The notes below the pieces were generated by a model that was not told the DNA's origin, did no database searches, and was given only the letters and a program-made list of their open reading frames with translations. Shown here in pieces: positions 1 to 64,000 of a stretch of DNA of 64,000 bases. The translations under genes and the position numbers were made by a program. How positions within the stretch are numbered: position 1 is the stretch's first letter; each line of letters starts with the position of its first letter. Source of the DNA: Candidatus Heimdallarchaeota archaeon (GTDB taxonomy: Archaea > Asgardarchaeota > Heimdallarchaeia > JABLTI01); contig JABCTZ010000017.1 of the NCBI GenBank assembly GCA_018238155.1, forward strand, positions 32,001 through 96,000. The letters run 5' to 3'.

Positions 1-639
1 TGGGCTCGTTCACAAGTGGAAATTGAATTAAATGGCGTTGGAGATAATCCTATCTTCTTCCCCGAAGAAAAATTAACACTCACTGGAGCAAACTTCCAAG
101 GAACTCCTGTTAGTTTACCATTTGATATGGCTGGTGCAGCAATTACTATGGTCTGTGTTATGTCTGAAAGACGTATGAATAGATTAAATCATCCAGCACT
201 TAGTGTAGGTTTACCACCATTCCTAACAAAAGGAGCAGGATTAATGTCTGGTTTGATGTTAAGTCAATATACTGCAGGTATGCAAATCGTTGAAATGCGA
301 ATCTTATCCGCTCCTGCAAGCATCCAATCTATTCCAGCAGCTGCAGATCAAGAGGACTTCGTTTCAATGGGAATGAATACTGCTCTCAAAAACAATCAAA
401 TTTTGGATAATGCTTATGGTGTTCTTGGTATAGAGCTTATGGCAGCTGCACAAGCTTTGGATTTCAGAGAATTCAAATTTGGTGATGGTGTAATAAAAGC
501 CAAAGAAGTAATTCGAAAACATGTTGATTTCCTTGACGAAGATAGACCATTGTTTGACGATCACAATGCTATGAAAGCATTGGTCAAATCATGTGAAATT
601 CTCGAAGAAGTTGAAAAAGAAATTGGCAGTTTAGATTAA
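1..639 (+). CDS. Aromatic amino acid (histidine/phenylalanine/tyrosine) ammonia-lyase family, C-terminal part (5'-truncated by window)
   Basis: Frame open from base 1; motifs NGVGDNP, GANFQG, SERR..RL, QEDFVSMG, ELMAAAQALD typical of the HAL/PAL family. Confidence 0.88.
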   Translation, partial: WARSQVEIELNGVGDNPIFFPEEKLTLTGANFQGTPVSLPFDMAGAAITMVCVMSERRMNRLNHPALSVGLPPFLTKGAGLMSGLMLSQYTAGMQIVEMRILSAPASIQSIPAAADQEDFVSMGMNTALKNNQILDNAYGVLGIELMAAAQALDFREFKFGDGVIKAKEVIRKHVDFLDEDRPLFDDHNAMKALVKSCEILEEVEKEIGSLD

Positions 640-653
640 TAGATTTGTATTAA

Positions 654-690
654 GAATTAGGATATTCCTAATTCCTTTCTTTTATTTCAA
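654..690 (+). terminator. Hairpin plus T-tract terminator
   Basis: GAATTAGGA-TAT-TCCTAATTC stem followed by CTTTCTTTTTATTT, between convergent genes. Confidence 0.55.
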
Positions 691-716
691 TTTATATCAA
701 TGTTGTTTGATTTTTC

Positions 717-1160
717 TTATCTTATTTTGTATTGATTTCGATGTATCAATGATTTTGCGAATTTTGTAACTATCTCAGCGTGTGTTGAATTATAATCAAT
801 TAATCCAATAATCTCATCATTATTGTTTGAATCTATAACTGCTAATCGGTTTATTTTTTCCTTATGCATAATTTGATCTGCTTCATCAATAGATGCTAAT
901 CGATTTACTGAAATCACTGGTTTTATCATGAAACTTTTTGCAGTAGTATCAGGTGAGATTATTCCACCATCTTTTAAAATCAATCTTTGAATATCTCTGT
1001 CAGTAATTATTCCAACTAATTTTCCAAACCTTGTTACAAAAACACACCCTCGTTTTGTTTTAAGCAATATTTTAGTTACTTTAACGAAGTTTGTATTTTC
1101 TTCTACTATTTCAGGCTTAATCATTATCGTTTCTACTGTTGTAGTTCTTAAGAAAGGCAT
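717..1160 (-). CDS. CBS-domain pair protein
   Basis: LVGIITDRDI, MIKPVISV, INRLAVID...IIGLID CBS repeats. Confidence 0.85.
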   Translation of the reverse strand: MPFLRTTTVETIMIKPEIVEENTNFVKVTKILLKTKRGCVFVTRFGKLVGIITDRDIQRLILKDGGIISPDTTAKSFMIKPVISVNRLASIDEADQIMHKEKINRLAVIDSNNNDEIIGLIDYNSTHAEIVTKFAKSLIHRNQYKIR

Positions 1161-1484
1161 TAGCTATATCCTTCATTTTCAATAAACATTGAATCTCTAA
1201 TCTTTTAAACATTTGGTTCACTATTTAGACTTATACATTGCTAATTAATTCTTCTACTAATTCTTTAACTTCTTTATTCGTTTCTCTTTTCGAGGGAAAT
1301 AGTTAAATAAATCTAATTTTGTGTTCTCATTAGGTGAAATTTAATGTGGGATTAACTTCACTAATAATAAAATTGAAAAGATAAGATTTTATGATAGATA
1401 TTGTTCCACATCTGAAGAGATTTTTTCATCCAACCAATGAGTTATATTAGTTGAAAGAAAAAATTCTTCCAAGAAAGCCCCGAG

Positions 1485-2990
1485 GTGTTTCATTTGACAG
1501 AAGAAGAAATGAAGAAATTAAAAGTAGGCAGACCAGCCGGTTTCCGAGATTTTTATCCAGAAGATTATACAAAAGTAGATTTTGTATTACAAACTATGCG
1601 ACGAATCTCTCAAGAATATGGATATGTTGAATATGTTTCTCCATCCATTGAACTAAGAAAATTATATGAGTTAAAATCCGGTGAAGGTTTAATTAAAGAA
1701 ACTTTCAAAATTGAAAGTAGAAGTGGTCAAGAACTCGTGCTTATTCCTGAGTTAACTCCAAGCTTATCTAGAATGCTTGCAGCAAAACAACAGTATTATA
1801 CTAAACCAATTCGCTGGTTTTCATTTCCAAAATGTTACCGTGATGAAACTCTCCAAAGAGGAAGAGTAAAAGAATTCTGGCAATATAATATTGATATTTT
1901 AGGTATAGATGAAATTTATGCAGATGCTGAAATAATAACTATACTAGCAAGAATAATCAATGAATGTGGATTGTCAAAAGAGCAATTCGTAGTACTAGTT
2001 AATGATAGAGAGTTTATGCAACAATTCATGGTCGCTCTCGGTATTTCTGATTTTCTAGCAGTTTTCAGGTTATTTGATCGAAAGGATAAGTTGTTTCAAG
2101 AACGCATTCAAGAAATGCTTAAAGGAGCCTTTGAAGAGGATCAAATAATTGATATTGCTCTAAAGATTCGTCATGCAAAAAAACCAGATGAATCAATATT
2201 TGAGCAAATTCCTAAAACGAAAATTACCGAAGAAATAATAGATGGATTTGAGAGCATCCGAAAAGTAACCTTGATTGATGCTTTGAAAAAGTTAGAAATT
2301 TCAAAGGAACAGGCAGAAATCTTGTACGAATTATCTGAAATTAAAGATACACCAAAAAATTTCATTAAAAAAGTCAAGAAACTTTACCCAGGGGAAAATT
2401 CAATTGAAGCATTGAAAAATCTCGAAGATTTAGCTTTAATTCTTGATAATTTTGGGATAGCTGATTTCATTCTTTATGATGGAAGTTTAGCAAGAGGATT
2501 GGATTACTATACCGGAATTATTTTCGAAGCTTGGAGCAAAGAAGGAATTATTCCAAGAGCAATTGCCGGTGGAGGTAGATATGCTGATTTAGTAGCAATT
2601 CTAGGAGGTCAACCCCTAACAGGAGTAGGATTTGGATTCGGTGAAACCGTGTTAATGGAATTGATGAGTGACTTTGAAGTAGAATATCCAAGAGTGGAAA
2701 TTTGTGATGTTTATATTGCTCCAATAAAATTAGATGATTTTTCGATAATAATTGATCTTTCTAATAAACTTCGAACAAAAGGGTTGAAAGTTATCTTAAA
2801 CCCCTTTAATTGGAAAATGAAGAGACATTTTGAAAATGCAGAGAGAATAGATGTTGAGTGGATGATAATTGTTGGTAAGAAAGACCTAGCAAACGATTCA
2901 GTAACATTACGAAATATTATTTCTGGGGATCAAGAAACTATTCCTTTAAAGAAAATCACAACAATACTTCAGAAGAAATTAGAAAAGTAA
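1485..2990 (+). CDS. hisS: Histidyl-tRNA synthetase
   Basis: GFRDFYP, LIPELT, YRDE..QRGRVKEFWQ, RGLDYYTG, GGGRY, C-terminal anticodon-binding domain. Confidence 0.96.
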   Translation: MFHLTEEEMKKLKVGRPAGFRDFYPEDYTKVDFVLQTMRRISQEYGYVEYVSPSIELRKLYELKSGEGLIKETFKIESRSGQELVLIPELTPSLSRMLAAKQQYYTKPIRWFSFPKCYRDETLQRGRVKEFWQYNIDILGIDEIYADAEIITILARIINECGLSKEQFVVLVNDREFMQQFMVALGISDFLAVFRLFDRKDKLFQERIQEMLKGAFEEDQIIDIALKIRHAKKPDESIFEQIPKTKITEEIIDGFESIRKVTLIDALKKLEISKEQAEILYELSEIKDTPKNFIKKVKKLYPGENSIEALKNLEDLALILDNFGIADFILYDGSLARGLDYYTGIIFEAWSKEGIIPRAIAGGGRYADLVAILGGQPLTGVGFGFGETVLMELMSDFEVEYPRVEICDVYIAPIKLDDFSIIIDLSNKLRTKGLKVILNPFNWKMKRHFENAERIDVEWMIIVGKKDLANDSVTLRNIISGDQETIPLKKITTILQKKLEK

Positions 2991-3103
2991 TCCTACCAAC
3001 ATACGCAAGATTATTTAGAAGAAATAATACACTCAGAAGAGTAAGTAAGTGTATTTATTTCTAAATCTAAATAATTGATTAACATGGGAATTTAAAGTCT
3101 GGT

Positions 3104-3481
3104 GTGATTTTATTGGTAGAGACTAGAACAGAACAAATTCGTTGTATTTTGTGTAATAAGCACCTAGACCTTACAATGAGCGATGGAAAAGAATTGTTCA
3201 TTTGCTCGGAATGCCAAGCCTATTTTTGCCCTGACTGTTTACAAGCAATAGAAAATTATTCAGCATGCCCTGCAGCAAGATTGCTAGGAGCTAAAGAGCA
3301 TGAGTTGAAATTTCTAAAAATCCTTCCACCAAAACTAATCTTTTCAAGTGGTAATTTATCACAAATTGAAAAAAATAAACCATCTACAGTAAAAATTTTG
3401 CCCAAAAAAAGTATCAAGGTAATTGAATCAAAATCCGAAAGGAATAAAGCAGTGAAAAAAAAAAATAACTTCAAGAAATAA
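3104..3481 (+). CDS. RING/C1-like zinc-finger protein
   Basis: CxxC-x16-CxxC-xxxFCxxC-x9-CP...H followed by a basic tail. Confidence 0.7.
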   Translation: MILLVETRTEQIRCILCNKHLDLTMSDGKELFICSECQAYFCPDCLQAIENYSACPAARLLGAKEHELKFLKILPPKLIFSSGNLSQIEKNKPSTVKILPKKSIKVIESKSERNKAVKKKNNFKK

Positions 3482-3499
3482 ATAGCATTCATAAAAGGG

Positions 3500-5212
3500 G
3501 TGTATTATTTGCAAATTAAAGCGTTCAAATTAACTATGACCGGTGAAATAGCAATAACTAAAACTACTCCAATAAGTAGTGGAGAACTGCTCAGGTTAAT
3601 GGTCATCCCAGTAATGAACGATTCAGAAATTGTAAATGCTTCCAAAGTTGAAGTTCTAAATCCGTATGAAATTAGAGTTGTTGATTCTAGATTACCTGTA
3701 TTTGATCAAACAAAAGTTGTTTATTTTGATATCACAATTCCAAAAAATTGGTCTAGTGGACGCTATTTAACTAGTGTACTGTGTACTAATGGAAAAATAA
3801 TAACCAGTTGCTATTTTTATTTTCAAGCGGGGAAAAATGCTCATGTAATAAATCGAATACAAAACCCAAAATGGATTCTTAATTATTCGTTAAATGTGAA
3901 AAATGTCAGTGAAAAACCAGTGGGTAATTTTTCAGCATTTATTGCGTTACCATTAACTATTTCTCCACAGCAAATAGTAAGCAATTTACAAATTCATCCC
4001 AGTAACCTAACTATATCAACCGATGTAGAAGGAAACCATTGGACACATTTCTCAGTAAAAAGAATGGAAGCAAAAGAATCGCGTTTATTGAGCTATAGTG
4101 CTGAAGTTGAAATGAAACCTTTGATTATCCCTCAAAGGATTTCTAAAATTACGAAAACAAATCCCTACGAAAGAAAATTCTTGCAAAATTATCTGCAACC
4201 TGAACCACATATTGAAAGTGATCATCTTAAAATAGTGAAGATGGCTGCAAATATTCCAAATAATGATCCGCTCACCTTTGCTAAACGTGCTGCAAAACAA
4301 GTGCAAAAAACAGTTAAATATGAAATACAACCAGGAGAATTCGGAGCAGCTTTTGCTATTGAAAAAAGAAAAGGGGATTGTACTGAATTTGCTGCATTAT
4401 TTGTTGCTCTTTGTCGAGCTGCTGGCATTCCAGCAAGAACAAATGCCGGTTTTGCTTTAGCCCAAAGATGGGAGAGGCACGCAACTGCAGAATTCTTAGT
4501 TCAAGGAAGGTGGATTCCTATAGATCTCACTATGCAGAGAAGCAGTGAAATTATTCTCGGATCTTTACCACTAAATATTATCGTTACTCGAGGTAACTGG
4601 ATGGGTGGAACTTTAGCTAAAGAAGTAGCTTACAAATATCAAGTTATAGAACCTAAACAGAAAGTAGATATTGATATTCTCTGGAATATTGTTCTTAGCA
4701 ATGGGAATAATCACTCAACAACTAATCATTCTGCAATAAATAAAACAGTTAAAATTATTGATCCACAAATTTTTAACTCATCAAAAATTAAACCAAAAGT
4801 AATTGAGCAAAGCAAAATAAAAATTTTAGTCGAAAATGAAGGACAAGAAGTTGATTTTATAAAAGTAACTAAAAATAAACCAATTGTTCTTTCGAAAAAG
4901 AAGCATAAAATGTTCGAGTTAAAAGTAGAAATGCCTGATGCTATTAAACAAGGTGCCTCTTTTAAACCAAAAATAACTCTTATTAACCATTCAGAAAACA
5001 ATCTCACTGGCTGCTGCGAAATAAGAGAATTTGTGGATGGAATAATCAAAATACGATCAATTGTAGGGAAGAAAATACCGCCGAATTCCCAAAGGACGAT
5101 TAAACCAATAATTAGTTTGGATTCCATTGGAATGAGTGAACTAGAAATTATTTACAGCAATCGTATTGGAAGAGTGCTATCCAGAATATCTGATTTGATA
5201 AGTCTTTATTAG
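3500..5212 (+). CDS. Transglutaminase-like (Cys-His-Asp) domain protein with C-terminal Ig-like domain
   Basis: GDCTEFAALFVALCRAAGIPAR, RHATAE, WIPID. Confidence 0.88.
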   Translation: MYYLQIKAFKLTMTGEIAITKTTPISSGELLRLMVIPVMNDSEIVNASKVEVLNPYEIRVVDSRLPVFDQTKVVYFDITIPKNWSSGRYLTSVLCTNGKIITSCYFYFQAGKNAHVINRIQNPKWILNYSLNVKNVSEKPVGNFSAFIALPLTISPQQIVSNLQIHPSNLTISTDVEGNHWTHFSVKRMEAKESRLLSYSAEVEMKPLIIPQRISKITKTNPYERKFLQNYLQPEPHIESDHLKIVKMAANIPNNDPLTFAKRAAKQVQKTVKYEIQPGEFGAAFAIEKRKGDCTEFAALFVALCRAAGIPARTNAGFALAQRWERHATAEFLVQGRWIPIDLTMQRSSEIILGSLPLNIIVTRGNWMGGTLAKEVAYKYQVIEPKQKVDIDILWNIVLSNGNNHSTTNHSAINKTVKIIDPQIFNSSKIKPKVIEQSKIKILVENEGQEVDFIKVTKNKPIVLSKKKHKMFELKVEMPDAIKQGASFKPKITLINHSENNLTGCCEIREFVDGIIKIRSIVGKKIPPNSQRTIKPIISLDSIGMSELEIIYSNRIGRVLSRISDLISLY

Positions 5213-5303
5213 AGAAAGAATATATTTAAATCACTTCACCTATTATTTTTCTAGAACAATATTAATTTAAATTAAAAAAATTGTTATACTCTTAAACACA
5301 TGG

Positions 5304-7172
5304 ATGATTGATGGCATGCATTTTGCACTTTTGGCACTTATTCTGGGTTCAATATTTGGCGTTCTCGCTACTCTTGTAGTTTGGGTAGCGAAAGGAGAAG
5401 CTACTCCTGCAATGGGCATCATTGGCGGTGGGACCTTTGTAGCAGGATTTCTCGTATCTCTAACACAATTTTGGTATTCACTACCAACGCATGGTACAGT
5501 AATTGTGGTAAGCCTATTATTTGGTGGAATAATGGTAATTGTAATGTTGAGATTATTCTCAAAAAGCTTCGGCAGATTAGGACGGTCACCATTAAAAATC
5601 GTTGTTTTGGTAGTAGGTATTCTATTGATGGTAACACCTGCCTATTTTGGTTTTAGTTCTGCGATTTATAGGGGCTTCGATACCGCTCGCTACTTTGATT
5701 CAGTACTTGAATTTCCTGATGAGCAGTTACCTTTTAACAATATCGTTACAGGTGATCATTTACGTGTGGTCGACAGTGATCTTGCAGAAGAAATCATTCA
5801 AAAATCATCCCCATTTGGTAGCAATACTAAGATTTTAGAAATGCATGTTGGAAAAATTTATGGGAAATTGATGTGGATTGGAGTAATAGGTACGGATTCG
5901 TTTCATGTTGGAACGGATAATGCTGATCGGAAACGGAACTCCATTTTTGGATTTGTTGGAGTAGACTTGACAAATCCATCTGCAGATGTGGTAGTAATTG
6001 AACAATCCTTCACAATTGGTCATTATCTAGTCCGCTCAAAGACATTGGGCAGAATTATCTGGAAATATAATCCTGATTACAGAGCAGGTGATAACAGCTA
6101 TTTCTCAATGAATGATGAAGATCAAATGCGATTACTTGTACCGTATTCAATCTCACATAGTTTAACGATTGAAAATGTCAATGGAATAGCAATGACGACC
6201 TACCTGGAAAAAGTTGGTGGTGTGCTTGAATATGATTCATTGGGTAATTTGATTAAAGATCATACAGACCTCGAAGATTTACCTCATTATGCTCGCATTC
6301 AATGTTATCCTGAGGATTGGTTAGAATTTAATATCAATAAATGGGGTCGACACAGAAAAGGTAATCATGAATTCCAATATTTCTTTACTACCACAGAGCA
6401 ATTAGGCATTTCTTGGTATGATGATGTTAGAGTTATTTATGATGCAAATACCGGTGAAACATCACAATATGTTATGCTCACACAACCTGAATCCGAAAGT
6501 CAGTTATTACGAGGTGCAATAAAAGCAAATGCTTCTGGTATCTTCTTCTTTGATTGGTCCGATCTTCAACCAAAACCAATTGATACCTATAACGCACTGA
6601 TACATTGTGCAACAGCTATCGATGTTGAAGTTGGAACAACAGAGCATAATTATCATCCAATATTACCATTATTGTATCCAGTAAGAGAAAAATATCAGAA
6701 CATGTCTGATTATGCGTATATTGTTCCAATTCAATTTGAGCAATTAAGATTTGGAGGAATAACGATAACAAATCCACTTGATACAAGTGGTATAGAAACC
6801 ATTGTAGAAATTGCTGATCCAAGTGACACTGTTGAAACAGTGCTAATTAGAGCATTAGACAGTTATTTGCTTATGTTAGGAGATGAAGGTGTTACAGTTT
6901 CTAACTACACAGAAACATTGGAAATAGAAGCAATTACTTCCTTTGAAAAAGATGGGGACACAATTTACGTTGCTTATGGTAACCTAACATATCTTCCTGA
7001 AGGAGAAGTAATACCCATTAGTGAAAACCAAACGGTATGGTTCACACAAAATTACCTAAATCTAACATATTGGGAACAAGTATTATTCCTAGAAGCTGGT
7101 GATGTTCTAAAATTAGAAGTGATTTATCTTCTTGATGTCTTCTATTGTAAGAGCATTGTTTCGATAAATTAG
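5304..7172 (+). CDS. Membrane protein: about four N-terminal TM helices plus large soluble domain
   Basis: 622-aa ORF with hydrophobic first ~120 aa. Confidence 0.75.
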   Translation: MIDGMHFALLALILGSIFGVLATLVVWVAKGEATPAMGIIGGGTFVAGFLVSLTQFWYSLPTHGTVIVVSLLFGGIMVIVMLRLFSKSFGRLGRSPLKIVVLVVGILLMVTPAYFGFSSAIYRGFDTARYFDSVLEFPDEQLPFNNIVTGDHLRVVDSDLAEEIIQKSSPFGSNTKILEMHVGKIYGKLMWIGVIGTDSFHVGTDNADRKRNSIFGFVGVDLTNPSADVVVIEQSFTIGHYLVRSKTLGRIIWKYNPDYRAGDNSYFSMNDEDQMRLLVPYSISHSLTIENVNGIAMTTYLEKVGGVLEYDSLGNLIKDHTDLEDLPHYARIQCYPEDWLEFNINKWGRHRKGNHEFQYFFTTTEQLGISWYDDVRVIYDANTGETSQYVMLTQPESESQLLRGAIKANASGIFFFDWSDLQPKPIDTYNALIHCATAIDVEVGTTEHNYHPILPLLYPVREKYQNMSDYAYIVPIQFEQLRFGGITITNPLDTSGIETIVEIADPSDTVETVLIRALDSYLLMLGDEGVTVSNYTETLEIEAITSFEKDGDTIYVAYGNLTYLPEGEVIPISENQTVWFTQNYLNLTYWEQVLFLEAGDVLKLEVIYLLDVFYCKSIVSIN

Positions 7173-7245
7173 TTAAAAAGAGATAGAAGAGTTTTCCTAT
7201 CACCGGAAAACTTTCAATATTTTTTTCTGTTTTTTCTATTATCAA

Positions 7246-8628
7246 CTATTTTTTTGCTTTAGCTTTTTTTCGCTCAATTTTACGAATACAAACATCTGCA
7301 ACTTTTACTAAAGGATAAATCGTTTCAGAAACTGCCGGAGCATAACAGAAGTCAATATCCATTATGTCATATACAGTTAAACCAGTTTGTAATGCAAAAG
7401 CAACATAATTGACATTTTCATCAATTTTTTCTTCGCCAATTACTTCTACACCAAGAATTTTTCCATCATTTGCTTGAGCAATAAGTTTGATGGTAATTTC
7501 TTTACTTTCAGGCATGTAATGTGGTCTAATTGGGGCAGAAAGTTTTGCCGTAACAACTTCGATTCCTCTTTCTTTTGCTTGCTCATCATTTAAACCTGCT
7601 AAGCCAACATAAAAAGTTCTTGATGAAACAATGAAGGAGTTAACACTTCCCGGATATATGCCTTTTCCACCTGCAGCATTTATTCCTGCAATTCTTGCTT
7701 GTCTTACTGCTGGACCTGCTAACATAGCAAGACTTGTGCTATTTGTAACTAAATTATTTACAACAACACAATCGCCTGCAGCGTAAATGTCCTTAATACT
7801 TGTTTCCATTTTGTCATTGACAACAATGGCTTTGAATTTATCATGAATCTTTAGGTTCATAGCTTTAGCAAGTTCAACGTTTGGTCGCACTCCCGTTGCT
7901 AAAACAACAAGATCTGCATCAATGGTTTCTTCGAAATCTTTACTACCATATTTGATTTTCTGGACTTTATCTTTACCAATGATTTCTTTTACCATCATCT
8001 CAGTTTTAACAATCAAACCAGTTTCTTCTAAATTTTCTTTTACTAATTTAGCAAATCCACCGGATATTTTGAAAGGCATAAGTTGAGGTTGCATTTCAAT
8101 AATAGTGACCTTTTTACCTAGGTGAACTAATTCAGAAGCAACTTCTATACCAATAGCACTTCCTCCTATCACAACAACATTTTTGACTTCTTTTGCATCA
8201 GCTGCTTGTTTAATTGCTGCAGCATCCTCTGCAAATTTAAGTGAAAAGGCATTTCCCAAATCTCTTCCTGGAATGGGTGGAACAAAAACACAAGAACCAA
8301 TACAGAGAACTAATTTTTCGTACTCAGTAGAAGATTCTTCTCCATTTTTATGTTTATAATATACTTTTTTCTTCTCAGTATCTACCTTTTCTACTATAGA
8401 GTTTTTGTGAAGCGTAATCTTTGATCTTTCATAATTAAGATCTTCAATAATAGAGTCGATATCTGGTAGATAACCACCTATTACAAAAGGCATAGCACAA
8501 GGGTGATAGGTATCATAATCTTTTGAATCTATAACCGTGATTTCTGCCGTTCTATTAGCTAAACGTGCTGCACCTGCTGCACTCATACCTGCGGGACCAT
8601 TCCCAATAATAACAATCTTTTGGCTCAT
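7246..8628 (-). CDS. NADH oxidase / CoA-disulfide reductase family flavoprotein
   Basis: GNGPAG, redox Cys in YHPCAMP, ATGVRPN, IYAAGDC, YAP in dimerisation domain. Confidence 0.9.
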   Translation of the reverse strand: MSQKIVIIGNGPAGMSAAGAARLANRTAEITVIDSKDYDTYHPCAMPFVIGGYLPDIDSIIEDLNYERSKITLHKNSIVEKVDTEKKKVYYKHKNGEESSTEYEKLVLCIGSCVFVPPIPGRDLGNAFSLKFAEDAAAIKQAADAKEVKNVVVIGGSAIGIEVASELVHLGKKVTIIEMQPQLMPFKISGGFAKLVKENLEETGLIVKTEMMVKEIIGKDKVQKIKYGSKDFEETIDADLVVLATGVRPNVELAKAMNLKIHDKFKAIVVNDKMETSIKDIYAAGDCVVVNNLVTNSTSLAMLAGPAVRQARIAGINAAGGKGIYPGSVNSFIVSSRTFYVGLAGLNDEQAKERGIEVVTAKLSAPIRPHYMPESKEITIKLIAQANDGKILGVEVIGEEKIDENVNYVAFALQTGLTVYDIMDIDFCYAPAVSETIYPLVKVADVCIRKIERKKAKAKK

Positions 8629-8748
8629 TAGATAACCTTCAATTATATAGATTTTTGATTAAATCAAATAAAGGAATTACTTTATTTGATATTTAAATGC
8701 TAACAAGTAATTGAATTAAATGAAATAAAAGAAAAAAGTTAGAAATAG

Positions 8749-9369
8749 CTAAATTTCTAATTGAAATGCCATATCAGCTGCATTCTTAACAGCAATGCTA
8801 AAACCAGGTTGAAAACCAATTATTGCTGTATCTAGACCATTTGCTTTTGCAGCTCGAAGTAATGGAGCACATCTTGCATGTCTGCTGGCTATAACTACAA
8901 TATCAACATTCTTCGAAAAAACACTATCCATAACTTCAACAACCATACGAATATAGATATCACTTGAAGCAACAATAGGTTCATAGCCACTATTCTCAAC
9001 AGCTTTTAGTAAATTGCGAGGAGCATGACGATTTAGAATTACTTTGGCAATTTTAATTTGTCCTAATTTATTAGCTATTCTCTCAATATCTTCTAGACGA
9101 ATCTGTTTGTTATTCACTCTGCGAAGAATATTTGGTGCATCAATAATTAGCGCTATTTTCTTTTGTTTAGAGAAAATATTCTTCACTGTTTTGAAACCCA
9201 ATGTGCTTCGTTCTTCGATACTCCCACTTCGTGTTGCAGCTGCAGAAGCAACAGAACCTTCTATTTCTTCATCTGCACTATTTTTGTGGTTTTGAGGTGC
9301 GTTTTCATTGGTTTCTGATAAATCTGTCAATTGTAATTCAACCTCTTTATTAAGCGAAGTTTTTGTCAT
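8749..9369 (-). CDS. NYN/LabA-like (PIN-fold) protein
   Basis: IALIIDAPN, A.ENSGYEP, GF.PGFS.A.KNAAD; several acidic catalytic positions look substituted. Confidence 0.8.
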   Translation of the reverse strand: MTKTSLNKEVELQLTDLSETNENAPQNHKNSADEEIEGSVASAAATRSGSIEERSTLGFKTVKNIFSKQKKIALIIDAPNILRRVNNKQIRLEDIERIANKLGQIKIAKVILNRHAPRNLLKAVENSGYEPIVASSDIYIRMVVEVMDSVFSKNVDIVVIASRHARCAPLLRAAKANGLDTAIIGFQPGFSIAVKNAADMAFQLEI

Positions 9370-9496
9370 TTTAATCTATTCGTTACTTCACACTTATCGA
9401 CATAAGTAAAATATAAATAATCCTCGATTGTTGCATTTTATTTGCTAATGATATTTGAAGCATTTGATTTTTGAAATAAAAAAATGGCTGGGAGAA

Positions 9497-11128
9497 TTAA
9501 ACCCTATTTACAAAGGTTTTATTCTCTTTTTTAGAAACTTTCACTAATCCATCTTCTTTCAAATCGGAAACAATGTGTTCAACCACATTATTTGACTGTC
9601 CAACAATCTTAGAAAGATCCTTTATAGCTATTTCGCCACCAATATCCTGAATGGCTAAAAAGACTCTGAATTTTGGAACTCCTTGTAGTGATTTGGTGAG
9701 GCTTTTGATTATAGCTTCTTTCTCATTAGCTGCTTTTTCTAGATCACCAACACTACTTTTAAGATTTTCAAGTTGAATCATAATTTTGTCTCGTTCTTCT
9801 TGAATGGCATTTCTATCTTTTTCAATAACCTCTTGAGTTTTCGAAATTTCAGCAATAGACTTCTCTTTCCCCTCAAATGACTTTTTAATATCCCTTATTT
9901 CTTTCTTAAGATTTTTGAGTTCAGCTTCATTATTGGTTTTCTCTTTAAGCAAATCATTGATTTTTGCCTCTTGAGATGATTTTTCAGATGAAACATTATC
10001 CTTTGCATCTACAATCTGGTCCCTAAGTGAACGAATCTCATCATCTTTAGTATCTATTGCTTTCTCTTTCTCAGTTAGCTCTGCACTAAGATTTGCAGTT
10101 TTCTTTTCAGTTCGCTCTAAGGAATTTTTATTATCAGTTAGCTGGTGCTCTAGAGCTTTGTGATCATCTTGTAATTTTTTGATTTGTGCATCCTTTTCTG
10201 TAGATGAAGAAGCAATTTCTGATTTTGTATCTGTAACATTTTTTCGAAGCTTGTCAATTTCTTTATCTTTTTGTTGAACAGCATCTTTGTAACTATTGAT
10301 TGCTGTTGTTGCCTCTTTCATACTTACTTCTAATTCATCTGCTCGTTGCCTTTCAAGATTGAGAAGTTCATCAAGTTGATTGGTTTTCGCTTCAAATTTT
10401 TCGGAGCTAACAGACTTCATTTGGGAAACACGTTTTTCCATTGAGGTCAGTTGTTCCTTCAAAGCTTCAATGTCCTTCTTTTGTTCAGTAATTACTTCTT
10501 CTTTTTCTTTTGTAGAGACATCTGAATGTTCTCTTTGTTGAGAAAGGTTGCCAAGTTGTGTTTGTAAATCCTCAATTTCCATTCGTTGATTAACTAAGGA
10601 TTCTCCATGTTCCATAACCTGTTTCTCGTACATTTCAATAGTACGTTTCTGTTCATCAGTAATTTCTTGGAGTTTATTAAGTTCTCCAATCTGACCTTCC
10701 CCTCGATTTTTAGAGGTCTGCCGTTCTGTTTCAAACGTCTTCTCTCTTTCGACGAGTTCAATTTTCAATCGATTTGTTTCTTGTTCCAATTCCGCTATTC
10801 GTTGAGTTGCCTCACCGCTAAAGCTTAAGTTACCTGAAAGGGCACTACTTAAAGTATTTCCAAGAATTTTGCTACCATTTCCAGAAGCATTGGTTAGGAT
10901 ATTCTTCATATAATCCAATTCGAGAGATTTGATGGTATCAAATATTTTACTAATCTCTGCAGGAGGATAGCTAGCTTTAGAAGTAGCTAGAAAATTGTTT
11001 ATTTGTTCATCAAATCTTGAGGAAAACTCAAGCTCAATTTTCTGCTTTAGATCTTGCATTTCTGCAAGAAAACGAACAACAGATTGTCTTTTAATTTCAT
11101 CAGCGTTAGGTGGTTGAAGTTCAGGCAT
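9497..11128 (-). CDS. Long coiled-coil protein with C-terminal winged-helix domain
   Basis: ~380 aa of E/K/Q-rich heptads; terminal PKFRVF...IKDLSKIVG...LKEDGLVKV wHTH. Confidence 0.8.
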   Translation of the reverse strand: MPELQPPNADEIKRQSVVRFLAEMQDLKQKIELEFSSRFDEQINNFLATSKASYPPAEISKIFDTIKSLELDYMKNILTNASGNGSKILGNTLSSALSGNLSFSGEATQRIAELEQETNRLKIELVEREKTFETERQTSKNRGEGQIGELNKLQEITDEQKRTIEMYEKQVMEHGESLVNQRMEIEDLQTQLGNLSQQREHSDVSTKEKEEVITEQKKDIEALKEQLTSMEKRVSQMKSVSSEKFEAKTNQLDELLNLERQRADELEVSMKEATTAINSYKDAVQQKDKEIDKLRKNVTDTKSEIASSSTEKDAQIKKLQDDHKALEHQLTDNKNSLERTEKKTANLSAELTEKEKAIDTKDDEIRSLRDQIVDAKDNVSSEKSSQEAKINDLLKEKTNNEAELKNLKKEIRDIKKSFEGKEKSIAEISKTQEVIEKDRNAIQEERDKIMIQLENLKSSVGDLEKAANEKEAIIKSLTKSLQGVPKFRVFLAIQDIGGEIAIKDLSKIVGQSNNVVEHIVSDLKEDGLVKVSKKENKTFVNRV

Positions 11129-11334
11129 ATTCAGACCTCTTCAATAATGCATTTTATACTAATATCTGATAATTATCACTCTTATATGCACAAGTAAGCT
11201 TGATAATACTTTTTCACTTTATTAATCATTTAGTTTGAGGAATATATATCTTTCACCTTATTCTTAAACATTAAAAACATCTAGAGAATATTATTTTTTC
11301 CTATAGAGCACATTCTTAAGCATAAGAAACACAG

Positions 11335-12036
11335 TTAATTTTCTTTTTCCTCAGAAAGATTCACAGGTATCTGAAGAATGTCATCGATATACAAATAGAA
11401 ATTAGTGAAAAACGAATGCAGTTTAGTGAAAGGAACAACAGGTACATTTTCATGAAAATATACTGAATCATCTAACCATGTAACTATCATAGGTATTATT
11501 ATTCCCTTTTTCCATTTTCTTACGTTAATTTTACTTTTCAGTTTGTTGATATTTATTACTAGAGCTTCAGTTCGAATTATCTGTTCGGTAACTGCAGTAC
11601 GTAAAACAGACTGCTTTCCCGTGCCTCCAAAATGTTTACAATCAATAAGAAGTATGTACGGTTTATTCTTCAAGATGACATCAATTTGATACTTTCTCTC
11701 TTCTGTTGAGAAATTCAAACCAGTTTTTGCTATATATCCGAACTCATCACTAACCATAGTAGTTAATAGTTCAAATTCTTGCCAAGATAATTGTTTGATG
11801 ATTTTATCCCAATCTACACCATTCTTTGCACCATATAATACTAATTGAGCTCTCTGCTCTCGAGTAATTTGAAAGTTACCATCTATGGTTGGCTGTAGTT
11901 GTATTCCAATTTGTTCTATTTCCCTCAAAAAAGAATTTATCTTGTAAAGATTTACTTCTTCCTTCAATTCATCTAACAGAAGGTACGGAACATCTTTTGT
12001 TTTTTGTAGAACTACTAGAAGTAGCTTTTTATACAA
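11335..12036 (-). CDS. PD-(D/E)xK nuclease (Mrr_cat/NERD-like)
   Basis: WQEFE...GY...QIDVI...LIDCKH. Confidence 0.75.
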   Translation of the reverse strand: MYKKLLLVVLQKTKDVPYLLLDELKEEVNLYKINSFLREIEQIGIQLQPTIDGNFQITREQRAQLVLYGAKNGVDWDKIIKQLSWQEFELLTTMVSDEFGYIAKTGLNFSTEERKYQIDVILKNKPYILLIDCKHFGGTGKQSVLRTAVTEQIIRTEALVININKLKSKINVRKWKKGIIIPMIVTWLDDSVYFHENVPVVPFTKLHSFFTNFYLYIDDILQIPVNLSEEKEN

Positions 12037-12165
12037 GGATTATCTCTCCGGTTAAGATGCAGTGTTGATTTCTAATTAAAAATCATTTTGGTTAGATAAT
12101 AGATTAACTTTAAGAGTTGAAATGCTTTTATTTGAAAAGGAAGAATACATTATCTAGATTAGAAG

Positions 12166-13131
12166 GTGAATAAAATAGACCAAAAAATTGTTGTTACAGG
12201 CGGATGTGGGTTCATTGGTAGTAACATTGTTAAAAAGCTGGTTAGTATTGGTTATTCAGTAAAAGTTATTGATGATTTATCTGCAGGAAAAGTAGAGTAT
12301 ATTGAGGAACCTATGAAAGATAGGGAAAAATGTATTTTTGTTAAAGGAAGTATAACTGATTCCGAGTTTCTCAAAAGAGAATTCGAGGGTTATGATGCAA
12401 TACTGCACGAAGCCGCAAATCCAGATGTAAGAACCAGTAAGGATAACATCTTCAAGGATTTTGAAATCAATGTTTTAGGAACATTGAACGTGTTACAAGC
12501 AATGACCAGTAATAAAATAACAAAAATCGTTTTTGCCTCATCAGGAGGAACAGTTTATGGAGAAACAAAAGTAATACCAACTCCTGAAGATCATCGCTTA
12601 GATCCAATCAGTCACTATGGAGCTTCAAAAGCTTCATGTGAACAATACATGGCCAGTTATGCTAGTTTGTATGAAATTGATGCTATTACATTGCGGTTAG
12701 GCAATATTTTCGGTCCTCCATCAAATCACGGAGTAATGCGAGATTTCTTCATGAAATTAAAGAAGAATCCAAATACATTGGAAATTCTTGGAAATGGGAA
12801 ACAAATAAAATCCTATCTCTATATTGATGATTGTGTGGATGCACATATACGCGCATTACAAACACAACTTAGTGGACATACAGCTTTTAACATAGCAACC
12901 TCTGAAGGGATAACTGTAAATGAAATTGCTGACAGTGTAGTCTCTGTAATGGGATTAGATAATGTAGAATACTCTTATACTGGTGGTGAAAGAGGTTGGG
13001 CAGGAGATGTCAAAAAAGCAGTATCTGATACTTCAAAAGCAGAAAGGGAATTGCAATGGAAACCAAAAACATCAATTAAAGATGGTATTAGGAAGTATAT
13101 TTCATGGTTGGAAAAGGAATCTCAAGGATAG
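12166..13131 (+). CDS. NAD-dependent epimerase/dehydratase (UDP-glucose 4-epimerase-like)
   Basis: TGGCGFIGS, YGASK, SS.GTVYG, GW.GDV. Confidence 0.92.
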   Translation: MNKIDQKIVVTGGCGFIGSNIVKKLVSIGYSVKVIDDLSAGKVEYIEEPMKDREKCIFVKGSITDSEFLKREFEGYDAILHEAANPDVRTSKDNIFKDFEINVLGTLNVLQAMTSNKITKIVFASSGGTVYGETKVIPTPEDHRLDPISHYGASKASCEQYMASYASLYEIDAITLRLGNIFGPPSNHGVMRDFFMKLKKNPNTLEILGNGKQIKSYLYIDDCVDAHIRALQTQLSGHTAFNIATSEGITVNEIADSVVSVMGLDNVEYSYTGGERGWAGDVKKAVSDTSKAERELQWKPKTSIKDGIRKYISWLEKESQG

Positions 13132-13136
13132 CATTC

Positions 13137-13802
13137 CTAGTTCTCTGATAAAATCTGAATGAGTTCTACCATAGAGCGAATGTGCTTCCAAATAGTTATT
13201 CCATATTTTTGAGCATCCAATAAATCATTACGTATTAAGATAAAAGATACTTTAGCTTCATTTGCAGCTTTTGCATCAATCCATGAATCACCAACAAAAA
13301 GGACTTCGTCGGGTTGAAGCCCCATTTTTGATAAAATGAGTTCAATACCTTCTTTATCTGGTTTCATCTTTGTAACATCTTCTCGTGCAACAATTAGAGA
13401 AAAATAGTTGGTCATGTTGAATTTTGTTAAAACTTCCATAGTTGGATTACAAGCGTTATTAGTTAATAGAGCAGATTCAATTTCTAATTTCATAATTGAG
13501 TCCAATGTTGTAAGAACATCTTGATCAATAGTGATATTTTCCATTCCTTTACGTTCAAATTCCTCGACAATTTCCCATAATTCCGGGACTAGTATAGTAC
13601 CATTTCTTTTATCAAAAGATTCAGCTTTGTCGATGATATTTCCGGCAGTATATTTGTGAGGAATCTCTTCTTCACTTCCGAATTCTAAACCAAATTTGGT
13701 TGTTAAACGTGCCATTTCAACTTTCATTTTTGGAAAATCAATATTCGATTTAACTAGGGTGTTATCAAAGTCAAAGATAATACATTTCAAGGAATTGATC
13801 AC
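13137..13802 (-). CDS. HAD-superfamily hydrolase
   Basis: FDFDNTLV, KPD..G, VGDSWID. Confidence 0.9.
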   Translation of the reverse strand: MINSLKCIIFDFDNTLVKSNIDFPKMKVEMARLTTKFGLEFGSEEEIPHKYTAGNIIDKAESFDKRNGTILVPELWEIVEEFERKGMENITIDQDVLTTLDSIMKLEIESALLTNNACNPTMEVLTKFNMTNYFSLIVAREDVTKMKPDKEGIELILSKMGLQPDEVLFVGDSWIDAKAANEAKVSFILIRNDLLDAQKYGITIWKHIRSMVELIQILSEN

Positions 13803-13805
13803 TAT

Positions 13806-15014
13806 TCAATCACCTTTTTTCACAACAGAATGTGCTACTATTTTACATCCTTTTGTAATAGTAACATTTGCTGATAAGAGTGCTTTCCCACCAATAATAA
13901 CAAAATCCTCTAGCTTGTCACGATCGCGTTCTGCGATCAATAATTCTTCTGAAAGCTCTATTGGAGTAATTTTAGTATTAGAACCTACCACTACTTCTTC
14001 CCCTATAATTGTGGATGAAAATTCACAATTGGCTCCAATACGAGACTTGTTCATCAACAAAGTTTCAGCAATAATACTATCACCACCAATTTCACAATCG
14101 GAACCAATATAGACTCGTGGACCGATTTTAGACCCCGTTTCAATAAGTGTTCCTTTGCCAACAAGAACGGGTCCTTTGAAGAAAACACTAGAGAATTCTA
14201 TTTCTACATCCGCTTCAAAGAATATATCTTTGACAGCTTTGAAACCGATTTCTCCGCCTGAATGAAATTGCATTTTAAGCATTTTCTCTTTTGGAAGGAA
14301 AAATCTCTGAGCATTGAATAAATCAATAGGATTCTCAATACTCATCCAATTATCAGTAATTAACGCACCAAGAACTCCTTTCTCGCCAAGAAGGGAAATG
14401 GTATCAGTTATTTCGAATTCTCCTCTCTCTGAAAGAGGTGTTGCTCGAATAGTATCAAAAAGATCATTACCAAAAAGGTAAATTCCCGCATTGATGTACC
14501 TTTGCTCACCGTTAGCAGATCCTCCTTTTGCCTTTTCTTTAATATCAAGAACTTTCCCATCATCAGTAATTCGAAGTAACCCATATCGTTCATCATCTCC
14601 TGGAAAAACAACCATAGAACATTTGGCTTTGATTTTTTCATGATGATCAATTAATTCGGGAATGATCACATCCAAAGGTGCAAGAATATCTCCATTCATA
14701 ACTAAACAATGTTTTTCATTACCAACAAAAGGCTCTGCTTGTGCGATAGCATCTGCTGTACCTTGTGCTGGATCTTGGATAGTGATTTCAATTTTATCGG
14801 AATATTCCTTACATGAAAAAATAGCACTCATTTTATCAACTTGTCCTGGAGAAACAACTAAAACCAATTTATCCATTAAACCTGATTCTTGAATCATATC
14901 TGCCATATGCACTAAAAGAGGTTCATTCATAATAGGTAATGACCCCTTCAAACGAGTTTCTGTTAAGGGTCGTAATCGTTTCGCTTGTCCGGCTGCAATA
15001 ATAATAACAATCAA
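13806..15014 (-). CDS. Sugar-phosphate nucleotidyltransferase with left-handed beta-helix (GlmU/GCD1-like)
   Basis: AAGQAKRLRPLT, GTADA, NGD, SERGEFEITD, hexapeptide repeats. Confidence 0.88.
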   Translation of the reverse strand: MIVIIIAAGQAKRLRPLTETRLKGSLPIMNEPLLVHMADMIQESGLMDKLVLVVSPGQVDKMSAIFSCKEYSDKIEITIQDPAQGTADAIAQAEPFVGNEKHCLVMNGDILAPLDVIIPELIDHHEKIKAKCSMVVFPGDDERYGLLRITDDGKVLDIKEKAKGGSANGEQRYINAGIYLFGNDLFDTIRATPLSERGEFEITDTISLLGEKGVLGALITDNWMSIENPIDLFNAQRFFLPKEKMLKMQFHSGGEIGFKAVKDIFFEADVEIEFSSVFFKGPVLVGKGTLIETGSKIGPRVYIGSDCEIGGDSIIAETLLMNKSRIGANCEFSSTIIGEEVVVGSNTKITPIELSEELLIAERDRDKLEDFVIIGGKALLSANVTITKGCKIVAHSVVKKGD

Positions 15015-15120
15015 CAGTGATCACCAAGATAATTACAAACAATCAAAGAATGAATACTCTTACTTATTTTAATACTATCATTGACTTTATGATTAGAAGA
15101 AAAGACAAGTACAAATAAGA

Positions 15121-15155
15121 GAAAAATCTCAGCGGAAAGAAGCTGAGAAAAAAAT
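15121..15155 (-). terminator. Hairpin terminator downstream of the UEV/Vps23-like gene
   Basis: TCTCAGC-N8-GCTGAGA stem flanked by A-tracts (U-tracts on the minus strand). Confidence 0.5.
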
Positions 15156-15170
15156 AAAATAACAAATAAG

Positions 15171-15854
15171 CTAGCTTATTTGTGTGATGATCTGAAGTTG
15201 TTTGCGAATTCGGAGATAATTTTTAGCAAAATCGGTAGCAGAATAATCTGCCCAGTGGAACTTCTCCTCGCAATCAAAGAGCTCCTCTTCAAGATGTAAC
15301 TTTCGACGTTCAAGATATTTTTCACGTTCTGAGCTTCGATCAAGAGATGAACGACCACTCATTCCTGCACGAATACTAGCTAGCTCTTGTTCTTTTTGGC
15401 GTAGAACTTCCTCAAGTTGAGCTTTCTGTCGAGTGAAAACTTTAATTGCGTTAGCAGGTTTTGAGGCAGCTGAAATTGGTCTAGCACCTTTCTCAAGTAA
15501 ATGTCTCGCAGGGCGGAGAGGCTCTCGAGCAAATAACCCTTTAATGGAATTTGCAACTTGGAATATATGATACTCTGGATTCCATTTCTTAACAATCCAG
15601 AGGTCAATAATTTTGCCTTCAGTAACCCTAGGGTGCTCTACTTCAGAAATCATTTTAACAATAGGAGGAGTAGCGGGAAAACCACCGATAATTTCAATTT
15701 CAACAGTGAAGAAGCGATTGGAAAATTCGCCCCTGCCTGGAATAAGACCTTTCCATCGAGTCATATCACCTTTGATAGGTTCAAACCCACGACCCTTCTC
15801 ATACATCCAACGTGCCTCACGGGCAATGACAAGATCTGGAATATTTTTAATCAT
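15171..15854 (-). CDS. UEV (inactive E2) - coiled coil - steadiness-box protein, Vps23/TSG101-like (ESCRT-I)
   Basis: E2 fold (W.GLIPG, FP.TPP.V, HPRV..GKIIDL with Cys replaced, W.P...I.QV), coiled coil, then LEEELF..EEKF.....SATDFAKNYL.IRKQ; likely start ATG 15854. Confidence 0.78.
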   Translation of the reverse strand: MIKNIPDLVIAREARWMYEKGRGFEPIKGDMTRWKGLIPGRGEFSNRFFTVEIEIIGGFPATPPIVKMISEVEHPRVTEGKIIDLWIVKKWNPEYHIFQVANSIKGLFAREPLRPARHLLEKGARPISAASKPANAIKVFTRQKAQLEEVLRQKEQELASIRAGMSGRSSLDRSSEREKYLERRKLHLEEELFDCEEKFHWADYSATDFAKNYLRIRKQLQIITQIS

Positions 15855-16240
15855 TATACTATCAACCACTTTTATTTTCTTTTTTATAAAATTGATACTA
15901 TTCGTATCTCTACTTCTTATAGGGCTCTTACCCTTATTATTTATTTGCAATTCAACATTATAAAAGTGATTAATTGACATTATTCGCATTAAATTAAAAA
16001 TGGGCAGTTGATTTTCTCTGCTAAAATATAAAAATTCACTTATCGAACCTCGAATATTATACTTACATTTATCAACCTACAGAATTTCTCTAATTCATTG
16101 AATCAAAGAACTATTGAAAAAATCGTTTCAAAAACTATTTCCTTTGAATGATGAATTAGTTTCTGTATAGTTAATGTTATGAAAAACAACAATTTGAGAA
16201 TGAAAAAATTTCTATTGAAAGAAAGAATTATAAATAGATA

Positions 16241-16383
16241 GTCTCAACTTCGTCAAGTGATAAAGAAAACTTTATCTTTGTTAGAGATGCTGAGATGCAT
16301 TCTATTCTTAGTCTATGAATAAAGCTGAAACTGAGAGTGTAACCAACTCAAAGAACGAGTAGGCTTAGAACATAGCCCGAGAA
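16241..16383 (+). ncRNA. Candidate structured RNA / long 5' leader upstream of rps19e
   Basis: Several nested stems in an otherwise A/T-rich spacer, downstream of a TATA-like TTATAAAT at 16228. Confidence 0.3.
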
Positions 16384-16415
16384 AATCAAATAAAAAACTT
16401 CAAGGTTATATAAAA

Positions 16416-16856
16416 ATGCCAACGGCTTATGACGTTCCTGCAGAAGACTTGATCAAAGAAGTTGCAAAGGAACTAAAGAAATCAAAGAAAATAACTCCGC
16501 CCGAATGGGCAAGCTACGTTAAGACAGGATCATTTAAGCAACATGCCCCAAGAGAAGAAGATTGGTGGTTCATCCGTTGTGCATCTCTATTACGTAAGCT
16601 CTATGTTAGTGGTCCAATCGGAACTTCCCATCTAAGAAAAGAGTACGGTGGATTAAGAAGAGGAAGAAATAGACCAGAGAAGTTCACAAGAGCAAGTGGA
16701 GCAGTTATACGAAAAGCTTTACAACAATTGGAAAAAGCTGATTTAGTGACCTCAGACAGAAAAGGCAGAGTTGTTTCAGCAAAAGGGCGATCAATGCTTG
16801 ATAAAACTGCAGCACAAATCATAAAAGAACAATATCCCGAACTCAAAAAATATTAG
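16416..16856 (+). CDS. rps19e: 30S ribosomal protein S19e
   Basis: MPTAYDVP, PEWA.YVKTG, WW..R.AS.LRK, LQQLE. Confidence 0.97.
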   Translation: MPTAYDVPAEDLIKEVAKELKKSKKITPPEWASYVKTGSFKQHAPREEDWWFIRCASLLRKLYVSGPIGTSHLRKEYGGLRRGRNRPEKFTRASGAVIRKALQQLEKADLVTSDRKGRVVSAKGRSMLDKTAAQIIKEQYPELKKY

Positions 16857-16894
16857 TTCTTGAACGATGATTAGTAAATGTGAGAGAAAAAAAT

Positions 16895-17233
16895 ATGTCC
16901 CAAGATAAAGAGCTTGAAGAATTGCGAAAAAGAAGAGAAGCTGAATTACAATCTCAAGCAGGAACACAAGCGCAAGCACAAGCTCAAAGAGCAGAAATTG
17001 ATGCTCAAAAAGCAGTGATCCTACGACAAATTCTCACACCAAAAGCAAGAGACCGATTAGCAAATATCAAGATGGCTAGAGCCGATTTTGCTGAAAAATT
17101 AGAAAACCAACTAATTCAATTAGCGTCAAGTGGGAACCTTCGAGGCCAAATGACCGAAGAACAATTAGTGGAAATCTTGCGACGATTGCAATCTGGAAAA
17201 AGAGAAAGTACTATCGAGTTTAAAAGAAAATAA
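16895..17233 (+). CDS. DNA-binding protein, PDCD5/TFAR19 family
   Basis: ELEELRKRR, ILTPKARDRL.NI, E.QLIQLA; usual position after rps19e. Confidence 0.93.
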   Translation: MSQDKELEELRKRREAELQSQAGTQAQAQAQRAEIDAQKAVILRQILTPKARDRLANIKMARADFAEKLENQLIQLASSGNLRGQMTEEQLVEILRRLQSGKRESTIEFKRK

Positions 17234-17254
17234 TAACAAAGGAAGGAAAAAACA

Positions 17255-17410
17255 ATGGGTCGAAGTGTACCACTAGGAAAAAAATTAAGAATGGCAAAAG
17301 CAAAAAGAAGAACACACGGTGTTCCAACCTGGGTTGTTATGAAAACCTCTGGTAAAGTAAGAAACCACCCCAAGAAGCGACACTGGCAGAGAAATAATCT
17401 GAAAGTGTGA
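17255..17410 (+). CDS. rpl39e: 50S ribosomal protein L39e (51 aa, absent from ORF track)
   Basis: Translated MGRSVPLGKKLRMAKAKRRTHGVPTWVVMKTSGKVRNHPKKRHWQRNNLKV; synteny with rpl31e. Confidence 0.95.
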   Translation: MGRSVPLGKKLRMAKAKRRTHGVPTWVVMKTSGKVRNHPKKRHWQRNNLKV

Positions 17411-17449
17411 TTACGATTAATGAATCAATGTTAAGTGAGATGATACCCA

Positions 17450-17824
17450 ATGAGCTCAGAAGAAGTTGAAATCGAGGAAAGAATTTATACGATTCCGTTC
17501 TACCCCAAGCTTAAATTATCTACACGCTATAAACGTGCTCCTCGTGCTATTAGAATTATGAAGGAATTCATTTACCGTCATATGAAAGCTGAGGATATCA
17601 TTATCGATAATGAATTGAATGAATTCATTTGGGCACGCGGCATCCAAAAGCCACCTCGAAAAGTGCGTGTACGTGCAATTAAAGATGAAGATGGTATTGT
17701 AGAACTCTATTTAGTTGAAAAGAAAGTTGCTACAGAGGCAAGAATTCCCGAAGTCCGCAGAAAACCAGGACGAGGCGAACTCCGCCCACCCGAAGACGAA
17801 GATATCGAAGAAGAAGAAGACTGA
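17450..17824 (+). CDS. rpl31e: 50S ribosomal protein L31e
   Basis: ERIYTIP, KRAPRA, LNEFIWARGIQKPP.KVRV. Confidence 0.96.
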   Translation: MSSEEVEIEERIYTIPFYPKLKLSTRYKRAPRAIRIMKEFIYRHMKAEDIIIDNELNEFIWARGIQKPPRKVRVRAIKDEDGIVELYLVEKKVATEARIPEVRRKPGRGELRPPEDEDIEEEED

Positions 17825-17826
17825 GA

Positions 17827-17920
17827 TCTTTTTCCTTTTTTCTTTCCTTTTTCCTTCCCTTCAAACTTTCTCTTTTTCTTATTTTTTCAATCTGTTTTTT
17901 GAACATTTTCCTTTTTTGAG
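17827..17920 (+). terminator. Long pyrimidine/T-rich archaeal terminator region
   Basis: Extended oligo-T/C tract directly after the rpl31e stop. Confidence 0.55.
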
Positions 17921-18045
17921 ACGATTAACCATCTTTTTGTTGCGTCACTCATAATTGAGTTAATACAATTTCTATTTATAAGAATTTGATAACATAATTT
18001 TAAGCAAACTATTTTGCCTAACTAAAAACATCTGGGTGACAATGC

Positions 18046-18822
18046 TTGGGTAATTCATTCACAAACGAAATTGATGATAAAATAGCAAAAGAAGATGAAA
18101 CTTCAATAACAGAGCAGATCAATTCCAAACCTGTTGATCTTGAAATAGATTCCTCTTCTGATAAATTCGATGATGATTTAATTGAAACAAGAGAATTTAA
18201 GGGAAAATCAATTGCTATAGAGTTTGCTGGAGGAGCAATATTAGGTGGGTTAAGTATTGTTTTTGCAGTATTAGTTAATCCCTTTATGCCTACCCTCCCT
18301 GGGTTGGGTATCAAAATCTTTGATTTAATAGCAATTCCAATGATACTGGCTTACATTATCTTTGGTATTAGAAGTGGTCTTTTAGCAACAGTTATTGGTT
18401 GTTTAGGGATTTTAATCTTACCTGAATCAATGGCTTGGGTCGGAATGCTTGCTAAATTCTTTGCAACGATTCCTATGATAATCATTCCTTGGTTAGTTTT
18501 CAAGACCAATACCTTAATCTCTAAGAAAAGTAAAATTATTCCTATTATCGAAGAAACTTCTGATAATCTGAAGAAATATTATTTTTGGTTTATGTTAGTA
18601 GCAATTTTAATTCGTTTTATTCTCATGTTCGTTTTGAATCTTTTTGTGTTTGTTCCTCTATTCACTGGTGGAGGTGTCACAATAGCAACTAATCCACAAA
18701 TTGCTCTAACGAGTGCAATTATTTATGCTCTTTGGAATTTCGTACAAGGAACGGGTGATGCATTAATTCCTTTTCTGCTTGCCTATCCAACGCGATTCAC
18801 AAAAATCTTTGGAACTTGGTAA
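18046..18822 (+). CDS. ECF transporter S-component-like membrane protein
   Basis: Five to six TM helices, D..AIP, terminal NF.QG motif. Confidence 0.6.
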   Translation: MGNSFTNEIDDKIAKEDETSITEQINSKPVDLEIDSSSDKFDDDLIETREFKGKSIAIEFAGGAILGGLSIVFAVLVNPFMPTLPGLGIKIFDLIAIPMILAYIIFGIRSGLLATVIGCLGILILPESMAWVGMLAKFFATIPMIIIPWLVFKTNTLISKKSKIIPIIEETSDNLKKYYFWFMLVAILIRFILMFVLNLFVFVPLFTGGGVTIATNPQIALTSAIIYALWNFVQGTGDALIPFLLAYPTRFTKIFGTW

Positions 18823-19121
18823 AAAACCATTTTCTTCTTTTTCTTTATCTATGAAATTGTATCGACCTAAAGGTAATTTAATAAACAAAGCGAATACTTT
18901 ATAAAATGCATCTAAAAAGTGCGCTAAAATCACATATTTACGCGTAACACTTTTTAGGTAGATTGCATTTAACATATTACCTTAAACAATCTATCGTAAT
19001 ACGTACTAGAAAACCTTGAGTCTATTACAGCTCAAAGACAAACAAAAGCTTGCCGAAGGTGATCTGTCGTTTTCTATTATAGATGAAATTACAGATGAAT
19101 TTGCGTGTGAGGTCTAAAAAA

Positions 19122-19520
19122 ATGATTGCTATTACAAAAGAATTCAAACAAATGTTGAAAGAATTGTTTGATGCTCGAGAAGTTACAGAGATGTCCGTAG
19201 AGGACCTAGTTAACCTTCTATCCGTGAGCTTAGATGAATTGAGAATATTGCTGAAAGATGAGCAGATAAGAACAGAATACAAACTCACACAAGCAAATGA
19301 TGGATCAGAATATGTGAAAAGATTCCTTCAAACAATATTAGAAGGGAAACAAATGACAATCTCACTTAATATCCAATGGGACAATATCGGTGGATGCCCA
19401 TGTTTCACCTGTCATGAACTTGATAGATGTGATATTGGTAACCCAATCTCTTCAGTTGATTGCCCATTGTTTAGTCGATGGTTATTTACTGAACCCCAAC
19501 AGGAAGAAGAAGAAGAGTAG
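19122..19520 (+). CDS. RPC34/TFEbeta-like protein with C-terminal Fe-S motif
   Basis: PCFTC-x5-C-x5-IS-x3-C-x5-WL, matching the RPC34/TFEbeta cluster-binding pattern. Confidence 0.72.
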   Translation: MIAITKEFKQMLKELFDAREVTEMSVEDLVNLLSVSLDELRILLKDEQIRTEYKLTQANDGSEYVKRFLQTILEGKQMTISLNIQWDNIGGCPCFTCHELDRCDIGNPISSVDCPLFSRWLFTEPQQEEEEE

Positions 19521-19674
19521 CTCTAGCTAGATCTTTTTTATCTTCTTATTTATCCTTTTACTTTCTTAGTTTGAATCAAAGGGCTAATAAAAACAGTAAA
19601 ATTGTTTTTTGGTTTTCTTAAACATGACTTACTTTTTAAAGGGAATCTCTTCAATTTGTAACAAGGTGAATTTC

Positions 19675-20325
19675 TTGAGCCATAGAGAACGAATGAGACG
19701 TAGAGAATTTTATTACCGAGAAGCACAACGAATAGGTTATCGCTCTCGAGCAACCTTTAAGCTCAAACAGATTCAAGAAAAATTCACTGTATTCAAAATA
19801 GGTGATATTGTTCTCGATGTTGGTGCAGCTCCTGGTGGGTGGAGTCAAATTGCAACAGAATTTGTTGGTATCCCTGGAAGGGTTTATGCTGTTGATTTGG
19901 ATTTCATTGAACCTATTGATTTTGTAATTTCTATTCAAGGAGATATCACTGATAGAAAAACCCATGAACGTCTTAAAACTCTCATAGGTGAGCCTGTTGA
20001 TATTATTATAAGCGATTTGAGTCCAAAAGTAACTGGTAATTGGTCTACCGACCAAGCAAGACAAATATTCCTTTCAGAACAAGCTCTTAGATTAGCTGTT
20101 TCCGGTCTTTTAAAACAAGGCGGAAAATTTGTGAGCAAGGTTTTCCAAGGGGATCTTTATGAACAATTTCTAGCAATTGTAAAACAATTATTTACCGTTG
20201 TCTATTTATATAAACCAAAAGCTTCTCGAAAAGGAAGTGCTGAAATTTACGTTATTGCAAAGGGATTAAAGAAAGGACCAAGGAAGAAGCGAAAACCCAC
20301 TAAGAAGGTGGAACAAGATGATTAA
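19675..20325 (+). CDS. rlmE: 23S rRNA 2'-O-methyltransferase RlmE/FtsJ
   Basis: YRSRA.FKL, DVGAAPGGWSQ, SD.SP, KP.ASR..SAE.Y. Confidence 0.94.
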   Translation: MSHRERMRRREFYYREAQRIGYRSRATFKLKQIQEKFTVFKIGDIVLDVGAAPGGWSQIATEFVGIPGRVYAVDLDFIEPIDFVISIQGDITDRKTHERLKTLIGEPVDIIISDLSPKVTGNWSTDQARQIFLSEQALRLAVSGLLKQGGKFVSKVFQGDLYEQFLAIVKQLFTVVYLYKPKASRKGSAEIYVIAKGLKKGPRKKRKPTKKVEQDD

Positions 20326-21547
20326 GTATCCTTTAGCAAAGGTCATTGAAGGACAAACAACAATCATCGTACCCGATGTAGAAGCTTTTAGAAAGTCTCC
20401 CTCAAGTTTCCCGCCTTCAGATGCCCCTGTTTTTTACAATAAAAAGATGGAAATCAATCGAGATTTTGCTCTTGCTCTATTACGAGTGTACCTTAATAAG
20501 AAAGAAATTGAGGATGAAGTTACTTACTGTGAACCAATGGCTGGAAGTGGCATCCGTTCTATTCGTGTAGCAAATGAGCTGCCTTCTATACAAGTGCTAA
20601 TGAATGATCGAAATCCTCAAGCAGTAAAGCTTATCAAGGAAAACGTCAAACGATTAAAATTAAAAAAACATACTGAGGTTTTTGAAGAGGATGCTAATGA
20701 ATTAATGCTGCGTTTTCGAGCCTCGGGGAGGAAAATAGATATCATAGATTTGGACCCATTTGGATCACCATCACAGTTCATAGATGTGACTGCACAAACA
20801 ATAAGTAAAAATGGTCTGTTGGCAGTTACCTCTACTGATATGGCTACAATGTGTGGTGTGTACCCTAAAGCATGTATACGGAAATATGCATCAAAACCAA
20901 TTCATTCATTCATTAGTCATGAATTAGCTGTAAGAATGATGTTAGGGTTCACTGCAATAGCTTTAGCACGACATGGAAAAAGTGCGGTACCGATTTTTGC
21001 TCATAGTACTGAGCATTTTATTAGAGCATATATAATAATTGAGAAAGGTATTACCAAAGCAAAGAATGCAATGACAAATTTAGGTTTTGTTGCTCATTGC
21101 AATAATTGTTATAGTCTTGAAACGGTAAATGGATTGATCAATACTCTTGCGAAGCAATGTTCCAATTGTGAGCAAATACGTCAAATAGGTGGTCCTATCT
21201 GGCTAGGTAAAATGTATGAGAAGGATTATGTTAAAGCTTTGGAAAATGAATTGGTTCAAAATGCAATTGCTTATGGTACTACAAAGAAAATGCTCAAAAT
21301 TGTTTCTTTAGTAAAAGAGGAAGTTGAAGCAGAAGTTTCCTCAGAAAAAAATCATTTTTACTTTGACATACATCGAATAACTGATAAATTAAATTTACCC
21401 TCGCCAAAAATGGTCAAAGTAATTGCCATCCTTCAAAAAGGAGGTTTCATTGCTTTTAGAACTCATTTCAGAACAAATTCGATTAAAACTGATGCTCCAA
21501 TTGAAAAAGTAGTTGAAACAGTGAAACAAGCTATCCAAGAAAAGTAA
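20318..21547 (+). CDS. trm1: tRNA (guanine26-N2)-dimethyltransferase
   Basis: VFYN..M..NRD, GSGIRSIR, IDLDPFGSP, GPIW.G, RTHF, KTDAP. Confidence 0.95.
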   Translation: MIKYPLAKVIEGQTTIIVPDVEAFRKSPSSFPPSDAPVFYNKKMEINRDFALALLRVYLNKKEIEDEVTYCEPMAGSGIRSIRVANELPSIQVLMNDRNPQAVKLIKENVKRLKLKKHTEVFEEDANELMLRFRASGRKIDIIDLDPFGSPSQFIDVTAQTISKNGLLAVTSTDMATMCGVYPKACIRKYASKPIHSFISHELAVRMMLGFTAIALARHGKSAVPIFAHSTEHFIRAYIIIEKGITKAKNAMTNLGFVAHCNNCYSLETVNGLINTLAKQCSNCEQIRQIGGPIWLGKMYEKDYVKALENELVQNAIAYGTTKKMLKIVSLVKEEVEAEVSSEKNHFYFDIHRITDKLNLPSPKMVKVIAILQKGGFIAFRTHFRTNSIKTDAPIEKVVETVKQAIQEK

Positions 21548-21589
21548 TTTTTAAGACAATCCTTTTGTTTCAAGAAGGTAGAGAATACT

Positions 21590-22267
21590 TTGAAGCCAAT
21601 GTATCTTGCCGGAGTAGATGAAGCAGGACGAGGTCCCGTTTTAGGTCCCCTAGTAGTTGCTGGAGTAGTTTTACACCAAGATGATTTACCACAACTAGTT
21701 GAAAATGGGCTTGCAGATTCTAAACTCGTTCCAAAGGAAAAACGAGAACGCCTATATCAAACTATTTTAGCCAAAGCAATTGATTATAAAGTAATTATCA
21801 TTGAAGCATCAGATATTGATAGTCAAAGAGCACAAGCAATAAACCTGAATAAAATTGAAATGAATTCCTTTGTTGAAATATTACTTTTAATGAAAAAATG
21901 GTCAAAGGCTTTTGTTGATGCTTGCGATAGAAATGCTAATCGATTTCAATTAACATTACAAAATAGAGTGAGTACTAATATCGTTGCAGAGCATTTTGCA
22001 GATCAAACCTACCCCATTGTTTCTGCAGCATCAATTATTGCCAAGGTTGTTCGTGATAGGGAAATAGAAAAATATCACAATGAATATGGTGTGGACTTTG
22101 GTAGTGGGTACCCACACGATTCAAAAACAAATCAGTTTCTAAACGACTACATTTCTAAATATGGTAAATTACCGTTGGTTGCCCGAAAAAGTTGGGAAAC
22201 ATCAAGAAGAGTTGTTGAAATATACGAACAAAGAAATTTGGATGAGTTCTTTTCAAACGCTGAATAG
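21590..22267 (+). CDS. rnhB: Ribonuclease HII
   Basis: GVDEAGRGPVLGP, DSK, VSAASI.AKV.RD, GSGYP.D. Confidence 0.96.
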   Translation: MKPMYLAGVDEAGRGPVLGPLVVAGVVLHQDDLPQLVENGLADSKLVPKEKRERLYQTILAKAIDYKVIIIEASDIDSQRAQAINLNKIEMNSFVEILLLMKKWSKAFVDACDRNANRFQLTLQNRVSTNIVAEHFADQTYPIVSAASIIAKVVRDREIEKYHNEYGVDFGSGYPHDSKTNQFLNDYISKYGKLPLVARKSWETSRRVVEIYEQRNLDEFFSNAE

Positions 22268-22274
22268 GACAACA

Positions 22275-23258
22275 TTATTTTTCCTTGTTATCTTTTTTCT
22301 TCTTTAATTTTGTGAGTTCATCAATAGAGAGAATAGGGACTCCTTTGAATTCTTTCTGATCAATTTCAGAACCAACTATAACCAAAGGATTAGCATCGGC
22401 AATTCTGGATACATTGTAAGTTACAAGTATTTTTTTAGTAAAATCATCTCCACTAGGCTTTCGTGTTATTCCAGTAATAGTTGTAATTGATTTTTCAAAT
22501 TCATCGATCTTATCGACCGATTTTGCTAACACTCTAAATGGCAATTTTTTCGTCCAAAGCTGATCCTTCATTCCTAAGGAATCAAAATGTTTTTTGACAT
22601 CTTTTTCAAGTTCACTTCTTGGTGCTCCAGAATATTTCTCAGGTTGAGTAACAGACCCTATCCTTTGCATTTCATCGAACAAGTTTATTGCTAAGGTTAA
22701 GGGTTCATCAAGGAATTCTTCAATCATCATTGCTGTCTCTAGAGAGACGTTGATCTTCCCACGTTCATACTCATATACAGCTCGCTTTGATATACCCACT
22801 TCTCGGGCTAGATCACTTAAGCTAAGGTTTTTTCCAACTCTTTTTTCTTTCAAAAGGTCGCCATCAAACCTAACTTTGAACCCGCCACGGTAGGCAAAGA
22901 TGAGAGGAGGAATTTTGTGGAGCAGCAGATTTCGAAGAGTTTCGAGAGAAACTACTGGAATTTCATAGCGAGAATAAACAACACCATCTTCAATAACTGA
23001 ATTTCTTCGAATATTTTTTCCAACAATAAGTGGAAGACCTCCAAGCATTGAAGAAAGTTTTCGAAGTTCATAAGCTTGATCTTCACGGAGGTTATCGATA
23101 GTTTCAATTATTTTTACTAACATTAGTAGATATTGTTTCTTTGCGATAATGTCGAAACAACCACCACAACCTAGTAAAGGAATCGATAGATCAAAATGGA
23201 GGGTCTCAAATAACTGAGTGATTCCTTGAATAAATTGTTGGTGTTTATCTACAATCAT
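22275..23258 (-). CDS. Conserved archaeal Cro/C1-type HTH transcriptional regulator
   Basis: FDIIA, PL..G, GVVY.R, GG..V, LS.LA..VGISKRAVYEYE. Confidence 0.85.
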   Translation of the reverse strand: MIVDKHQQFIQGITQLFETLHFDLSIPLLGCGGCFDIIAKKQYLLMLVKIIETIDNLREDQAYELRKLSSMLGGLPLIVGKNIRRNSVIEDGVVYSRYEIPVVSLETLRNLLLHKIPPLIFAYRGGFKVRFDGDLLKEKRVGKNLSLSDLAREVGISKRAVYEYERGKINVSLETAMMIEEFLDEPLTLAINLFDEMQRIGSVTQPEKYSGAPRSELEKDVKKHFDSLGMKDQLWTKKLPFRVLAKSVDKIDEFEKSITTITGITRKPSGDDFTKKILVTYNVSRIADANPLVIVGSEIDQKEFKGVPILSIDELTKLKKKKDNKEK

Positions 23259-23390
23259 TTTCTTATCCTTCGTACACTCATTGTATAATTGGACGGTTCT
23301 CTCAAATGAAAAAATAATCTTATTAGAAAGAAATTTGTCACAAGTGACTTTAAAGTCTTGCGTTTTTTACATGTGAGATGAAGAAAAAAA

Positions 23391-24392
23391 CTATCCTTTC
23401 TGCTTCCGAATAAGCAATTTTAATGGTTTTGCAAGGCGCTCATCCATAACGAATATTTTTATTCCAGATTTGAGATTCTTTTTATTTACGACCATTTTTC
23501 CGTCAAGAATAATTCCTTTAAGCATAAGCTTTGGATCTGCAAGACCAAAAGCATAAGCAATGCGAGTTGCGAGTTCTTCTATTGTTTCTCCATTTTCAAC
23601 TATGAATTTCGCTTCTTCAAGCTCATATTGTTCTCCACAAACAGGACACTTCTTATTTCGTGCTAACCTAATGGTTGTTGATGTACCTGAAAGACCATCA
23701 TAAAAGAAATAATTATCAAGGGGAGTTCCAATTTTCATTATTGTTTTTAATGCTTCTTGACTGAGAATGCCGCCGATAATCATAGATAGAGTTGCGACAG
23801 CAGGCATTGGAGCTTCTTTTTTCTTAGGTAAATGCTTTCGTTTTTTACCTACAGGAGAACAAGCTTGACTTAGCTTTTCTTGCGGAATTAGAGGTTGGCA
23901 TTCAAAACATGGAGTTTCATATGGAACGATTCTCTGTACATGCCCTAGAAAACCAAACATACCACCAGAGATGAGTGGTTTTTTCACATCTACTACCAAT
24001 GAGTTTAACCATCGACGAGCATCGAAGGAATCCAAACCAGCGATAATAACATCACATTCCTTGTAATATTTTCGCTTTACTTCTTCCAATCTCATAGGTA
24101 AGGAAATAACTTCGATTTCAGGATTTATTTCTCGTAACCGCTTAGCGGCAATTTCTGATTTGTATTTTCGAACATCTCGTTTTCGAAATAGAAATTGACG
24201 GTTCAAATTACTGTATTCAATAGTATCCATATCACAGAGGTATATATGACCAACACCACTTAAAGCTAAATTTGCGGCAACGAAAGAGCCAAGAGCACCA
24301 ACACCAGCTACTAGAGCAGTAGCTTTAGTAATACTATCTTGATTCCAATTTTTAATTCTCATTTGTCGGTCGTATCTTGACATACCTCTCAC
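23391..24392 (-). CDS. Ubiquitin-like activating enzyme E1 (Uba3-like, ThiF superfamily)
   Basis: GVGALG, D.DTIE.SNLNRQFLF, LD...ARRW.N, TPCFEC, candidate catalytic Cys in QACS, CPVC, C-terminal beta-grasp-like domain. Confidence 0.88.
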   Translation of the reverse strand: MRGMSRYDRQMRIKNWNQDSITKATALVAGVGALGSFVAANLALSGVGHIYLCDMDTIEYSNLNRQFLFRKRDVRKYKSEIAAKRLREINPEIEVISLPMRLEEVKRKYYKECDVIIAGLDSFDARRWLNSLVVDVKKPLISGGMFGFLGHVQRIVPYETPCFECQPLIPQEKLSQACSPVGKKRKHLPKKKEAPMPAVATLSMIIGGILSQEALKTIMKIGTPLDNYFFYDGLSGTSTTIRLARNKKCPVCGEQYELEEAKFIVENGETIEELATRIAYAFGLADPKLMLKGIILDGKMVVNKKNLKSGIKIFVMDERLAKPLKLLIRKQKG

Positions 24393-24581
24393 TCACAAGA
24401 AGTTTTATGCATTAGTCCGAAATAGTTTAGAACACAATTAACTCTTTCGTTTAAGAAATCACTCTAGGATTTTAATTGCTTTGATAATTCCCAAAGCAAT
24501 GATTTTTATACTAATTCAATCTGAAATAACACAGTAATTCTTAACAAAAAAATGAAGGTAAGAATTTTAAAAAATAAATAG

Positions 24582-25571
24582 GTGCAAAACAAGTTGCCAG
24601 AAGTTTACGAATGGCGTGGAGCCAGACCCGGAGACATAGTTTGGAGACACCCTGATGATAGAATTCAATGGGGCAGTCAAATTATTGTCAAGCAAAATCA
24701 AAACGCTATCCTTTTCAAAGAAGGAAAAGCTTATGATGTACTTTCACCAGGAAGACATTTCATCACAACCAAAAATCTTCCCTTAATAACTAAGTTATTA
24801 TCAAAGATTGTTGGTTATGACAGATCACCATTTAATGCTGAAGTTATTTTTATAAGTCTTAGTGATTTTAAAGGTAAATTTGGTGGTAGAACACAAACAA
24901 TGGACCTTGCTCCATTACAATTCCATGGGGAATATTTCTTTGAAATAAAAGAACCAACACCCTTCATTATGGAAGTTGTAGGAAACCAAAGTATCTACAA
25001 TTCTGCTGCAGCACTAGATTATCTCAGAGGATTCTTTGTGCAAACATCTATGGATAATTTATCAGGATTTAAACTGATCAAAGTAATGCAAGAATTGAAT
25101 GAAGTAAGCGAAGAGATTGAGAAAACAATCTATCAACAATTAACTAGATGGGGTATTAATCTCATTGATTTGAAATTCCTTGGAGTTGATACTACACCAG
25201 AATATCGTGACCGATTGTTCTGGATGCAATCAGGAGTTTCTGCTGATAAACTCATTACATTGAAAACAGTAGAAAAATCATCAGAACATCTTGGAAAATC
25301 ACCAGGAGCAGGTCTCGGTGCAGGTATGTTCCTCATGCCAGAATTAATGAGACAAGCCAATGAAACAAAATCATCTGGTAGAGCTGATCAAGAAGCAGTA
25401 GTTCAATGTGCAAAATGTGGACACGATTCTTCTCCAGCAGCGAAATTCTGTCCTTCGTGTGGGACCCAAATGGGTGTCAAACCAAGAAAAGCGGCAAAGT
25501 TCTGTACTAATTGCGGAGCTCAGGTTGATGGTAAATCCAAATTCTGTTCAGGATGCGGTGCTTCGTTTTAA
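24582..25571 (+). CDS. SPFH (band 7, YdjI-like) protein with double zinc ribbon
   Basis: GSQIIV...Q.A...KEG....L.PGRH, four CxxC pairs at the C-terminus. Confidence 0.88.
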   Translation: MQNKLPEVYEWRGARPGDIVWRHPDDRIQWGSQIIVKQNQNAILFKEGKAYDVLSPGRHFITTKNLPLITKLLSKIVGYDRSPFNAEVIFISLSDFKGKFGGRTQTMDLAPLQFHGEYFFEIKEPTPFIMEVVGNQSIYNSAAALDYLRGFFVQTSMDNLSGFKLIKVMQELNEVSEEIEKTIYQQLTRWGINLIDLKFLGVDTTPEYRDRLFWMQSGVSADKLITLKTVEKSSEHLGKSPGAGLGAGMFLMPELMRQANETKSSGRADQEAVVQCAKCGHDSSPAAKFCPSCGTQMGVKPRKAAKFCTNCGAQVDGKSKFCSGCGASF

Positions 25572-25772
25572 TTAGAAATCAAGTGGTTTCTAATTTATCC
25601 CCTCTTTTTTTCGGGGAATTTCCTTTCTTTTTCAAATAAACCTTCTTTCGATCATTTAATTTGAGTAGCAATTTCTTGAGTATAATTCTAACGAAAATAT
25701 TATCAAGTTCCAAAAGCAATGTAACGCGTTGACAAAAACTCTTTAGCAATTAGACAATTAAATAGACCGTTA

Positions 25773-26999
25773 GTGATTAAAATGAGTGAAGCGAAAACAC
25801 CAAGAAACGTTCATCTAAAAATAGTAAAAGAAAAACATAAACAATTACCTGCAATAATGAAAGAAGCAGCTATTGACTGTTGGGTTATTTTTACTCGAGA
25901 AACAGCACAAATATCAGAACCAGTAATGGATATTGTCGTAGGAGGAGATATAGTGTGGCATTCAGCATTTGTCTTCTCAAACATAAAAGGACAATTCAAG
26001 AAAACAGCAATAGTGGGAAATTATGATGTGAATGCTGAAAAAGATAAGGAGATTTGGGATGAAGTACTGGGATACAAAGAAGGGATTTCTGCTCTCCTAA
26101 AAGGATACATTGAGAAATTGGATTCAAAAAACATAGCACTAAATTATGATATAGATGATGTGTCCGCAGACGGACTAACTTATGGAATGTACCTAACTCT
26201 AGTGAAAATATTAGGTGAGAAAAAGGAACTATTCACAAGTGCAGCACCAATAATACAGAAATTGCGTGGACGAAAATCTGAAACAGAAATAGAGCTAGTA
26301 ACTAAAGCATGTTTACTAACAAAAGACATATACAAAAGGATAGGTGCACAAGTAAAAGTAGGGATGAATGAAGCCGAAATACAAAAGATGTTCCACGATG
26401 AAATGAACAAATTGGGAATAATAGAATCCTGGCAAAGAAACTCATGTCCATCCGTTGATGCAGGACCTGATAAAGAAATAGGTCATTCGGGACCACAACC
26501 AACAATAAAAGTGCAAAAGGGACAAACACTCCATTACGATTTTGGAGTGAAATTACATGGCTATTGTTCGGATATACAAAGAATGTATTTCTTCGGTGCA
26601 GAGAAAGATATCCCAGATGAATTGATACACGCATTTGATACTGTGTATAAAGCAATAACACTCTCAGCAGAATTCATAAAACCAGGGGTAAAAGGACATG
26701 AAGTAGATAAAATAGCCCGGAACCACGTAATCTCGAGAGGATATGAAGAATACGGGCATGCATTAGGTCATCAAGTAGGAAGACAAGCGCACGATGGAGG
26801 AACATTATTGGGTCCATTATGGGAACGATATGGAAATATTCCAAAAGGTGTAGTAGAAGAAAATATGATTTTTACTTTAGAACTAAATGTTAAAACAAAG
26901 AATTATGGTTATGTTTCCTTAGAGGAAGATATAGTAATAACAAAAGATGGTTGTAGATTTCTAATTCCACGACAAGAAAAATTCATAATAATTGACTGA
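25773..26999 (+). CDS. Xaa-Pro peptidase (M24 family)
   Basis: DFG....GYCSD, HALGH.VG..AHD, LE, EEDI. Confidence 0.92.
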   Translation: MIKMSEAKTPRNVHLKIVKEKHKQLPAIMKEAAIDCWVIFTRETAQISEPVMDIVVGGDIVWHSAFVFSNIKGQFKKTAIVGNYDVNAEKDKEIWDEVLGYKEGISALLKGYIEKLDSKNIALNYDIDDVSADGLTYGMYLTLVKILGEKKELFTSAAPIIQKLRGRKSETEIELVTKACLLTKDIYKRIGAQVKVGMNEAEIQKMFHDEMNKLGIIESWQRNSCPSVDAGPDKEIGHSGPQPTIKVQKGQTLHYDFGVKLHGYCSDIQRMYFFGAEKDIPDELIHAFDTVYKAITLSAEFIKPGVKGHEVDKIARNHVISRGYEEYGHALGHQVGRQAHDGGTLLGPLWERYGNIPKGVVEENMIFTLELNVKTKNYGYVSLEEDIVITKDGCRFLIPRQEKFIIID

Positions 27000-27334
27000 A
27001 TGCTAACAAAAATCATTATAGAAAGAAAAAACAAGGGAAGAGAAAAGGACTAGTTCTTTCTCTCAATTCTTTTTCTACTTTCGAATTAACAATAAATATT
27101 GATACTACCAACATAAGAAAAATTAGTCGCATTTTTTTTTCAAGCAATCAAAAAAACTACTTTTTATCTTAGATTCTTTTCGGAATAATAATGAGAATGA
27201 ACGATCTTTCCTTTTAGATTATTTTGGATCTTTCAGAGAGGATGTTTGTAAGTAACTATTAAAGTCAAATAATCTCAACAATTATTAACAAAAAATCCAT
27301 TTGTAGTAGTGATTAGTAGAATAATCAGTTGTAG

Positions 27335-28354
27335 ATGATTTATACCATGACCAAATTAGTGCTAGCTGGAACAATTCGTGCTGATATTGGAATGCCCCGG
27401 GGCATTGATCTATTGCTTTCTGGAAAAAGTGCTCTAGATGCTATTGAGGAGACAATCAAAATTGTTGAGGATAATCAGGATGATTGGACCGTTGGATCAG
27501 GTGGTTTACCAAACCTTCTTGGTGAGGTTGAACTCGACGCTTCAATAATGGACGGGACAACTCTTCGTGCAGGCGCTGTTGCTAGTATTAAGAACTATAA
27601 GAATCCCATTTCTATTGCTCGGAAAGTCATGGAGAAAACTCCTCACGTTTTACTGGTTGGAGAGGGTGCTAGCCAATTTGCAAAGATAATGGGTTTTGAG
27701 CAAGCAGAATTATTGACTGAAAATGCTCAAGACATGCACAAAGATTTCTTGGAAGGAAAGGGAATAATCAAGAAATCATATGACACTGAAAAATCTTTCA
27801 AAACCAAAGAACGATATTTCAAATCATTTCAAGATATGGTTCAAAATGCCAAGCTTATGGATTGGTATCGTGATTACGTTGCAAATAATCATGGAACAGT
27901 TAACATCCTTGCAAAAGATATAAACGATAATATTTGCTGTGGAGTGTCCACCTCGGGATTATCTTTTAAATTTCCAGGAAGAGCAGGTGATTCTCCAATT
28001 ATTGGAGCAGGAAATTATGCTGATAGTCGGTATGGCGCAGCTGCATGTGTAGGAATGGGTGAACTGGTCATTCGTTTATCTCTTGCTCGAATAGCTGTCT
28101 ATGAACTCTCTAAAGGAGCAACTGTAGAAGAAGCAGCTGTTAATGCGATAAAATCTTTGAAGGATTTAGCTCCAGATCAAGGTTCAGTTTCAATTTTGGT
28201 TATGGGTAAAGATGGAAAAGTCACTGCTGCTTGTAATTGGAAAAATTACTATTATTGGATAGCCACTTCAGATGAACCTATTCTACAAAAGAAAGAATGT
28301 ATTTATGTTGATCTAGCATTAGAAGAAATTAATGGTGTTGGTTATCATCGTTAA
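27335..28354 (+). CDS. Isoaspartyl peptidase / glycosylasparaginase (Ntn hydrolase)
   Basis: ELDASIMDG, HGTV nucleophile, STSG...K.PGR.GDSPIIGAG. Confidence 0.92.
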   Translation: MIYTMTKLVLAGTIRADIGMPRGIDLLLSGKSALDAIEETIKIVEDNQDDWTVGSGGLPNLLGEVELDASIMDGTTLRAGAVASIKNYKNPISIARKVMEKTPHVLLVGEGASQFAKIMGFEQAELLTENAQDMHKDFLEGKGIIKKSYDTEKSFKTKERYFKSFQDMVQNAKLMDWYRDYVANNHGTVNILAKDINDNICCGVSTSGLSFKFPGRAGDSPIIGAGNYADSRYGAAACVGMGELVIRLSLARIAVYELSKGATVEEAAVNAIKSLKDLAPDQGSVSILVMGKDGKVTAACNWKNYYYWIATSDEPILQKKECIYVDLALEEINGVGYHR

Positions 28355-28556
28355 GATTTTTTTAAAAAGAGGTTAAGAGACGTTAATTAACCTTCTTGGT
28401 TTTTTTCTTGTTGTTGTTGTTATCGTCTTCTTCATACCAACCTACGAGAAAGTGATTTGTGTATTGAGATATGTTTTATATTTAGCTAATTATGCACAAA
28501 AAATAATAAGGAGATTAAAGTTAGAGAATATAATTTAGCAATATGAGGGATCAACA

Positions 28557-29075
28557 ATTTCAAATGAAGATGAAACCAATATCTACACTGCGAGTGCAAG
28601 ACGAGCTTTTATAGTCAAGAACCCAGTTCCAGAAGAGAAACTGTTAGCTGGAAATGAAATTATGATTGGGTGGTCCAAAGCTGAAGGATTATTAGATGAG
28701 AAATTATCTCGAGATGATTTTCGAGAAATTATTCATAAAGAATATTTTCCGCGGGAAGAGAATAAGCGTCGCTCAGGACAAGTTGCTGGTGATCTCTGGC
28801 GATTCATTCGCGATATGAAATTAAATCATTATGTTCTCATACCAACAAAAGATGGATTCTTCATTGGACAGATTACTGGTCCATCAACATATGATGAAAT
28901 GAAAATCTTTAATGATACTGCATATCATAGAAAAGTGGAATGGTTAAATGATAAGAAATCTGTCCCCTATAAAATGATCACTGAAGAGCTGCAAAAGAAG
29001 ATGAAATCAATTCAATCAGTTATTGATGCAACTGTTCTTTATGATGAAATTGAATTTGCCTTAAGACATCTGTAA
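28557..29075 (+). CDS. Stand-alone N-terminal domain of Mrr-type restriction proteins (no nuclease domain)
   Basis: IMIGWS, AG..WRF.RDM, YHRKVEWL; frame open upstream of ATG 28662 to a putative ATT start at 28557. Confidence 0.55.
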   Translation: MSNEDETNIYTASARRAFIVKNPVPEEKLLAGNEIMIGWSKAEGLLDEKLSRDDFREIIHKEYFPREENKRRSGQVAGDLWRFIRDMKLNHYVLIPTKDGFFIGQITGPSTYDEMKIFNDTAYHRKVEWLNDKKSVPYKMITEELQKKMKSIQSVIDATVLYDEIEFALRHL

Positions 29076-29126
29076 ACATGAAGTAGCTAATGAATCCAAT
29101 AATGATAGATTATTGGACTATTATCT

Positions 29127-29663
29127 TTATTCAGTTTTTTTAGTCAATTGCTCAAAAAACGTTGGAGCATTTTTGGGTGCTTTTCCATGTTTTACTTTGT
29201 GATAATAAGCATAGGTCAGTGGTTCTCCATCTCGAGTAATTTTTCCACCAACAACTTTCGCGATAAAGAGAGTATGTGTTCCACAATCAACTGACTCTTT
29301 TACAACACCTTCAAGATATCCTAGAGAATGATCATAAACAATAGGTGCACCGGTTAAGAAATTTTCAATATTCAATGGTTCTTCGAATTTATCGAAATCC
29401 CTGCCAGATCGAAAACCAAAACGGCCAATAAATTTCATAGGTGTTTCTTTACAGAGAACAGAGGCAGTAAAGACTTTACTTTCCATAATGAAATCATGAG
29501 TGTAATTTTCTTTCGAAATGCTTACTGCAATCATTTGTGGTTCAGATGTTATTTGAAATATAGTATTTACTATCAAACCATTGTACTTGTCTCCTTTTTT
29601 AGAACAGAGGAGAAAGAGACCATAGCTGATTAAGCGTATGCTTTCGTAGAGTTTTTCGACCAT
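29127..29663 (-). CDS. Flavin reductase-like FMN-binding protein
   Basis: ISYGL, NT.FQITS.P, FGFRSGRD.DKF, GTHTLF, PLTYAYYH. Confidence 0.9.
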   Translation of the reverse strand: MVEKLYESIRLISYGLFLLCSKKGDKYNGLIVNTIFQITSEPQMIAVSISKENYTHDFIMESKVFTASVLCKETPMKFIGRFGFRSGRDFDKFEEPLNIENFLTGAPIVYDHSLGYLEGVVKESVDCGTHTLFIAKVVGGKITRDGEPLTYAYYHKVKHGKAPKNAPTFFEQLTKKTE

Positions 29664-29796
29664 GAGATTTCATCCAAAATAGTACATTATATCTATACCT
29701 TTAGAATATTCTAAATTTAACCATTAAAAAAATATCGCTTAATAATATTCTCTTTTCCATTCTCTAAAATGTTATAAAAAAGTGGAATTAGTTTTT

Positions 29797-30414
29797 TTAA
29801 TCGAATTGTTTTGTTATAATAGTAGTGTCTTTTCCTGTGAAAAAATAATGATTTGTAACCCAATCTTTTTTTATTTCCCATAAGGTTCCTTGTATTCGAC
29901 GTTTATTAATGGGTATATCATCGAAAGGATAACTAATACCTAAATCGAAAATCTTTTTCCAACTATCTACAATTCGTTGATGATAGTGATTATTTGGGAG
30001 TGGCTTCTGAGTGAAAAAATTTGACTCTTGTTGTAGAAGTTCATCTTCTTCATCTACAGGTAAATACCAATAATTGAATACATAATGATAACGTTCAAAA
30101 TCAGAAAGCAAAATTGCTTGTTCTGGGATATCAAATTGTACAAGCACCATTTTTTGACCTTTTTCAATATCCTGACGAACCTTTCTCTTATGAGGTTTAT
30201 TGTTAGGTTGTTCAATCCATACACAAACGGGAAAGTGATTTGGCGAAGGTCATTTAAGACCACGTTCTTCCATGTGATGGATTATATAATCATAACTTCT
30301 TTCCAATAAAGAGTAACTTGGATGTTTCTCAACCATTTCTTTCAATGAATGATAACTACCTGTTCTTTGGAGAGATTCCCACATATCTGGAGCTTGAATG
30401 GTCCAACATTTCAT
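29797..30414 (-). pseudogene. DUF3841-like gene interrupted by an in-frame TGA
   Basis: MKCWTIQ...ERGLK*PSPNHFPVCVW continues in frame into LLSDF...W..IFD...IQGTLWEI; stop at 30250-30252. Confidence 0.7.
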
Positions 30415-30621
30415 AGCAAATTAACTACATCATACTAATTGATATTATTTTGTGTTCTCAATTTCAAGCACTCGATTTCATTAATCTCTCTCAGAAGACA
30501 AACACCTGAAAAATAGACTAATTGAATATACACTAAAGTTAGATTCCGTTTTTTCAGCAAAAACTTAAGTATCACTATTTACTTAATGGAAGTTTAAACA
30601 ATAATCATTTGGAGGAGACAG

Positions 30622-33153
30622 ATAATAACTTTAGATAAGGACTATTCGATACAGAATGTTGCATCTCGTTTCTACAAGCAATTTACTGTATTTCGGAGAA
30701 CACTGGCAAACTCTATCAAAAATAATTTTGAAGATACTGAGAAACTCCTTATTGCTCAAAGGATATTCAATAGAATTTTTTTATTATATTTCATAGTAAA
30801 CAAGCATGTGATTAAATGGAAAAACAATCAAATAATTGAGACTAAAGCATTTTTTGAAGTTTTACTCTCAGATGGGGATTTCGTTAATCATCTCTATCTA
30901 ATTTTTGATTTCATACAAACTCCAGGAAAGGAGAAGTTCCATCAAATTGGTGAACAAACGATAAAAATTCCTTTTTTACAAAAAAAGTTGTACCTAAAGA
31001 TCGAAGAAGAAAAAAGAATACTGACAGATTTGAAAACTGAAGATTGGCAAGAAATTCTCTCTTTTCTAAATTCCTTTGAATGGGATTCTGAGGATGGAAC
31101 CAATTATAACTCGATTACACCAGAGATATTGGGTTATATTTATGAAAGAAGTGTTGTTGAATGGGAAGAACAAAAGACGAAAACTTCCAAATCAGTTTCT
31201 TCTCGGAAAAAAAGAGGTGTATTTTACACTCGAGATGAAGTTATCCAATATATCATAAAACATACCTTCTATCCATTGCTTTCTGAAAGATTAGATAATC
31301 GTTACAAGAATCTCATCGATTTTCTGGAGAATGGAAAAAGTGATTATAAAGCAGCTTTTGAAATAATTGATTCTCTAACGATCTTGGATCCTGCTTGTGG
31401 TTCAGGTGCATTTCTCATCAAAGCTGCAGAGGAGCTGTATAAATTTAAATGCACTCTAATGAAGAAAATGGGAGAATCATTTGAAAAAGTGGACTTGAAA
31501 AAAGGAATTATTCTGCACAATCTCTATGGTGTAGATTTGCTTAAAGGTGCAATTGAAATTACAAAATTGAGGTTACACCTCTGGGGCATTACAAGTTATA
31601 CTCAATCTGACGAAATTAATTCTCTGCCAGATATTGAGCATATACTCGAGGGGAATAGTCTCATTGGGAAAATTAAAGACGAGCTTTCCGATATAGAAAA
31701 GAAACCAAATAAAAAACAAGCTACTTTCAAAGAAATTGAAAAACCATTCCATTGGAATACAAATTTCAAGGAAATACTATCAACTAGTGGTTTTGATATA
31801 ATAATTGGTAATCCACCATATGGTGCTTTAATTACTAAAAAAGAACATCAAATTATCTCTGAAGAATATAGTTGCACATCCAGCAATAATACCGCAGAGT
31901 ATTTCCTAGAACGCTCATATCGTTTGCTTAAGGAAAATGGATTCATGGGTTTTGTAGTTCCAAAACAAATAGCGTTTACTTCCAAATGGTGCGATATACG
32001 AGAATTTCTTTTAGAAAAAAGCATTGTGAAAAATCTATTTGATATTGGTTTAGCATTTGAGGGAGTAGACTATGAAGCACTAGTAATAGTAGCAAGTAAA
32101 AGTCTAGATAAGAATGCAATTGAGAATAGCAAAGTACAAATTGATACTGTTAGCAACATAAAAAGTCCAGCCAGTTTAAAAACCCCTCAATTTATTGGAT
32201 ATAATGCACAATGGATGATGCAGTTACATAAGATACTCATATTCAAGTATATCACAGCTTTTGAAGGAAAAATACTTCAAACGGTAAAAGATAGCTCGGA
32301 ATCGTTTGATCAATTCTTTAAGGGGAAATCTTTCAGAGGTGTCTACTTTAATCAAAGTGAAGAGAAACAATTACAAAAAGGAAAACATCTCTACATTCGC
32401 GGTGGCCCATCTATACAAAAACATTATCTAAAAAACATCAAGTATATTCGCTATCCTGAGAAAAGAATCGGTGAACTAGAGAAATTAATGAAACCAAAGA
32501 TAATATTCAAAGCTTTAAGGGGAACACAGTTAGTTGCTTATGTCGATACATTGGGAAGGATTATTTCAGATAGTAACATGAACAATGTCATTTTGAAAGA
32601 TGAATACTCAAGTAGCTTAAAAGCAATGCAATTAATACTCAATCATAAATTAGTTTCATTCTATCTGTCTAAGTTAGTTTTTAGTGAAACAACTGAGACC
32701 GCAAGGCATCTAGATACCCCCTATGTTGTTCCAATACCTATACCAAAGAGAATAGATTTCGATGTTTGTAACAAAATAACAGAGATTCTTCTGTTTTTAA
32801 ATCAGTACTATTTCACGAATTTTCTAAGCAAAAACAGTTCGAATGTTGCAATTGAGACAACAATCAAATATTTTGATAAACTTGCTAAAGTTATCATCTA
32901 CGAGTCGTATTTCAGAGAATTGCTCACAACTAATTTACAAAAATTGCTCAAAACAATAATCTCCATAGATTTTGAGAAATGGTCACAGCTCGAACGATCA
33001 AATAATCTAGCTTCTTCTACCAGTAAAGAAAAGGATGGCATTCTGAAGATTGAAAAACATTACAAAGAACTTTGTGATAACGAAGATATTGAGAGTAATA
33101 TTGACACCACTCTATCACATGAATATGTAAAGTGGATAGAGGATAAAAAGTAA
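30622..33153 (+). CDS. N6-adenine DNA methyltransferase (Eco57I/type IIG-like, no nuclease domain seen)
   Basis: ILGYIYE, GVFYT, DPACGSGAFL, LYGVD, GNPPY, TaqI-C-like TRD; frame extends 62 codons upstream of GTG 30808. Confidence 0.85.
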   Translation: MITLDKDYSIQNVASRFYKQFTVFRRTLANSIKNNFEDTEKLLIAQRIFNRIFLLYFIVNKHVIKWKNNQIIETKAFFEVLLSDGDFVNHLYLIFDFIQTPGKEKFHQIGEQTIKIPFLQKKLYLKIEEEKRILTDLKTEDWQEILSFLNSFEWDSEDGTNYNSITPEILGYIYERSVVEWEEQKTKTSKSVSSRKKRGVFYTRDEVIQYIIKHTFYPLLSERLDNRYKNLIDFLENGKSDYKAAFEIIDSLTILDPACGSGAFLIKAAEELYKFKCTLMKKMGESFEKVDLKKGIILHNLYGVDLLKGAIEITKLRLHLWGITSYTQSDEINSLPDIEHILEGNSLIGKIKDELSDIEKKPNKKQATFKEIEKPFHWNTNFKEILSTSGFDIIIGNPPYGALITKKEHQIISEEYSCTSSNNTAEYFLERSYRLLKENGFMGFVVPKQIAFTSKWCDIREFLLEKSIVKNLFDIGLAFEGVDYEALVIVASKSLDKNAIENSKVQIDTVSNIKSPASLKTPQFIGYNAQWMMQLHKILIFKYITAFEGKILQTVKDSSESFDQFFKGKSFRGVYFNQSEEKQLQKGKHLYIRGGPSIQKHYLKNIKYIRYPEKRIGELEKLMKPKIIFKALRGTQLVAYVDTLGRIISDSNMNNVILKDEYSSSLKAMQLILNHKLVSFYLSKLVFSETTETARHLDTPYVVPIPIPKRIDFDVCNKITEILLFLNQYYFTNFLSKNSSNVAIETTIKYFDKLAKVIIYESYFRELLTTNLQKLLKTIISIDFEKWSQLERSNNLASSTSKEKDGILKIEKHYKELCDNEDIESNIDTTLSHEYVKWIEDKK

Positions 33154-33173
33154 AGTTGAGATTTTTTCTTTAA

Positions 33174-33704
33174 CTATTTTATCTTTTTCCCTGTGAAATT
33201 GATAACAATTATAGTTCCAAGTAAACCTGTTCCAAGACTGAGATTTATGATCAAGTCAGTATTAAAATCTTGATCACTTTCAAGAGTAAAAGAGAGAGCT
33301 GCAGAATTTACTGTATCGGAGTTGTAAAACAAAACATAAAACGTATCAGTCCATAAAGCACTAAATTCAATATTAGATGTTGAAGAAATGCCTGAGTAAT
33401 ATCTTTCATAATAGGACATACTAGGATAGTTTTCTGAGTCAAGGATGTATAGTTCAATTTCACCACTTGATACAGTAACAGAAATAGACAATGTGTCTCC
33501 ATCATGTAATTGGAAAGCAACTGCATGTTCTCCTAGAGGGGAAAGAACAATTGAATCTGAAACAGTCTTGCCACAAGTGAATAGTGCTGTTGTTAGCAAA
33601 AGCAAGTTGAGTAGTAGAAAGCCTATCATTGCAATTTTTACTTTTATTGTCTTAGTTTTCATTTCTATCACATATAAATTGTTAATTATAAAATGCTCCC
33701 GCAT
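33174..33704 (-). CDS. Small exported beta-sandwich protein with C-terminal TM anchor
   Basis: Signal-like N-terminus, hydrophobic C-terminus plus KKIK. Confidence 0.65.
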   Translation of the reverse strand: MREHFIINNLYVIEMKTKTIKVKIAMIGFLLLNLLLLTTALFTCGKTVSDSIVLSPLGEHAVAFQLHDGDTLSISVTVSSGEIELYILDSENYPSMSYYERYYSGISSTSNIEFSALWTDTFYVLFYNSDTVNSAALSFTLESDQDFNTDLIINLSLGTGLLGTIIVINFTGKKIK

Positions 33705-34240
33705 TCATTACAATACTTACTACCATAGGGATTGTCAACACCACAATTCGAACAGAGATTTTTATCTTTTCTTTTGGTTTTAGTAGCTGGAATATCACTA
33801 ACAATTTTACCGGAAAGCTGCATTGCCCGAAGATATTTATGATAATTTTTACTGGCAGTAATCTTGAGTGCAATCATAGCTATAATTGTTCCAATCCAAA
33901 GAATATATCCAATTGGAAAGAAGATATTGATAATCAATCCTCCAATAAAGAACGACCAAAGAACTATTATGCCTATTAAACTGGGCGAATTTTTGAATCG
34001 GAAGTAAACACCTTGAGAGCTCTTATCGTACCCAACAGACTCGCTATAAGTGATGAAACAATCAGGGCAATAGAAATTGTAATCAAGCTCAACAACACGA
34101 TCATAATTAGAATGTCTGGTAACTCGAGAGGAAATAACTTCTTGAAATGTACATTCATGACAAATTGCCTTAGAACATTCGTTACAATTACGTGTTGATG
34201 CTTTTTCTGAATGAATGTAGCACTTCGTCACGAAAACCAT
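33686..34240 (-). CDS. B-box zinc finger / 2-TM / zinc-ribbon protein
   Basis: CxxH...CxxC..AICxxC, two TM helices, CxxCG..N....KYCxxCG. Confidence 0.8.
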   Translation of the reverse strand: MVFVTKCYIHSEKASTRNCNECSKAICHECTFQEVISSRVTRHSNYDRVVELDYNFYCPDCFITYSESVGYDKSSQGVYFRFKNSPSLIGIIVLWSFFIGGLIINIFFPIGYILWIGTIIAMIALKITASKNYHKYLRAMQLSGKIVSDIPATKTKRKDKNLCSNCGVDNPYGSKYCNECGSIL

Positions 34241-34399
34241 TCCACCAAATTGATAATAAACATCGCATGAACGAACTTTTAAAGATTATTAAGAACGTTT
34301 TTCCTTGGGGAAAACCACTTCAATTTACTCGAAACACTTTAATTACAAAAAAAAACTTTAAATGATTTAATGAGCATACAAAAACATTGAGGAAAAAAC

Positions 34400-35089
34400 A
34401 TGGTAAATGAAAAGATTGCTTTGGAAGACCTAATAACTTTACGACCGCAGCTCAAAGCTTTTCTCTTTGATTTAGATGGAACATTAGTTAATTCACAAGA
34501 AGGGATAATAGCTACAATTCATGGATTCTTGCAAACAAAAGGGCATACGTTTGATCGAGAATTGATCACTAAACTGCTTGGAAAACCATTAGAAGTTGTT
34601 TTAAAGCTTTTAATCCCCAATATAACAGAAGAGGATATTGCCGTTTATCTAAAAGGAATACGTGAAAGATACTCAAAGAATCATACAGAAATCACCCCCC
34701 TATTTTCTAAAACCAAAGAAATACTTGAAAGTATAAAAACGAGAGGTTTCAAAATGGGCGTTGCTTCTACAAAACTCAAAAGATTTATCATAGAAATACT
34801 TGAGCACTACAATATAACTGGATTATTTGATACCATAGTGTCCGGATATGAAGTTAACAACCATAAACCCGCACCAGATATTCTTATAGAAGCGGCTAAA
34901 CAACTTCAAGTATTACCTTCAGAATGTGTCTATGTTGGTGATAGCCCTTCTGATATAGAAGCAGGAAGAAGAGCGGGTTGTGTGTCAATAGCCGTGCTGA
35001 CAGGACCTCACAATCAAGAAATGTTTGTAAATGAAAAACCAGATTTTGTGATTGAAAATTTACTAGCTTTATTATTTGACAAGAGCTAA
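34400..35089 (+). CDS. HAD hydrolase (phosphoglycolate phosphatase/PpaX-like)
   Basis: FDLDGTLV, KPAPD, VGDS..DIEAG. Confidence 0.9.
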   Translation: MVNEKIALEDLITLRPQLKAFLFDLDGTLVNSQEGIIATIHGFLQTKGHTFDRELITKLLGKPLEVVLKLLIPNITEEDIAVYLKGIRERYSKNHTEITPLFSKTKEILESIKTRGFKMGVASTKLKRFIIEILEHYNITGLFDTIVSGYEVNNHKPAPDILIEAAKQLQVLPSECVYVGDSPSDIEAGRRAGCVSIAVLTGPHNQEMFVNEKPDFVIENLLALLFDKS

Positions 35090-35100
35090 TAACTTTTCAT

Positions 35101-35757
35101 TCAGTTCATATTTTCTGATTTCGTTGAATAATAATTTAGTATTCCTTTTATTTGTTTTATGAAAAAACTTTGATAATCTTTCTGGTAATTCAGTTTCTGA
35201 GCGTATTGTTGAGGAAAGATATATTCTGGTTGTAGAATAGAAACATTGCCATGAACAATTCCCCAAAGAAATAAAGTAAAATTGAGTGGTTCTATATCAA
35301 CTAATTCTTTCCGTTCAACTGCTGTTTGCACTACCTTAAATATAATCTCAAAAGACTCAGGTTGATAATGTGATTCTATGGGACCGATTGATGAAGATGG
35401 TGGGGCGGGAGTCAAAAACATCATTTTGTATCTTTCAGTATCTTCTACAGCAAAGTCAAAATAATATTCAGCAATTTTCCCTAATAACTTGATTGAGGTA
35501 CCTTGATGACTTTCAGTAACTTGTTTCATTCTCTCAGTAAATTGTTGAAAATCTTCTTGAATAACAGCAAACCATAATTCCCGCTTGCTTTGAACATAAT
35601 TGTAGAGATTCCCCTGTTGCATACCAGTTTTTTTAGCAATAGCTCTCATACTAAACCCTTCAGAGCCTAATTTTAGAAAGAGCTTTCTTCCTTCTTCAAT
35701 GATTTCTTGGAATTTTTCTGCTTTCTTTTCTGGCGATCTTGCTCTAGTTTTTGGCAT
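35101..35757 (-). CDS. TetR/AcrR family regulator
   Basis: LF...G..GFSMRAIAK..G...GNLYNY..SK.EL. Confidence 0.92.
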   Translation of the reverse strand: MPKTRARSPEKKAEKFQEIIEEGRKLFLKLGSEGFSMRAIAKKTGMQQGNLYNYVQSKRELWFAVIQEDFQQFTERMKQVTESHQGTSIKLLGKIAEYYFDFAVEDTERYKMMFLTPAPPSSSIGPIESHYQPESFEIIFKVVQTAVERKELVDIEPLNFTLFLWGIVHGNVSILQPEYIFPQQYAQKLNYQKDYQSFFIKQIKGILNYYSTKSENMN

Positions 35758-35795
35758 AACTTATTCTATTCTCTCCCTCTTTTAAAAGTTTTTAG

Positions 35796-35862
35796 ATGAA
35801 CGGCGTTCATTTAAAAGGATTTATATATTCACTAAACCTCTTATTTAACTGAACAACGTTCA
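35796..35862. promoter_or_regulatory. Two TGAAC-N3-GTTCA operators (putative TetR sites)
   Basis: ATGAACGGCGTTCAT at 35796-35810 and TGAACAACGTTCA at 35850-35862 in the divergent promoter. Confidence 0.7.
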
Positions 35863-35867
35863 CTTAC

Positions 35868-36854
35868 ATGTGGTTGAAAAATATGATTAACACACAAGAA
35901 AAATCACAACAAAAATTAGCTGTTGTATTGGGTGCAACAGGCGCCGTGGGTTCTGCAGTTGTAAGAAAATTAATTGAAAATAAAGAACTAGTACGTGCGG
36001 TATCACGAAATATAAAGAAGGCAAAAAAGATGTTTGATGGTTTGAATGTTGAGTGCATAAAAGCAGACTTACAATCAAAAGAGGAAACAAAGAAAGCAAT
36101 TGTTGGTGGAACGGTGGTTTATCATTGTGCAGGTATTCCTTATACAAAATGGTTGAAAACATTGCCCCTGATTCAGAAGAATATTATCGAAGCTTTAACG
36201 GAAACAAAAGCAACACTAGTTTACGCTGATAATTTATACATGTACGGAAGAATGCAGGAAGAAAAAATCTCTGAAAAACATCCTGAAAATCCTACTTCAA
36301 AAAAAGGATTATTGAGAAAGAAGCTTGCGGAAGAACTATTAGAAGCTCACAAAGAAGGGAGAATAAAAGTAGTCATAGTTAGAACTGGAGATTATTACGG
36401 ACCAAATGTAGTGAATGGTTTTACAAAACCTCTCTTTCAGAACCCTCTTGCCAGAAAACCCGCCACTTGGATTGGATCTTTGGATCAGAAGCATTCACTT
36501 ATTTATATTGATGATGTTGCAAAAGGGCTTGTATTGATTGCAGAGCATCCTGAACTGTTTGGGCAAATTTGGCATGTGGAAGGAGGAGAGGCATTAACAG
36601 GACAAGAGTTCATCGAAATGATATACTCTCAAGTAGGCATTCAACAAAAAATAAAGGTCCTAAAAAGAAGTACATTGAATTTTCTGAGTCCGTTCGTACC
36701 CATAGTCAAAGAACTGAAGGAACTTTTAGATGAATGGGAATATCCGTTTATAATTGATGGTTCCAAATTCAAAGAAACAATGGGTGTCTTTCATCACACT
36801 CCACATAAGATTGCAATTGAAAAGACTTGTAACTGGTTCAAAGAGAATTGTTGA
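35868..36854 (+). CDS. Atypical SDR / NAD-dependent epimerase family protein
   Basis: GATGAVG, DNLYMYG, KG..R, DYYGP. Confidence 0.88.
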   Translation: MWLKNMINTQEKSQQKLAVVLGATGAVGSAVVRKLIENKELVRAVSRNIKKAKKMFDGLNVECIKADLQSKEETKKAIVGGTVVYHCAGIPYTKWLKTLPLIQKNIIEALTETKATLVYADNLYMYGRMQEEKISEKHPENPTSKKGLLRKKLAEELLEAHKEGRIKVVIVRTGDYYGPNVVNGFTKPLFQNPLARKPATWIGSLDQKHSLIYIDDVAKGLVLIAEHPELFGQIWHVEGGEALTGQEFIEMIYSQVGIQQKIKVLKRSTLNFLSPFVPIVKELKELLDEWEYPFIIDGSKFKETMGVFHHTPHKIAIEKTCNWFKENC

Positions 36855-36962
36855 GAGCCAATAAACGGCAGAGAAAACCGTAAATGAAATCATTCCTAAT
36901 TAAATTGCAAGTTTATAAATTTAGAAATATGTAATAAGCATTATACAAAAGGATGACTAAAT

Positions 36963-37321
36963 ATGAGTGATGATAATAAATAGAAAAGTGACTATCTGTC
37001 GTTACAATTCTATTCAATAGGTAGAAAGTAGAGTTTCAACCGTTATGTAATAATGCGATTGATAGATTCGAGTAGCAAGAAAAAGTTCGGTTGACAAGCT
37101 GTAAAAAGATGGATGAATTTCCCTCAACAAAGAAATACGAGTGGACCGATGTGTTGGCAGTTCATGTGAAAGATTTGAGCCAAGCACAAAAGATTAACTT
37201 TAAACCAACAGACAATTTTGCTAATCTAGCAAAGAAAATTGAGGAAGAATTGTCAATCATAGCAGAGAATATTGACAAGAAAGACTCTACAGAGGAAAAA
37301 ACGAAGAAAGAAAGTACCTGA
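36963..37321 (+). pseudogene. Probable decayed gene; only the 3' ~76 codons remain open
   Basis: ATG after GGATGA, coding-like composition with several stops, then an open 3' ORF at 37091-37321. Confidence 0.3.
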
Positions 37322-37406
37322 GAGAATACCGTTCCTTTTTTTCTGTTTACCAATAAAACTTTTATTAGTAAATACAAATAGTATTGCTTATAGGAGAGAC
37401 TTTAAG

Positions 37407-38288
37407 ATTATTGATAATAAATTTCTCAACCTTTCATTTTTTTTAATCTTGATAATATTTTCACAGAATATCTGCTATTCGTATGGTTTTAGTGTTAGTA
37501 GAGAATTAGAACCTCAATCATTATTAAGGGGAAAACTAGTTCTTTCAGATTTTTCGCAATTCGATTTGGTAATAAATAATTCTCATCTTGGGACTTCTAA
37601 ATCAAGCTCGAAGATTGATTTTTTCCGTGTTGATGACGAAATCGGTCCAACCAATTATGGCTTAAAGTATATCTACACTTTCCCTCAAAATTTCGATTGT
37701 TTTGACTTTGATTTTTCAATTCAATTTGACATCCAATTTTTTGACATTGATCATATCGGATATATCATAATTCACTTCGTAAGTTATTATGATCAATATA
37801 ATATCGGATATCTCAATACTGGATCAATTGCTCGTACTATGATCTTTGGTATGCCAAATAATGCTGATTCAGGTTATGACGTTAGTTTATGGTCTGCATC
37901 TGGAGAAACGGAGAACAAGTGTAGATATTATTCCTCGAATACTCCTGATTCTGTACTCTGTTGGGGAAATCGCACAAGTACCGCTACAGAGCTTTGCATG
38001 AAGAATCTTGATTTTGGCAGCACTATCATTTCCGGATTTTTCATGAAACAAAGCGATAATAATCTAAAGTATATCTCACTAGAATATATGACAAATGTAA
38101 ATAATGATAATTTCAATGCAACTGCTTCAAATATTAGTGTTGTTTTTTACTCTGACGAAACGACAACTATTATTGATACAAATCTAAATACTTCATATAT
38201 TCTGGGTTTGACACTACCAGTAATTGTAGGAACAACACTTTTTCTTGGTGTATTTATAATTGTTTTCCGAAAGAGGAGAGAATATTAA
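37407..38288 (+). CDS. Exported protein with C-terminal TM anchor and basic tail
   Basis: Signal-like N-terminus, T-rich linker, TM plus RKRREY; putative ATT start after AGGAGAG. Confidence 0.65.
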   Translation: MIDNKFLNLSFFLILIIFSQNICYSYGFSVSRELEPQSLLRGKLVLSDFSQFDLVINNSHLGTSKSSSKIDFFRVDDEIGPTNYGLKYIYTFPQNFDCFDFDFSIQFDIQFFDIDHIGYIIIHFVSYYDQYNIGYLNTGSIARTMIFGMPNNADSGYDVSLWSASGETENKCRYYSSNTPDSVLCWGNRTSTATELCMKNLDFGSTIISGFFMKQSDNNLKYISLEYMTNVNNDNFNATASNISVVFYSDETTTIIDTNLNTSYILGLTLPVIVGTTLFLGVFIIVFRKRREY

Positions 38289-38520
38289 ATTTTCTTGCTC
38301 TTTCAATAGGTTTACAATTTTTGTATTCCTTTTAGACTCTGATATTTCAAGAAGCGGTTTTTTTCCTCAAGGGCTACTCTCTTAGAGAGTTTTTTACTAA
38401 CAAATAAACTTTTTTTTACTAATTTACATTATATTGTTCCAAAGACTTTTCTATTTTTTTGTCTTATATGCCTTGAAACATTATTTCGTGAATGGAAACA
38501 ATGACTAGAAGTGAATTTAT

Positions 38521-38691
38521 ATGATTTCAAAGATAATTTTAATCAAAGCTAAATTAGAGATGAAAGATTATAAACGAAAGCTAGATGATCCAATGTTTCA
38601 TCAGAAGAAAATTCTTTTTCAAATATTGAATCGCAACAAAAATTGTGAATATGGTTCTGATTATAAATTTGCATCTATTAATATGTCCTAA
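38521..38691 (+). pseudogene. N-terminal fragment of a GH3-family acyl-adenylate ligase
   Basis: P..HQKKIL.QIL.RN..CEYG..YKF..I resembles the GH3 N-terminus; stops after 56 aa. Confidence 0.55.
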
Positions 38692-38909
38692 AGAGAATTA
38701 TCATGCTTATAACATATGCAATGAATTCCACAACAATCAAAACTATTGAGTAACCACTTATCATAATGCTATTACAAGCATTGTCATTATTTTTAATCTA
38801 ACAAAGGAGGATAGTTTTATTCGACAAAATTTTTGATGTGGATTTTGAAGTTAGAAAGTCAATGTTTATTTATAGGTGTAAAGAGATAATCTAGTAGAAG
38901 AATCTAAAG

Positions 38910-39389
38910 GTGAAACAAATGAAAATTTGGATAGTGCATGATTCACATTTTGGTAATGGTGAAAAATTAGCTAAAACATTGGGCACAGCTTTAAAAAAGA
39001 AAAGAGAAGTTTTTATTGATAACATCAAAAATGTTTCTCCAGAAAAAGTAGTTAGTGATTCTCCAGATGCAATTATTATTGGAACTGCAGCACGAATATT
39101 CATGATTAGTAGCGCATCCAAGAAATGGTTGCGAAAGCTCAAAAATGAACTGAAAAAAGAAAACAAAACAATAAAATATGGTGCAACTTTTCTAACTCAT
39201 GTTCTAGATAAAAAAGTAGCTAAGACCTGGGGGAAAAGGTTTCATAAGAAACTTAATGGTTTAGCTATAACTAATATCTATTCTGAATGGATATCAGGTC
39301 AAGTAAAAGACAAAGAAGGTCCATTTATAGATGGTGAACAAGAACGATTTGAGAAAATCGGTAAAGATCTTAATGACTGGATGAAATAA
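38910..39389 (+). CDS. Flavodoxin-like protein
   Basis: DSHFGNGEKLA, DAIIIG, V...EGP. Confidence 0.8.
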   Translation: MKQMKIWIVHDSHFGNGEKLAKTLGTALKKKREVFIDNIKNVSPEKVVSDSPDAIIIGTAARIFMISSASKKWLRKLKNELKKENKTIKYGATFLTHVLDKKVAKTWGKRFHKKLNGLAITNIYSEWISGQVKDKEGPFIDGEQERFEKIGKDLNDWMK

Positions 39390-39508
39390 GCTAGTTAGTA
39401 CTTTATCATGTCTCTTTTTTTCTTGCAACAGGTTCTTTGTAAATTTTCATTTTAAACAATTCATTTAAGATTATTTGACTTACATATTGTAGAGAGGATT
39501 ATGTTTCA

Positions 39509-40474
39509 ATGATAAATGACAAACAGAGAACCATTATCAAATTTGTCAATGTTTCCAAGAATTTCAGGGAAGTAAAAGCTCTAACTGATGTTTCCTTTGA
39601 AATCAATAGAGGAGATATTTTTGGTTATATTGGTCATAATGGTGCAGGTAAAACAACGACACTGAAGATTTTAGTTGGTCTTATTCGTGATTATTCCGGG
39701 GAAGTATTGATTGTTGGTGAATCACTTCAGAACCATTCTGATTTTAGTAATCTTATTGGATATCTCCCACAAGATGTCGGTTTTCAAGAATGGCGAACAG
39801 TTGACCATGCATTGATAACATTTGGTTTATTATCTGGTATGGGGAAATCTGAATTAACGCAACGCATTCCGGAAATTTTGGAAATGGTTGGTTTAACAGA
39901 AGCTCGTCATCGTAAAATTAAATATCTATCTGGTGGTATGCAGCAGAAATTGAAACTTGCTCAAGCACTCCTCCATGATCCACAAGTGCTAATTCTTGAT
40001 GAACCCTTGAGTGGTTTGGATCCCACTAGTAGGTATCAAATGAAGAATATAATCCGAAAATTGGCTGTAAATAAAAAAACAATTCTCTTTTCGTCTCACA
40101 TTCTGGGCGATGTAGCAGATATTGCTACAACAATTGGTATAATTAAAGAGGGAGTTATCCAGCGCATAGGTACCCCTCTTGAACTCCAAAATGAACTTAC
40201 AGAAGGTGACGCTATTGAGCTTGTTGGTCATAATCTTACAACATCCATTGCAAAAATTCAAGCCCTTCCAAATGTCGAACGAGTAGAGCTAGTTTCAAAC
40301 AATCAAGATCGATTGGTGGTGACCTATTCTACTGGTACAAACGTCCAAGAAGTAACAATTCAATTAATGGCTTTTTTGAGTGAAAATAAAATAGCAATAC
40401 AAAATTTCAATTATCTTAAACCATCTCTAGAACAAGTATATTTGAAATATATGGAAGGAGGTACTTCACATTGA
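39509..40474 (+). CDS. ABC transporter ATP-binding protein
   Basis: GHNGAGKTT, LSGGM, LILDEP, SSH. Confidence 0.95.
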   Translation: MINDKQRTIIKFVNVSKNFREVKALTDVSFEINRGDIFGYIGHNGAGKTTTLKILVGLIRDYSGEVLIVGESLQNHSDFSNLIGYLPQDVGFQEWRTVDHALITFGLLSGMGKSELTQRIPEILEMVGLTEARHRKIKYLSGGMQQKLKLAQALLHDPQVLILDEPLSGLDPTSRYQMKNIIRKLAVNKKTILFSSHILGDVADIATTIGIIKEGVIQRIGTPLELQNELTEGDAIELVGHNLTTSIAKIQALPNVERVELVSNNQDRLVVTYSTGTNVQEVTIQLMAFLSENKIAIQNFNYLKPSLEQVYLKYMEGGTSH

Positions 40475-41133
40475 GTTTTGTGATATTATTCTGGGATGAA
40501 CTTCAAGGGTTTGTTAAATCAAAAATTATGTTTGCGTTATGGATTGGCATGCCATTAATGGTTGTCTTAATGCATTTCATTCAACCAGATACAGAAGGAC
40601 TGCCTCTTTCTATTTTAACTGGTATGTTGATTTCTTCAATAGGTGGAGCACTCGCTGCAGTTCTCCTTAGTACTTCAATAGTAAATGAATGCAATGCCAA
40701 AGTATACGATTTATATCTAATTCGACCCGTTAAGCGTCACAATATACTGCTTGCAAAATATTTTGCTGTAATTCTCAATCTATTTATTGCAACCATATTG
40801 AGTTTAGCAATTGGTCTATTAATTGATAAATTTACTATTGGTTTACCTACAGAAGAAGTTCTCATGCCTACTTTAGACTCCCTTGTAATGTCCATCGCAG
40901 CAATGTCAATTGCAAGTGCAATTGGTATTCTCATTGGCATCTTATTGAAATCTGTTGGCTTAGCCGCAATCTTATCTCTCTATTTGGGACAACAACTGTC
41001 TCTTATTGTAATGCTGCCTGGAGTTTACTTTGAAAGCATTAATCTTATGCTCTTTTCAGCTGCAGTAGGAATACCACTAACAATAATAATTATTATAATA
41101 GAAATAATCATTTTTAGTAAGAAGCAATTTTAG
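40471..41133 (+). CDS. ABC-2 type permease
   Basis: Six TM helices, L.RPV.R..ILLAK, overlaps the ATPase gene. Confidence 0.88.
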   Translation: MSFVILFWDELQGFVKSKIMFALWIGMPLMVVLMHFIQPDTEGLPLSILTGMLISSIGGALAAVLLSTSIVNECNAKVYDLYLIRPVKRHNILLAKYFAVILNLFIATILSLAIGLLIDKFTIGLPTEEVLMPTLDSLVMSIAAMSIASAIGILIGILLKSVGLAAILSLYLGQQLSLIVMLPGVYFESINLMLFSAAVGIPLTIIIIIIEIIIFSKKQF

Positions 41134-41366
41134 CTTCTTACCTTATTTTTCATTTTTTACCCCATCAAAAAAAAATTTGAGTGCAAGTATTGCTAATTGA
41201 TAGTTTTTTATTACCAGATTAATAATTGGATTACGATTACTCATTTATTGATTATGATAAAAAAGCTTAATCAAGTAAACAAATGTTTCTTCATTTGTAA
41301 TCGAGATATTTGATTATTTCTCGAGACAATTTCCATCTATTGTATCTATAAGGAGCTATTACAGCA

Positions 41367-42260
41367 ATGGCAAAAACAGCTATAATTACAGATGGGGTTA
41401 ACGACCTCTCAGAAGAAATGATAAATGAATATGATATTATTTCTGTGCCAATGAGAATTTTTTTTGGCGATGAAGAATTTAATATCTGGCATAATGAAAA
41501 ATGCGATATAAGCATTGAAGATTTTACTGCGCGAATAACAAAGAGTACAAAAGATACTCTGCCAAGAACTTCCCTTCCCAAACTAAGTGAATTTTCTAAA
41601 GCATTTGATGAAGCACTTGAGAAAGCAGATTCAATTATTGTTGTGCTCATATCTTCAGGCTTATCTGGAACTGTTCAGGCAGTTCAAACATTAATTGATA
41701 ATTATTATCAAGGAAAAGATATCACCATTTTTGATTCAAAACAAACCATGATTGGAACAGGAATCCAAGCACTTGAAGCAGCTAAAATGGCTAAACAAGG
41801 GAATACAAAGGAAGAAATCCTTGGAAGGCTTGAAGCTATCAATCCACGAGTAAGAACAATTATGGTTATTAATGATCTAAATTTCCTTCACAAAGGAGGA
41901 CGGATAGGTCGAGCAAAGAAGTTAATGGCCTCTGCTCTTAATGTTATTCCTGTAGTTCAAATAAAGGGTGGGATAGTTCATCCCATTGGTTCTTTCAAAG
42001 GAGAAAAGAACTTAACGGAACAACTGAGAAGTTTTTGTCTCAGAATTATGGAGAAGAACGAAACTAATGATATTTTCCTTTATCAGCTCAATCAAGAAAA
42101 TATTACTGGTCAAATATACAACGCAATGCTTGAAGCTAATGGGAATAATGTAAGTGTTCATCATAGTACTGCCGGAGCAATTCTAGGGGTCTATGCTGGT
42201 CCTAAAACCATTTGCTTGAGTTATATTGGTGATTTCAATGAGAAGTGGTTAGTGAAATAA
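41367..42260 (+). CDS. DegV family fatty-acid-binding protein
   Basis: IITD, PRTSLP, ISSGLSGT, DS, L.KGGRIG. Confidence 0.92.
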   Translation: MAKTAIITDGVNDLSEEMINEYDIISVPMRIFFGDEEFNIWHNEKCDISIEDFTARITKSTKDTLPRTSLPKLSEFSKAFDEALEKADSIIVVLISSGLSGTVQAVQTLIDNYYQGKDITIFDSKQTMIGTGIQALEAAKMAKQGNTKEEILGRLEAINPRVRTIMVINDLNFLHKGGRIGRAKKLMASALNVIPVVQIKGGIVHPIGSFKGEKNLTEQLRSFCLRIMEKNETNDIFLYQLNQENITGQIYNAMLEANGNNVSVHHSTAGAILGVYAGPKTICLSYIGDFNEKWLVK

Positions 42261-42262
42261 TC

Positions 42263-42979
42263 CTAACCAATCTCTGTTCCTCTTTTTTTACCCATTGATG
42301 TTTTCTTAATGAGGTTTTCAAAAAGCCTTGTTAGTAATGCAGTAAGCATTGAGAATGTTAAGAGACCTTGTGTTAGATGAAGGAAACCATTTGGACCTAC
42401 AACTAAATCATTCATTAAATTGTTCCAAGGTGGACCGATTGGTATTAGAAGAGCAACAAATACACAAAGTAATACTATGATAGAACCTGCTGTTCTAACA
42501 TCCAATTTGAATACAACTGTTATAAAGATGAACCCAAAGAGGTAGAACATCAATGCTAAAGGTTGAGTGTACGTTAATACTCCCATAAAAACGGCTAATC
42601 CCTGTCCTCCCTTGAATTTTAGGAAAATGGAATAAGTGTGTCCTAAAACACAGAATCCAGGACCGATTATGCATGCCAAAGTATGAAAAATATTGAACCC
42701 CTTTATTACAATATAGTGATCAAGGGAAAAAAGATGATCCATTAATGCAATAACAAGTGCTCCTTTGAAAATATCAAGAAAGAGGATAATTAGTCCAATT
42801 CCCAAACCAAATGTTCTGATTGCATTCATTCCACCAGGATTTCGTGTATGATGTTCTCGTACATCCTGACCTTTAACCAATTTACCTATCCAAACTGAAA
42901 ACGGTATCGCTCCAATAAGATAAGCTCCAAAAAAGGCTAGAATTAGCCATAGTATATCAATAGCTGCCATTTTATTCAA
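42263..42979 (-). CDS. plsY: PlsY-like glycerol-3-phosphate acyltransferase (divergent)
   Basis: YLIGAIPF, DVR....NPG..N..R..G, D..KG, GH..SIFL.FKGG.G. Confidence 0.8.
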   Translation of the reverse strand: MNKMAAIDILWLILAFFGAYLIGAIPFSVWIGKLVKGQDVREHHTRNPGGMNAIRTFGLGIGLIILFLDIFKGALVIALMDHLFSLDHYIVIKGFNIFHTLACIIGPGFCVLGHTYSIFLKFKGGQGLAVFMGVLTYTQPLALMFYLFGFIFITVVFKLDVRTAGSIIVLLCVFVALLIPIGPPWNNLMNDLVVGPNGFLHLTQGLLTFSMLTALLTRLFENLIKKTSMGKKRGTEIG

Positions 42980-43133
42980 ATCGTTAGAAATTATTGGATA
43001 TTGTCAAGTATTAATTTACACATCTTTAATAATAGCGATTCTACGGGTTATGTAAAAAAAATCTACATTTGGTTTTCTCTGATAAAAAGTAGAATGAGGA
43101 ATTTGAAAAATGCGCAAGCGCTTTTCCTCACAC

Positions 43134-44090
43134 TTATATTTCAACATATTCTAATATTTTAGTGTTGAACTCAAGCACCTTAATCTGGTCGTAGGTGACA
43201 TTAGAGAAAATATTAGCAAAAGCCCAGAAAGCACTATTTGTTGAAATAATAGCATTAAAGTTGCTGAGATTATAATTAATATGAACACGATAATTGGTGT
43301 TAGTTTCTAGGAATGAAATAAATTCCCTAATTTTATTCCCATCATCTTTGTTAGAGAAAACGATAAGATTCTTAGCTCCTTGGCTAATGAAATCCAAAAT
43401 AGCTAATTTGGTTGGATCGAGATTGCGATCTAAATTCTTGAACTGATAATTGAGCATATCAATAGAATTTGTAACATATTTGCCAAGGGGAGTTAGATAA
43501 TAGGGGCCAAAGCGTTTCTCTTTATAGGTTAAACCCAGATAACCACCAATCTTACAGAGAACATTTTCAACATTCATTTCATTGAAAGGACGACGACCAC
43601 CACGGAATGAAACACCTTTGAACATTTGAGCTGTTTCTTTGGTATGGTAGAGGAGTTGCTCTCCTAAAGTGGAACGAAGACGATTGAGATCTGCTCCTGG
43701 GTTTTCTAGAAGATATTTAAGGAAAATCTTAAGCGGCAACCAAGTAAGAAAGAATGGTATGAGAGGTTGAACGAGATTTTGGCTCTTATCGCGAGTTTCA
43801 AGTAAATATTTACTAAAATTAGTTAAAGAGAAATAATCAGTAGTAGTATCAGGATCAAAACGAGCTTTGATAATACCAATATGTTGGAAGAGATTATAGA
43901 TAGTCTTTGAAACATCTGATTTGTGTCCAAGAATTTCTTTACCCATTGCAGCTGAAAGCTCATCCACTTCAAGCATTTTTTCAAGTAAAGGTTCAACATA
44001 GCGTAATTCTGCAAAGGCTGTTCCGGAAGATTCAAGATATGCCTGAACAGCAACATATTTCGGTAAAATCATTTTTTTCCCTTCAAACAT
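43134..44090 (-). CDS. Hypothetical protein with probable tandem winged-helix domains
   Basis: Two wing-like motifs YFSLTNFSK and YYLTPLGK. Confidence 0.6.
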   Translation of the reverse strand: MFEGKKMILPKYVAVQAYLESSGTAFAELRYVEPLLEKMLEVDELSAAMGKEILGHKSDVSKTIYNLFQHIGIIKARFDPDTTTDYFSLTNFSKYLLETRDKSQNLVQPLIPFFLTWLPLKIFLKYLLENPGADLNRLRSTLGEQLLYHTKETAQMFKGVSFRGGRRPFNEMNVENVLCKIGGYLGLTYKEKRFGPYYLTPLGKYVTNSIDMLNYQFKNLDRNLDPTKLAILDFISQGAKNLIVFSNKDDGNKIREFISFLETNTNYRVHINYNLSNFNAIISTNSAFWAFANIFSNVTYDQIKVLEFNTKILEYVEI

Positions 44091-44195
44091 ACACGCTATG
44101 TGTGCTATGAGCTTATGCGTTATATTTTTATTGTGAAAATCGCTGTTATTGTAGGGAATAACATTCTATTCTTTAGACATGAGAAGGGCAAAACA

Positions 44196-46000
44196 ATGAC
44201 AAGAATAATTATTAAAAAAAACATCTTAGCTATACTTGTTATAGTGTGTATAATGGCTGCTCCGTTTTATGGAGAAAAAAAAAAACGGTCGGAAAAAATC
44301 CCGAACCATACTTTTCAATAAGTATTCTCTGTCCTAATACCAACCCATCGAGAAACCAATGGGCATCATTGATGGTTGAACAATTACCAAAGATAGGTAT
44401 TGCCGTGGATATCTTTGATCATACCGGATGGGCGCAAATCTCCCCCCGCGTTTGGGGGCATCCTGGTCCATATCCAATACCAACATACGCCGAGGGAGGA
44501 TACGATATTTTCTTTATAAGTTGGTCCTGGGGTCTCGATTGGGATCCAACAGGTCTTTATGACAGTCCAGCAATTACACCAGATGGCAATAACTTTTATC
44601 AATACGATAATCCAGCAATGGACAACGCAATTGGTAATTACATTTCTTCATTCGTTCTAGCAGATAGAATTGAATGGGCTGAAGAAATCCAAGCAATTCT
44701 CTATGAAGACTTGCCAGAAATTTCCCTTATTTACCCATTATCAGTCTATCCTCACGTTGAAGGTGTTGCAGACTTTAGTGGATTGTTATGGGCTTCAACT
44801 CAATATCCATTCTTCGAAATGACTATTACAGGTGAAACTGATTTTCATTACGCCATTCCTGCAGACTTTGTAGATTTCCATCCTCATACTTATGCCTCCA
44901 ATTATGATGCTCAATGGTTGCGACAAATTTACAATGGTCTAATTCAAAGAGACCCATCAATAAACAATGGGTATGCTCCTTGGTTAGCTGAATCCTTCAG
45001 TAGTCCAGATGGTATAATTTATACTGTTGTCATCAAAGACGATGCTTGCTGGGCTGATGGCACTGATTTAACCTCTGTAGATGTTGAATACAACTATCAA
45101 TTAGCTGTTACTCAATCTTTAGGCGGAAATAGATACTCAACCAACATCAAGTACTGGGACAATAACTCCATTGAAATCATAAATAACAAAGAATTCACCA
45201 TTACATTCAAACAAGCATATGTTTTCCAAGATGGAAATTTAGCTCTGGACTTGATTCCAGAACATATTTGGGGTGCAATTGCTCCCGCGAATCACGAAGC
45301 AACATCAATTAACTGGACAAAAAATCACCCCGAAAAAATGTTCGGTGCTGGTCCTTACATGTTAGCTGATTATGATGCTACAAATCGTGTCATTCAATTA
45401 GAAGCAAATTCACATTTTACCGATTGGTATGGTGCAGAACCAAGCTTTGATAATATCTACTTCGAGTTCTATGGTAGTAAAGAAGGTGCATTGGCAGCTC
45501 TTGCTGCTGGTACTATAGACATGGTTGATGCTCAATACAGTCCTCAATTAGATGAGCTTGACATTGCAGGCGCTACTTATACATTAGTTGAAAATCCTGG
45601 TGTGCATGAAATCGCAGTTAATATGAAACATCCTTATCTTGGCACAGGTGAACTATGCCCAATTGCTGGTACAGAATCAGCAAAATTCATTAGAAAAGCT
45701 ATCTCTCATATGGTTCCAAGAGAAATCATCGTAGAAGAAATTCTCAATGGTCTTGGCACACCTGGAACAACTGGTTGTCCAAATGTTGCCATTGGTTACG
45801 ACATCACTCTAGTACCTTATGAATATAGTATTAACCTTGCTTTGCAATATATGGCTCAAGCTGGTTTTGGCGTCACTCTTCCATCAACTACTGCACTAAC
45901 AAGCCCGTCATCTATTGTAGGGATTGCTATACCAATAATTCTAAGTATCTTTGCGCTAATTGGTGGTACAATATTTGTCATAAATAAAAGAAAGAGATAA
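44196..46000 (+). CDS. Circularly permuted family-5 ABC substrate-binding protein, copy 1 (frameshift in A11 run after the signal peptide)
   Basis: Signal peptide from ATG 44196 is out of frame with the body at A11 (44275-44285); WADG.DLT..D, GAGPY; C-terminal TM. Confidence 0.8.
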
Positions 46001-46302
46001 TCTTCTTTTATTTCTTCCATTTTTTATCACTCTTTCAATTTGTACAAAGAACTGTTTTTTATTGAATTAATATTAGAATTACAATAATTGCTTTTCTCGA
46101 AGAGATGTATTCAATTCTTGCACTTTAAACCAAAAGATATGAGTGTATTTCATATAAATTAAGAGAAAAAAATGATTATATTCTTTTACATCAATACATG
46201 CTTTTTTTGTCTAGGGGTAAATAGGTTATCTTTTTATTATCAAAAGTACTACCATAATTTAGGAAAAAATCATTTCTTTAATTTTTGAGAGAGATTAAAA
46301 AT

Positions 46303-48120
46303 ATGAGAAAAATTACACAAAAAAACATTCTTGTTATGCTTGTTTTAGCAAGTTTTATAATTGCTCCATTATATGGCGAAAAAAAAATAACTGGAGAAAA
46401 TCCTGGACCATATTTTTCAATAAGTCTTCTCTGTCCAAATACAAGCCCAGCGAGAAATCAATGGGCATCATTGATGGTTGAACAATTACCAAAGATAGGT
46501 ATTGCCGTGGATATCTTTGATCATACCGGATGGGCGCAAATCTCCCCCCGCGTTTGGGGGCATCCTGGTCCATATCCCATTCCAACGTACGCCGAGGGAG
46601 GTTATGATATTCTTTTCGTAGGTTGGAGTGGTGGTCTTGATTGGGATCCAACAGGACTTTATGACAGTCCATCCATTACTCCAAATGGTGATAACTTCTA
46701 TCAATACAACAATCCAGTAATGGATAACGCAATTGGCAATTACACCTCTTCATTCGTTCTAGCAGATAGAATCGAATGGCTTGAAGAAATCCAAGCAATT
46801 CTCTATGAAGATAACCCAAGTATACCAATAATTTATCCTTTGGAAGTTTATCCGCACAATGAAAACGTCACTAATTTCTCAGGATTATTGTGGTCTGAAG
46901 AATATCATCCATTTTATAAAATGTTTATCCCAGGTGAGACCGAATTTCATTACGCTACACCTGCACACTTTGAAGATTTCCATCCCTATATTTTTGAGTC
47001 TGTTTATGATGCTCAATGGTTGCGACAAATCTATAATGGTTTACTTCAAAGAGACTCATCAATCAACAATGGATATTCTCCATGGCTTTGTGAATCTTTC
47101 AGTAGTTCTGACGGTTTAACCTACAATGTTGTCATCAAAACTGATGCTTGTTGGGCTGATGGCACAGATTTAACCACAGATGACATTATTTACAACTATC
47201 AATTAGCTGTTACTCAATCTTTAGCCGGAACCAGCTACTCATCCAACATAAAGTATTGGGATAACAGTTCCATTACTAAAACAAACGACAAGGAATTCTC
47301 CATTACATTCAAACAAGCATATGTTTTCCAAGACGGCAATTTAGCGCTCGATTTGATTCCAGAACACATTTGGGGTGCAATTGCTCCCGCAGATCATGAA
47401 GCAGCTTCTATTAACTGGACCAACAATCACCCTGAAAAAATGTTCGGTGCTGGTCCATATATGCTTGATGACTATAATGCTACAAATGGTGTTATCCAAT
47501 TAGAAGCTAATCCACACTTTACTGATTGGCATGGAGCTGCTCCAAGTTTTGATGACATCTACTTCGAATATAAAAGCTCTAAAGAAGCTGCATTAGCAGC
47601 ACTTGCTGCTGGTACTATAGACATGGTTGATGCTCAATTCAGCCCTCAATTAAATGAACTTAATCTCCCAGGTGTATCATACACTCTTGTCGATGACCCT
47701 GGTGTACAAGAGATGGTTATTAATATGGAACATCCCTATCTTGGCACAGGAGATCTCTGTCCAAACGCAGGCAAACAATCTGCAAGGTATATTAGAAAAG
47801 CGATAAGCCATATCCTTCCGAGGGAAATGATCTGTAATGAAATCCTTAACGGTTTAGGTCGTCCAGGTGTTACGGCATGTCCCAGTGTAGCAATAGGTTT
47901 TGATGATTCATTAGACTATTATGAATATTCTATTGAAACAGCACTTCAATACATGGCTCTAGCTGGTTTTGATGCACCTGTTCCAACTCCTACTCCAACC
48001 CCTACTCCTACCACATCAACAAATTCCTCTTTCAATATTGGAATTGCTGTGCCAGTAATCATAGGTATCTTTGCACTAATTGGAAGTTCAATATTGATAG
48101 TAAATAAAAGAAGAAAATAA
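46303..48120 (+). CDS. Circularly permuted family-5 ABC substrate-binding protein, copy 2
   Basis: Intact paralog with signal peptide, PT-repeat linker, TM and KRRK tail. Confidence 0.9.
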   Translation: MRKITQKNILVMLVLASFIIAPLYGEKKITGENPGPYFSISLLCPNTSPARNQWASLMVEQLPKIGIAVDIFDHTGWAQISPRVWGHPGPYPIPTYAEGGYDILFVGWSGGLDWDPTGLYDSPSITPNGDNFYQYNNPVMDNAIGNYTSSFVLADRIEWLEEIQAILYEDNPSIPIIYPLEVYPHNENVTNFSGLLWSEEYHPFYKMFIPGETEFHYATPAHFEDFHPYIFESVYDAQWLRQIYNGLLQRDSSINNGYSPWLCESFSSSDGLTYNVVIKTDACWADGTDLTTDDIIYNYQLAVTQSLAGTSYSSNIKYWDNSSITKTNDKEFSITFKQAYVFQDGNLALDLIPEHIWGAIAPADHEAASINWTNNHPEKMFGAGPYMLDDYNATNGVIQLEANPHFTDWHGAAPSFDDIYFEYKSSKEAALAALAAGTIDMVDAQFSPQLNELNLPGVSYTLVDDPGVQEMVINMEHPYLGTGDLCPNAGKQSARYIRKAISHILPREMICNEILNGLGRPGVTACPSVAIGFDDSLDYYEYSIETALQYMALAGFDAPVPTPTPTPTPTTSTNSSFNIGIAVPVIIGIFALIGSSILIVNKRRK

Positions 48121-48249
48121 TCTTCTTTTCTCATTCTTTTTTTCACTGATCTTTTAGCTTGAAAGATGCTCTATCTTCAATTTATTGAAGAAAAACAAAT
48201 AAACAAAGTGATTAATACACTATATCAGAAATCACAGGTATCGGAAAAA

Positions 48250-50052
48250 ATGAATGCAAAATACTTCGGGAGAAAAACAATTCATTTATTTCTAATAGTT
48301 GGTCTTTTGTTTGTTCCATATCAACAACTTCTCAATATTGCTGAAGGTAATCCTGAACCATTTTTCAGTATTAGCATTTTGGCTCCGAATTCTGGAACTG
48401 CAAGACTTCAATGGCATACACTTATGTTTGAACAATTACCAAAGATAGGTATTGCAGTAGATACATTCGACCACACTGGTTGGGCACAAATTAGTCCAAG
48501 AACTTGGGGCTATCCTGGACCATATCCAATACCGACGTACGCCGAGGGAGGTTACGATATTCTATTCTTAGGTTGGGGCGGGGGTTTCGATTGGGATCCA
48601 GCCGGTTTATATGACAGTCCATCCATTATTCCAAACGGTGATAACTTCTATCAATATAACAATCCAGCAATGGATGCTGCCATTACCAGTTACACATCTT
48701 CCTTTACTCTAACTGATAGGAATAAATATGCCGGTGAAATTCAATCCTTGCTCTATGAAGATTTACCACAAATAAGCATTATTTATTCATTAGGCTGCTA
48801 TTCTCATGATCCCAATATTACTAATTTTGAAGCATTACTTTGGGCAGGTGCCTATTATCCGTTTCACAATCTATCAATACCTGGTCAAACAAGCTTCACA
48901 TATGCCACTCCCGCTGACTTTGAAGATTTCCACCCTTTTATATACGAATCCGTTTATGATGCTCAATGGTTGTTGCAAATCTACAATGGATTACTTCAAA
49001 GAGATCCAATATTGGATAATAGCTATGGACCTTGGCTTGCTGAATCGGTTAGTAGCACTGACGGTGTAACCTACGATGTAGTCATCAAAGATGACGCTTG
49101 TTGGGCAGATGGAGTAGATCTAACCACTGATGATATTATTTACAACTATCAATTAGCTGTTAATCCATCATTAAATGGAATCAGCTACTCAACCAACATA
49201 AAGTACTGGGATAATGATTCTATCACTAAGATAAATGACAAAGAATTTTCAATTACTTTCAAACAATCGTATGTTTTTCAAGATAACAATTTAGCGCTCA
49301 ATTTACTTCCAGAACACATTTGGAGTGCAATTGCCCCTGCAGATCACAAAGCAACATCTATTAACTGGACCAATAATTACCCCGAAAAGATGTTTGGTGC
49401 TGGTCCTTACATGTTAGCTGATTATGATGCTACAAATCGTGTCATTCACTTGACAGCCAACCCCCAATTTGCTGACTGGTTTGGTGCTGCCCCGAGTTTC
49501 GATGATATCTACTTTGAGTTCTTTAATACTAAAGTTGGTGCATTAGCTGCCCTTTCTGCAGAAACCATAGATATGGTTGATTCTCAATTTTCTCCGCAAA
49601 TAGCTGAATTAGCTATTCCAAATGTTAGTTACACTTTGGTTGATGATCCTGGAATACAAGAGATAGCTATCAACATGGAACATCCCTATCTTGGCACCGG
49701 AATGCTCTGTCCAATAGCTGGGACAGAGTCAGCTAAACACATTCGAAAAGCTATTAGTTATATGGTGCCCAGACAAATAATCGTCAACGAAATTCTCAAT
49801 GGTCTTGGCGTTCCTGCAACAACAGGTTGTCCCCGAGTTGCCGTTGGGTATAATCATTCTTTGATTCCATACGAATATGATATTGAGCTTGCCAAGTATC
49901 ATATGAACCAAGCTGGTTTCGAAATCTCCTATACACTTCCTGCAAGCCCCAATAGCTATGTTATTTCTTTATCCTTCAGTTTTATGGTTATTATGTTTGG
50001 GCTGCTTGGTGTGGGTCTTTGGATTACTCGAAAAAATTCATTTAAGAAATAG
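48250..50052 (+). CDS. Circularly permuted family-5 ABC substrate-binding protein, copy 3
   Basis: Intact paralog with the same motifs and C-terminal TM. Confidence 0.9.
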   Translation: MNAKYFGRKTIHLFLIVGLLFVPYQQLLNIAEGNPEPFFSISILAPNSGTARLQWHTLMFEQLPKIGIAVDTFDHTGWAQISPRTWGYPGPYPIPTYAEGGYDILFLGWGGGFDWDPAGLYDSPSIIPNGDNFYQYNNPAMDAAITSYTSSFTLTDRNKYAGEIQSLLYEDLPQISIIYSLGCYSHDPNITNFEALLWAGAYYPFHNLSIPGQTSFTYATPADFEDFHPFIYESVYDAQWLLQIYNGLLQRDPILDNSYGPWLAESVSSTDGVTYDVVIKDDACWADGVDLTTDDIIYNYQLAVNPSLNGISYSTNIKYWDNDSITKINDKEFSITFKQSYVFQDNNLALNLLPEHIWSAIAPADHKATSINWTNNYPEKMFGAGPYMLADYDATNRVIHLTANPQFADWFGAAPSFDDIYFEFFNTKVGALAALSAETIDMVDSQFSPQIAELAIPNVSYTLVDDPGIQEIAINMEHPYLGTGMLCPIAGTESAKHIRKAISYMVPRQIIVNEILNGLGVPATTGCPRVAVGYNHSLIPYEYDIELAKYHMNQAGFEISYTLPASPNSYVISLSFSFMVIMFGLLGVGLWITRKNSFKK

Positions 50053-50103
50053 AGAACATCTAAAATACTTTTTATTGTTAATACATAATTAAATGCTGTC
50101 AGA

Positions 50104-50724
50104 TCATTTCGCCATTTCTTGTATTATTTTCTCTATTTCTTCAATACTATAATCATCCATTTTTTTGACTTTAGTGGAAATTTCAGTTATAATCTTCAAA
50201 CTGGAATTTAGGTTTATCATTCTTTGTTGTAATTGTTCTTTTCTTTTTTCATAATGTTTCTCTAAAGCTTGAAGGAATTTCTTTGCCTCTTCTTTTGTTT
50301 TGAATTTCTTCAATTGCTCTATCAAACTCGGTCTCCTGCTATGCCGAATACGTATTAATGGTCTTCGTGTTGGAGGAATAATATCACTTAGGAACGCAAT
50401 TTGATTGGTCCAATCATCTCTTAATTCTCGTAATTTTTCCTTCCCTTGTTCAGTTATTTTGTATAGTTTTTGCGCACGACCCTTGACAATTGCCTCTTCA
50501 GAAGTAATATATCCTTTTTCTTCCATTCCCTTCAATGTTCTATAGACATTCGTTTGTTTTACTTTGTAGTTCTTTTGAAGATCATATCCGGTAATCCCTT
50601 CAGTCTCTTCTGAAATAGTCCATAAGAACACTAATTGACTCATTTCTTTTACCATGCCAGGACCAAAAGGCATAGGTGGTCGAAAATGGTGTTGTTCGTA
50701 AGAACTGTGCCTTTGCTTATTCAT
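50104..50724 (-). CDS. PadR family regulator with long helical C-terminal domain
   Basis: TGYDL, VYRTL..ME..GY, KLYKITE.G..L. Confidence 0.88.
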   Translation of the reverse strand: MNKQRHSSYEQHHFRPPMPFGPGMVKEMSQLVFLWTISEETEGITGYDLQKNYKVKQTNVYRTLKGMEEKGYITSEEAIVKGRAQKLYKITEQGKEKLRELRDDWTNQIAFLSDIIPPTRRPLIRIRHSRRPSLIEQLKKFKTKEEAKKFLQALEKHYEKRKEQLQQRMINLNSSLKIITEISTKVKKMDDYSIEEIEKIIQEMAK

Positions 50725-50763
50725 TATACTTCACCTATACTTTCACAGCTATGCTTTAAAAAA

Positions 50764-50786
50764 AATATCGTCAAATTGGTGATATT
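50764..50786. promoter_or_regulatory. Putative PadR operator 1
   Basis: AATATCGTCAA-A-TTGGTGATATT imperfect inverted repeat, repeated at 51352. Confidence 0.6.
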
Positions 50787-50807
50787 ACCGTTCCTTTTTA
50801 GAAATAG

Positions 50808-50843
50808 TAAAGAACTCATGCTTGGGCTTACACGAGTTCTTTA
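50808..50843 (-). terminator. 13-bp hairpin downstream of the 50893-51315 gene
   Basis: TAAAGAACTCATG-N10-CACGAGTTCTTTA. Confidence 0.45.
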
Positions 50844-50892
50844 GTTTTGACGTGATGTTTTCTTTTGGAGATACTTAACTACTGAAGCGTTA

Positions 50893-51315
50893 TTACTCAT
50901 CCATGTCGATTATTTTCTTATCGTATTCTCGGTGAGTTTTTCTGAGGATTTTTCTCATTTCCCCGGGTGAGTATTCTTCTAGTTTAGTTAGATCCTTTAT
51001 ACTTTGATCAAAAAGTTCATTTAGAATTTCTAAATGTTCCATTCTTGTGTTCAATCGTCTTTTTTGTTTGACCAACATTTTCTTCCGATATTCCAAGTGT
51101 TCTATTGCCTCATCTTTGCTTCCAAGTTCTTCTAGTAGGTCCATTCTCCTACCATGGAACCTTCTGTGTCCAGCCATTGGATGTCTTCCCATTATTGGGT
51201 GTGTTCTCATTCTTGGCGCTTTTCTCATCATATGATGCATTACATGTCTTGGCATATCTTCTGTGCAATCTTGACTGTTTCTTTCTGTGTTTCTTTCTTT
51301 ATGTCTTCTCAACAT
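50893..51315 (-). CDS. His/Met/Arg-rich protein resembling the C-terminal domain of the adjacent PadR
   Basis: HPIMGRHPMAGH repeats; SKDEAIEHLE...L..RM..L aligns with PadR TKEEAKKFL...L..RM..L. Confidence 0.7.
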   Translation of the reverse strand: MLRRHKERNTERNSQDCTEDMPRHVMHHMMRKAPRMRTHPIMGRHPMAGHRRFHGRRMDLLEELGSKDEAIEHLEYRKKMLVKQKRRLNTRMEHLEILNELFDQSIKDLTKLEEYSPGEMRKILRKTHREYDKKIIDMDE

Positions 51316-51351
51316 TTTTCACCATGCTCCTTATAGACACGGTAGTATATA

Positions 51352-51374
51352 AATATATCCAATTTGGTGATATT
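51352..51374. promoter_or_regulatory. Putative PadR operator 2
   Basis: AATATATCCAA-T-TTGGTGATATT. Confidence 0.6.
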
Positions 51375-51469
51375 GCTACAATAAGCATATTGCCAAATTA
51401 TTCACTACTGACCAAAACAGCTGGTGGAACTAGCTTCAATAAAAAAAGAAAAATTAAAATAAACCTTTA

Positions 51470-51898
51470 TTATTGACTTTTATAAAGCTCATCCACTTTT
51501 TTTGCTACTTCTTGAGCAATTATTTCAGCTAATTTCATACCATCATCTCCAATATCCTGTGGAGTGTTAGGAATAAGTTCTGGATGTTGTTTCATAATTT
51601 CCTTAACGTAGATTGTTGCTGTTGCAGGAGCGCTATATCGTTCAACAGCTACTTTTCCACATTCTTCATCACATCCTTCTATTGTGATGGTTTTGTGTTT
51701 CTTAGCAAATTCTCTCTCGGATCCACCACCCTTATGATTAATATCACCCGCCATAAATAATGGTTGACAAATAATTGTGGTAGTGAATGGTCGCAATTTT
51801 TCTACTACAATTCTTGTTGCTACTCGAGTTAATGTTCCTTCTACTAATTTTTCACCACTACAAGCGATTATACCTATTTTTGGTTTTACTGAAATCAT
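51470..51898 (-). CDS. DGC-domain (putative zinc-binding) protein
   Basis: ACSG, C, ITIEGC...C. Confidence 0.85.
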   Translation of the reverse strand: MISVKPKIGIIACSGEKLVEGTLTRVATRIVVEKLRPFTTTIICQPLFMAGDINHKGGGSEREFAKKHKTITIEGCDEECGKVAVERYSAPATATIYVKEIMKQHPELIPNTPQDIGDDGMKLAEIIAQEVAKKVDELYKSQ

Positions 51899-51909
51899 CT
51901 TTTCACCTT

Positions 51910-52314
51910 CTATTCTATATATAAATCATCAACTTTTTCTGCAATATTCTCTGCTAGTTTTCTTGAGAGTACTTTTGCATTTTCACCTAAAATCAAAATA
52001 TCTTTTTCAGGTTTCAAGTCTCGATGTTTTTTGACTATGTCTGTAGACATAAAAACCGCATCAGGTTCTCTAACTGCTACTCGAACATCGGTATATGCGC
52101 ATTTTGCAGTACAACCATCGATGGTGATAATCTTATTTGCTTTCAGAGCATCAATGACTTCCTTCTTTCCTTTAACAATAAGTGGTAGACATTCTATAGC
52201 AGCTTTTTCTGGAGCTAACTCATTAACAACAATATAGGCTGCTTCTCTACACATACCACCAAATGCTTTTCCTATTCCACTACAAGGGATGATGTATACT
52301 TTTTCTTCTGACAT
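51910..52314 (-). CDS. DGC-domain (putative zinc-binding) protein
   Basis: PCSG, CL, ITIDGC...CA. Confidence 0.87.
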   Translation of the reverse strand: MSEEKVYIIPCSGIGKAFGGMCREAAYIVVNELAPEKAAIECLPLIVKGKKEVIDALKANKIITIDGCTAKCAYTDVRVAVREPDAVFMSTDIVKKHRDLKPEKDILILGENAKVLSRKLAENIAEKVDDLYIE

Positions 52315-52327
52315 TTTACTACCTACC

Positions 52328-53191
52328 TTAATTTTCTTCAACAATTTTACGTTTCATATATTCGAAGTATGTTGGACCATCCATTAGGAGTTCCTTATCT
52401 TCTTCAAGAGCTGCTAACTCAATTTCAGCAACCCATCCTTGCTCGTAAGCATCGCCATTCAAAAATTCTGGACTGTTTTCTAGTTCATTATTAACATCGA
52501 TAATATTTCCACTAACTGGTGATATTAATTGGAGTAATGCCTTAACTGATTCAAAATCTGCAACTTCATCAAATTGCTCGATTTTTGTTTCAATCGTTGG
52601 CAAATCAACAAAAATAACATCTCCCGCTTTGTTTTGAAAATAGTCTGTAATACCAACTAATGCTGTTTTTCCTTCTATTTTTGCCCAACAATCATTCTCG
52701 TTAAAATAGTATCCTTCTTTTGGCACACGGAAATGATATTTATCTACGGTAGTTTCTAAATATTCTACACCTACGAATTTTCTCTCTTCCTTTTTCTCAG
52801 TAATTGTGCTTAATTCAGTAATGAATTTTGTAATAATTTCTGCTGCAATTTTCTCTACAAGTTTCTCTCCATCGGTATTGAGTACTAGGTTTTTACCAGG
52901 GCGCAGTTGAAATTTTTTGGTCATATCCGGGATAAAAACTCGTTTGCTGATTTTCTGTCCTTTCGTCTCAGCTAATTTTGCTGCACAACGTGTTGAGCAC
53001 CCATCTATTACAATGATTTTAGCATTCTTTAGAATCTCGTCATATTTTTTTTCATTAGTATTATATAGAACCGGGCAGATTAAATCAATAGAAGAATCCA
53101 TCTCGATTACTTTGATAGATACTTCTCGAGTAATAACTCCAAGTGCTTTATCTAGTCCATTACAAGGTAGTAAACAGATTTTTTTAGCCAT
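52328..53191 (-). CDS. DGC domain fused to glycine-cleavage H (lipoyl-carrier) domain
   Basis: PCNG...C...IDGC..RCA, then W......VGITDY.Q...GD...V.LP, FESVKA (lipoyl-Lys), SPVSG, N.D.Y..GW. Confidence 0.88.
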   Translation of the reverse strand: MAKKICLLPCNGLDKALGVITREVSIKVIEMDSSIDLICPVLYNTNEKKYDEILKNAKIIVIDGCSTRCAAKLAETKGQKISKRVFIPDMTKKFQLRPGKNLVLNTDGEKLVEKIAAEIITKFITELSTITEKKEERKFVGVEYLETTVDKYHFRVPKEGYYFNENDCWAKIEGKTALVGITDYFQNKAGDVIFVDLPTIETKIEQFDEVADFESVKALLQLISPVSGNIIDVNNELENSPEFLNGDAYEQGWVAEIELAALEEDKELLMDGPTYFEYMKRKIVEEN

Positions 53192-53194
53192 TTT

Positions 53195-53500
53195 TTAACC
53201 CTCACCTTTTTTTCTAATTTCTTTAATCAGCGTAACAATTTCCTTTTTGTTGGGGAAGATCAATGCATCTGGTTCACACATTTTCACGCAAGCTCTACAA
53301 AAAACAACGCAATTATATACATTCTTTACAATAAGTTTCTTCTCTTCTTCGTTCCTTTTTTCAAAGACTTTATGGGGGCAGAACTTATCACAATCCATAC
53401 AATAGTTACATTTTTCATAATCTATTGTTGGCCACCAAGGAATCTCTTTTCTTGGTACTCCCATGAAAGTAGCAGTAGTTGCATCATATTTTTTAGCCAT
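53195..53500 (-). CDS. 2x[4Fe-4S] ferredoxin
   Basis: CNYCMDC...CP and CVVFCRAC...C. Confidence 0.9.
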   Translation of the reverse strand: MAKKYDATTATFMGVPRKEIPWWPTIDYEKCNYCMDCDKFCPHKVFEKRNEEEKKLIVKNVYNCVVFCRACVKMCEPDALIFPNKKEIVTLIKEIRKKGEG

Positions 53501-53501
53501 T

Positions 53502-53885
53502 TTATTCATCCTTCTCATGATTTTCTAAGGTTTGCTCAACTAGATTAAATGCTTGTTCTGTAGACAAATCTCTAATATCTAGCGGAATAAGATCTTTCTT
53601 TACATCTAATCCTACCTTTTGAAATGCATCTCGAAAGAGCTTGTATTGCATTGTTGGTGCACAACCTGCTACCATGTATTTTCGTCCTTCCTGTAAGAAA
53701 TCATCAAAAAATCTATCACCATCTTCTTCACAAAGCTGCGGATGAATAAATCCATATTCAACTGGAAGCTCGATACGTACTCTGTTGACAAAGTCCCACA
53801 TATCCATTTTTTCAAATCCAGGGCATTTGCCTGTACAAACACACATTATGAATCCAATCTCTTTTTTATTTGCCATGCGTATCAC
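53502..53885 (-). CDS. Stand-alone HdrA N-terminal-like domain
   Basis: IG...CxC, LC..DG, VAGCAP.....LF, DIR pattern of the HdrA N-terminus. Confidence 0.72.
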   Translation of the reverse strand: MIRMANKKEIGFIMCVCTGKCPGFEKMDMWDFVNRVRIELPVEYGFIHPQLCEEDGDRFFDDFLQEGRKYMVAGCAPTMQYKLFRDAFQKVGLDVKKDLIPLDIRDLSTEQAFNLVEQTLENHEKDE

Positions 53886-53916
53886 TTGGTTCTAGGTAAT
53901 TAAAACACGAGGGTTC

Positions 53917-53940
53917 ATAACAATATTTAAATATTGTTAT
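53917..53940. promoter_or_regulatory. Perfect 24-bp palindrome (putative ArsR operator over a bidirectional TATA box)
   Basis: ATAACAATATTT/AAATATTGTTAT between divergent genes. Confidence 0.75.
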
Positions 53941-53956
53941 ACACTTATTTCGTTTT

Positions 53957-54277
53957 ATGAATGAAAAAAATGAACTACTTCAGTTTAGAGCGAAGATATT
54001 CAAAGCGTTTGCGGACCCTCTAAGACTACATATATTGCAATTCATAGGTACTGAAGAAAAATGCGTTTGTGAAATAATCCCCGAATTAGATGTAGTACAA
54101 CCATTAGTATCTCGACATCTCGGAATCCTTAAGAGAAGTGGTCTCATCTTTGATCGAAAAGATGGAAATAAGCGTTTTTATTCCCTAACAGATATTAGAA
54201 TTCTCAAGATAATAAAAGATGTCACTCCAGAAATGTGTGAAAATTTTTCTTCGTTAATTATTCAGTTATTAACTTGA
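53957..54277 (+). CDS. ArsR/SmtB family metalloregulator
   Basis: FKAFADPLRL.IL, CVCEI, VSRHL..L. Confidence 0.93.
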   Translation: MNEKNELLQFRAKIFKAFADPLRLHILQFIGTEEKCVCEIIPELDVVQPLVSRHLGILKRSGLIFDRKDGNKRFYSLTDIRILKIIKDVTPEMCENFSSLIIQLLT

Positions 54278-54297
54278 AGAAAAAGGAACCAATGAAA

Positions 54298-54855
54298 TTA
54301 TGCTTCTTGCTCTAAAAGATGGAATAAATACGTGAATGCATCTACTAATCCTTTACCAGATTTTGCAGATGTTTTGTAAACAGCCCAATTGATAACAGAG
54401 CTGAGTTGCAATAGACCAAATTTTTGAATAAACTCTGCTCGAGGCATGCACTCGGATAAATCTGCCTTATTTAACAGAACTAGAACTGGTATTCCAATAT
54501 TAATCTGTGTTTCAATTACTTTGTGGAAGACTTCTCGAGATTCTTCGAAATTGCTTTGATCACTACCATCCACGATATATACTACAGCATCCGATTTTTC
54601 ATTTATCTGCGTCCAAAAATTACGGAAACCTGTTTGCCCACCAAGGTCAAATATTTTTAAATGTAAATTTGGAAAATCAATATTATTTATATTAACACCC
54701 ATTGTAGGTATTGTTGTTTTTGAGTCACCGTACATTAGATAATTAATAGTTGAAGTCTTTCCTGCATTGGCTAACCCACAAACTGTCATGTTTGCTTCTT
54801 TTGTTTTTTTACCAAATAATCTTCTAAATATTGACACAGTCACCTTTTCTCCCAA
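54298..54855 (-). CDS. Arf/Arl-like small GTPase
   Basis: N-terminal SIFRRLFG helix, GLANAGKTS, TIPTMG, FDLGGQ, NKAD, TSAK. Confidence 0.9.
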   Translation of the reverse strand: MGEKVTVSIFRRLFGKKTKEANMTVCGLANAGKTSTINYLMYGDSKTTIPTMGVNINNIDFPNLHLKIFDLGGQTGFRNFWTQINEKSDAVVYIVDGSDQSNFEESREVFHKVIETQINIGIPVLVLLNKADLSECMPRAEFIQKFGLLQLSSVINWAVYKTSAKSGKGLVDAFTYLFHLLEQEA

Positions 54856-55159
54856 GTACTAGTTGATAGTAGCAGACTTATTTACTAAGAAAGATTTCTT
54901 TACTTTAAATTTTTTCTGTTAATTGTTGTTCATTAATGTTTTTATCTTCTCTTTTAGACATTTTTTTAGTTTTTTTTTGAATGAAAATTTAATAATATTA
55001 TCTACCGCACAGCACAAGATTTTCGATTGAAGAACAAAATTAAAATAGAGATAGCTTTTGTCTAGCATGATAGGAGAAAAAAACATTCAATCAACCAAAT
55101 AGGAAGAAAAAACATATAAGACACTTCCTAAAAAAGGTTGATGTGATATATTCTCAATC

Positions 55160-55178
55160 TTATCATGCGCAATGATAA
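55160..55178. promoter_or_regulatory. TTATCAT-N5-ATGATAA palindrome upstream of the por operon
   Basis: Perfect 7-bp inverted repeat ~35 bp before porG. Confidence 0.45.
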
Positions 55179-55211
55179 AGAAAAAAAAAACACTCTGAGT
55201 GTGACCTAAAA

Positions 55212-55781
55212 TTGGTTGATGACAAATTAACTGATATTCGATTTCATGGTCGTGGCGGCCAAGGTGTAGTGACCGCTTCTCGTATTGCCGCAGAAGCAGC
55301 CCTTGCCGAAGATAAATATGTCCACGCCTTTCCAGCTTTTGGTCCAGAAAGAGCCGGTGCACCTATAGAAGGGTTTACTCGCATTTCCTCTGAAGAGTTC
55401 ACTTTAAAAACAGAGATTCACTATCCCGATATAATTGTGATTTTAGATCCAACACTAATCGGTACAGTTAATCTTGGTAAAGGACTCAAAGAAGGGGGAA
55501 TTGTCATAGCAAACTTTGCCGGTTCGATGGACGAGTTAAAGAAAAAAATCGGTATAAAAACCAAAGCCGAATACCATAAAGTAGACGCTACTAAAATTGC
55601 TAACGAAGAATTAGGTAGACCGATTACCAATACTGTTATGCTTGGTGCAATGATCAAAATAACAGATATTGTTGATTTAGATCATGTCTGCAATATAACT
55701 GCTGCGCGATTCCCAGGAGTTGTTGGTGAGAAAAACGTTAAAGCAATTAAAAGAGCATACAAGGAGACAGAAAGCGAATGA
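55212..55781 (+). CDS. porG: Pyruvate/2-ketoisovalerate:ferredoxin oxidoreductase gamma subunit
   Basis: RFHGRGGQG, FGPERAGAP, NT.MLGA. Confidence 0.93.
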   Translation: MVDDKLTDIRFHGRGGQGVVTASRIAAEAALAEDKYVHAFPAFGPERAGAPIEGFTRISSEEFTLKTEIHYPDIIVILDPTLIGTVNLGKGLKEGGIVIANFAGSMDELKKKIGIKTKAEYHKVDATKIANEELGRPITNTVMLGAMIKITDIVDLDHVCNITAARFPGVVGEKNVKAIKRAYKETESE

Positions 55782-56104
55782 GTAAAAATACACTCTCCGA
55801 AAAAGAAATGAAAGAATGGATAGAGCAAAAATGGGGTTATGAAAAATTACCCATGGGCGGATCTGTTCCTTTTGGTGGTTCCTCCATTTACTTCAAAACA
55901 GGTGATTGGAGTCCGTTCAAAGCAGTTGTTGATCGCGAAAAATGTACCAAATGTACTCGATGTTTCTTCCTCTGTCCTGATTCAGCAATAACCATGGATG
56001 ATGGTGGAATTCCGGTAATGGATTTCGATTATTGTAAAGGCTGTGGTATCTGTGCTGAAGAGTGTCCGTCTGACGCTATCGCAATGAAGGACTTGTCTAA
56101 ATAG
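55778..56104 (+). CDS. porD: 2-oxoacid:ferredoxin oxidoreductase delta subunit
   Basis: KTGDW, two CxxCxxCxxxCP motifs, YCKGCGICA. Confidence 0.93.
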   Translation: MSKNTLSEKEMKEWIEQKWGYEKLPMGGSVPFGGSSIYFKTGDWSPFKAVVDREKCTKCTRCFFLCPDSAITMDDGGIPVMDFDYCKGCGICAEECPSDAIAMKDLSK

Positions 56105-56114
56105 GTGATTACTC

Positions 56115-57311
56115 ATGACTAAAGCATCAATTACCCCTGGTAAAAGAGTAGGTATGACTGGCGACGAAGCTGTTGCTAATTCTATGGCAGTTATTAACCC
56201 TGATGTGGTTGCCGCTTATCCTATTACCCCTCAAACAATTATTGTCGAACATTTCAGTGACTTTGTCAATGATGGTGAAGTAGACACCGAATACATTACT
56301 GTAGAATCTGAACACAGTGCCATGAGCGCTTGTGTTGGTGCAAGTGCAACCGGTGCACGAGTCTTTACAGCCTCTGCCAGTCAAGGTATCGCTTTAATGT
56401 ATGAAATTCTCTTCATTGCTTCTGCCTCAAGATTACCTATCGTTATGGCTGTTGCAAACAGAGCATTAAGTGGTCCAATTAACATTCACGGTGAATTAAC
56501 AGATCAAACCGTCTGTCGAGATACTGGTTGGATTTCCATGTTCTCTGAATCTGCTCAAGAAGCATATGATGCAGGATTCATTGCTTTCAAAATTGGTGAG
56601 CATCCTGATGTATCTTTACCAGTTATGTACGGTCTTGATGGGTTTATTATAACCCATGCTCTCGAGGGTGTTTATCCTCTTGACCGAGATTTCGTTAAAA
56701 AATATTTACCAGAACGTGAGATGGTTCATCCAACAGTTCCTGGCAACCCAGTTTCATCTGGTCTACTTGCTCTCCAAGATTATTATATGGAAGTAAAGTT
56801 CCAGCAAGAAATTGCTATGGATGCTGCCCGTAAAGTAATTCCAAAAGCCTTTGAGGAATTTGGAGATTTAACTGGTCGCTATTATAAGAGTGTTGAAGAG
56901 TACCAAATGGAGGACGCTGAAGTCGCTTTTGTAACCATGGGTGCGTTAGCTGGTACAGCAAAATATGTTGTTGATAAGCTTCGCAAAGATGGCGAGAAAG
57001 TTGGTATGTTGAAAGTGAAAACCTTCAGACCATTCCCAGAAGAAGATTTGGCTAAAGCTTTGAAAGGTATTGAAACAATCGGTGTTATTGATCGTGATCT
57101 TACTTTTGGAGCACCAGGACCAGCTCTATATACTGACATTAAAACAACACTTTATGACCACAAAGAACGTCCACAAGTGCTTGGTTATATTGCAGGCCTT
57201 GGTGGAAGAGATGTTGCACAAGATGAATTCAACTACATCTACAAGCAGATGCTTAAGAATAAAGGCGCTGAAAAATCCGTTCCAGTAGAATGGGTCGGTC
57301 TTAGAAAGTAG
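56115..57311 (+). CDS. porA: Pyruvate:ferredoxin oxidoreductase alpha subunit
   Basis: AYPITPQT, VESEHSA, NRA, GLGGRD. Confidence 0.93.
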   Translation: MTKASITPGKRVGMTGDEAVANSMAVINPDVVAAYPITPQTIIVEHFSDFVNDGEVDTEYITVESEHSAMSACVGASATGARVFTASASQGIALMYEILFIASASRLPIVMAVANRALSGPINIHGELTDQTVCRDTGWISMFSESAQEAYDAGFIAFKIGEHPDVSLPVMYGLDGFIITHALEGVYPLDRDFVKKYLPEREMVHPTVPGNPVSSGLLALQDYYMEVKFQQEIAMDAARKVIPKAFEEFGDLTGRYYKSVEEYQMEDAEVAFVTMGALAGTAKYVVDKLRKDGEKVGMLKVKTFRPFPEEDLAKALKGIETIGVIDRDLTFGAPGPALYTDIKTTLYDHKERPQVLGYIAGLGGRDVAQDEFNYIYKQMLKNKGAEKSVPVEWVGLRK

Positions 57312-57326
57312 GAGGCATGAAAGAAA

Positions 57327-58313
57327 ATGACTTCATCCGAAGAATTAAAGAAAGTAAGAATTCCACCCGCAAAGGAATTAATGAAATTAAAAGATCGCTT
57401 GGCTCCTGGTCACCGATTGTGTGCAGGTTGTACCGCTGGTACAATTGCTAGATGCGCTACATTGGTTACAGATCCAGAAGATGTAGTAATATTCCATGCA
57501 ACAGGTTGTTTGGAAGTCGCTACAACTGTCTATCCATTTACTGCTTGGCGAGTTCCTTGGTTCCATAATGCTTTTGAAAATGTTGCTGCAACCGCAAGTG
57601 GTGCAGAAGCCGCTTATCGCTCAATGGTTAAGAAAGGCAAACTAAAGAAAGTACCAGACATCATTGCTTTTGCCGGTGATGGTGGAACATACGATATTGG
57701 TTTACAATCTCTTAGCGGAGCACTTGAACGTGGACATGATTTTGTATACATTTGTTACACAAATGGAGCATACATGAATACTGGTATTCAACGTTCTGGT
57801 GGTACACCTATGTATGCTGCTACAACAACTTCTCCAGCTGGCAAAGTTATTCCAGGTAAAATGGAATGGCGTAAAGATCTAGTAGCAATCGCTGCTGCTC
57901 ATAAAATTCCTTATGTTGCAACTGCTTCTCCCGCAGATCATAGAGATATGATGACCAAAGTTCGAAGAGCATTGGATGTGGATGGTCCGGCATTTCTTTT
58001 AATAGATATGCCATGTCCAAGAGGTTGGCGATTCCCTGAAGAAAAATCAGTTGCAATAGCAAAACAAGCGATTGACAATTGTTACTTCCCATTATACGAA
58101 ATCTACGATGGACGTGATTACGTTCTAAGTAGAATGAGTAAAATGATTGCTAAAAAACCCGAAAAGAAAGTTCCTGTTGAAGGCTACTTGAAAGGGCAAG
58201 GACGATTCAAACATCTCTTCAAACCCAAAAAGAGAGATGATTTGATTGCATTGTTCCAACAAGCAGTTGACCAAGAATGGGCTCATCTTCAGAAACTAGT
58301 TGAAATGTATTAA
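57327..58313 (+). CDS. porB: Pyruvate:ferredoxin oxidoreductase beta subunit
   Basis: GH..CAGC, TGC, GDGG..DIG, YMNTGIQRS, PCP.GW. Confidence 0.94.
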   Translation: MTSSEELKKVRIPPAKELMKLKDRLAPGHRLCAGCTAGTIARCATLVTDPEDVVIFHATGCLEVATTVYPFTAWRVPWFHNAFENVAATASGAEAAYRSMVKKGKLKKVPDIIAFAGDGGTYDIGLQSLSGALERGHDFVYICYTNGAYMNTGIQRSGGTPMYAATTTSPAGKVIPGKMEWRKDLVAIAAAHKIPYVATASPADHRDMMTKVRRALDVDGPAFLLIDMPCPRGWRFPEEKSVAIAKQAIDNCYFPLYEIYDGRDYVLSRMSKMIAKKPEKKVPVEGYLKGQGRFKHLFKPKKRDDLIALFQQAVDQEWAHLQKLVEMY

Positions 58314-58324
58314 CTATAAATACA

Positions 58325-58365
58325 AGAGAAAAGGTTAACCCTTTTTCTCCTCTTATTTTTCTATT
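58325..58365 (+). terminator. Hairpin plus T-tract after porB
   Basis: GAGAAAAGG-TTAA-CCCTTTTTCTC then TTATTTTT. Confidence 0.5.
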
Positions 58366-58484
58366 CAAAAGTTCTCTTAGAGGAGGAGCAGTTGAAACTA
58401 AGATTTGGGTTATTTAGACCTTTTTAAACAAAAAATACAGTGGGTTTTATTGAGAATATGTCTCCTTATGGAGGAAAATTCAAA

Positions 58485-58619
58485 ATGATGAAACTGATGA
58501 AAAATAAGCGATTAACATTGATCTTGCTTTTTGGAGTTATAGTATTACTCTGGGTAACAATGACCTTAACAATTGGTCCACCTGATGAAGCGCCACCTTT
58601 CATAACACCTGGTCCTTAA
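58485..58619 (+). CDS. Small single-pass membrane peptide (44 aa, absent from ORF track)
   Basis: GGAGG RBS; MMKLMKNKRLTLILLFGVIVLLWVTMTLTIGPPDEAPPFITPGP; T-tract after the stop. Confidence 0.55.
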   Translation: MMKLMKNKRLTLILLFGVIVLLWVTMTLTIGPPDEAPPFITPGP

Positions 58620-58704
58620 TTTTTTTTAATTAATAGGAAACAATAATAAAAAAATTCGAGGAAAACATGGTTAAGCTGCCCTCTAAATTAGAAAGGCGCT
58701 TTTT

Positions 58705-59301
58705 TTACTTCTTTTTTTTCTTTCCAACTTTTTCCTTCGCAGCAATCGCTTCTTCTGCATTAGTAACCATAGATTTTATCAACTTACCGAAAACCTTCTT
58801 GATAGTTTCACCCGTTTTTGCAGATGTTTCAAGATAGGGGATTTTATACCCAAATTCTTTTGACTTTTTTGAAGCTAATGCTTTTCCTTCTGTGACTGAT
58901 ACCTGTCGGTTCTCCAAATCAATTTTATTACCAATGAGGATAATTGGTATAGCTATACAGTTGTCTTTGACTTCCTTAAACCACATATCAAGGTTCTCAA
59001 AGGAAACCTTGTTCGTCACATCAAAAACTACTAGACAACCTAACGCTCCACGATAATAGAGTGGACGAATCTTAGAAAAACGCTCCTGACCACCTGTGTC
59101 CCAAATTTGACATTTAACTTTCTTGCCACCAATTATCATCCGTTTTATTGAGAAATCGACTCCAATGGTCATTTTATAGCTATCTTGAAATTTATCTTCT
59201 GTAAATCTGAGAGAAAGAGCAGTTTTCCCTACGGCACCATCACCTACAATAATTGTTTTGAACAAGTAGTCGAATTGTGAAAGTAGTGCATCTTTGGACA
59301 A
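58705..59301 (-). CDS. Rab-like small GTPase
   Basis: FDYLFK, GDGAVGKT, TIGVDF, QIWDTGGQERF, YYRGA, GNKID, ETSAK. Confidence 0.93.
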   Translation of the reverse strand: MSKDALLSQFDYLFKTIIVGDGAVGKTALSLRFTEDKFQDSYKMTIGVDFSIKRMIIGGKKVKCQIWDTGGQERFSKIRPLYYRGALGCLVVFDVTNKVSFENLDMWFKEVKDNCIAIPIILIGNKIDLENRQVSVTEGKALASKKSKEFGYKIPYLETSAKTGETIKKVFGKLIKSMVTNAEEAIAAKEKVGKKKKK

Positions 59302-59572
59302 TTTTTTCCATCCTTTATCTATAGTTATTCTTATCTATTTTTGAAATCGATTATTTATGAATGTCATAAAGTATAATGAAAACGTAAAAAACCTTTGCTT
59401 CTGGTACTTTTTCATTTTTTTGGTATATTTTCATCCGTTTCTCTATTGTTTAGTTCCTAAAAAGCTACTTGTCAATATTATTTGTCAATTAAGTTTATTT
59501 GTGATGAAATCTCTTTATTTACAGTTGTAAATATAATTTCAAGTTACAATCATAGGAGATTTCAATTGGTCA

Positions 59573-60481
59573 ATGTCAAACATGGACGAGATTTTTGATG
59601 CCGCATTTGTCGGTGCACCTGGTGATAAAATCCTTTTACCTTTGATGGGATATCCTTCAGAGCGCGATGCGATTTTCATTGCTTTGGTTGCTGCTGAATA
59701 TTTTGGAAGTGATTTGCACATTCTTCATATTGTAAGCAAAAACAGTAATGCTGAGCGCTATTTCAAAGAGCAAATAAACTGGTTACAAGAGAAAGCTGAA
59801 AGATTGAAAGTCAAAGTAAATATTAATATCAAAGATTCACTCTTTAATATCCACCTTCATCAAGTTATTCTAAACGAAATTAAAACCATTAATCCTAATT
59901 TGACTTTTATGATGAGTCGCCGAAAAGGTCTTTTTCAAAGATTTAGGGGAAGCATTGCTGAGCGTGTTGCTCGTGCGAGCCCAACTTCAGTAGTTATTAT
60001 ACGTTCTCCCATAAAAGATTGGACTACCTATGGTGATCATCTTGAACCAAGACGAATAATCGTTCCTATTGGCACTGATTCTCCATGTGAATTACTTGCC
60101 ACCCAGTTAGCTATTGCTCTTGCTAATGCTGGAAAAACACAAGATGCAGAAATAATTCTCTTACATGTCATTGTTATTCCTGAAACCGTACCAATAGATA
60201 CCACTAATGATGAGATGCTTGTTGAACAAGAGCTGAAATTCATTAAACAAGCTGGAAAATTCAGTACACTTCTTCTCTTTCCTATGAAATCAAAAGTGAT
60301 TGTTGGAAGAGATATCGGTCGTTCTGTTAGCCAATATGTCAATAAAGTGCATGCTGATATGGTAGTGATGGGTGTCCCTTATTTGCCAAGAAAATTCTCA
60401 GGTTTGTACGGAACTGATACAAATGAAATCTATCATAAGAGTAAATGCCCTGTAGCAATGGTTTTCAGAAAAAAAAGCTAA
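59573..60481 (+). CDS. Tandem universal stress protein
   Basis: Two USP repeats, GSIAERV.R..P..V. Confidence 0.85.
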   Translation: MSNMDEIFDAAFVGAPGDKILLPLMGYPSERDAIFIALVAAEYFGSDLHILHIVSKNSNAERYFKEQINWLQEKAERLKVKVNINIKDSLFNIHLHQVILNEIKTINPNLTFMMSRRKGLFQRFRGSIAERVARASPTSVVIIRSPIKDWTTYGDHLEPRRIIVPIGTDSPCELLATQLAIALANAGKTQDAEIILLHVIVIPETVPIDTTNDEMLVEQELKFIKQAGKFSTLLLFPMKSKVIVGRDIGRSVSQYVNKVHADMVVMGVPYLPRKFSGLYGTDTNEIYHKSKCPVAMVFRKKS

Positions 60482-60617
60482 CTTTAGTAATTTCTGATAT
60501 TGATACTAAACAAAAGCATTAAAAGCTTCTCAAATTTGCTTCTCATTAGATAGTTAGTTAATTAGAGTTGTTTACATCTCTCTTATATTATAATAAATTA
60601 CTACGAAGGAACTTATA

Positions 60618-62108
60618 ATGAATTCTCATGATGAAACAAATACACCATTGGACTCGAAAGATCAACCAATTCAAACAAGTTCTAAACTAATCGAAGTTAT
60701 TGATACCGGTATTGTTTCTCAAAGAGAATTATCCAAAGAATTGGGTTTTAAAGAAGCGTTGAGTATTGGTCTAGGAGGTACAATTGGTGGAGGAGTATTT
60801 AGTGTTCTAGGAATAGCAGTAGGTTTTGCAGGTCCTGCAGCAATTCTTTCCTTTGCTTTTGGTGGAGTCTTGGGATTACTCGTTGGTTATTCCTATGTAA
60901 AATTAGCTTTAAAATACCAATCAGCAGGTGGAAGTTATACCTATGCCCGGGAAGCCTTTGGAGAATATTTTGGCGGTGCTTTTGGTTGGCTTTTATGGAC
61001 AGGTTATTTAGCTTCATGCTCATTATATGCCTATACTTTTGGTTCCTTCTTTGCACACATGATTCTCAATGAACATACATCATCGTTAGTCGTTGATATA
61101 GTCTCAGGTGTTTTTGCTGCAACTTTAATTACTCTAGCAACGGTCATTAACTTGGTTGGTGTAAAAGAAACTGGAAAATCTCAGAACATTATTGTATTAA
61201 TTAAAGTAATAATCTTGTTTGGTTTTGTAGCAATAACTATTCCTGCAGCAATAAAAAATGCCCCAGAACATTTAACTCCTTTTTTTGCTGACGGGGAAAG
61301 AAATCAGCTTGATGTTATAACTGGATTAGCAATGGCTGTAGTTGGCACATCAATATTATTTGTTGCTTTTGAAGGGATGGAATTAATTCCTAATGCTTCT
61401 GAAGAGATTCAAAACCCGGAAAAAAACATTCCTCGCTCAATTTATGGTACTGTAATAATTGCTACTATTATCTATCTCTTAGTTGCTTTTACGGCGCTGG
61501 GTGGTACAGATTATACGATTTTTGCCGGTGACCCTGAAAAAGCAGAATATGCTTTAGCTATCGCAGCAACTCCTGTGTTAGGTAAAACGGGATTCATAAT
61601 TATTACTCTTGGTGCTCTATTTTCAACTGCAAGTGCCTTTAATGCTTCTCTTTATGGTTCTTCTCGTATGACTTATGTTATGGCTCGAGATGGCATTTTT
61701 CCCCGATTCTTCAAAACTGTTTCAAAGAAAGGCCGAGTGCCTTACATTAGCATTTTATCTATCAGTGGATTAACCTTGGTATTTACTCTTGTATTAGATC
61801 TTAGGCAAATTGCTAATCTTGCAAGCTCGATATTTTTGTTATTGTTTGCAATAATATCATTATCAAGTTTAATTCTCCGTAAGAAAACAAAAGCAAACTT
61901 CATAATACCTCTTGTAGGATTCTTACTTACTACTGCCCTTTTTGGAATTTTTCTTTGGAACTTGATTGGTCAAGTTATTGTTGATGTTTCAGAGAATAAT
62001 TTTGGCGATTCATTTGTAACTATAATTCTACTACCATTACTAATTATTGTTATGACAATTGGTAGTGTTATTACAATTAAAACTCAAAAGAAGAAATTAC
62101 AAAATTAA
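60618..62108 (+). CDS. APC-family amino acid permease
   Basis: IGGGVF, GGSY.Y, F.AFEG.E, EI.NP.KNIPR, ~12 TM helices. Confidence 0.92.
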   Translation: MNSHDETNTPLDSKDQPIQTSSKLIEVIDTGIVSQRELSKELGFKEALSIGLGGTIGGGVFSVLGIAVGFAGPAAILSFAFGGVLGLLVGYSYVKLALKYQSAGGSYTYAREAFGEYFGGAFGWLLWTGYLASCSLYAYTFGSFFAHMILNEHTSSLVVDIVSGVFAATLITLATVINLVGVKETGKSQNIIVLIKVIILFGFVAITIPAAIKNAPEHLTPFFADGERNQLDVITGLAMAVVGTSILFVAFEGMELIPNASEEIQNPEKNIPRSIYGTVIIATIIYLLVAFTALGGTDYTIFAGDPEKAEYALAIAATPVLGKTGFIIITLGALFSTASAFNASLYGSSRMTYVMARDGIFPRFFKTVSKKGRVPYISILSISGLTLVFTLVLDLRQIANLASSIFLLLFAIISLSSLILRKKTKANFIIPLVGFLLTTALFGIFLWNLIGQVIVDVSENNFGDSFVTIILLPLLIIVMTIGSVITIKTQKKKLQN

Positions 62109-62127
62109 TCTCCTTTGGTGAATTTGG

Positions 62128-63201
62128 TTGTCTCCCTCCAAAAATAAAAAGAAAAATCCTTTGCCAAGGAATTATCATATCTTGCGTGTTATTCTAACAA
62201 ATACCAATGCACGAACCCTTGGATTTGAAAGGAATCCAGATTTTATACCAACAGTTCTTAATTCTGTTTTAACAGAGGCTTTGATTCTGTTTTTGCAAGA
62301 TGAATCAAAGAGACTTTCTCTCCTAACGAAATATGCAAAAGAATTAGCTACAACAGACTTGAGAACTAGGCAATTACATGAAACAAAAGAAGTAGTATTC
62401 AGTTTGCGTGAAACAGATTCAACATCTGATGATGCATTAGATTTCTTACAAGAAAAATTAACGCTCCTACAAACAGAGCGTGAGAATCACGACAAGTGTA
62501 TCTTAGTAAGAATAGAGGCTTTAGAACAAATACAATCTCAAGAAACATTACTTGAAGTTATTTCTTCTTTCGTTAGTGTTTTCTCATTTATTGAAACTAA
62601 CCACTGGGAAGCCGACTTAGATTATTTCCGAACTCGATTCCTCTTACAACGAGCGCAAGAGGAAGAAGATCAACGCTTGAAAGATGAATTCTTACCTGAA
62701 GAAACTGCTGTTCAACAATCAAAAGAGGGTTCTTCTCAGAATGTTCAACAAGTGACTAAAACGGAATATTTCTTCATTGCAATACATAAGAAATATTATC
62801 TGAAATTAAAGCACTTAACTCAAGAATACAATCAGATAAAATTATTACAGCATCCTGATTCCAGTGTCTCTCTTGAGGAAAAATCAGATGACGAACTTGA
62901 GGAATTGATTGCTCAACAAGAAAAGATTAGTTTTGTAGTTGGAAAGGAGATGTATACCTTGAAACGAGAACAAGGCATTTTAACTTTGAAAACATTTGAA
63001 CTTGTTCAAACACTGAAATCAAGATTACTCAATATCACAGGTTCAATTGCATCTAGACGTTTCATGAAAGCTGCTCTAGACGATTTGCTTGTCATTGTTA
63101 ATGATTCTGGAACTACTTTCGAAACTAAAATGGAAAAAACCACTAGAGATTTGAAAAGACTTCTTCGAATAGTAAGAAAAGAACCTTCAGAAGGGAAATA
63201 A
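62128..63201 (+). CDS. Hypothetical helical protein
   Basis: 357-aa ORF, no recognised motif. Confidence 0.65.
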   Translation: MSPSKNKKKNPLPRNYHILRVILTNTNARTLGFERNPDFIPTVLNSVLTEALILFLQDESKRLSLLTKYAKELATTDLRTRQLHETKEVVFSLRETDSTSDDALDFLQEKLTLLQTERENHDKCILVRIEALEQIQSQETLLEVISSFVSVFSFIETNHWEADLDYFRTRFLLQRAQEEEDQRLKDEFLPEETAVQQSKEGSSQNVQQVTKTEYFFIAIHKKYYLKLKHLTQEYNQIKLLQHPDSSVSLEEKSDDELEELIAQQEKISFVVGKEMYTLKREQGILTLKTFELVQTLKSRLLNITGSIASRRFMKAALDDLLVIVNDSGTTFETKMEKTTRDLKRLLRIVRKEPSEGK

Positions 63202-63323
63202 TATGGCTTACGGTTATTGATTTGTGTTCTTTTTTTCCCTCAAAAAAAGAGTCTTTTTACAAAAATTTTTGATAACATAGTTTTAAAAGAGTAAATAACG
63301 TGTTGTTGAATCAGTGAAAAATC

Positions 63324-64000
63324 ATGACTAAATTTATGAAATTCTCTACTGGAAATAAAATTCCTGCTTCTGAGAATATTTTAGAAGATATCCCACTCGT
63401 TGGAGAGATGTCATTCAATGAATTTGATACTTCCCAAGAAGGAATTAAAGGCAAACCAATAAGCTGCTCTAACTGTGGTGCAGTCCTTACTAATATCAAA
63501 AACATCGAAACAAGTGATAAAGTTGGCACCTTTTTCAAATGCCTATTTTGTTCAACAGTAAATGTAATTGATCCAAAGGATTTACCTACAAATATTGATA
63601 TCAATATAGATTGGTATATACCTCCTGATACAACCAAAGGTGATTTTGGTATTGGAATACAAAAAGGTAATTCCCTAATCGCCGCTCTAGATGTATCGGG
63701 TTCAATGAGAGGAGCAAAACTCGAAGGTGTAAAACAGAGTTTAATTTCAACACTAAAAGCTTATTCAACATCAAAACCCGACTCAATATTTGGAATGATA
63801 ACTTTTGAGAATGCATTAAGAATTTACTCTGCAGATGGTGAAATCGTAGAGCGATTATCTGGTGATATACTCTATAATGTGAAAGAAATTGAGAAAAAAG
63901 TTGCTGGAAATAGTTGGGTAAAGAAACAATTGCCTAAAATGACTATGAAAACTGTTGCTAAAGATTGGCAAAGAACAATACAAAAAATGGTTCCCCTTGG
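63324..64000 (+). CDS. Sec23/Sec24-like protein (Zn finger plus vWA), 3'-truncated by window; absent from ORF track
   Basis: Translated PISCSNCGAVL...FKCLFCSTVN...LIAALDVSGSM...VKQSL...FGMITF. Confidence 0.8.
   Translation, partial: MTKFMKFSTGNKIPASENILEDIPLVGEMSFNEFDTSQEGIKGKPISCSNCGAVLTNIKNIETSDKVGTFFKCLFCSTVNVIDPKDLPTNIDINIDWYIPPDTTKGDFGIGIQKGNSLIAALDVSGSMRGAKLEGVKQSLISTLKAYSTSKPDSIFGMITFENALRIYSADGEIVERLSGDILYNVKEIEKKVAGNSWVKKQLPKMTMKTVAKDWQRTIQKMVPL

Follow-up and report, generated by a model that had tools for sequence, protein, structure and literature searches.

The window analyzed here, a stretch of 64,000 nucleotides from a Candidatus Heimdallarchaeota archaeon, carries in the region 51470-54277 a minus-strand operon of five genes and, divergent from it, a gene for an ArsR-family repressor, with the following features:

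53957..54277, plus strand: ArsR/SmtB-family repressor, 106 aa; monocistronic, with an HTH_5 domain and C-V-C in helix alpha3
53917..53940, no strand: perfect 24-bp palindrome with a TATA-like TTTAAATA core, putative ArsR operator
53502..53885, minus strand: free-standing HdrA N-terminal-type domain, 127 aa; putative [4Fe-4S] protein
53195..53518, minus strand: 2x[4Fe-4S]-type ferredoxin, 107 aa; Fer4 and Fer4_10 above cut-off
52328..53191, minus strand: fusion of a DGC domain and a GcvH-type lipoyl domain, 287 aa; Pfam DGC and GCV_H
51910..52344, minus strand: DGC2, stand-alone DGC protein, 144 aa; Pfam DGC
51470..51898, minus strand: DGC3, second stand-alone DGC paralog, 142 aa; Pfam DGC
51432..51469, minus strand: T-rich tract directly after the DGC3 stop codon, as read from the sequence

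All six genes listed in a preliminary description of this DNA were recovered, and the tight packing that it reported for the five operon genes holds as well: with the starts favored by ortholog alignments, such as M11 of DGC2, the gaps are 1-13 bp, and in their longest-ORF versions the genes overlap by at most 17 bp or stand 3-11 bp apart. M11, at 52314, is the likely true start of DGC2, and the T-rich tract behind DGC3 is a probable archaeal terminator that would mark the end of the operon.

The divergent regulator is a winged helix-turn-helix protein of the CVC type, as had been proposed, and scores above the curated cut-offs of both Pfam HTH_5 (PF01022; E = 1e-11, 45 bits vs. a cut-off of 22) and NF033788 (78.8 bits vs. 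55), whereas the TsoR and BigR models both remain under theirs (BigR, 42.5 bits vs. 155). Nearly all ArsRs adjacent to the cassette in other genomes carry C-[VAGQ]-C in alpha3. The perfect 24-bp palindrome previously noticed between the regulator and the operon, ATAACAATATTTAAATATTGTTAT at 53917-53940, is upstream of both genes, 16 bp from the arsR ATG and 31 bp from the start of the first operon gene in its longest-ORF version. A perfect palindrome of this kind was matched 0 times in 100 shuffles, and the element occurs once in the 4.08-Mb assembly when up to three mismatches are allowed. With at most one mismatch, it is kept in the related archaeal loci L018, L028, L031, L035, L037, L038, and L040, in each case only at the same intergenic position; in these seven loci the proteins are only ~52-55% identical, and one close relative, at 93% identity, retains it as well. 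Because of this same-place conservation across seven loci of such low protein identity, we read the palindrome as an operator: it behaves like one and is the putative ArsR site, and its core resembles a TATA element that the bound repressor would overlap. The pairing of ArsR with the operon suggested in the preliminary description is supported by both this conserved, operator-like palindrome and the CXC-type ArsR found beside the cassette in relatives.

The 127-aa product of the first operon gene had zero matches in Pfam or NCBIfam, and its identification as an HdrA-N domain, initially made by inspection, is borne out by fold superposition and profile comparison. The AlphaFold model (pLDDT 92.5) superposes on the HdrA N-terminal domain, corresponding to chain residues ~2-141, with Z scores of 11.4-12.9 and an rmsd of 2.4-2.6 Å over 117-119 residues; Foldseek matches the model to HdrA chains with E = 2e-5, and a profile of the 127-aa family retrieves HdrA chains by sequence (9sfi_A, E = 3e-6, residues 5-104), aligning its CxC, C, and C positions with those of HdrA. 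C15, C17, C52, and C75 are conserved and C21 mostly so, and by analogy with HdrA structures the protein is a putative carrier of an Fe-S cluster. The family is small, with 102 clusters among 1.8 billion representatives, and its members are stand-alone proteins of ~110-135 aa; Pfam and NCBIfam detected in the 127-aa protein neither the FAD/thioredoxin-reductase body nor the ferredoxin domains of HdrA. The adjacent gene encodes the ferredoxin that the preliminary description had recognized, with Fer4 and Fer4_10 hits above cut-off and eight cysteines (C37, C40, C43, C47, C70, C74, C77, and C81) that are kept in 45 orthologs within the motifs CxxCxxCxxxCP and CxxxCxxCxxxC.

The third gene joins a DGC domain (residues 1 to ~95; E = 4.9e-16, 59.1 bits vs. 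27) through a linker to a GcvH-type lipoyl domain (~156-281; GCV_H, PF01597, E = 1.4e-32). C10, C65, C69, and K217 are invariant among 16 diverse fusion proteins; K217 is the lysine of the ESVKA motif, in agreement with the intact lipoyl site described earlier, and is putatively lipoylated. A search for the same architecture elsewhere, proposed at the outset, yielded 767 relatives, with both domains present in all 120 among the matches listed; in public records the fusion is labeled "glycine cleavage system protein H" or "putative zinc-binding protein." The H-domain is 39% identical to the canonical GcvH of the genome, lies just above the cut-off of the GcvH subfamily model (118.1 vs. 117) and below that of the TIGR00527 equivalog (107.1 vs. 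115.85), and starts with an extra conserved segment, DKYxFRVPK...YFNENDCW. A canonical gcvH-gcvP pair was located on contig C15 by whole-genome search. These observations support the fused H-domain being an extra (third) paralog, distinct from the glycine-cleavage H-protein, and speak against its serving ordinary glycine cleavage, a possibility that the preliminary description had raised. In 21 of the 72 loci, and also in loci of relatives, a dedicated LplA-type ligase is encoded next to the cassette; the present genome lacks a DUF5714-LplA unit next to ArsR, and the LplA that comes closest to the cassette-linked ligase, encoded outside the window, is only 32% identical to it.

DGC2 (E = 2.7e-13, 50.3 bits) and DGC3 (E = 8.8e-10, 39.0 bits) both exceed the PF08859 gathering score of 27 and have the conserved cysteines and the DGC motif, as expected for the two DGC proteins described previously. 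Invariant in the alignments are C21, S22, G23, G25, K26, R33, C52, D76, G77, C78, and C82 of DGC2, and among the cysteines of DGC3, C13, C44, C76, and C80, so that each protein has four invariant cysteines, which are located at the C-terminal ends of strands 1-3. The DGC2 model (pLDDT 90.6) has a flavodoxin-like alpha/beta fold. Fold searches found no solved structural relative of the DGC domain, which NCBI labels as zinc-binding, and no relation to CCG domains or HdrA-N was detectable by hhalign (probability 2.5%) or in fold searches. Complex prediction, one of the checks suggested beforehand, returned a DGC2-DGC3 heterodimer with an ipSAE of 0.79, a mark reached by 58 of 80 solved complexes vs. 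2 of 110 mismatched pairs; the best of three controls gave 0.00, at least 85% of contacts are common to the runs, and the pLDDT of the partners is at least 87. The interface involves the Cys loops of DGC2 (residues 20-25, 50-55, and 80-83) and of DGC3 (residues 12-18, 44-51, and 78-84) and includes a C52-C80 contact, so that in the predicted pair the invariant Cys loops of the two proteins face each other.

The order HdrA-N, ferredoxin, DGC-H, DGC, DGC was found in 72 loci, answering the question of operon conservation that the preliminary description had posed and supporting the gene set as a real, conserved unit. These loci are spread over the archaea and six or more bacterial phyla, with Asgard archaea, Acidobacteriota, Actinomycetota, and Bacillota, the latter including cultured Eubacterium and Acetobacterium, among the carriers. 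A literature search gave no published description of the cassette, in line with the initial statement that no system of this composition has been characterized. DGC is present in 79 of the 301 genomes of the phylum and in 6 of the 9 other genomes of the genus, a patchy distribution in keeping with an accessory function.

ArsR is present in 48 of the 72 loci, and at least one of acr3, arsC, arsM, arsA, and arsD was identified in the retrieved flanking sequence (at most 10 kb on either side) of 32 loci, comprising 12 of the 31 archaeal and 20 of the 41 bacterial ones; no recognized ars gene was found in the same flanks of 40 loci. The commonest specific neighbors are acr3, arsM, arsC, and arsA/arsD, and in Acidobacteriota, for example in L066 and L087, the ars genes are co-directional with the cassette in one string. 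Genes for CDF, chromate-transporter, HlyD, Thioredoxin_3, and DsbD_TM proteins recur among the bacterial loci, and since CDF, chromate, and RND-type genes are present in some of them, the context may be one of general metal stress. In about five Loki-type loci, the cassette is adjoined by a cluster encoding YeeE (Sulf_transp), TusA, and DsrE/H.

Among the ORFs of at least 100 aa listed for 40000-64000 of the window (family assignments cover the ORFs between ~50100 and 54900), there is no glycine-cleavage P, T, or L gene, pump, or ArsC, matching the absence of such neighbors remarked on earlier. Whole-genome search placed acr3, an arsM-like gene, and another ArsR, with C-N-C, on contig C10, in a locus that has no copy of the cassette's operator palindrome; an LMW-phosphatase/ArsC-type gene lies on contig C4. 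Since no arsenic gene is near the cassette, and the ars locus of the genome lies on a separate contig, is served by a different ArsR, and lacks the operator, the effector here could differ from arsenite; the arsenic link of the cassette in this genome is drawn only by analogy. A His/Met-rich protein is encoded just downstream of the cassette, and a pyruvate:ferredoxin oxidoreductase operon lies 1 kb from it. The best lipoamide-dehydrogenase-like gene of the genome scores below the equivalog cut-off (324.7 vs. 408.8).

Taken across the relatives, the cassette is probably a redox module handling arsenic-like poisons, a reading supported by the ars genes that adjoin the block in 32 of 72 loci. 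More specifically, and with about even chances of being right, it would be a relay, induced by metalloids, in which electrons pass from ferredoxin via Fe-S proteins to a thiol site of lipoyl and DGC groups. In such a relay, the divergent CXC-type ArsR would repress the operon by binding the palindrome over the TATA-like core, until a thiophilic metalloid (the likeliest being arsenite or an arsenical related to it) released the repressor and a soluble redox module was produced. The 2x[4Fe-4S] ferredoxin and the free HdrA N-terminal-type Fe-S domain would carry low-potential electrons to the Cys-rich catalytic core of the DGC domains, in which DGC2 and DGC3 would form a heterodimer with opposed four-Cys sites; the third DGC domain would be tethered to the lipoylated H-domain, whose swinging dithiol arm could visit the DGC core. 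The module would keep a protein-bound dithiol, consisting of dihydrolipoyl and the DGC cysteines, reduced to bind, reduce, or hand on arsenicals, and would in effect correspond to the thioredoxin-coupled steps of ars operons, with ferredoxin as the driver. The direction of the electrons, the effector, and the substrate in this scheme are those that we infer.

Classical ars operons share with the cassette a CXC-type ArsR, a palindromic operator, a divergent or leading position of the regulator, and small cysteine-rich proteins, and many cassette loci are co-located with acr3, arsC, arsM, and arsA/arsD. The redox accessories of these operons are ArsC, coupled to thioredoxin or glutaredoxin, and the metallochaperone ArsD. 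By contrast, the five cassette proteins fall outside the known Ars families, the NADPH and thioredoxin of the classical systems would be replaced by ferredoxin/Fe-S input and a lipoyl group, and no ars structural gene is linked to the cassette in this window. Arsenate reduction needs no low-potential electrons, and classical ars chemistry therefore leaves the role of the Fe-S proteins unexplained. Another parallel is HdrABC, whose HdrA N-terminal cluster domain agrees with the 127-aa protein in fold and Cys pattern, and whose HdrB has two facing non-cubane clusters, a paired site that the predicted facing Cys4 sites of DGC2 and DGC3 recall by analogy. However, DGC has no detectable relation to CCG domains, and the cassette lacks a flavin for electron bifurcation and a CoM/CoB context. 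A bolder and rather doubtful extension is that the cassette constitutes a ferredoxin-driven, lipoyl-dependent enzyme system for arsenicals, without a characterized counterpart, in which the facing Cys4 sites (Fe-S or dithiol) would reduce, in the manner of HdrB, a substrate that is presented by the tethered dihydrolipoyl arm or resolved with its help. The substrate could be a pentavalent methyl- or thio-arsenical, or arsenate, and the setting strictly anoxic and poor in thioredoxin; if this were true, lipoate, the classic target of arsenite, would be part of the defense.

The sulfur-oxidation system sHdr-LbpA comprises an Hdr-like complex, GcvH-like lipoate-binding proteins, and a dedicated lipoate ligase, and the cassette has the same logic: an extra GcvH-type lipoyl carrier outside glycine cleavage, a nearby dedicated LplA-type ligase (in loci of relatives, not in this window), and an Hdr-derived Fe-S element, here the HdrA N-domain. 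By this parallel, the cassette would be a relay of sulfane sulfur or persulfide, in which the Fe-S/DGC core would receive sulfane sulfur or polysulfide from the lipoyl arm, and ArsR would sense reactive sulfur species instead of a metalloid. The YeeE/TusA/DsrE/H cluster of the Loki-type loci and the weak match of ArsR to the BigR model agree with this possibility, as do, weakly, partial matches in cold-seep and sediment metagenome runs. We nevertheless consider it unlikely. HdrB1/B2/C1/C2 (CCG) subunits are absent from the operon by Pfam and from the annotated conserved neighbor families of the 72 loci, as is the FAD/thioredoxin-reductase body of HdrA. Compared with sHdr-LbpA, the lipoyl carrier here is part of a DGC fusion protein, the two separate DGC proteins are obligatory, and Radical-SAM/SPASM genes occur in only 6 of the 72 loci. 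The sulfur cluster is convergent, is not co-transcribed with the cassette, and is confined to one lineage, whereas ArsR and arsenic genes, rather than sulfur oxidation, form the context, arsenic genes being much commoner as neighbors. The BigR score is far under the cut-off, and the sensor motif, C-x-C in alpha3, is a metal(loid)-type site.

Cd, Pb, Zn, and Bi are further effectors of CXC ArsR/SmtB sensors in other systems, and the module might accordingly answer to any thiophilic metal or to disulfide stress, as a ferredoxin-driven disulfide reductase or a Cys4 set buffering Zn, Cd, or Hg. The "putative zinc-binding" annotation of DGC, the CDF, chromate-transporter, HlyD, Thioredoxin_3, and DsbD_TM genes of bacterial loci, the separate regulator that the cassette has here, apart from the ars locus, and the His/Met-rich protein downstream are all compatible with such a general thiol or soft-metal stress module. 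This explanation is improbable, however, given that acr3, arsM, arsC, and arsA/arsD are the most frequent specific neighbors and that a pure metal buffer would need neither a lipoyl carrier and dedicated ligase nor two electron-transfer proteins in a fixed order.

A housekeeping role as a ferredoxin:dihydrolipoyl-H oxidoreductase, replacing L-protein in glycine cleavage/synthesis or serving another lipoyl enzyme in anaerobes, would suit the GCV_H domain with its retained ESVKA lysine and marginal subfamily score, the sub-threshold lipoamide dehydrogenase, and the nearby pyruvate:ferredoxin oxidoreductase operon, but is very improbable, as the fused H-domain sits behind a DGC domain away from gcvP/gcvT and under the equivalog cut-off, the canonical gcvH stands with gcvP elsewhere, and metalloregulator control, embedding in bacterial ars operons, and patchy occurrence misfit core metabolism.

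The proposed metalloid-induced relay is directly testable, because cultured carriers exist, namely, Eubacterium callanderi, Eubacterium limosum, and Acetobacterium, and the copy in the window, which stands by itself and has both an ArsR of its own and a clean, conserved operator, offers a simple case for finding the inducer. If the arsenical relay is real, strict anaerobes as different as Asgard archaea, Acidobacteria, and acetogens would share an unrecognized way of dealing with arsenic-like poisons, in which a lipoylated protein, ordinarily what arsenite attacks, works together with low-potential iron-sulfur proteins. It would also provide the first function for the DGC family, the free-standing HdrA N-terminal module, and the widespread DGC-GcvH fusion.

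The cassette is a minus-strand operon of five genes, its downstream limit probably being marked by a T-rich tract directly 3' of the last stop codon, and it is faced by a divergent arsR gene.

Genes of the cassette and its regulator in the window (ORF listing, with Pfam assignments)
53885-53502, minus strand: HdrA-N-like protein, 127 aa; no Pfam match
53518-53195, minus strand: ferredoxin, 107 aa; Fer4
53191-52328, minus strand: fusion protein, 287 aa; DGC and GCV_H
52344-51910, minus strand: DGC2, 144 aa; DGC
51898-51470, minus strand: DGC3, 142 aa; DGC
53957-54277, plus strand: ArsR, 106 aa, facing the five-gene string; HTH_5 (ArsR)

NCBIfam agrees with the Pfam assignments of the cassette proteins. 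The 71-bp region between arsR and the operon holds a perfect 24-bp palindrome (53917-53940), which was matched in none of 100 shuffles and, with up to 3 mismatches allowed, is unique in the 4.08-Mb assembly. Because the palindrome ends 16 bp before the arsR ATG, a repressor bound to it would shut both divergent promoters; the central TTTAAATA resembles a TATA box of archaeal type. The palindrome recurs with at most one mismatch at seven other cassette loci (L018, L028, L031, L035, L037, L038 and L040), in every case at a distance of 12-16 bp from the start of arsR, and was found nowhere else in these seven 20-kb loci, including at the acr3-arsR pair of L037. That a noncoding site has been retained where the cassette proteins share only ~52-55% identity speaks for a functional operator, and, as far as is visible, the ArsR regulon in this clade consists of arsR and the five cassette genes. 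The fusion protein of L018, labelled Candidatus Heimdallarchaeota, is 93% identical to that of the window.

The window ArsR falls into the general metalloregulator family of NCBIfam (78.8 bits against a cut-off of 55); identification as TsoR or BigR was rejected, the scores lying below both model cut-offs. Nearly all cassette-adjacent ArsRs carry C-[V/A/G/Q]-C in alpha3, a C-x-C arrangement that serves metal(loid)-sensing ArsR/SmtB proteins as their thiolate site.

Several further genes flank the cassette, among them an Arf-family GTPase gene next door, which together with the L018 fusion protein assigns the window to an Asgard archaeon. Directly downstream, past the T-rich tract, a 140-aa protein and a 206-aa PadR-family regulator are encoded (50104-51315, minus strand), the former with an N-terminal tract rich in His, Met and Arg, of which the His/Met residues could bind soft metals. 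About 1 kb beyond arsR, translations inspected by eye indicate a four-gene operon for a por-type 2-oxoacid:ferredoxin oxidoreductase (55212-58313, plus strand), a local source of reduced ferredoxin whose proximity to the cassette is probably coincidental.

The preliminary description had reckoned with the possibility that these genes do not co-occur elsewhere, which the search for the DGC-GCV_H architecture and for conservation of the operon contradicts. The search found 767 relatives of comparable length, both domains being present in all 120 of those listed, and the named carriers among the matches listed are Loki-, Thor-, Heimdall-, Hel-, Hermod- and Jord-type Asgard archaea and Bathyarchaeia. 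In five of five neighbourhoods with called genes, the string of a 123-132-aa protein, ferredoxin, DGC-H fusion and two DGC proteins is intact; a divergent ArsR accompanies it in four (none at L014), and the string is often adjoined by genes for DUF5714 and an LplA-type ligase, or for DUF166, extra DGC proteins and LplA. A scan of one genome per species recovered the block at 72 loci, 31 of archaeal type (including two bacterial-labelled contigs that look misbinned) and 41 bacterial, the latter from Acidobacteriota, Bacillota, Actinomycetota, Armatimonadota, Dehalococcoidales and others, with Eubacterium callanderi, E. limosum, E. aggregans and Acetobacterium fimetarium as cultured Bacillota carriers. 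The two contigs, L023 (labelled Nanopelagicaceae) and L041 (Deferrimicrobium), look like misbinned archaeal sequence, with an Asgard-type cassette (51-57% identity) and Asgard-type neighbours (the unnamed 97-aa protein, acr3 with an 84-aa gene, and DUF166). No PLSDB plasmid record carries the fusion, only plain gcvH, and no RNA data set was listed as containing the window stretch.

For the neighbour census, ORFs were called and clustered, HMMs were built for recurrent clusters, and names were taken from Pfam.

Recurrent neighbours of the cassette; counts are minimum values, given the short contigs and an ORF calling that is crude in high-GC genomes
ArsR: 48 of 72 loci
At least one of Acr3, LMW-type ArsC, ArsM-type methyltransferase, ArsA and ArsD (flanks up to 10 kb a side): 12 of 31 archaeal, 20 of 41 bacterial
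LplA: 21 of 72 loci (18 of 41 bacterial)
Thioredoxin_3: 13 of 41 bacterial (14 of 72 in all)
DsbD_TM: 13 of 41 bacterial (18 of 72 in all)
DUF166: 14 of 31 archaeal
Unnamed 97-aa CxC protein: 18 of 31 archaeal

Since an ars locus spans well under 1% of a genome, the frequency of ars genes beside the cassette would lie far above chance, and in several Acidobacteriota (e.g., L066 and L087) the cassette is co-directional in a single string with arsM, arsC, acr3 and arsR. At the 18 archaeal loci with the ~97-aa protein (e.g., L022-L034), which bears a C-A-C motif and belongs to no Pfam family, arsR is transcribed together with the gene for this protein and an additional DGC gene, both of which are absent from the window. 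Acidobacteriota loci (L057, at 11279-11977; L066, L075, L082 and others) have a third DGC gene of ~232-247 aa, with the DGC match confined to the first ~95 residues and a C-terminal half without a Pfam family.

In the genome of the window, the ars locus lies on another contig (C10:40096-42633; L090 6097-8634) and comprises acr3 (393 aa), a divergent gene for an ArsM-like methyltransferase (264 aa) and an ArsR of 148 aa that bears C-N-C as well as an N-terminal CC, with no copy of the cassette operator. The arsenic link of the window cassette is thus drawn by homology with other genomes, and the second ArsR paralogue leaves room for a different effector. The cassette need not replace ArsC, because the genome has an LMW-phosphatase/ArsC-type gene.

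The 127-aa protein represents a small, stand-alone family with a length of ~110-135 aa, for which a search of 1.8 billion representatives gave 102 clusters at E ≤ 1e-3; C15, C17, C52 and C75 are conserved, and C21 mostly so. Its confident model (pLDDT 92.5) has HdrA chains as its sole clear structural matches (Foldseek E 2e-5), and VIA superimposes it on HdrA (residues ~2-141) with Z of 11.4-12.9 and rmsd of 2.4-2.6 Å over 117-119 residues, the best unrelated fold reaching Z 8.6. HdrA is recovered at the sequence level too, by the family profile (9sfi_A, E 3e-6; 5odc_A, E 0.006), the cysteines of CxC, 'LC..G' and 'AC.P' lining up with cysteines of HdrA. The fold, profile and cysteine alignment all bear out the original call of an HdrA-N domain: the protein is HdrA's N-terminal cluster domain, lacking the flavin body. 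The ferredoxin keeps its eight cysteines in 45 orthologues.

The DGC proteins (PF08859) resemble no solved structure clearly. Foldseek against the PDB gave no match at E ≤ 0.001, the weak rows being SIS domains, flavodoxins and LMW arsenate reductases (TM 0.3-0.4); a wide VIA search yielded 3pu6_A at Z 9.1 followed by generic alpha/beta folds; in the Atlas, matches were confined to the DGC family itself; and a sequence search of the PDB found no match. Nor did profile comparison reveal homology to the HdrA-N-like family (hhalign probability 2.5%, despite aligned cysteine columns). DGC2 and DGC3 each have four invariant cysteines, an invariant Ser-Gly after the first of these and an invariant Arg. 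The DGC2 model (pLDDT 90.6) adopts a flavodoxin-like alpha/beta fold, its four cysteines lying where strands 1-3 end C-terminally and the following helix begins, which would be the cofactor location of such folds.

The DGC2 and DGC3 genes are adjacent, often overlap and are co-present at most loci with enough downstream sequence. Prediction of their complex gave an ipSAE of 0.79 (runs 0.80, 0.79 and 0.75; best of three controls 0.00). In calibration, 58 of 80 solved complexes attained the mark applied, as did 2 of 110 mismatched pairs; the calibration is rough for user-supplied alignments, as which both chains were entered here. At least 85% of contacts agree between runs, with partner pLDDT of at least 87. 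The predicted interface is formed by the cysteine-bearing loops (DGC2 20-25, 50-55 and 80-83; DGC3 12-18, 44-51 and 78-84) and includes a contact between Cys52 of DGC2 and Cys80 of DGC3. The prediction supports a heterodimer with two facing Cys4 sites, a geometry that would lend itself to paired clusters or to dithiol/disulfide chemistry between the subunits and recalls, by analogy only, the paired cluster site of HdrB.

All 16 fusion sequences compared, at 45-57% identity, retain C10, C65, C69 and K217, the lipoyl lysine. The genome has three GCV_H genes, of which the canonical one directly precedes gcvP on contig C15. The fused H-domain is 39% identical to this GcvH, falls below the GcvH equivalog cut-off of NCBIfam and barely exceeds the subfamily cut-off; it is not a glycine-cleavage H-protein, and the canonical gcvH-gcvP pair argues against a role in ordinary glycine cleavage, another possibility that had been raised. 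The third gene (L006 1459-1899, contig C19; 146 aa) has ETGKY instead of ESVKA and precedes two genes resembling, by eye, both subunits of class I fumarate hydratase. Three LplA/LipB-type genes are present, all outside the cassette locus, the closest being 32% identical to the cassette-linked ligase of relatives; DUF5714 had no match in this genome, a weak negative, as the controls gave no match either.

The best-supported reading, to which we assign about an even chance, is an ArsR-derepressed Fe-S/DGC/lipoyl module for handling arsenicals or similar thiophilic metalloids. Once switched on by derepression, the ferredoxin and the HdrA-N-like protein would pass electrons to a DGC core working together with the tethered lipoyl arm. 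That two electron carriers are constantly present speaks for redox chemistry and against simple chelation, and the dedicated ligase accompanying the cassette argues that the lipoyl group is essential. Candidate reactions are holding a dithiol trap in the reduced state, reduction of arsenate or of pentavalent methyl- or thio-arsenicals, and donation of As(III) to ArsM or Acr3.

Other readings carry less weight. In ~5 Loki-type loci, a convergent YeeE-TusA-DsrE/H cluster lies beside the cassette (at L025, L034, L042 and L063, from one Asgard lineage, a YeeE-type transporter [Sulf_transp], TusA and DsrE/DsrH-like genes are just downstream), and a sulfane-sulfur relay of the sHdr-LbpA kind is an unlikely alternative. 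Further recurrent bacterial neighbours are CDF, chromate-transporter and HlyD genes, and a general soft-metal or disulfide-stress module has a similarly low probability. Of the 301 genomes sampled from the phylum, 79 have DGC domains, as do six of nine other genomes of the genus, a patchy distribution typical of an accessory module, and a housekeeping ferredoxin:lipoyl-H oxidoreductase appears very improbable; the rest of the probability falls to explanations outside those listed.

The systems closest to the proposed metalloid-handling module are sHdr-LbpA, thiol-coupled ars operons, HdrABC and GcvH, and in every comparison a defining feature is missing. Full-text literature searches (DGC/PF08859, TsoR, GcvH, ArsR, lipoate ligase, arsenic and selenoproteins) found no published description of the cassette, and the SAO-system preprint and selenoproteome papers mention neither DGC nor GcvH. 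To the cassette family, the window adds a copy free of arsenic genes with its own conserved putative operator, sequence-level confirmation of the HdrA-N relationship, and a predicted DGC2-DGC3 interface.
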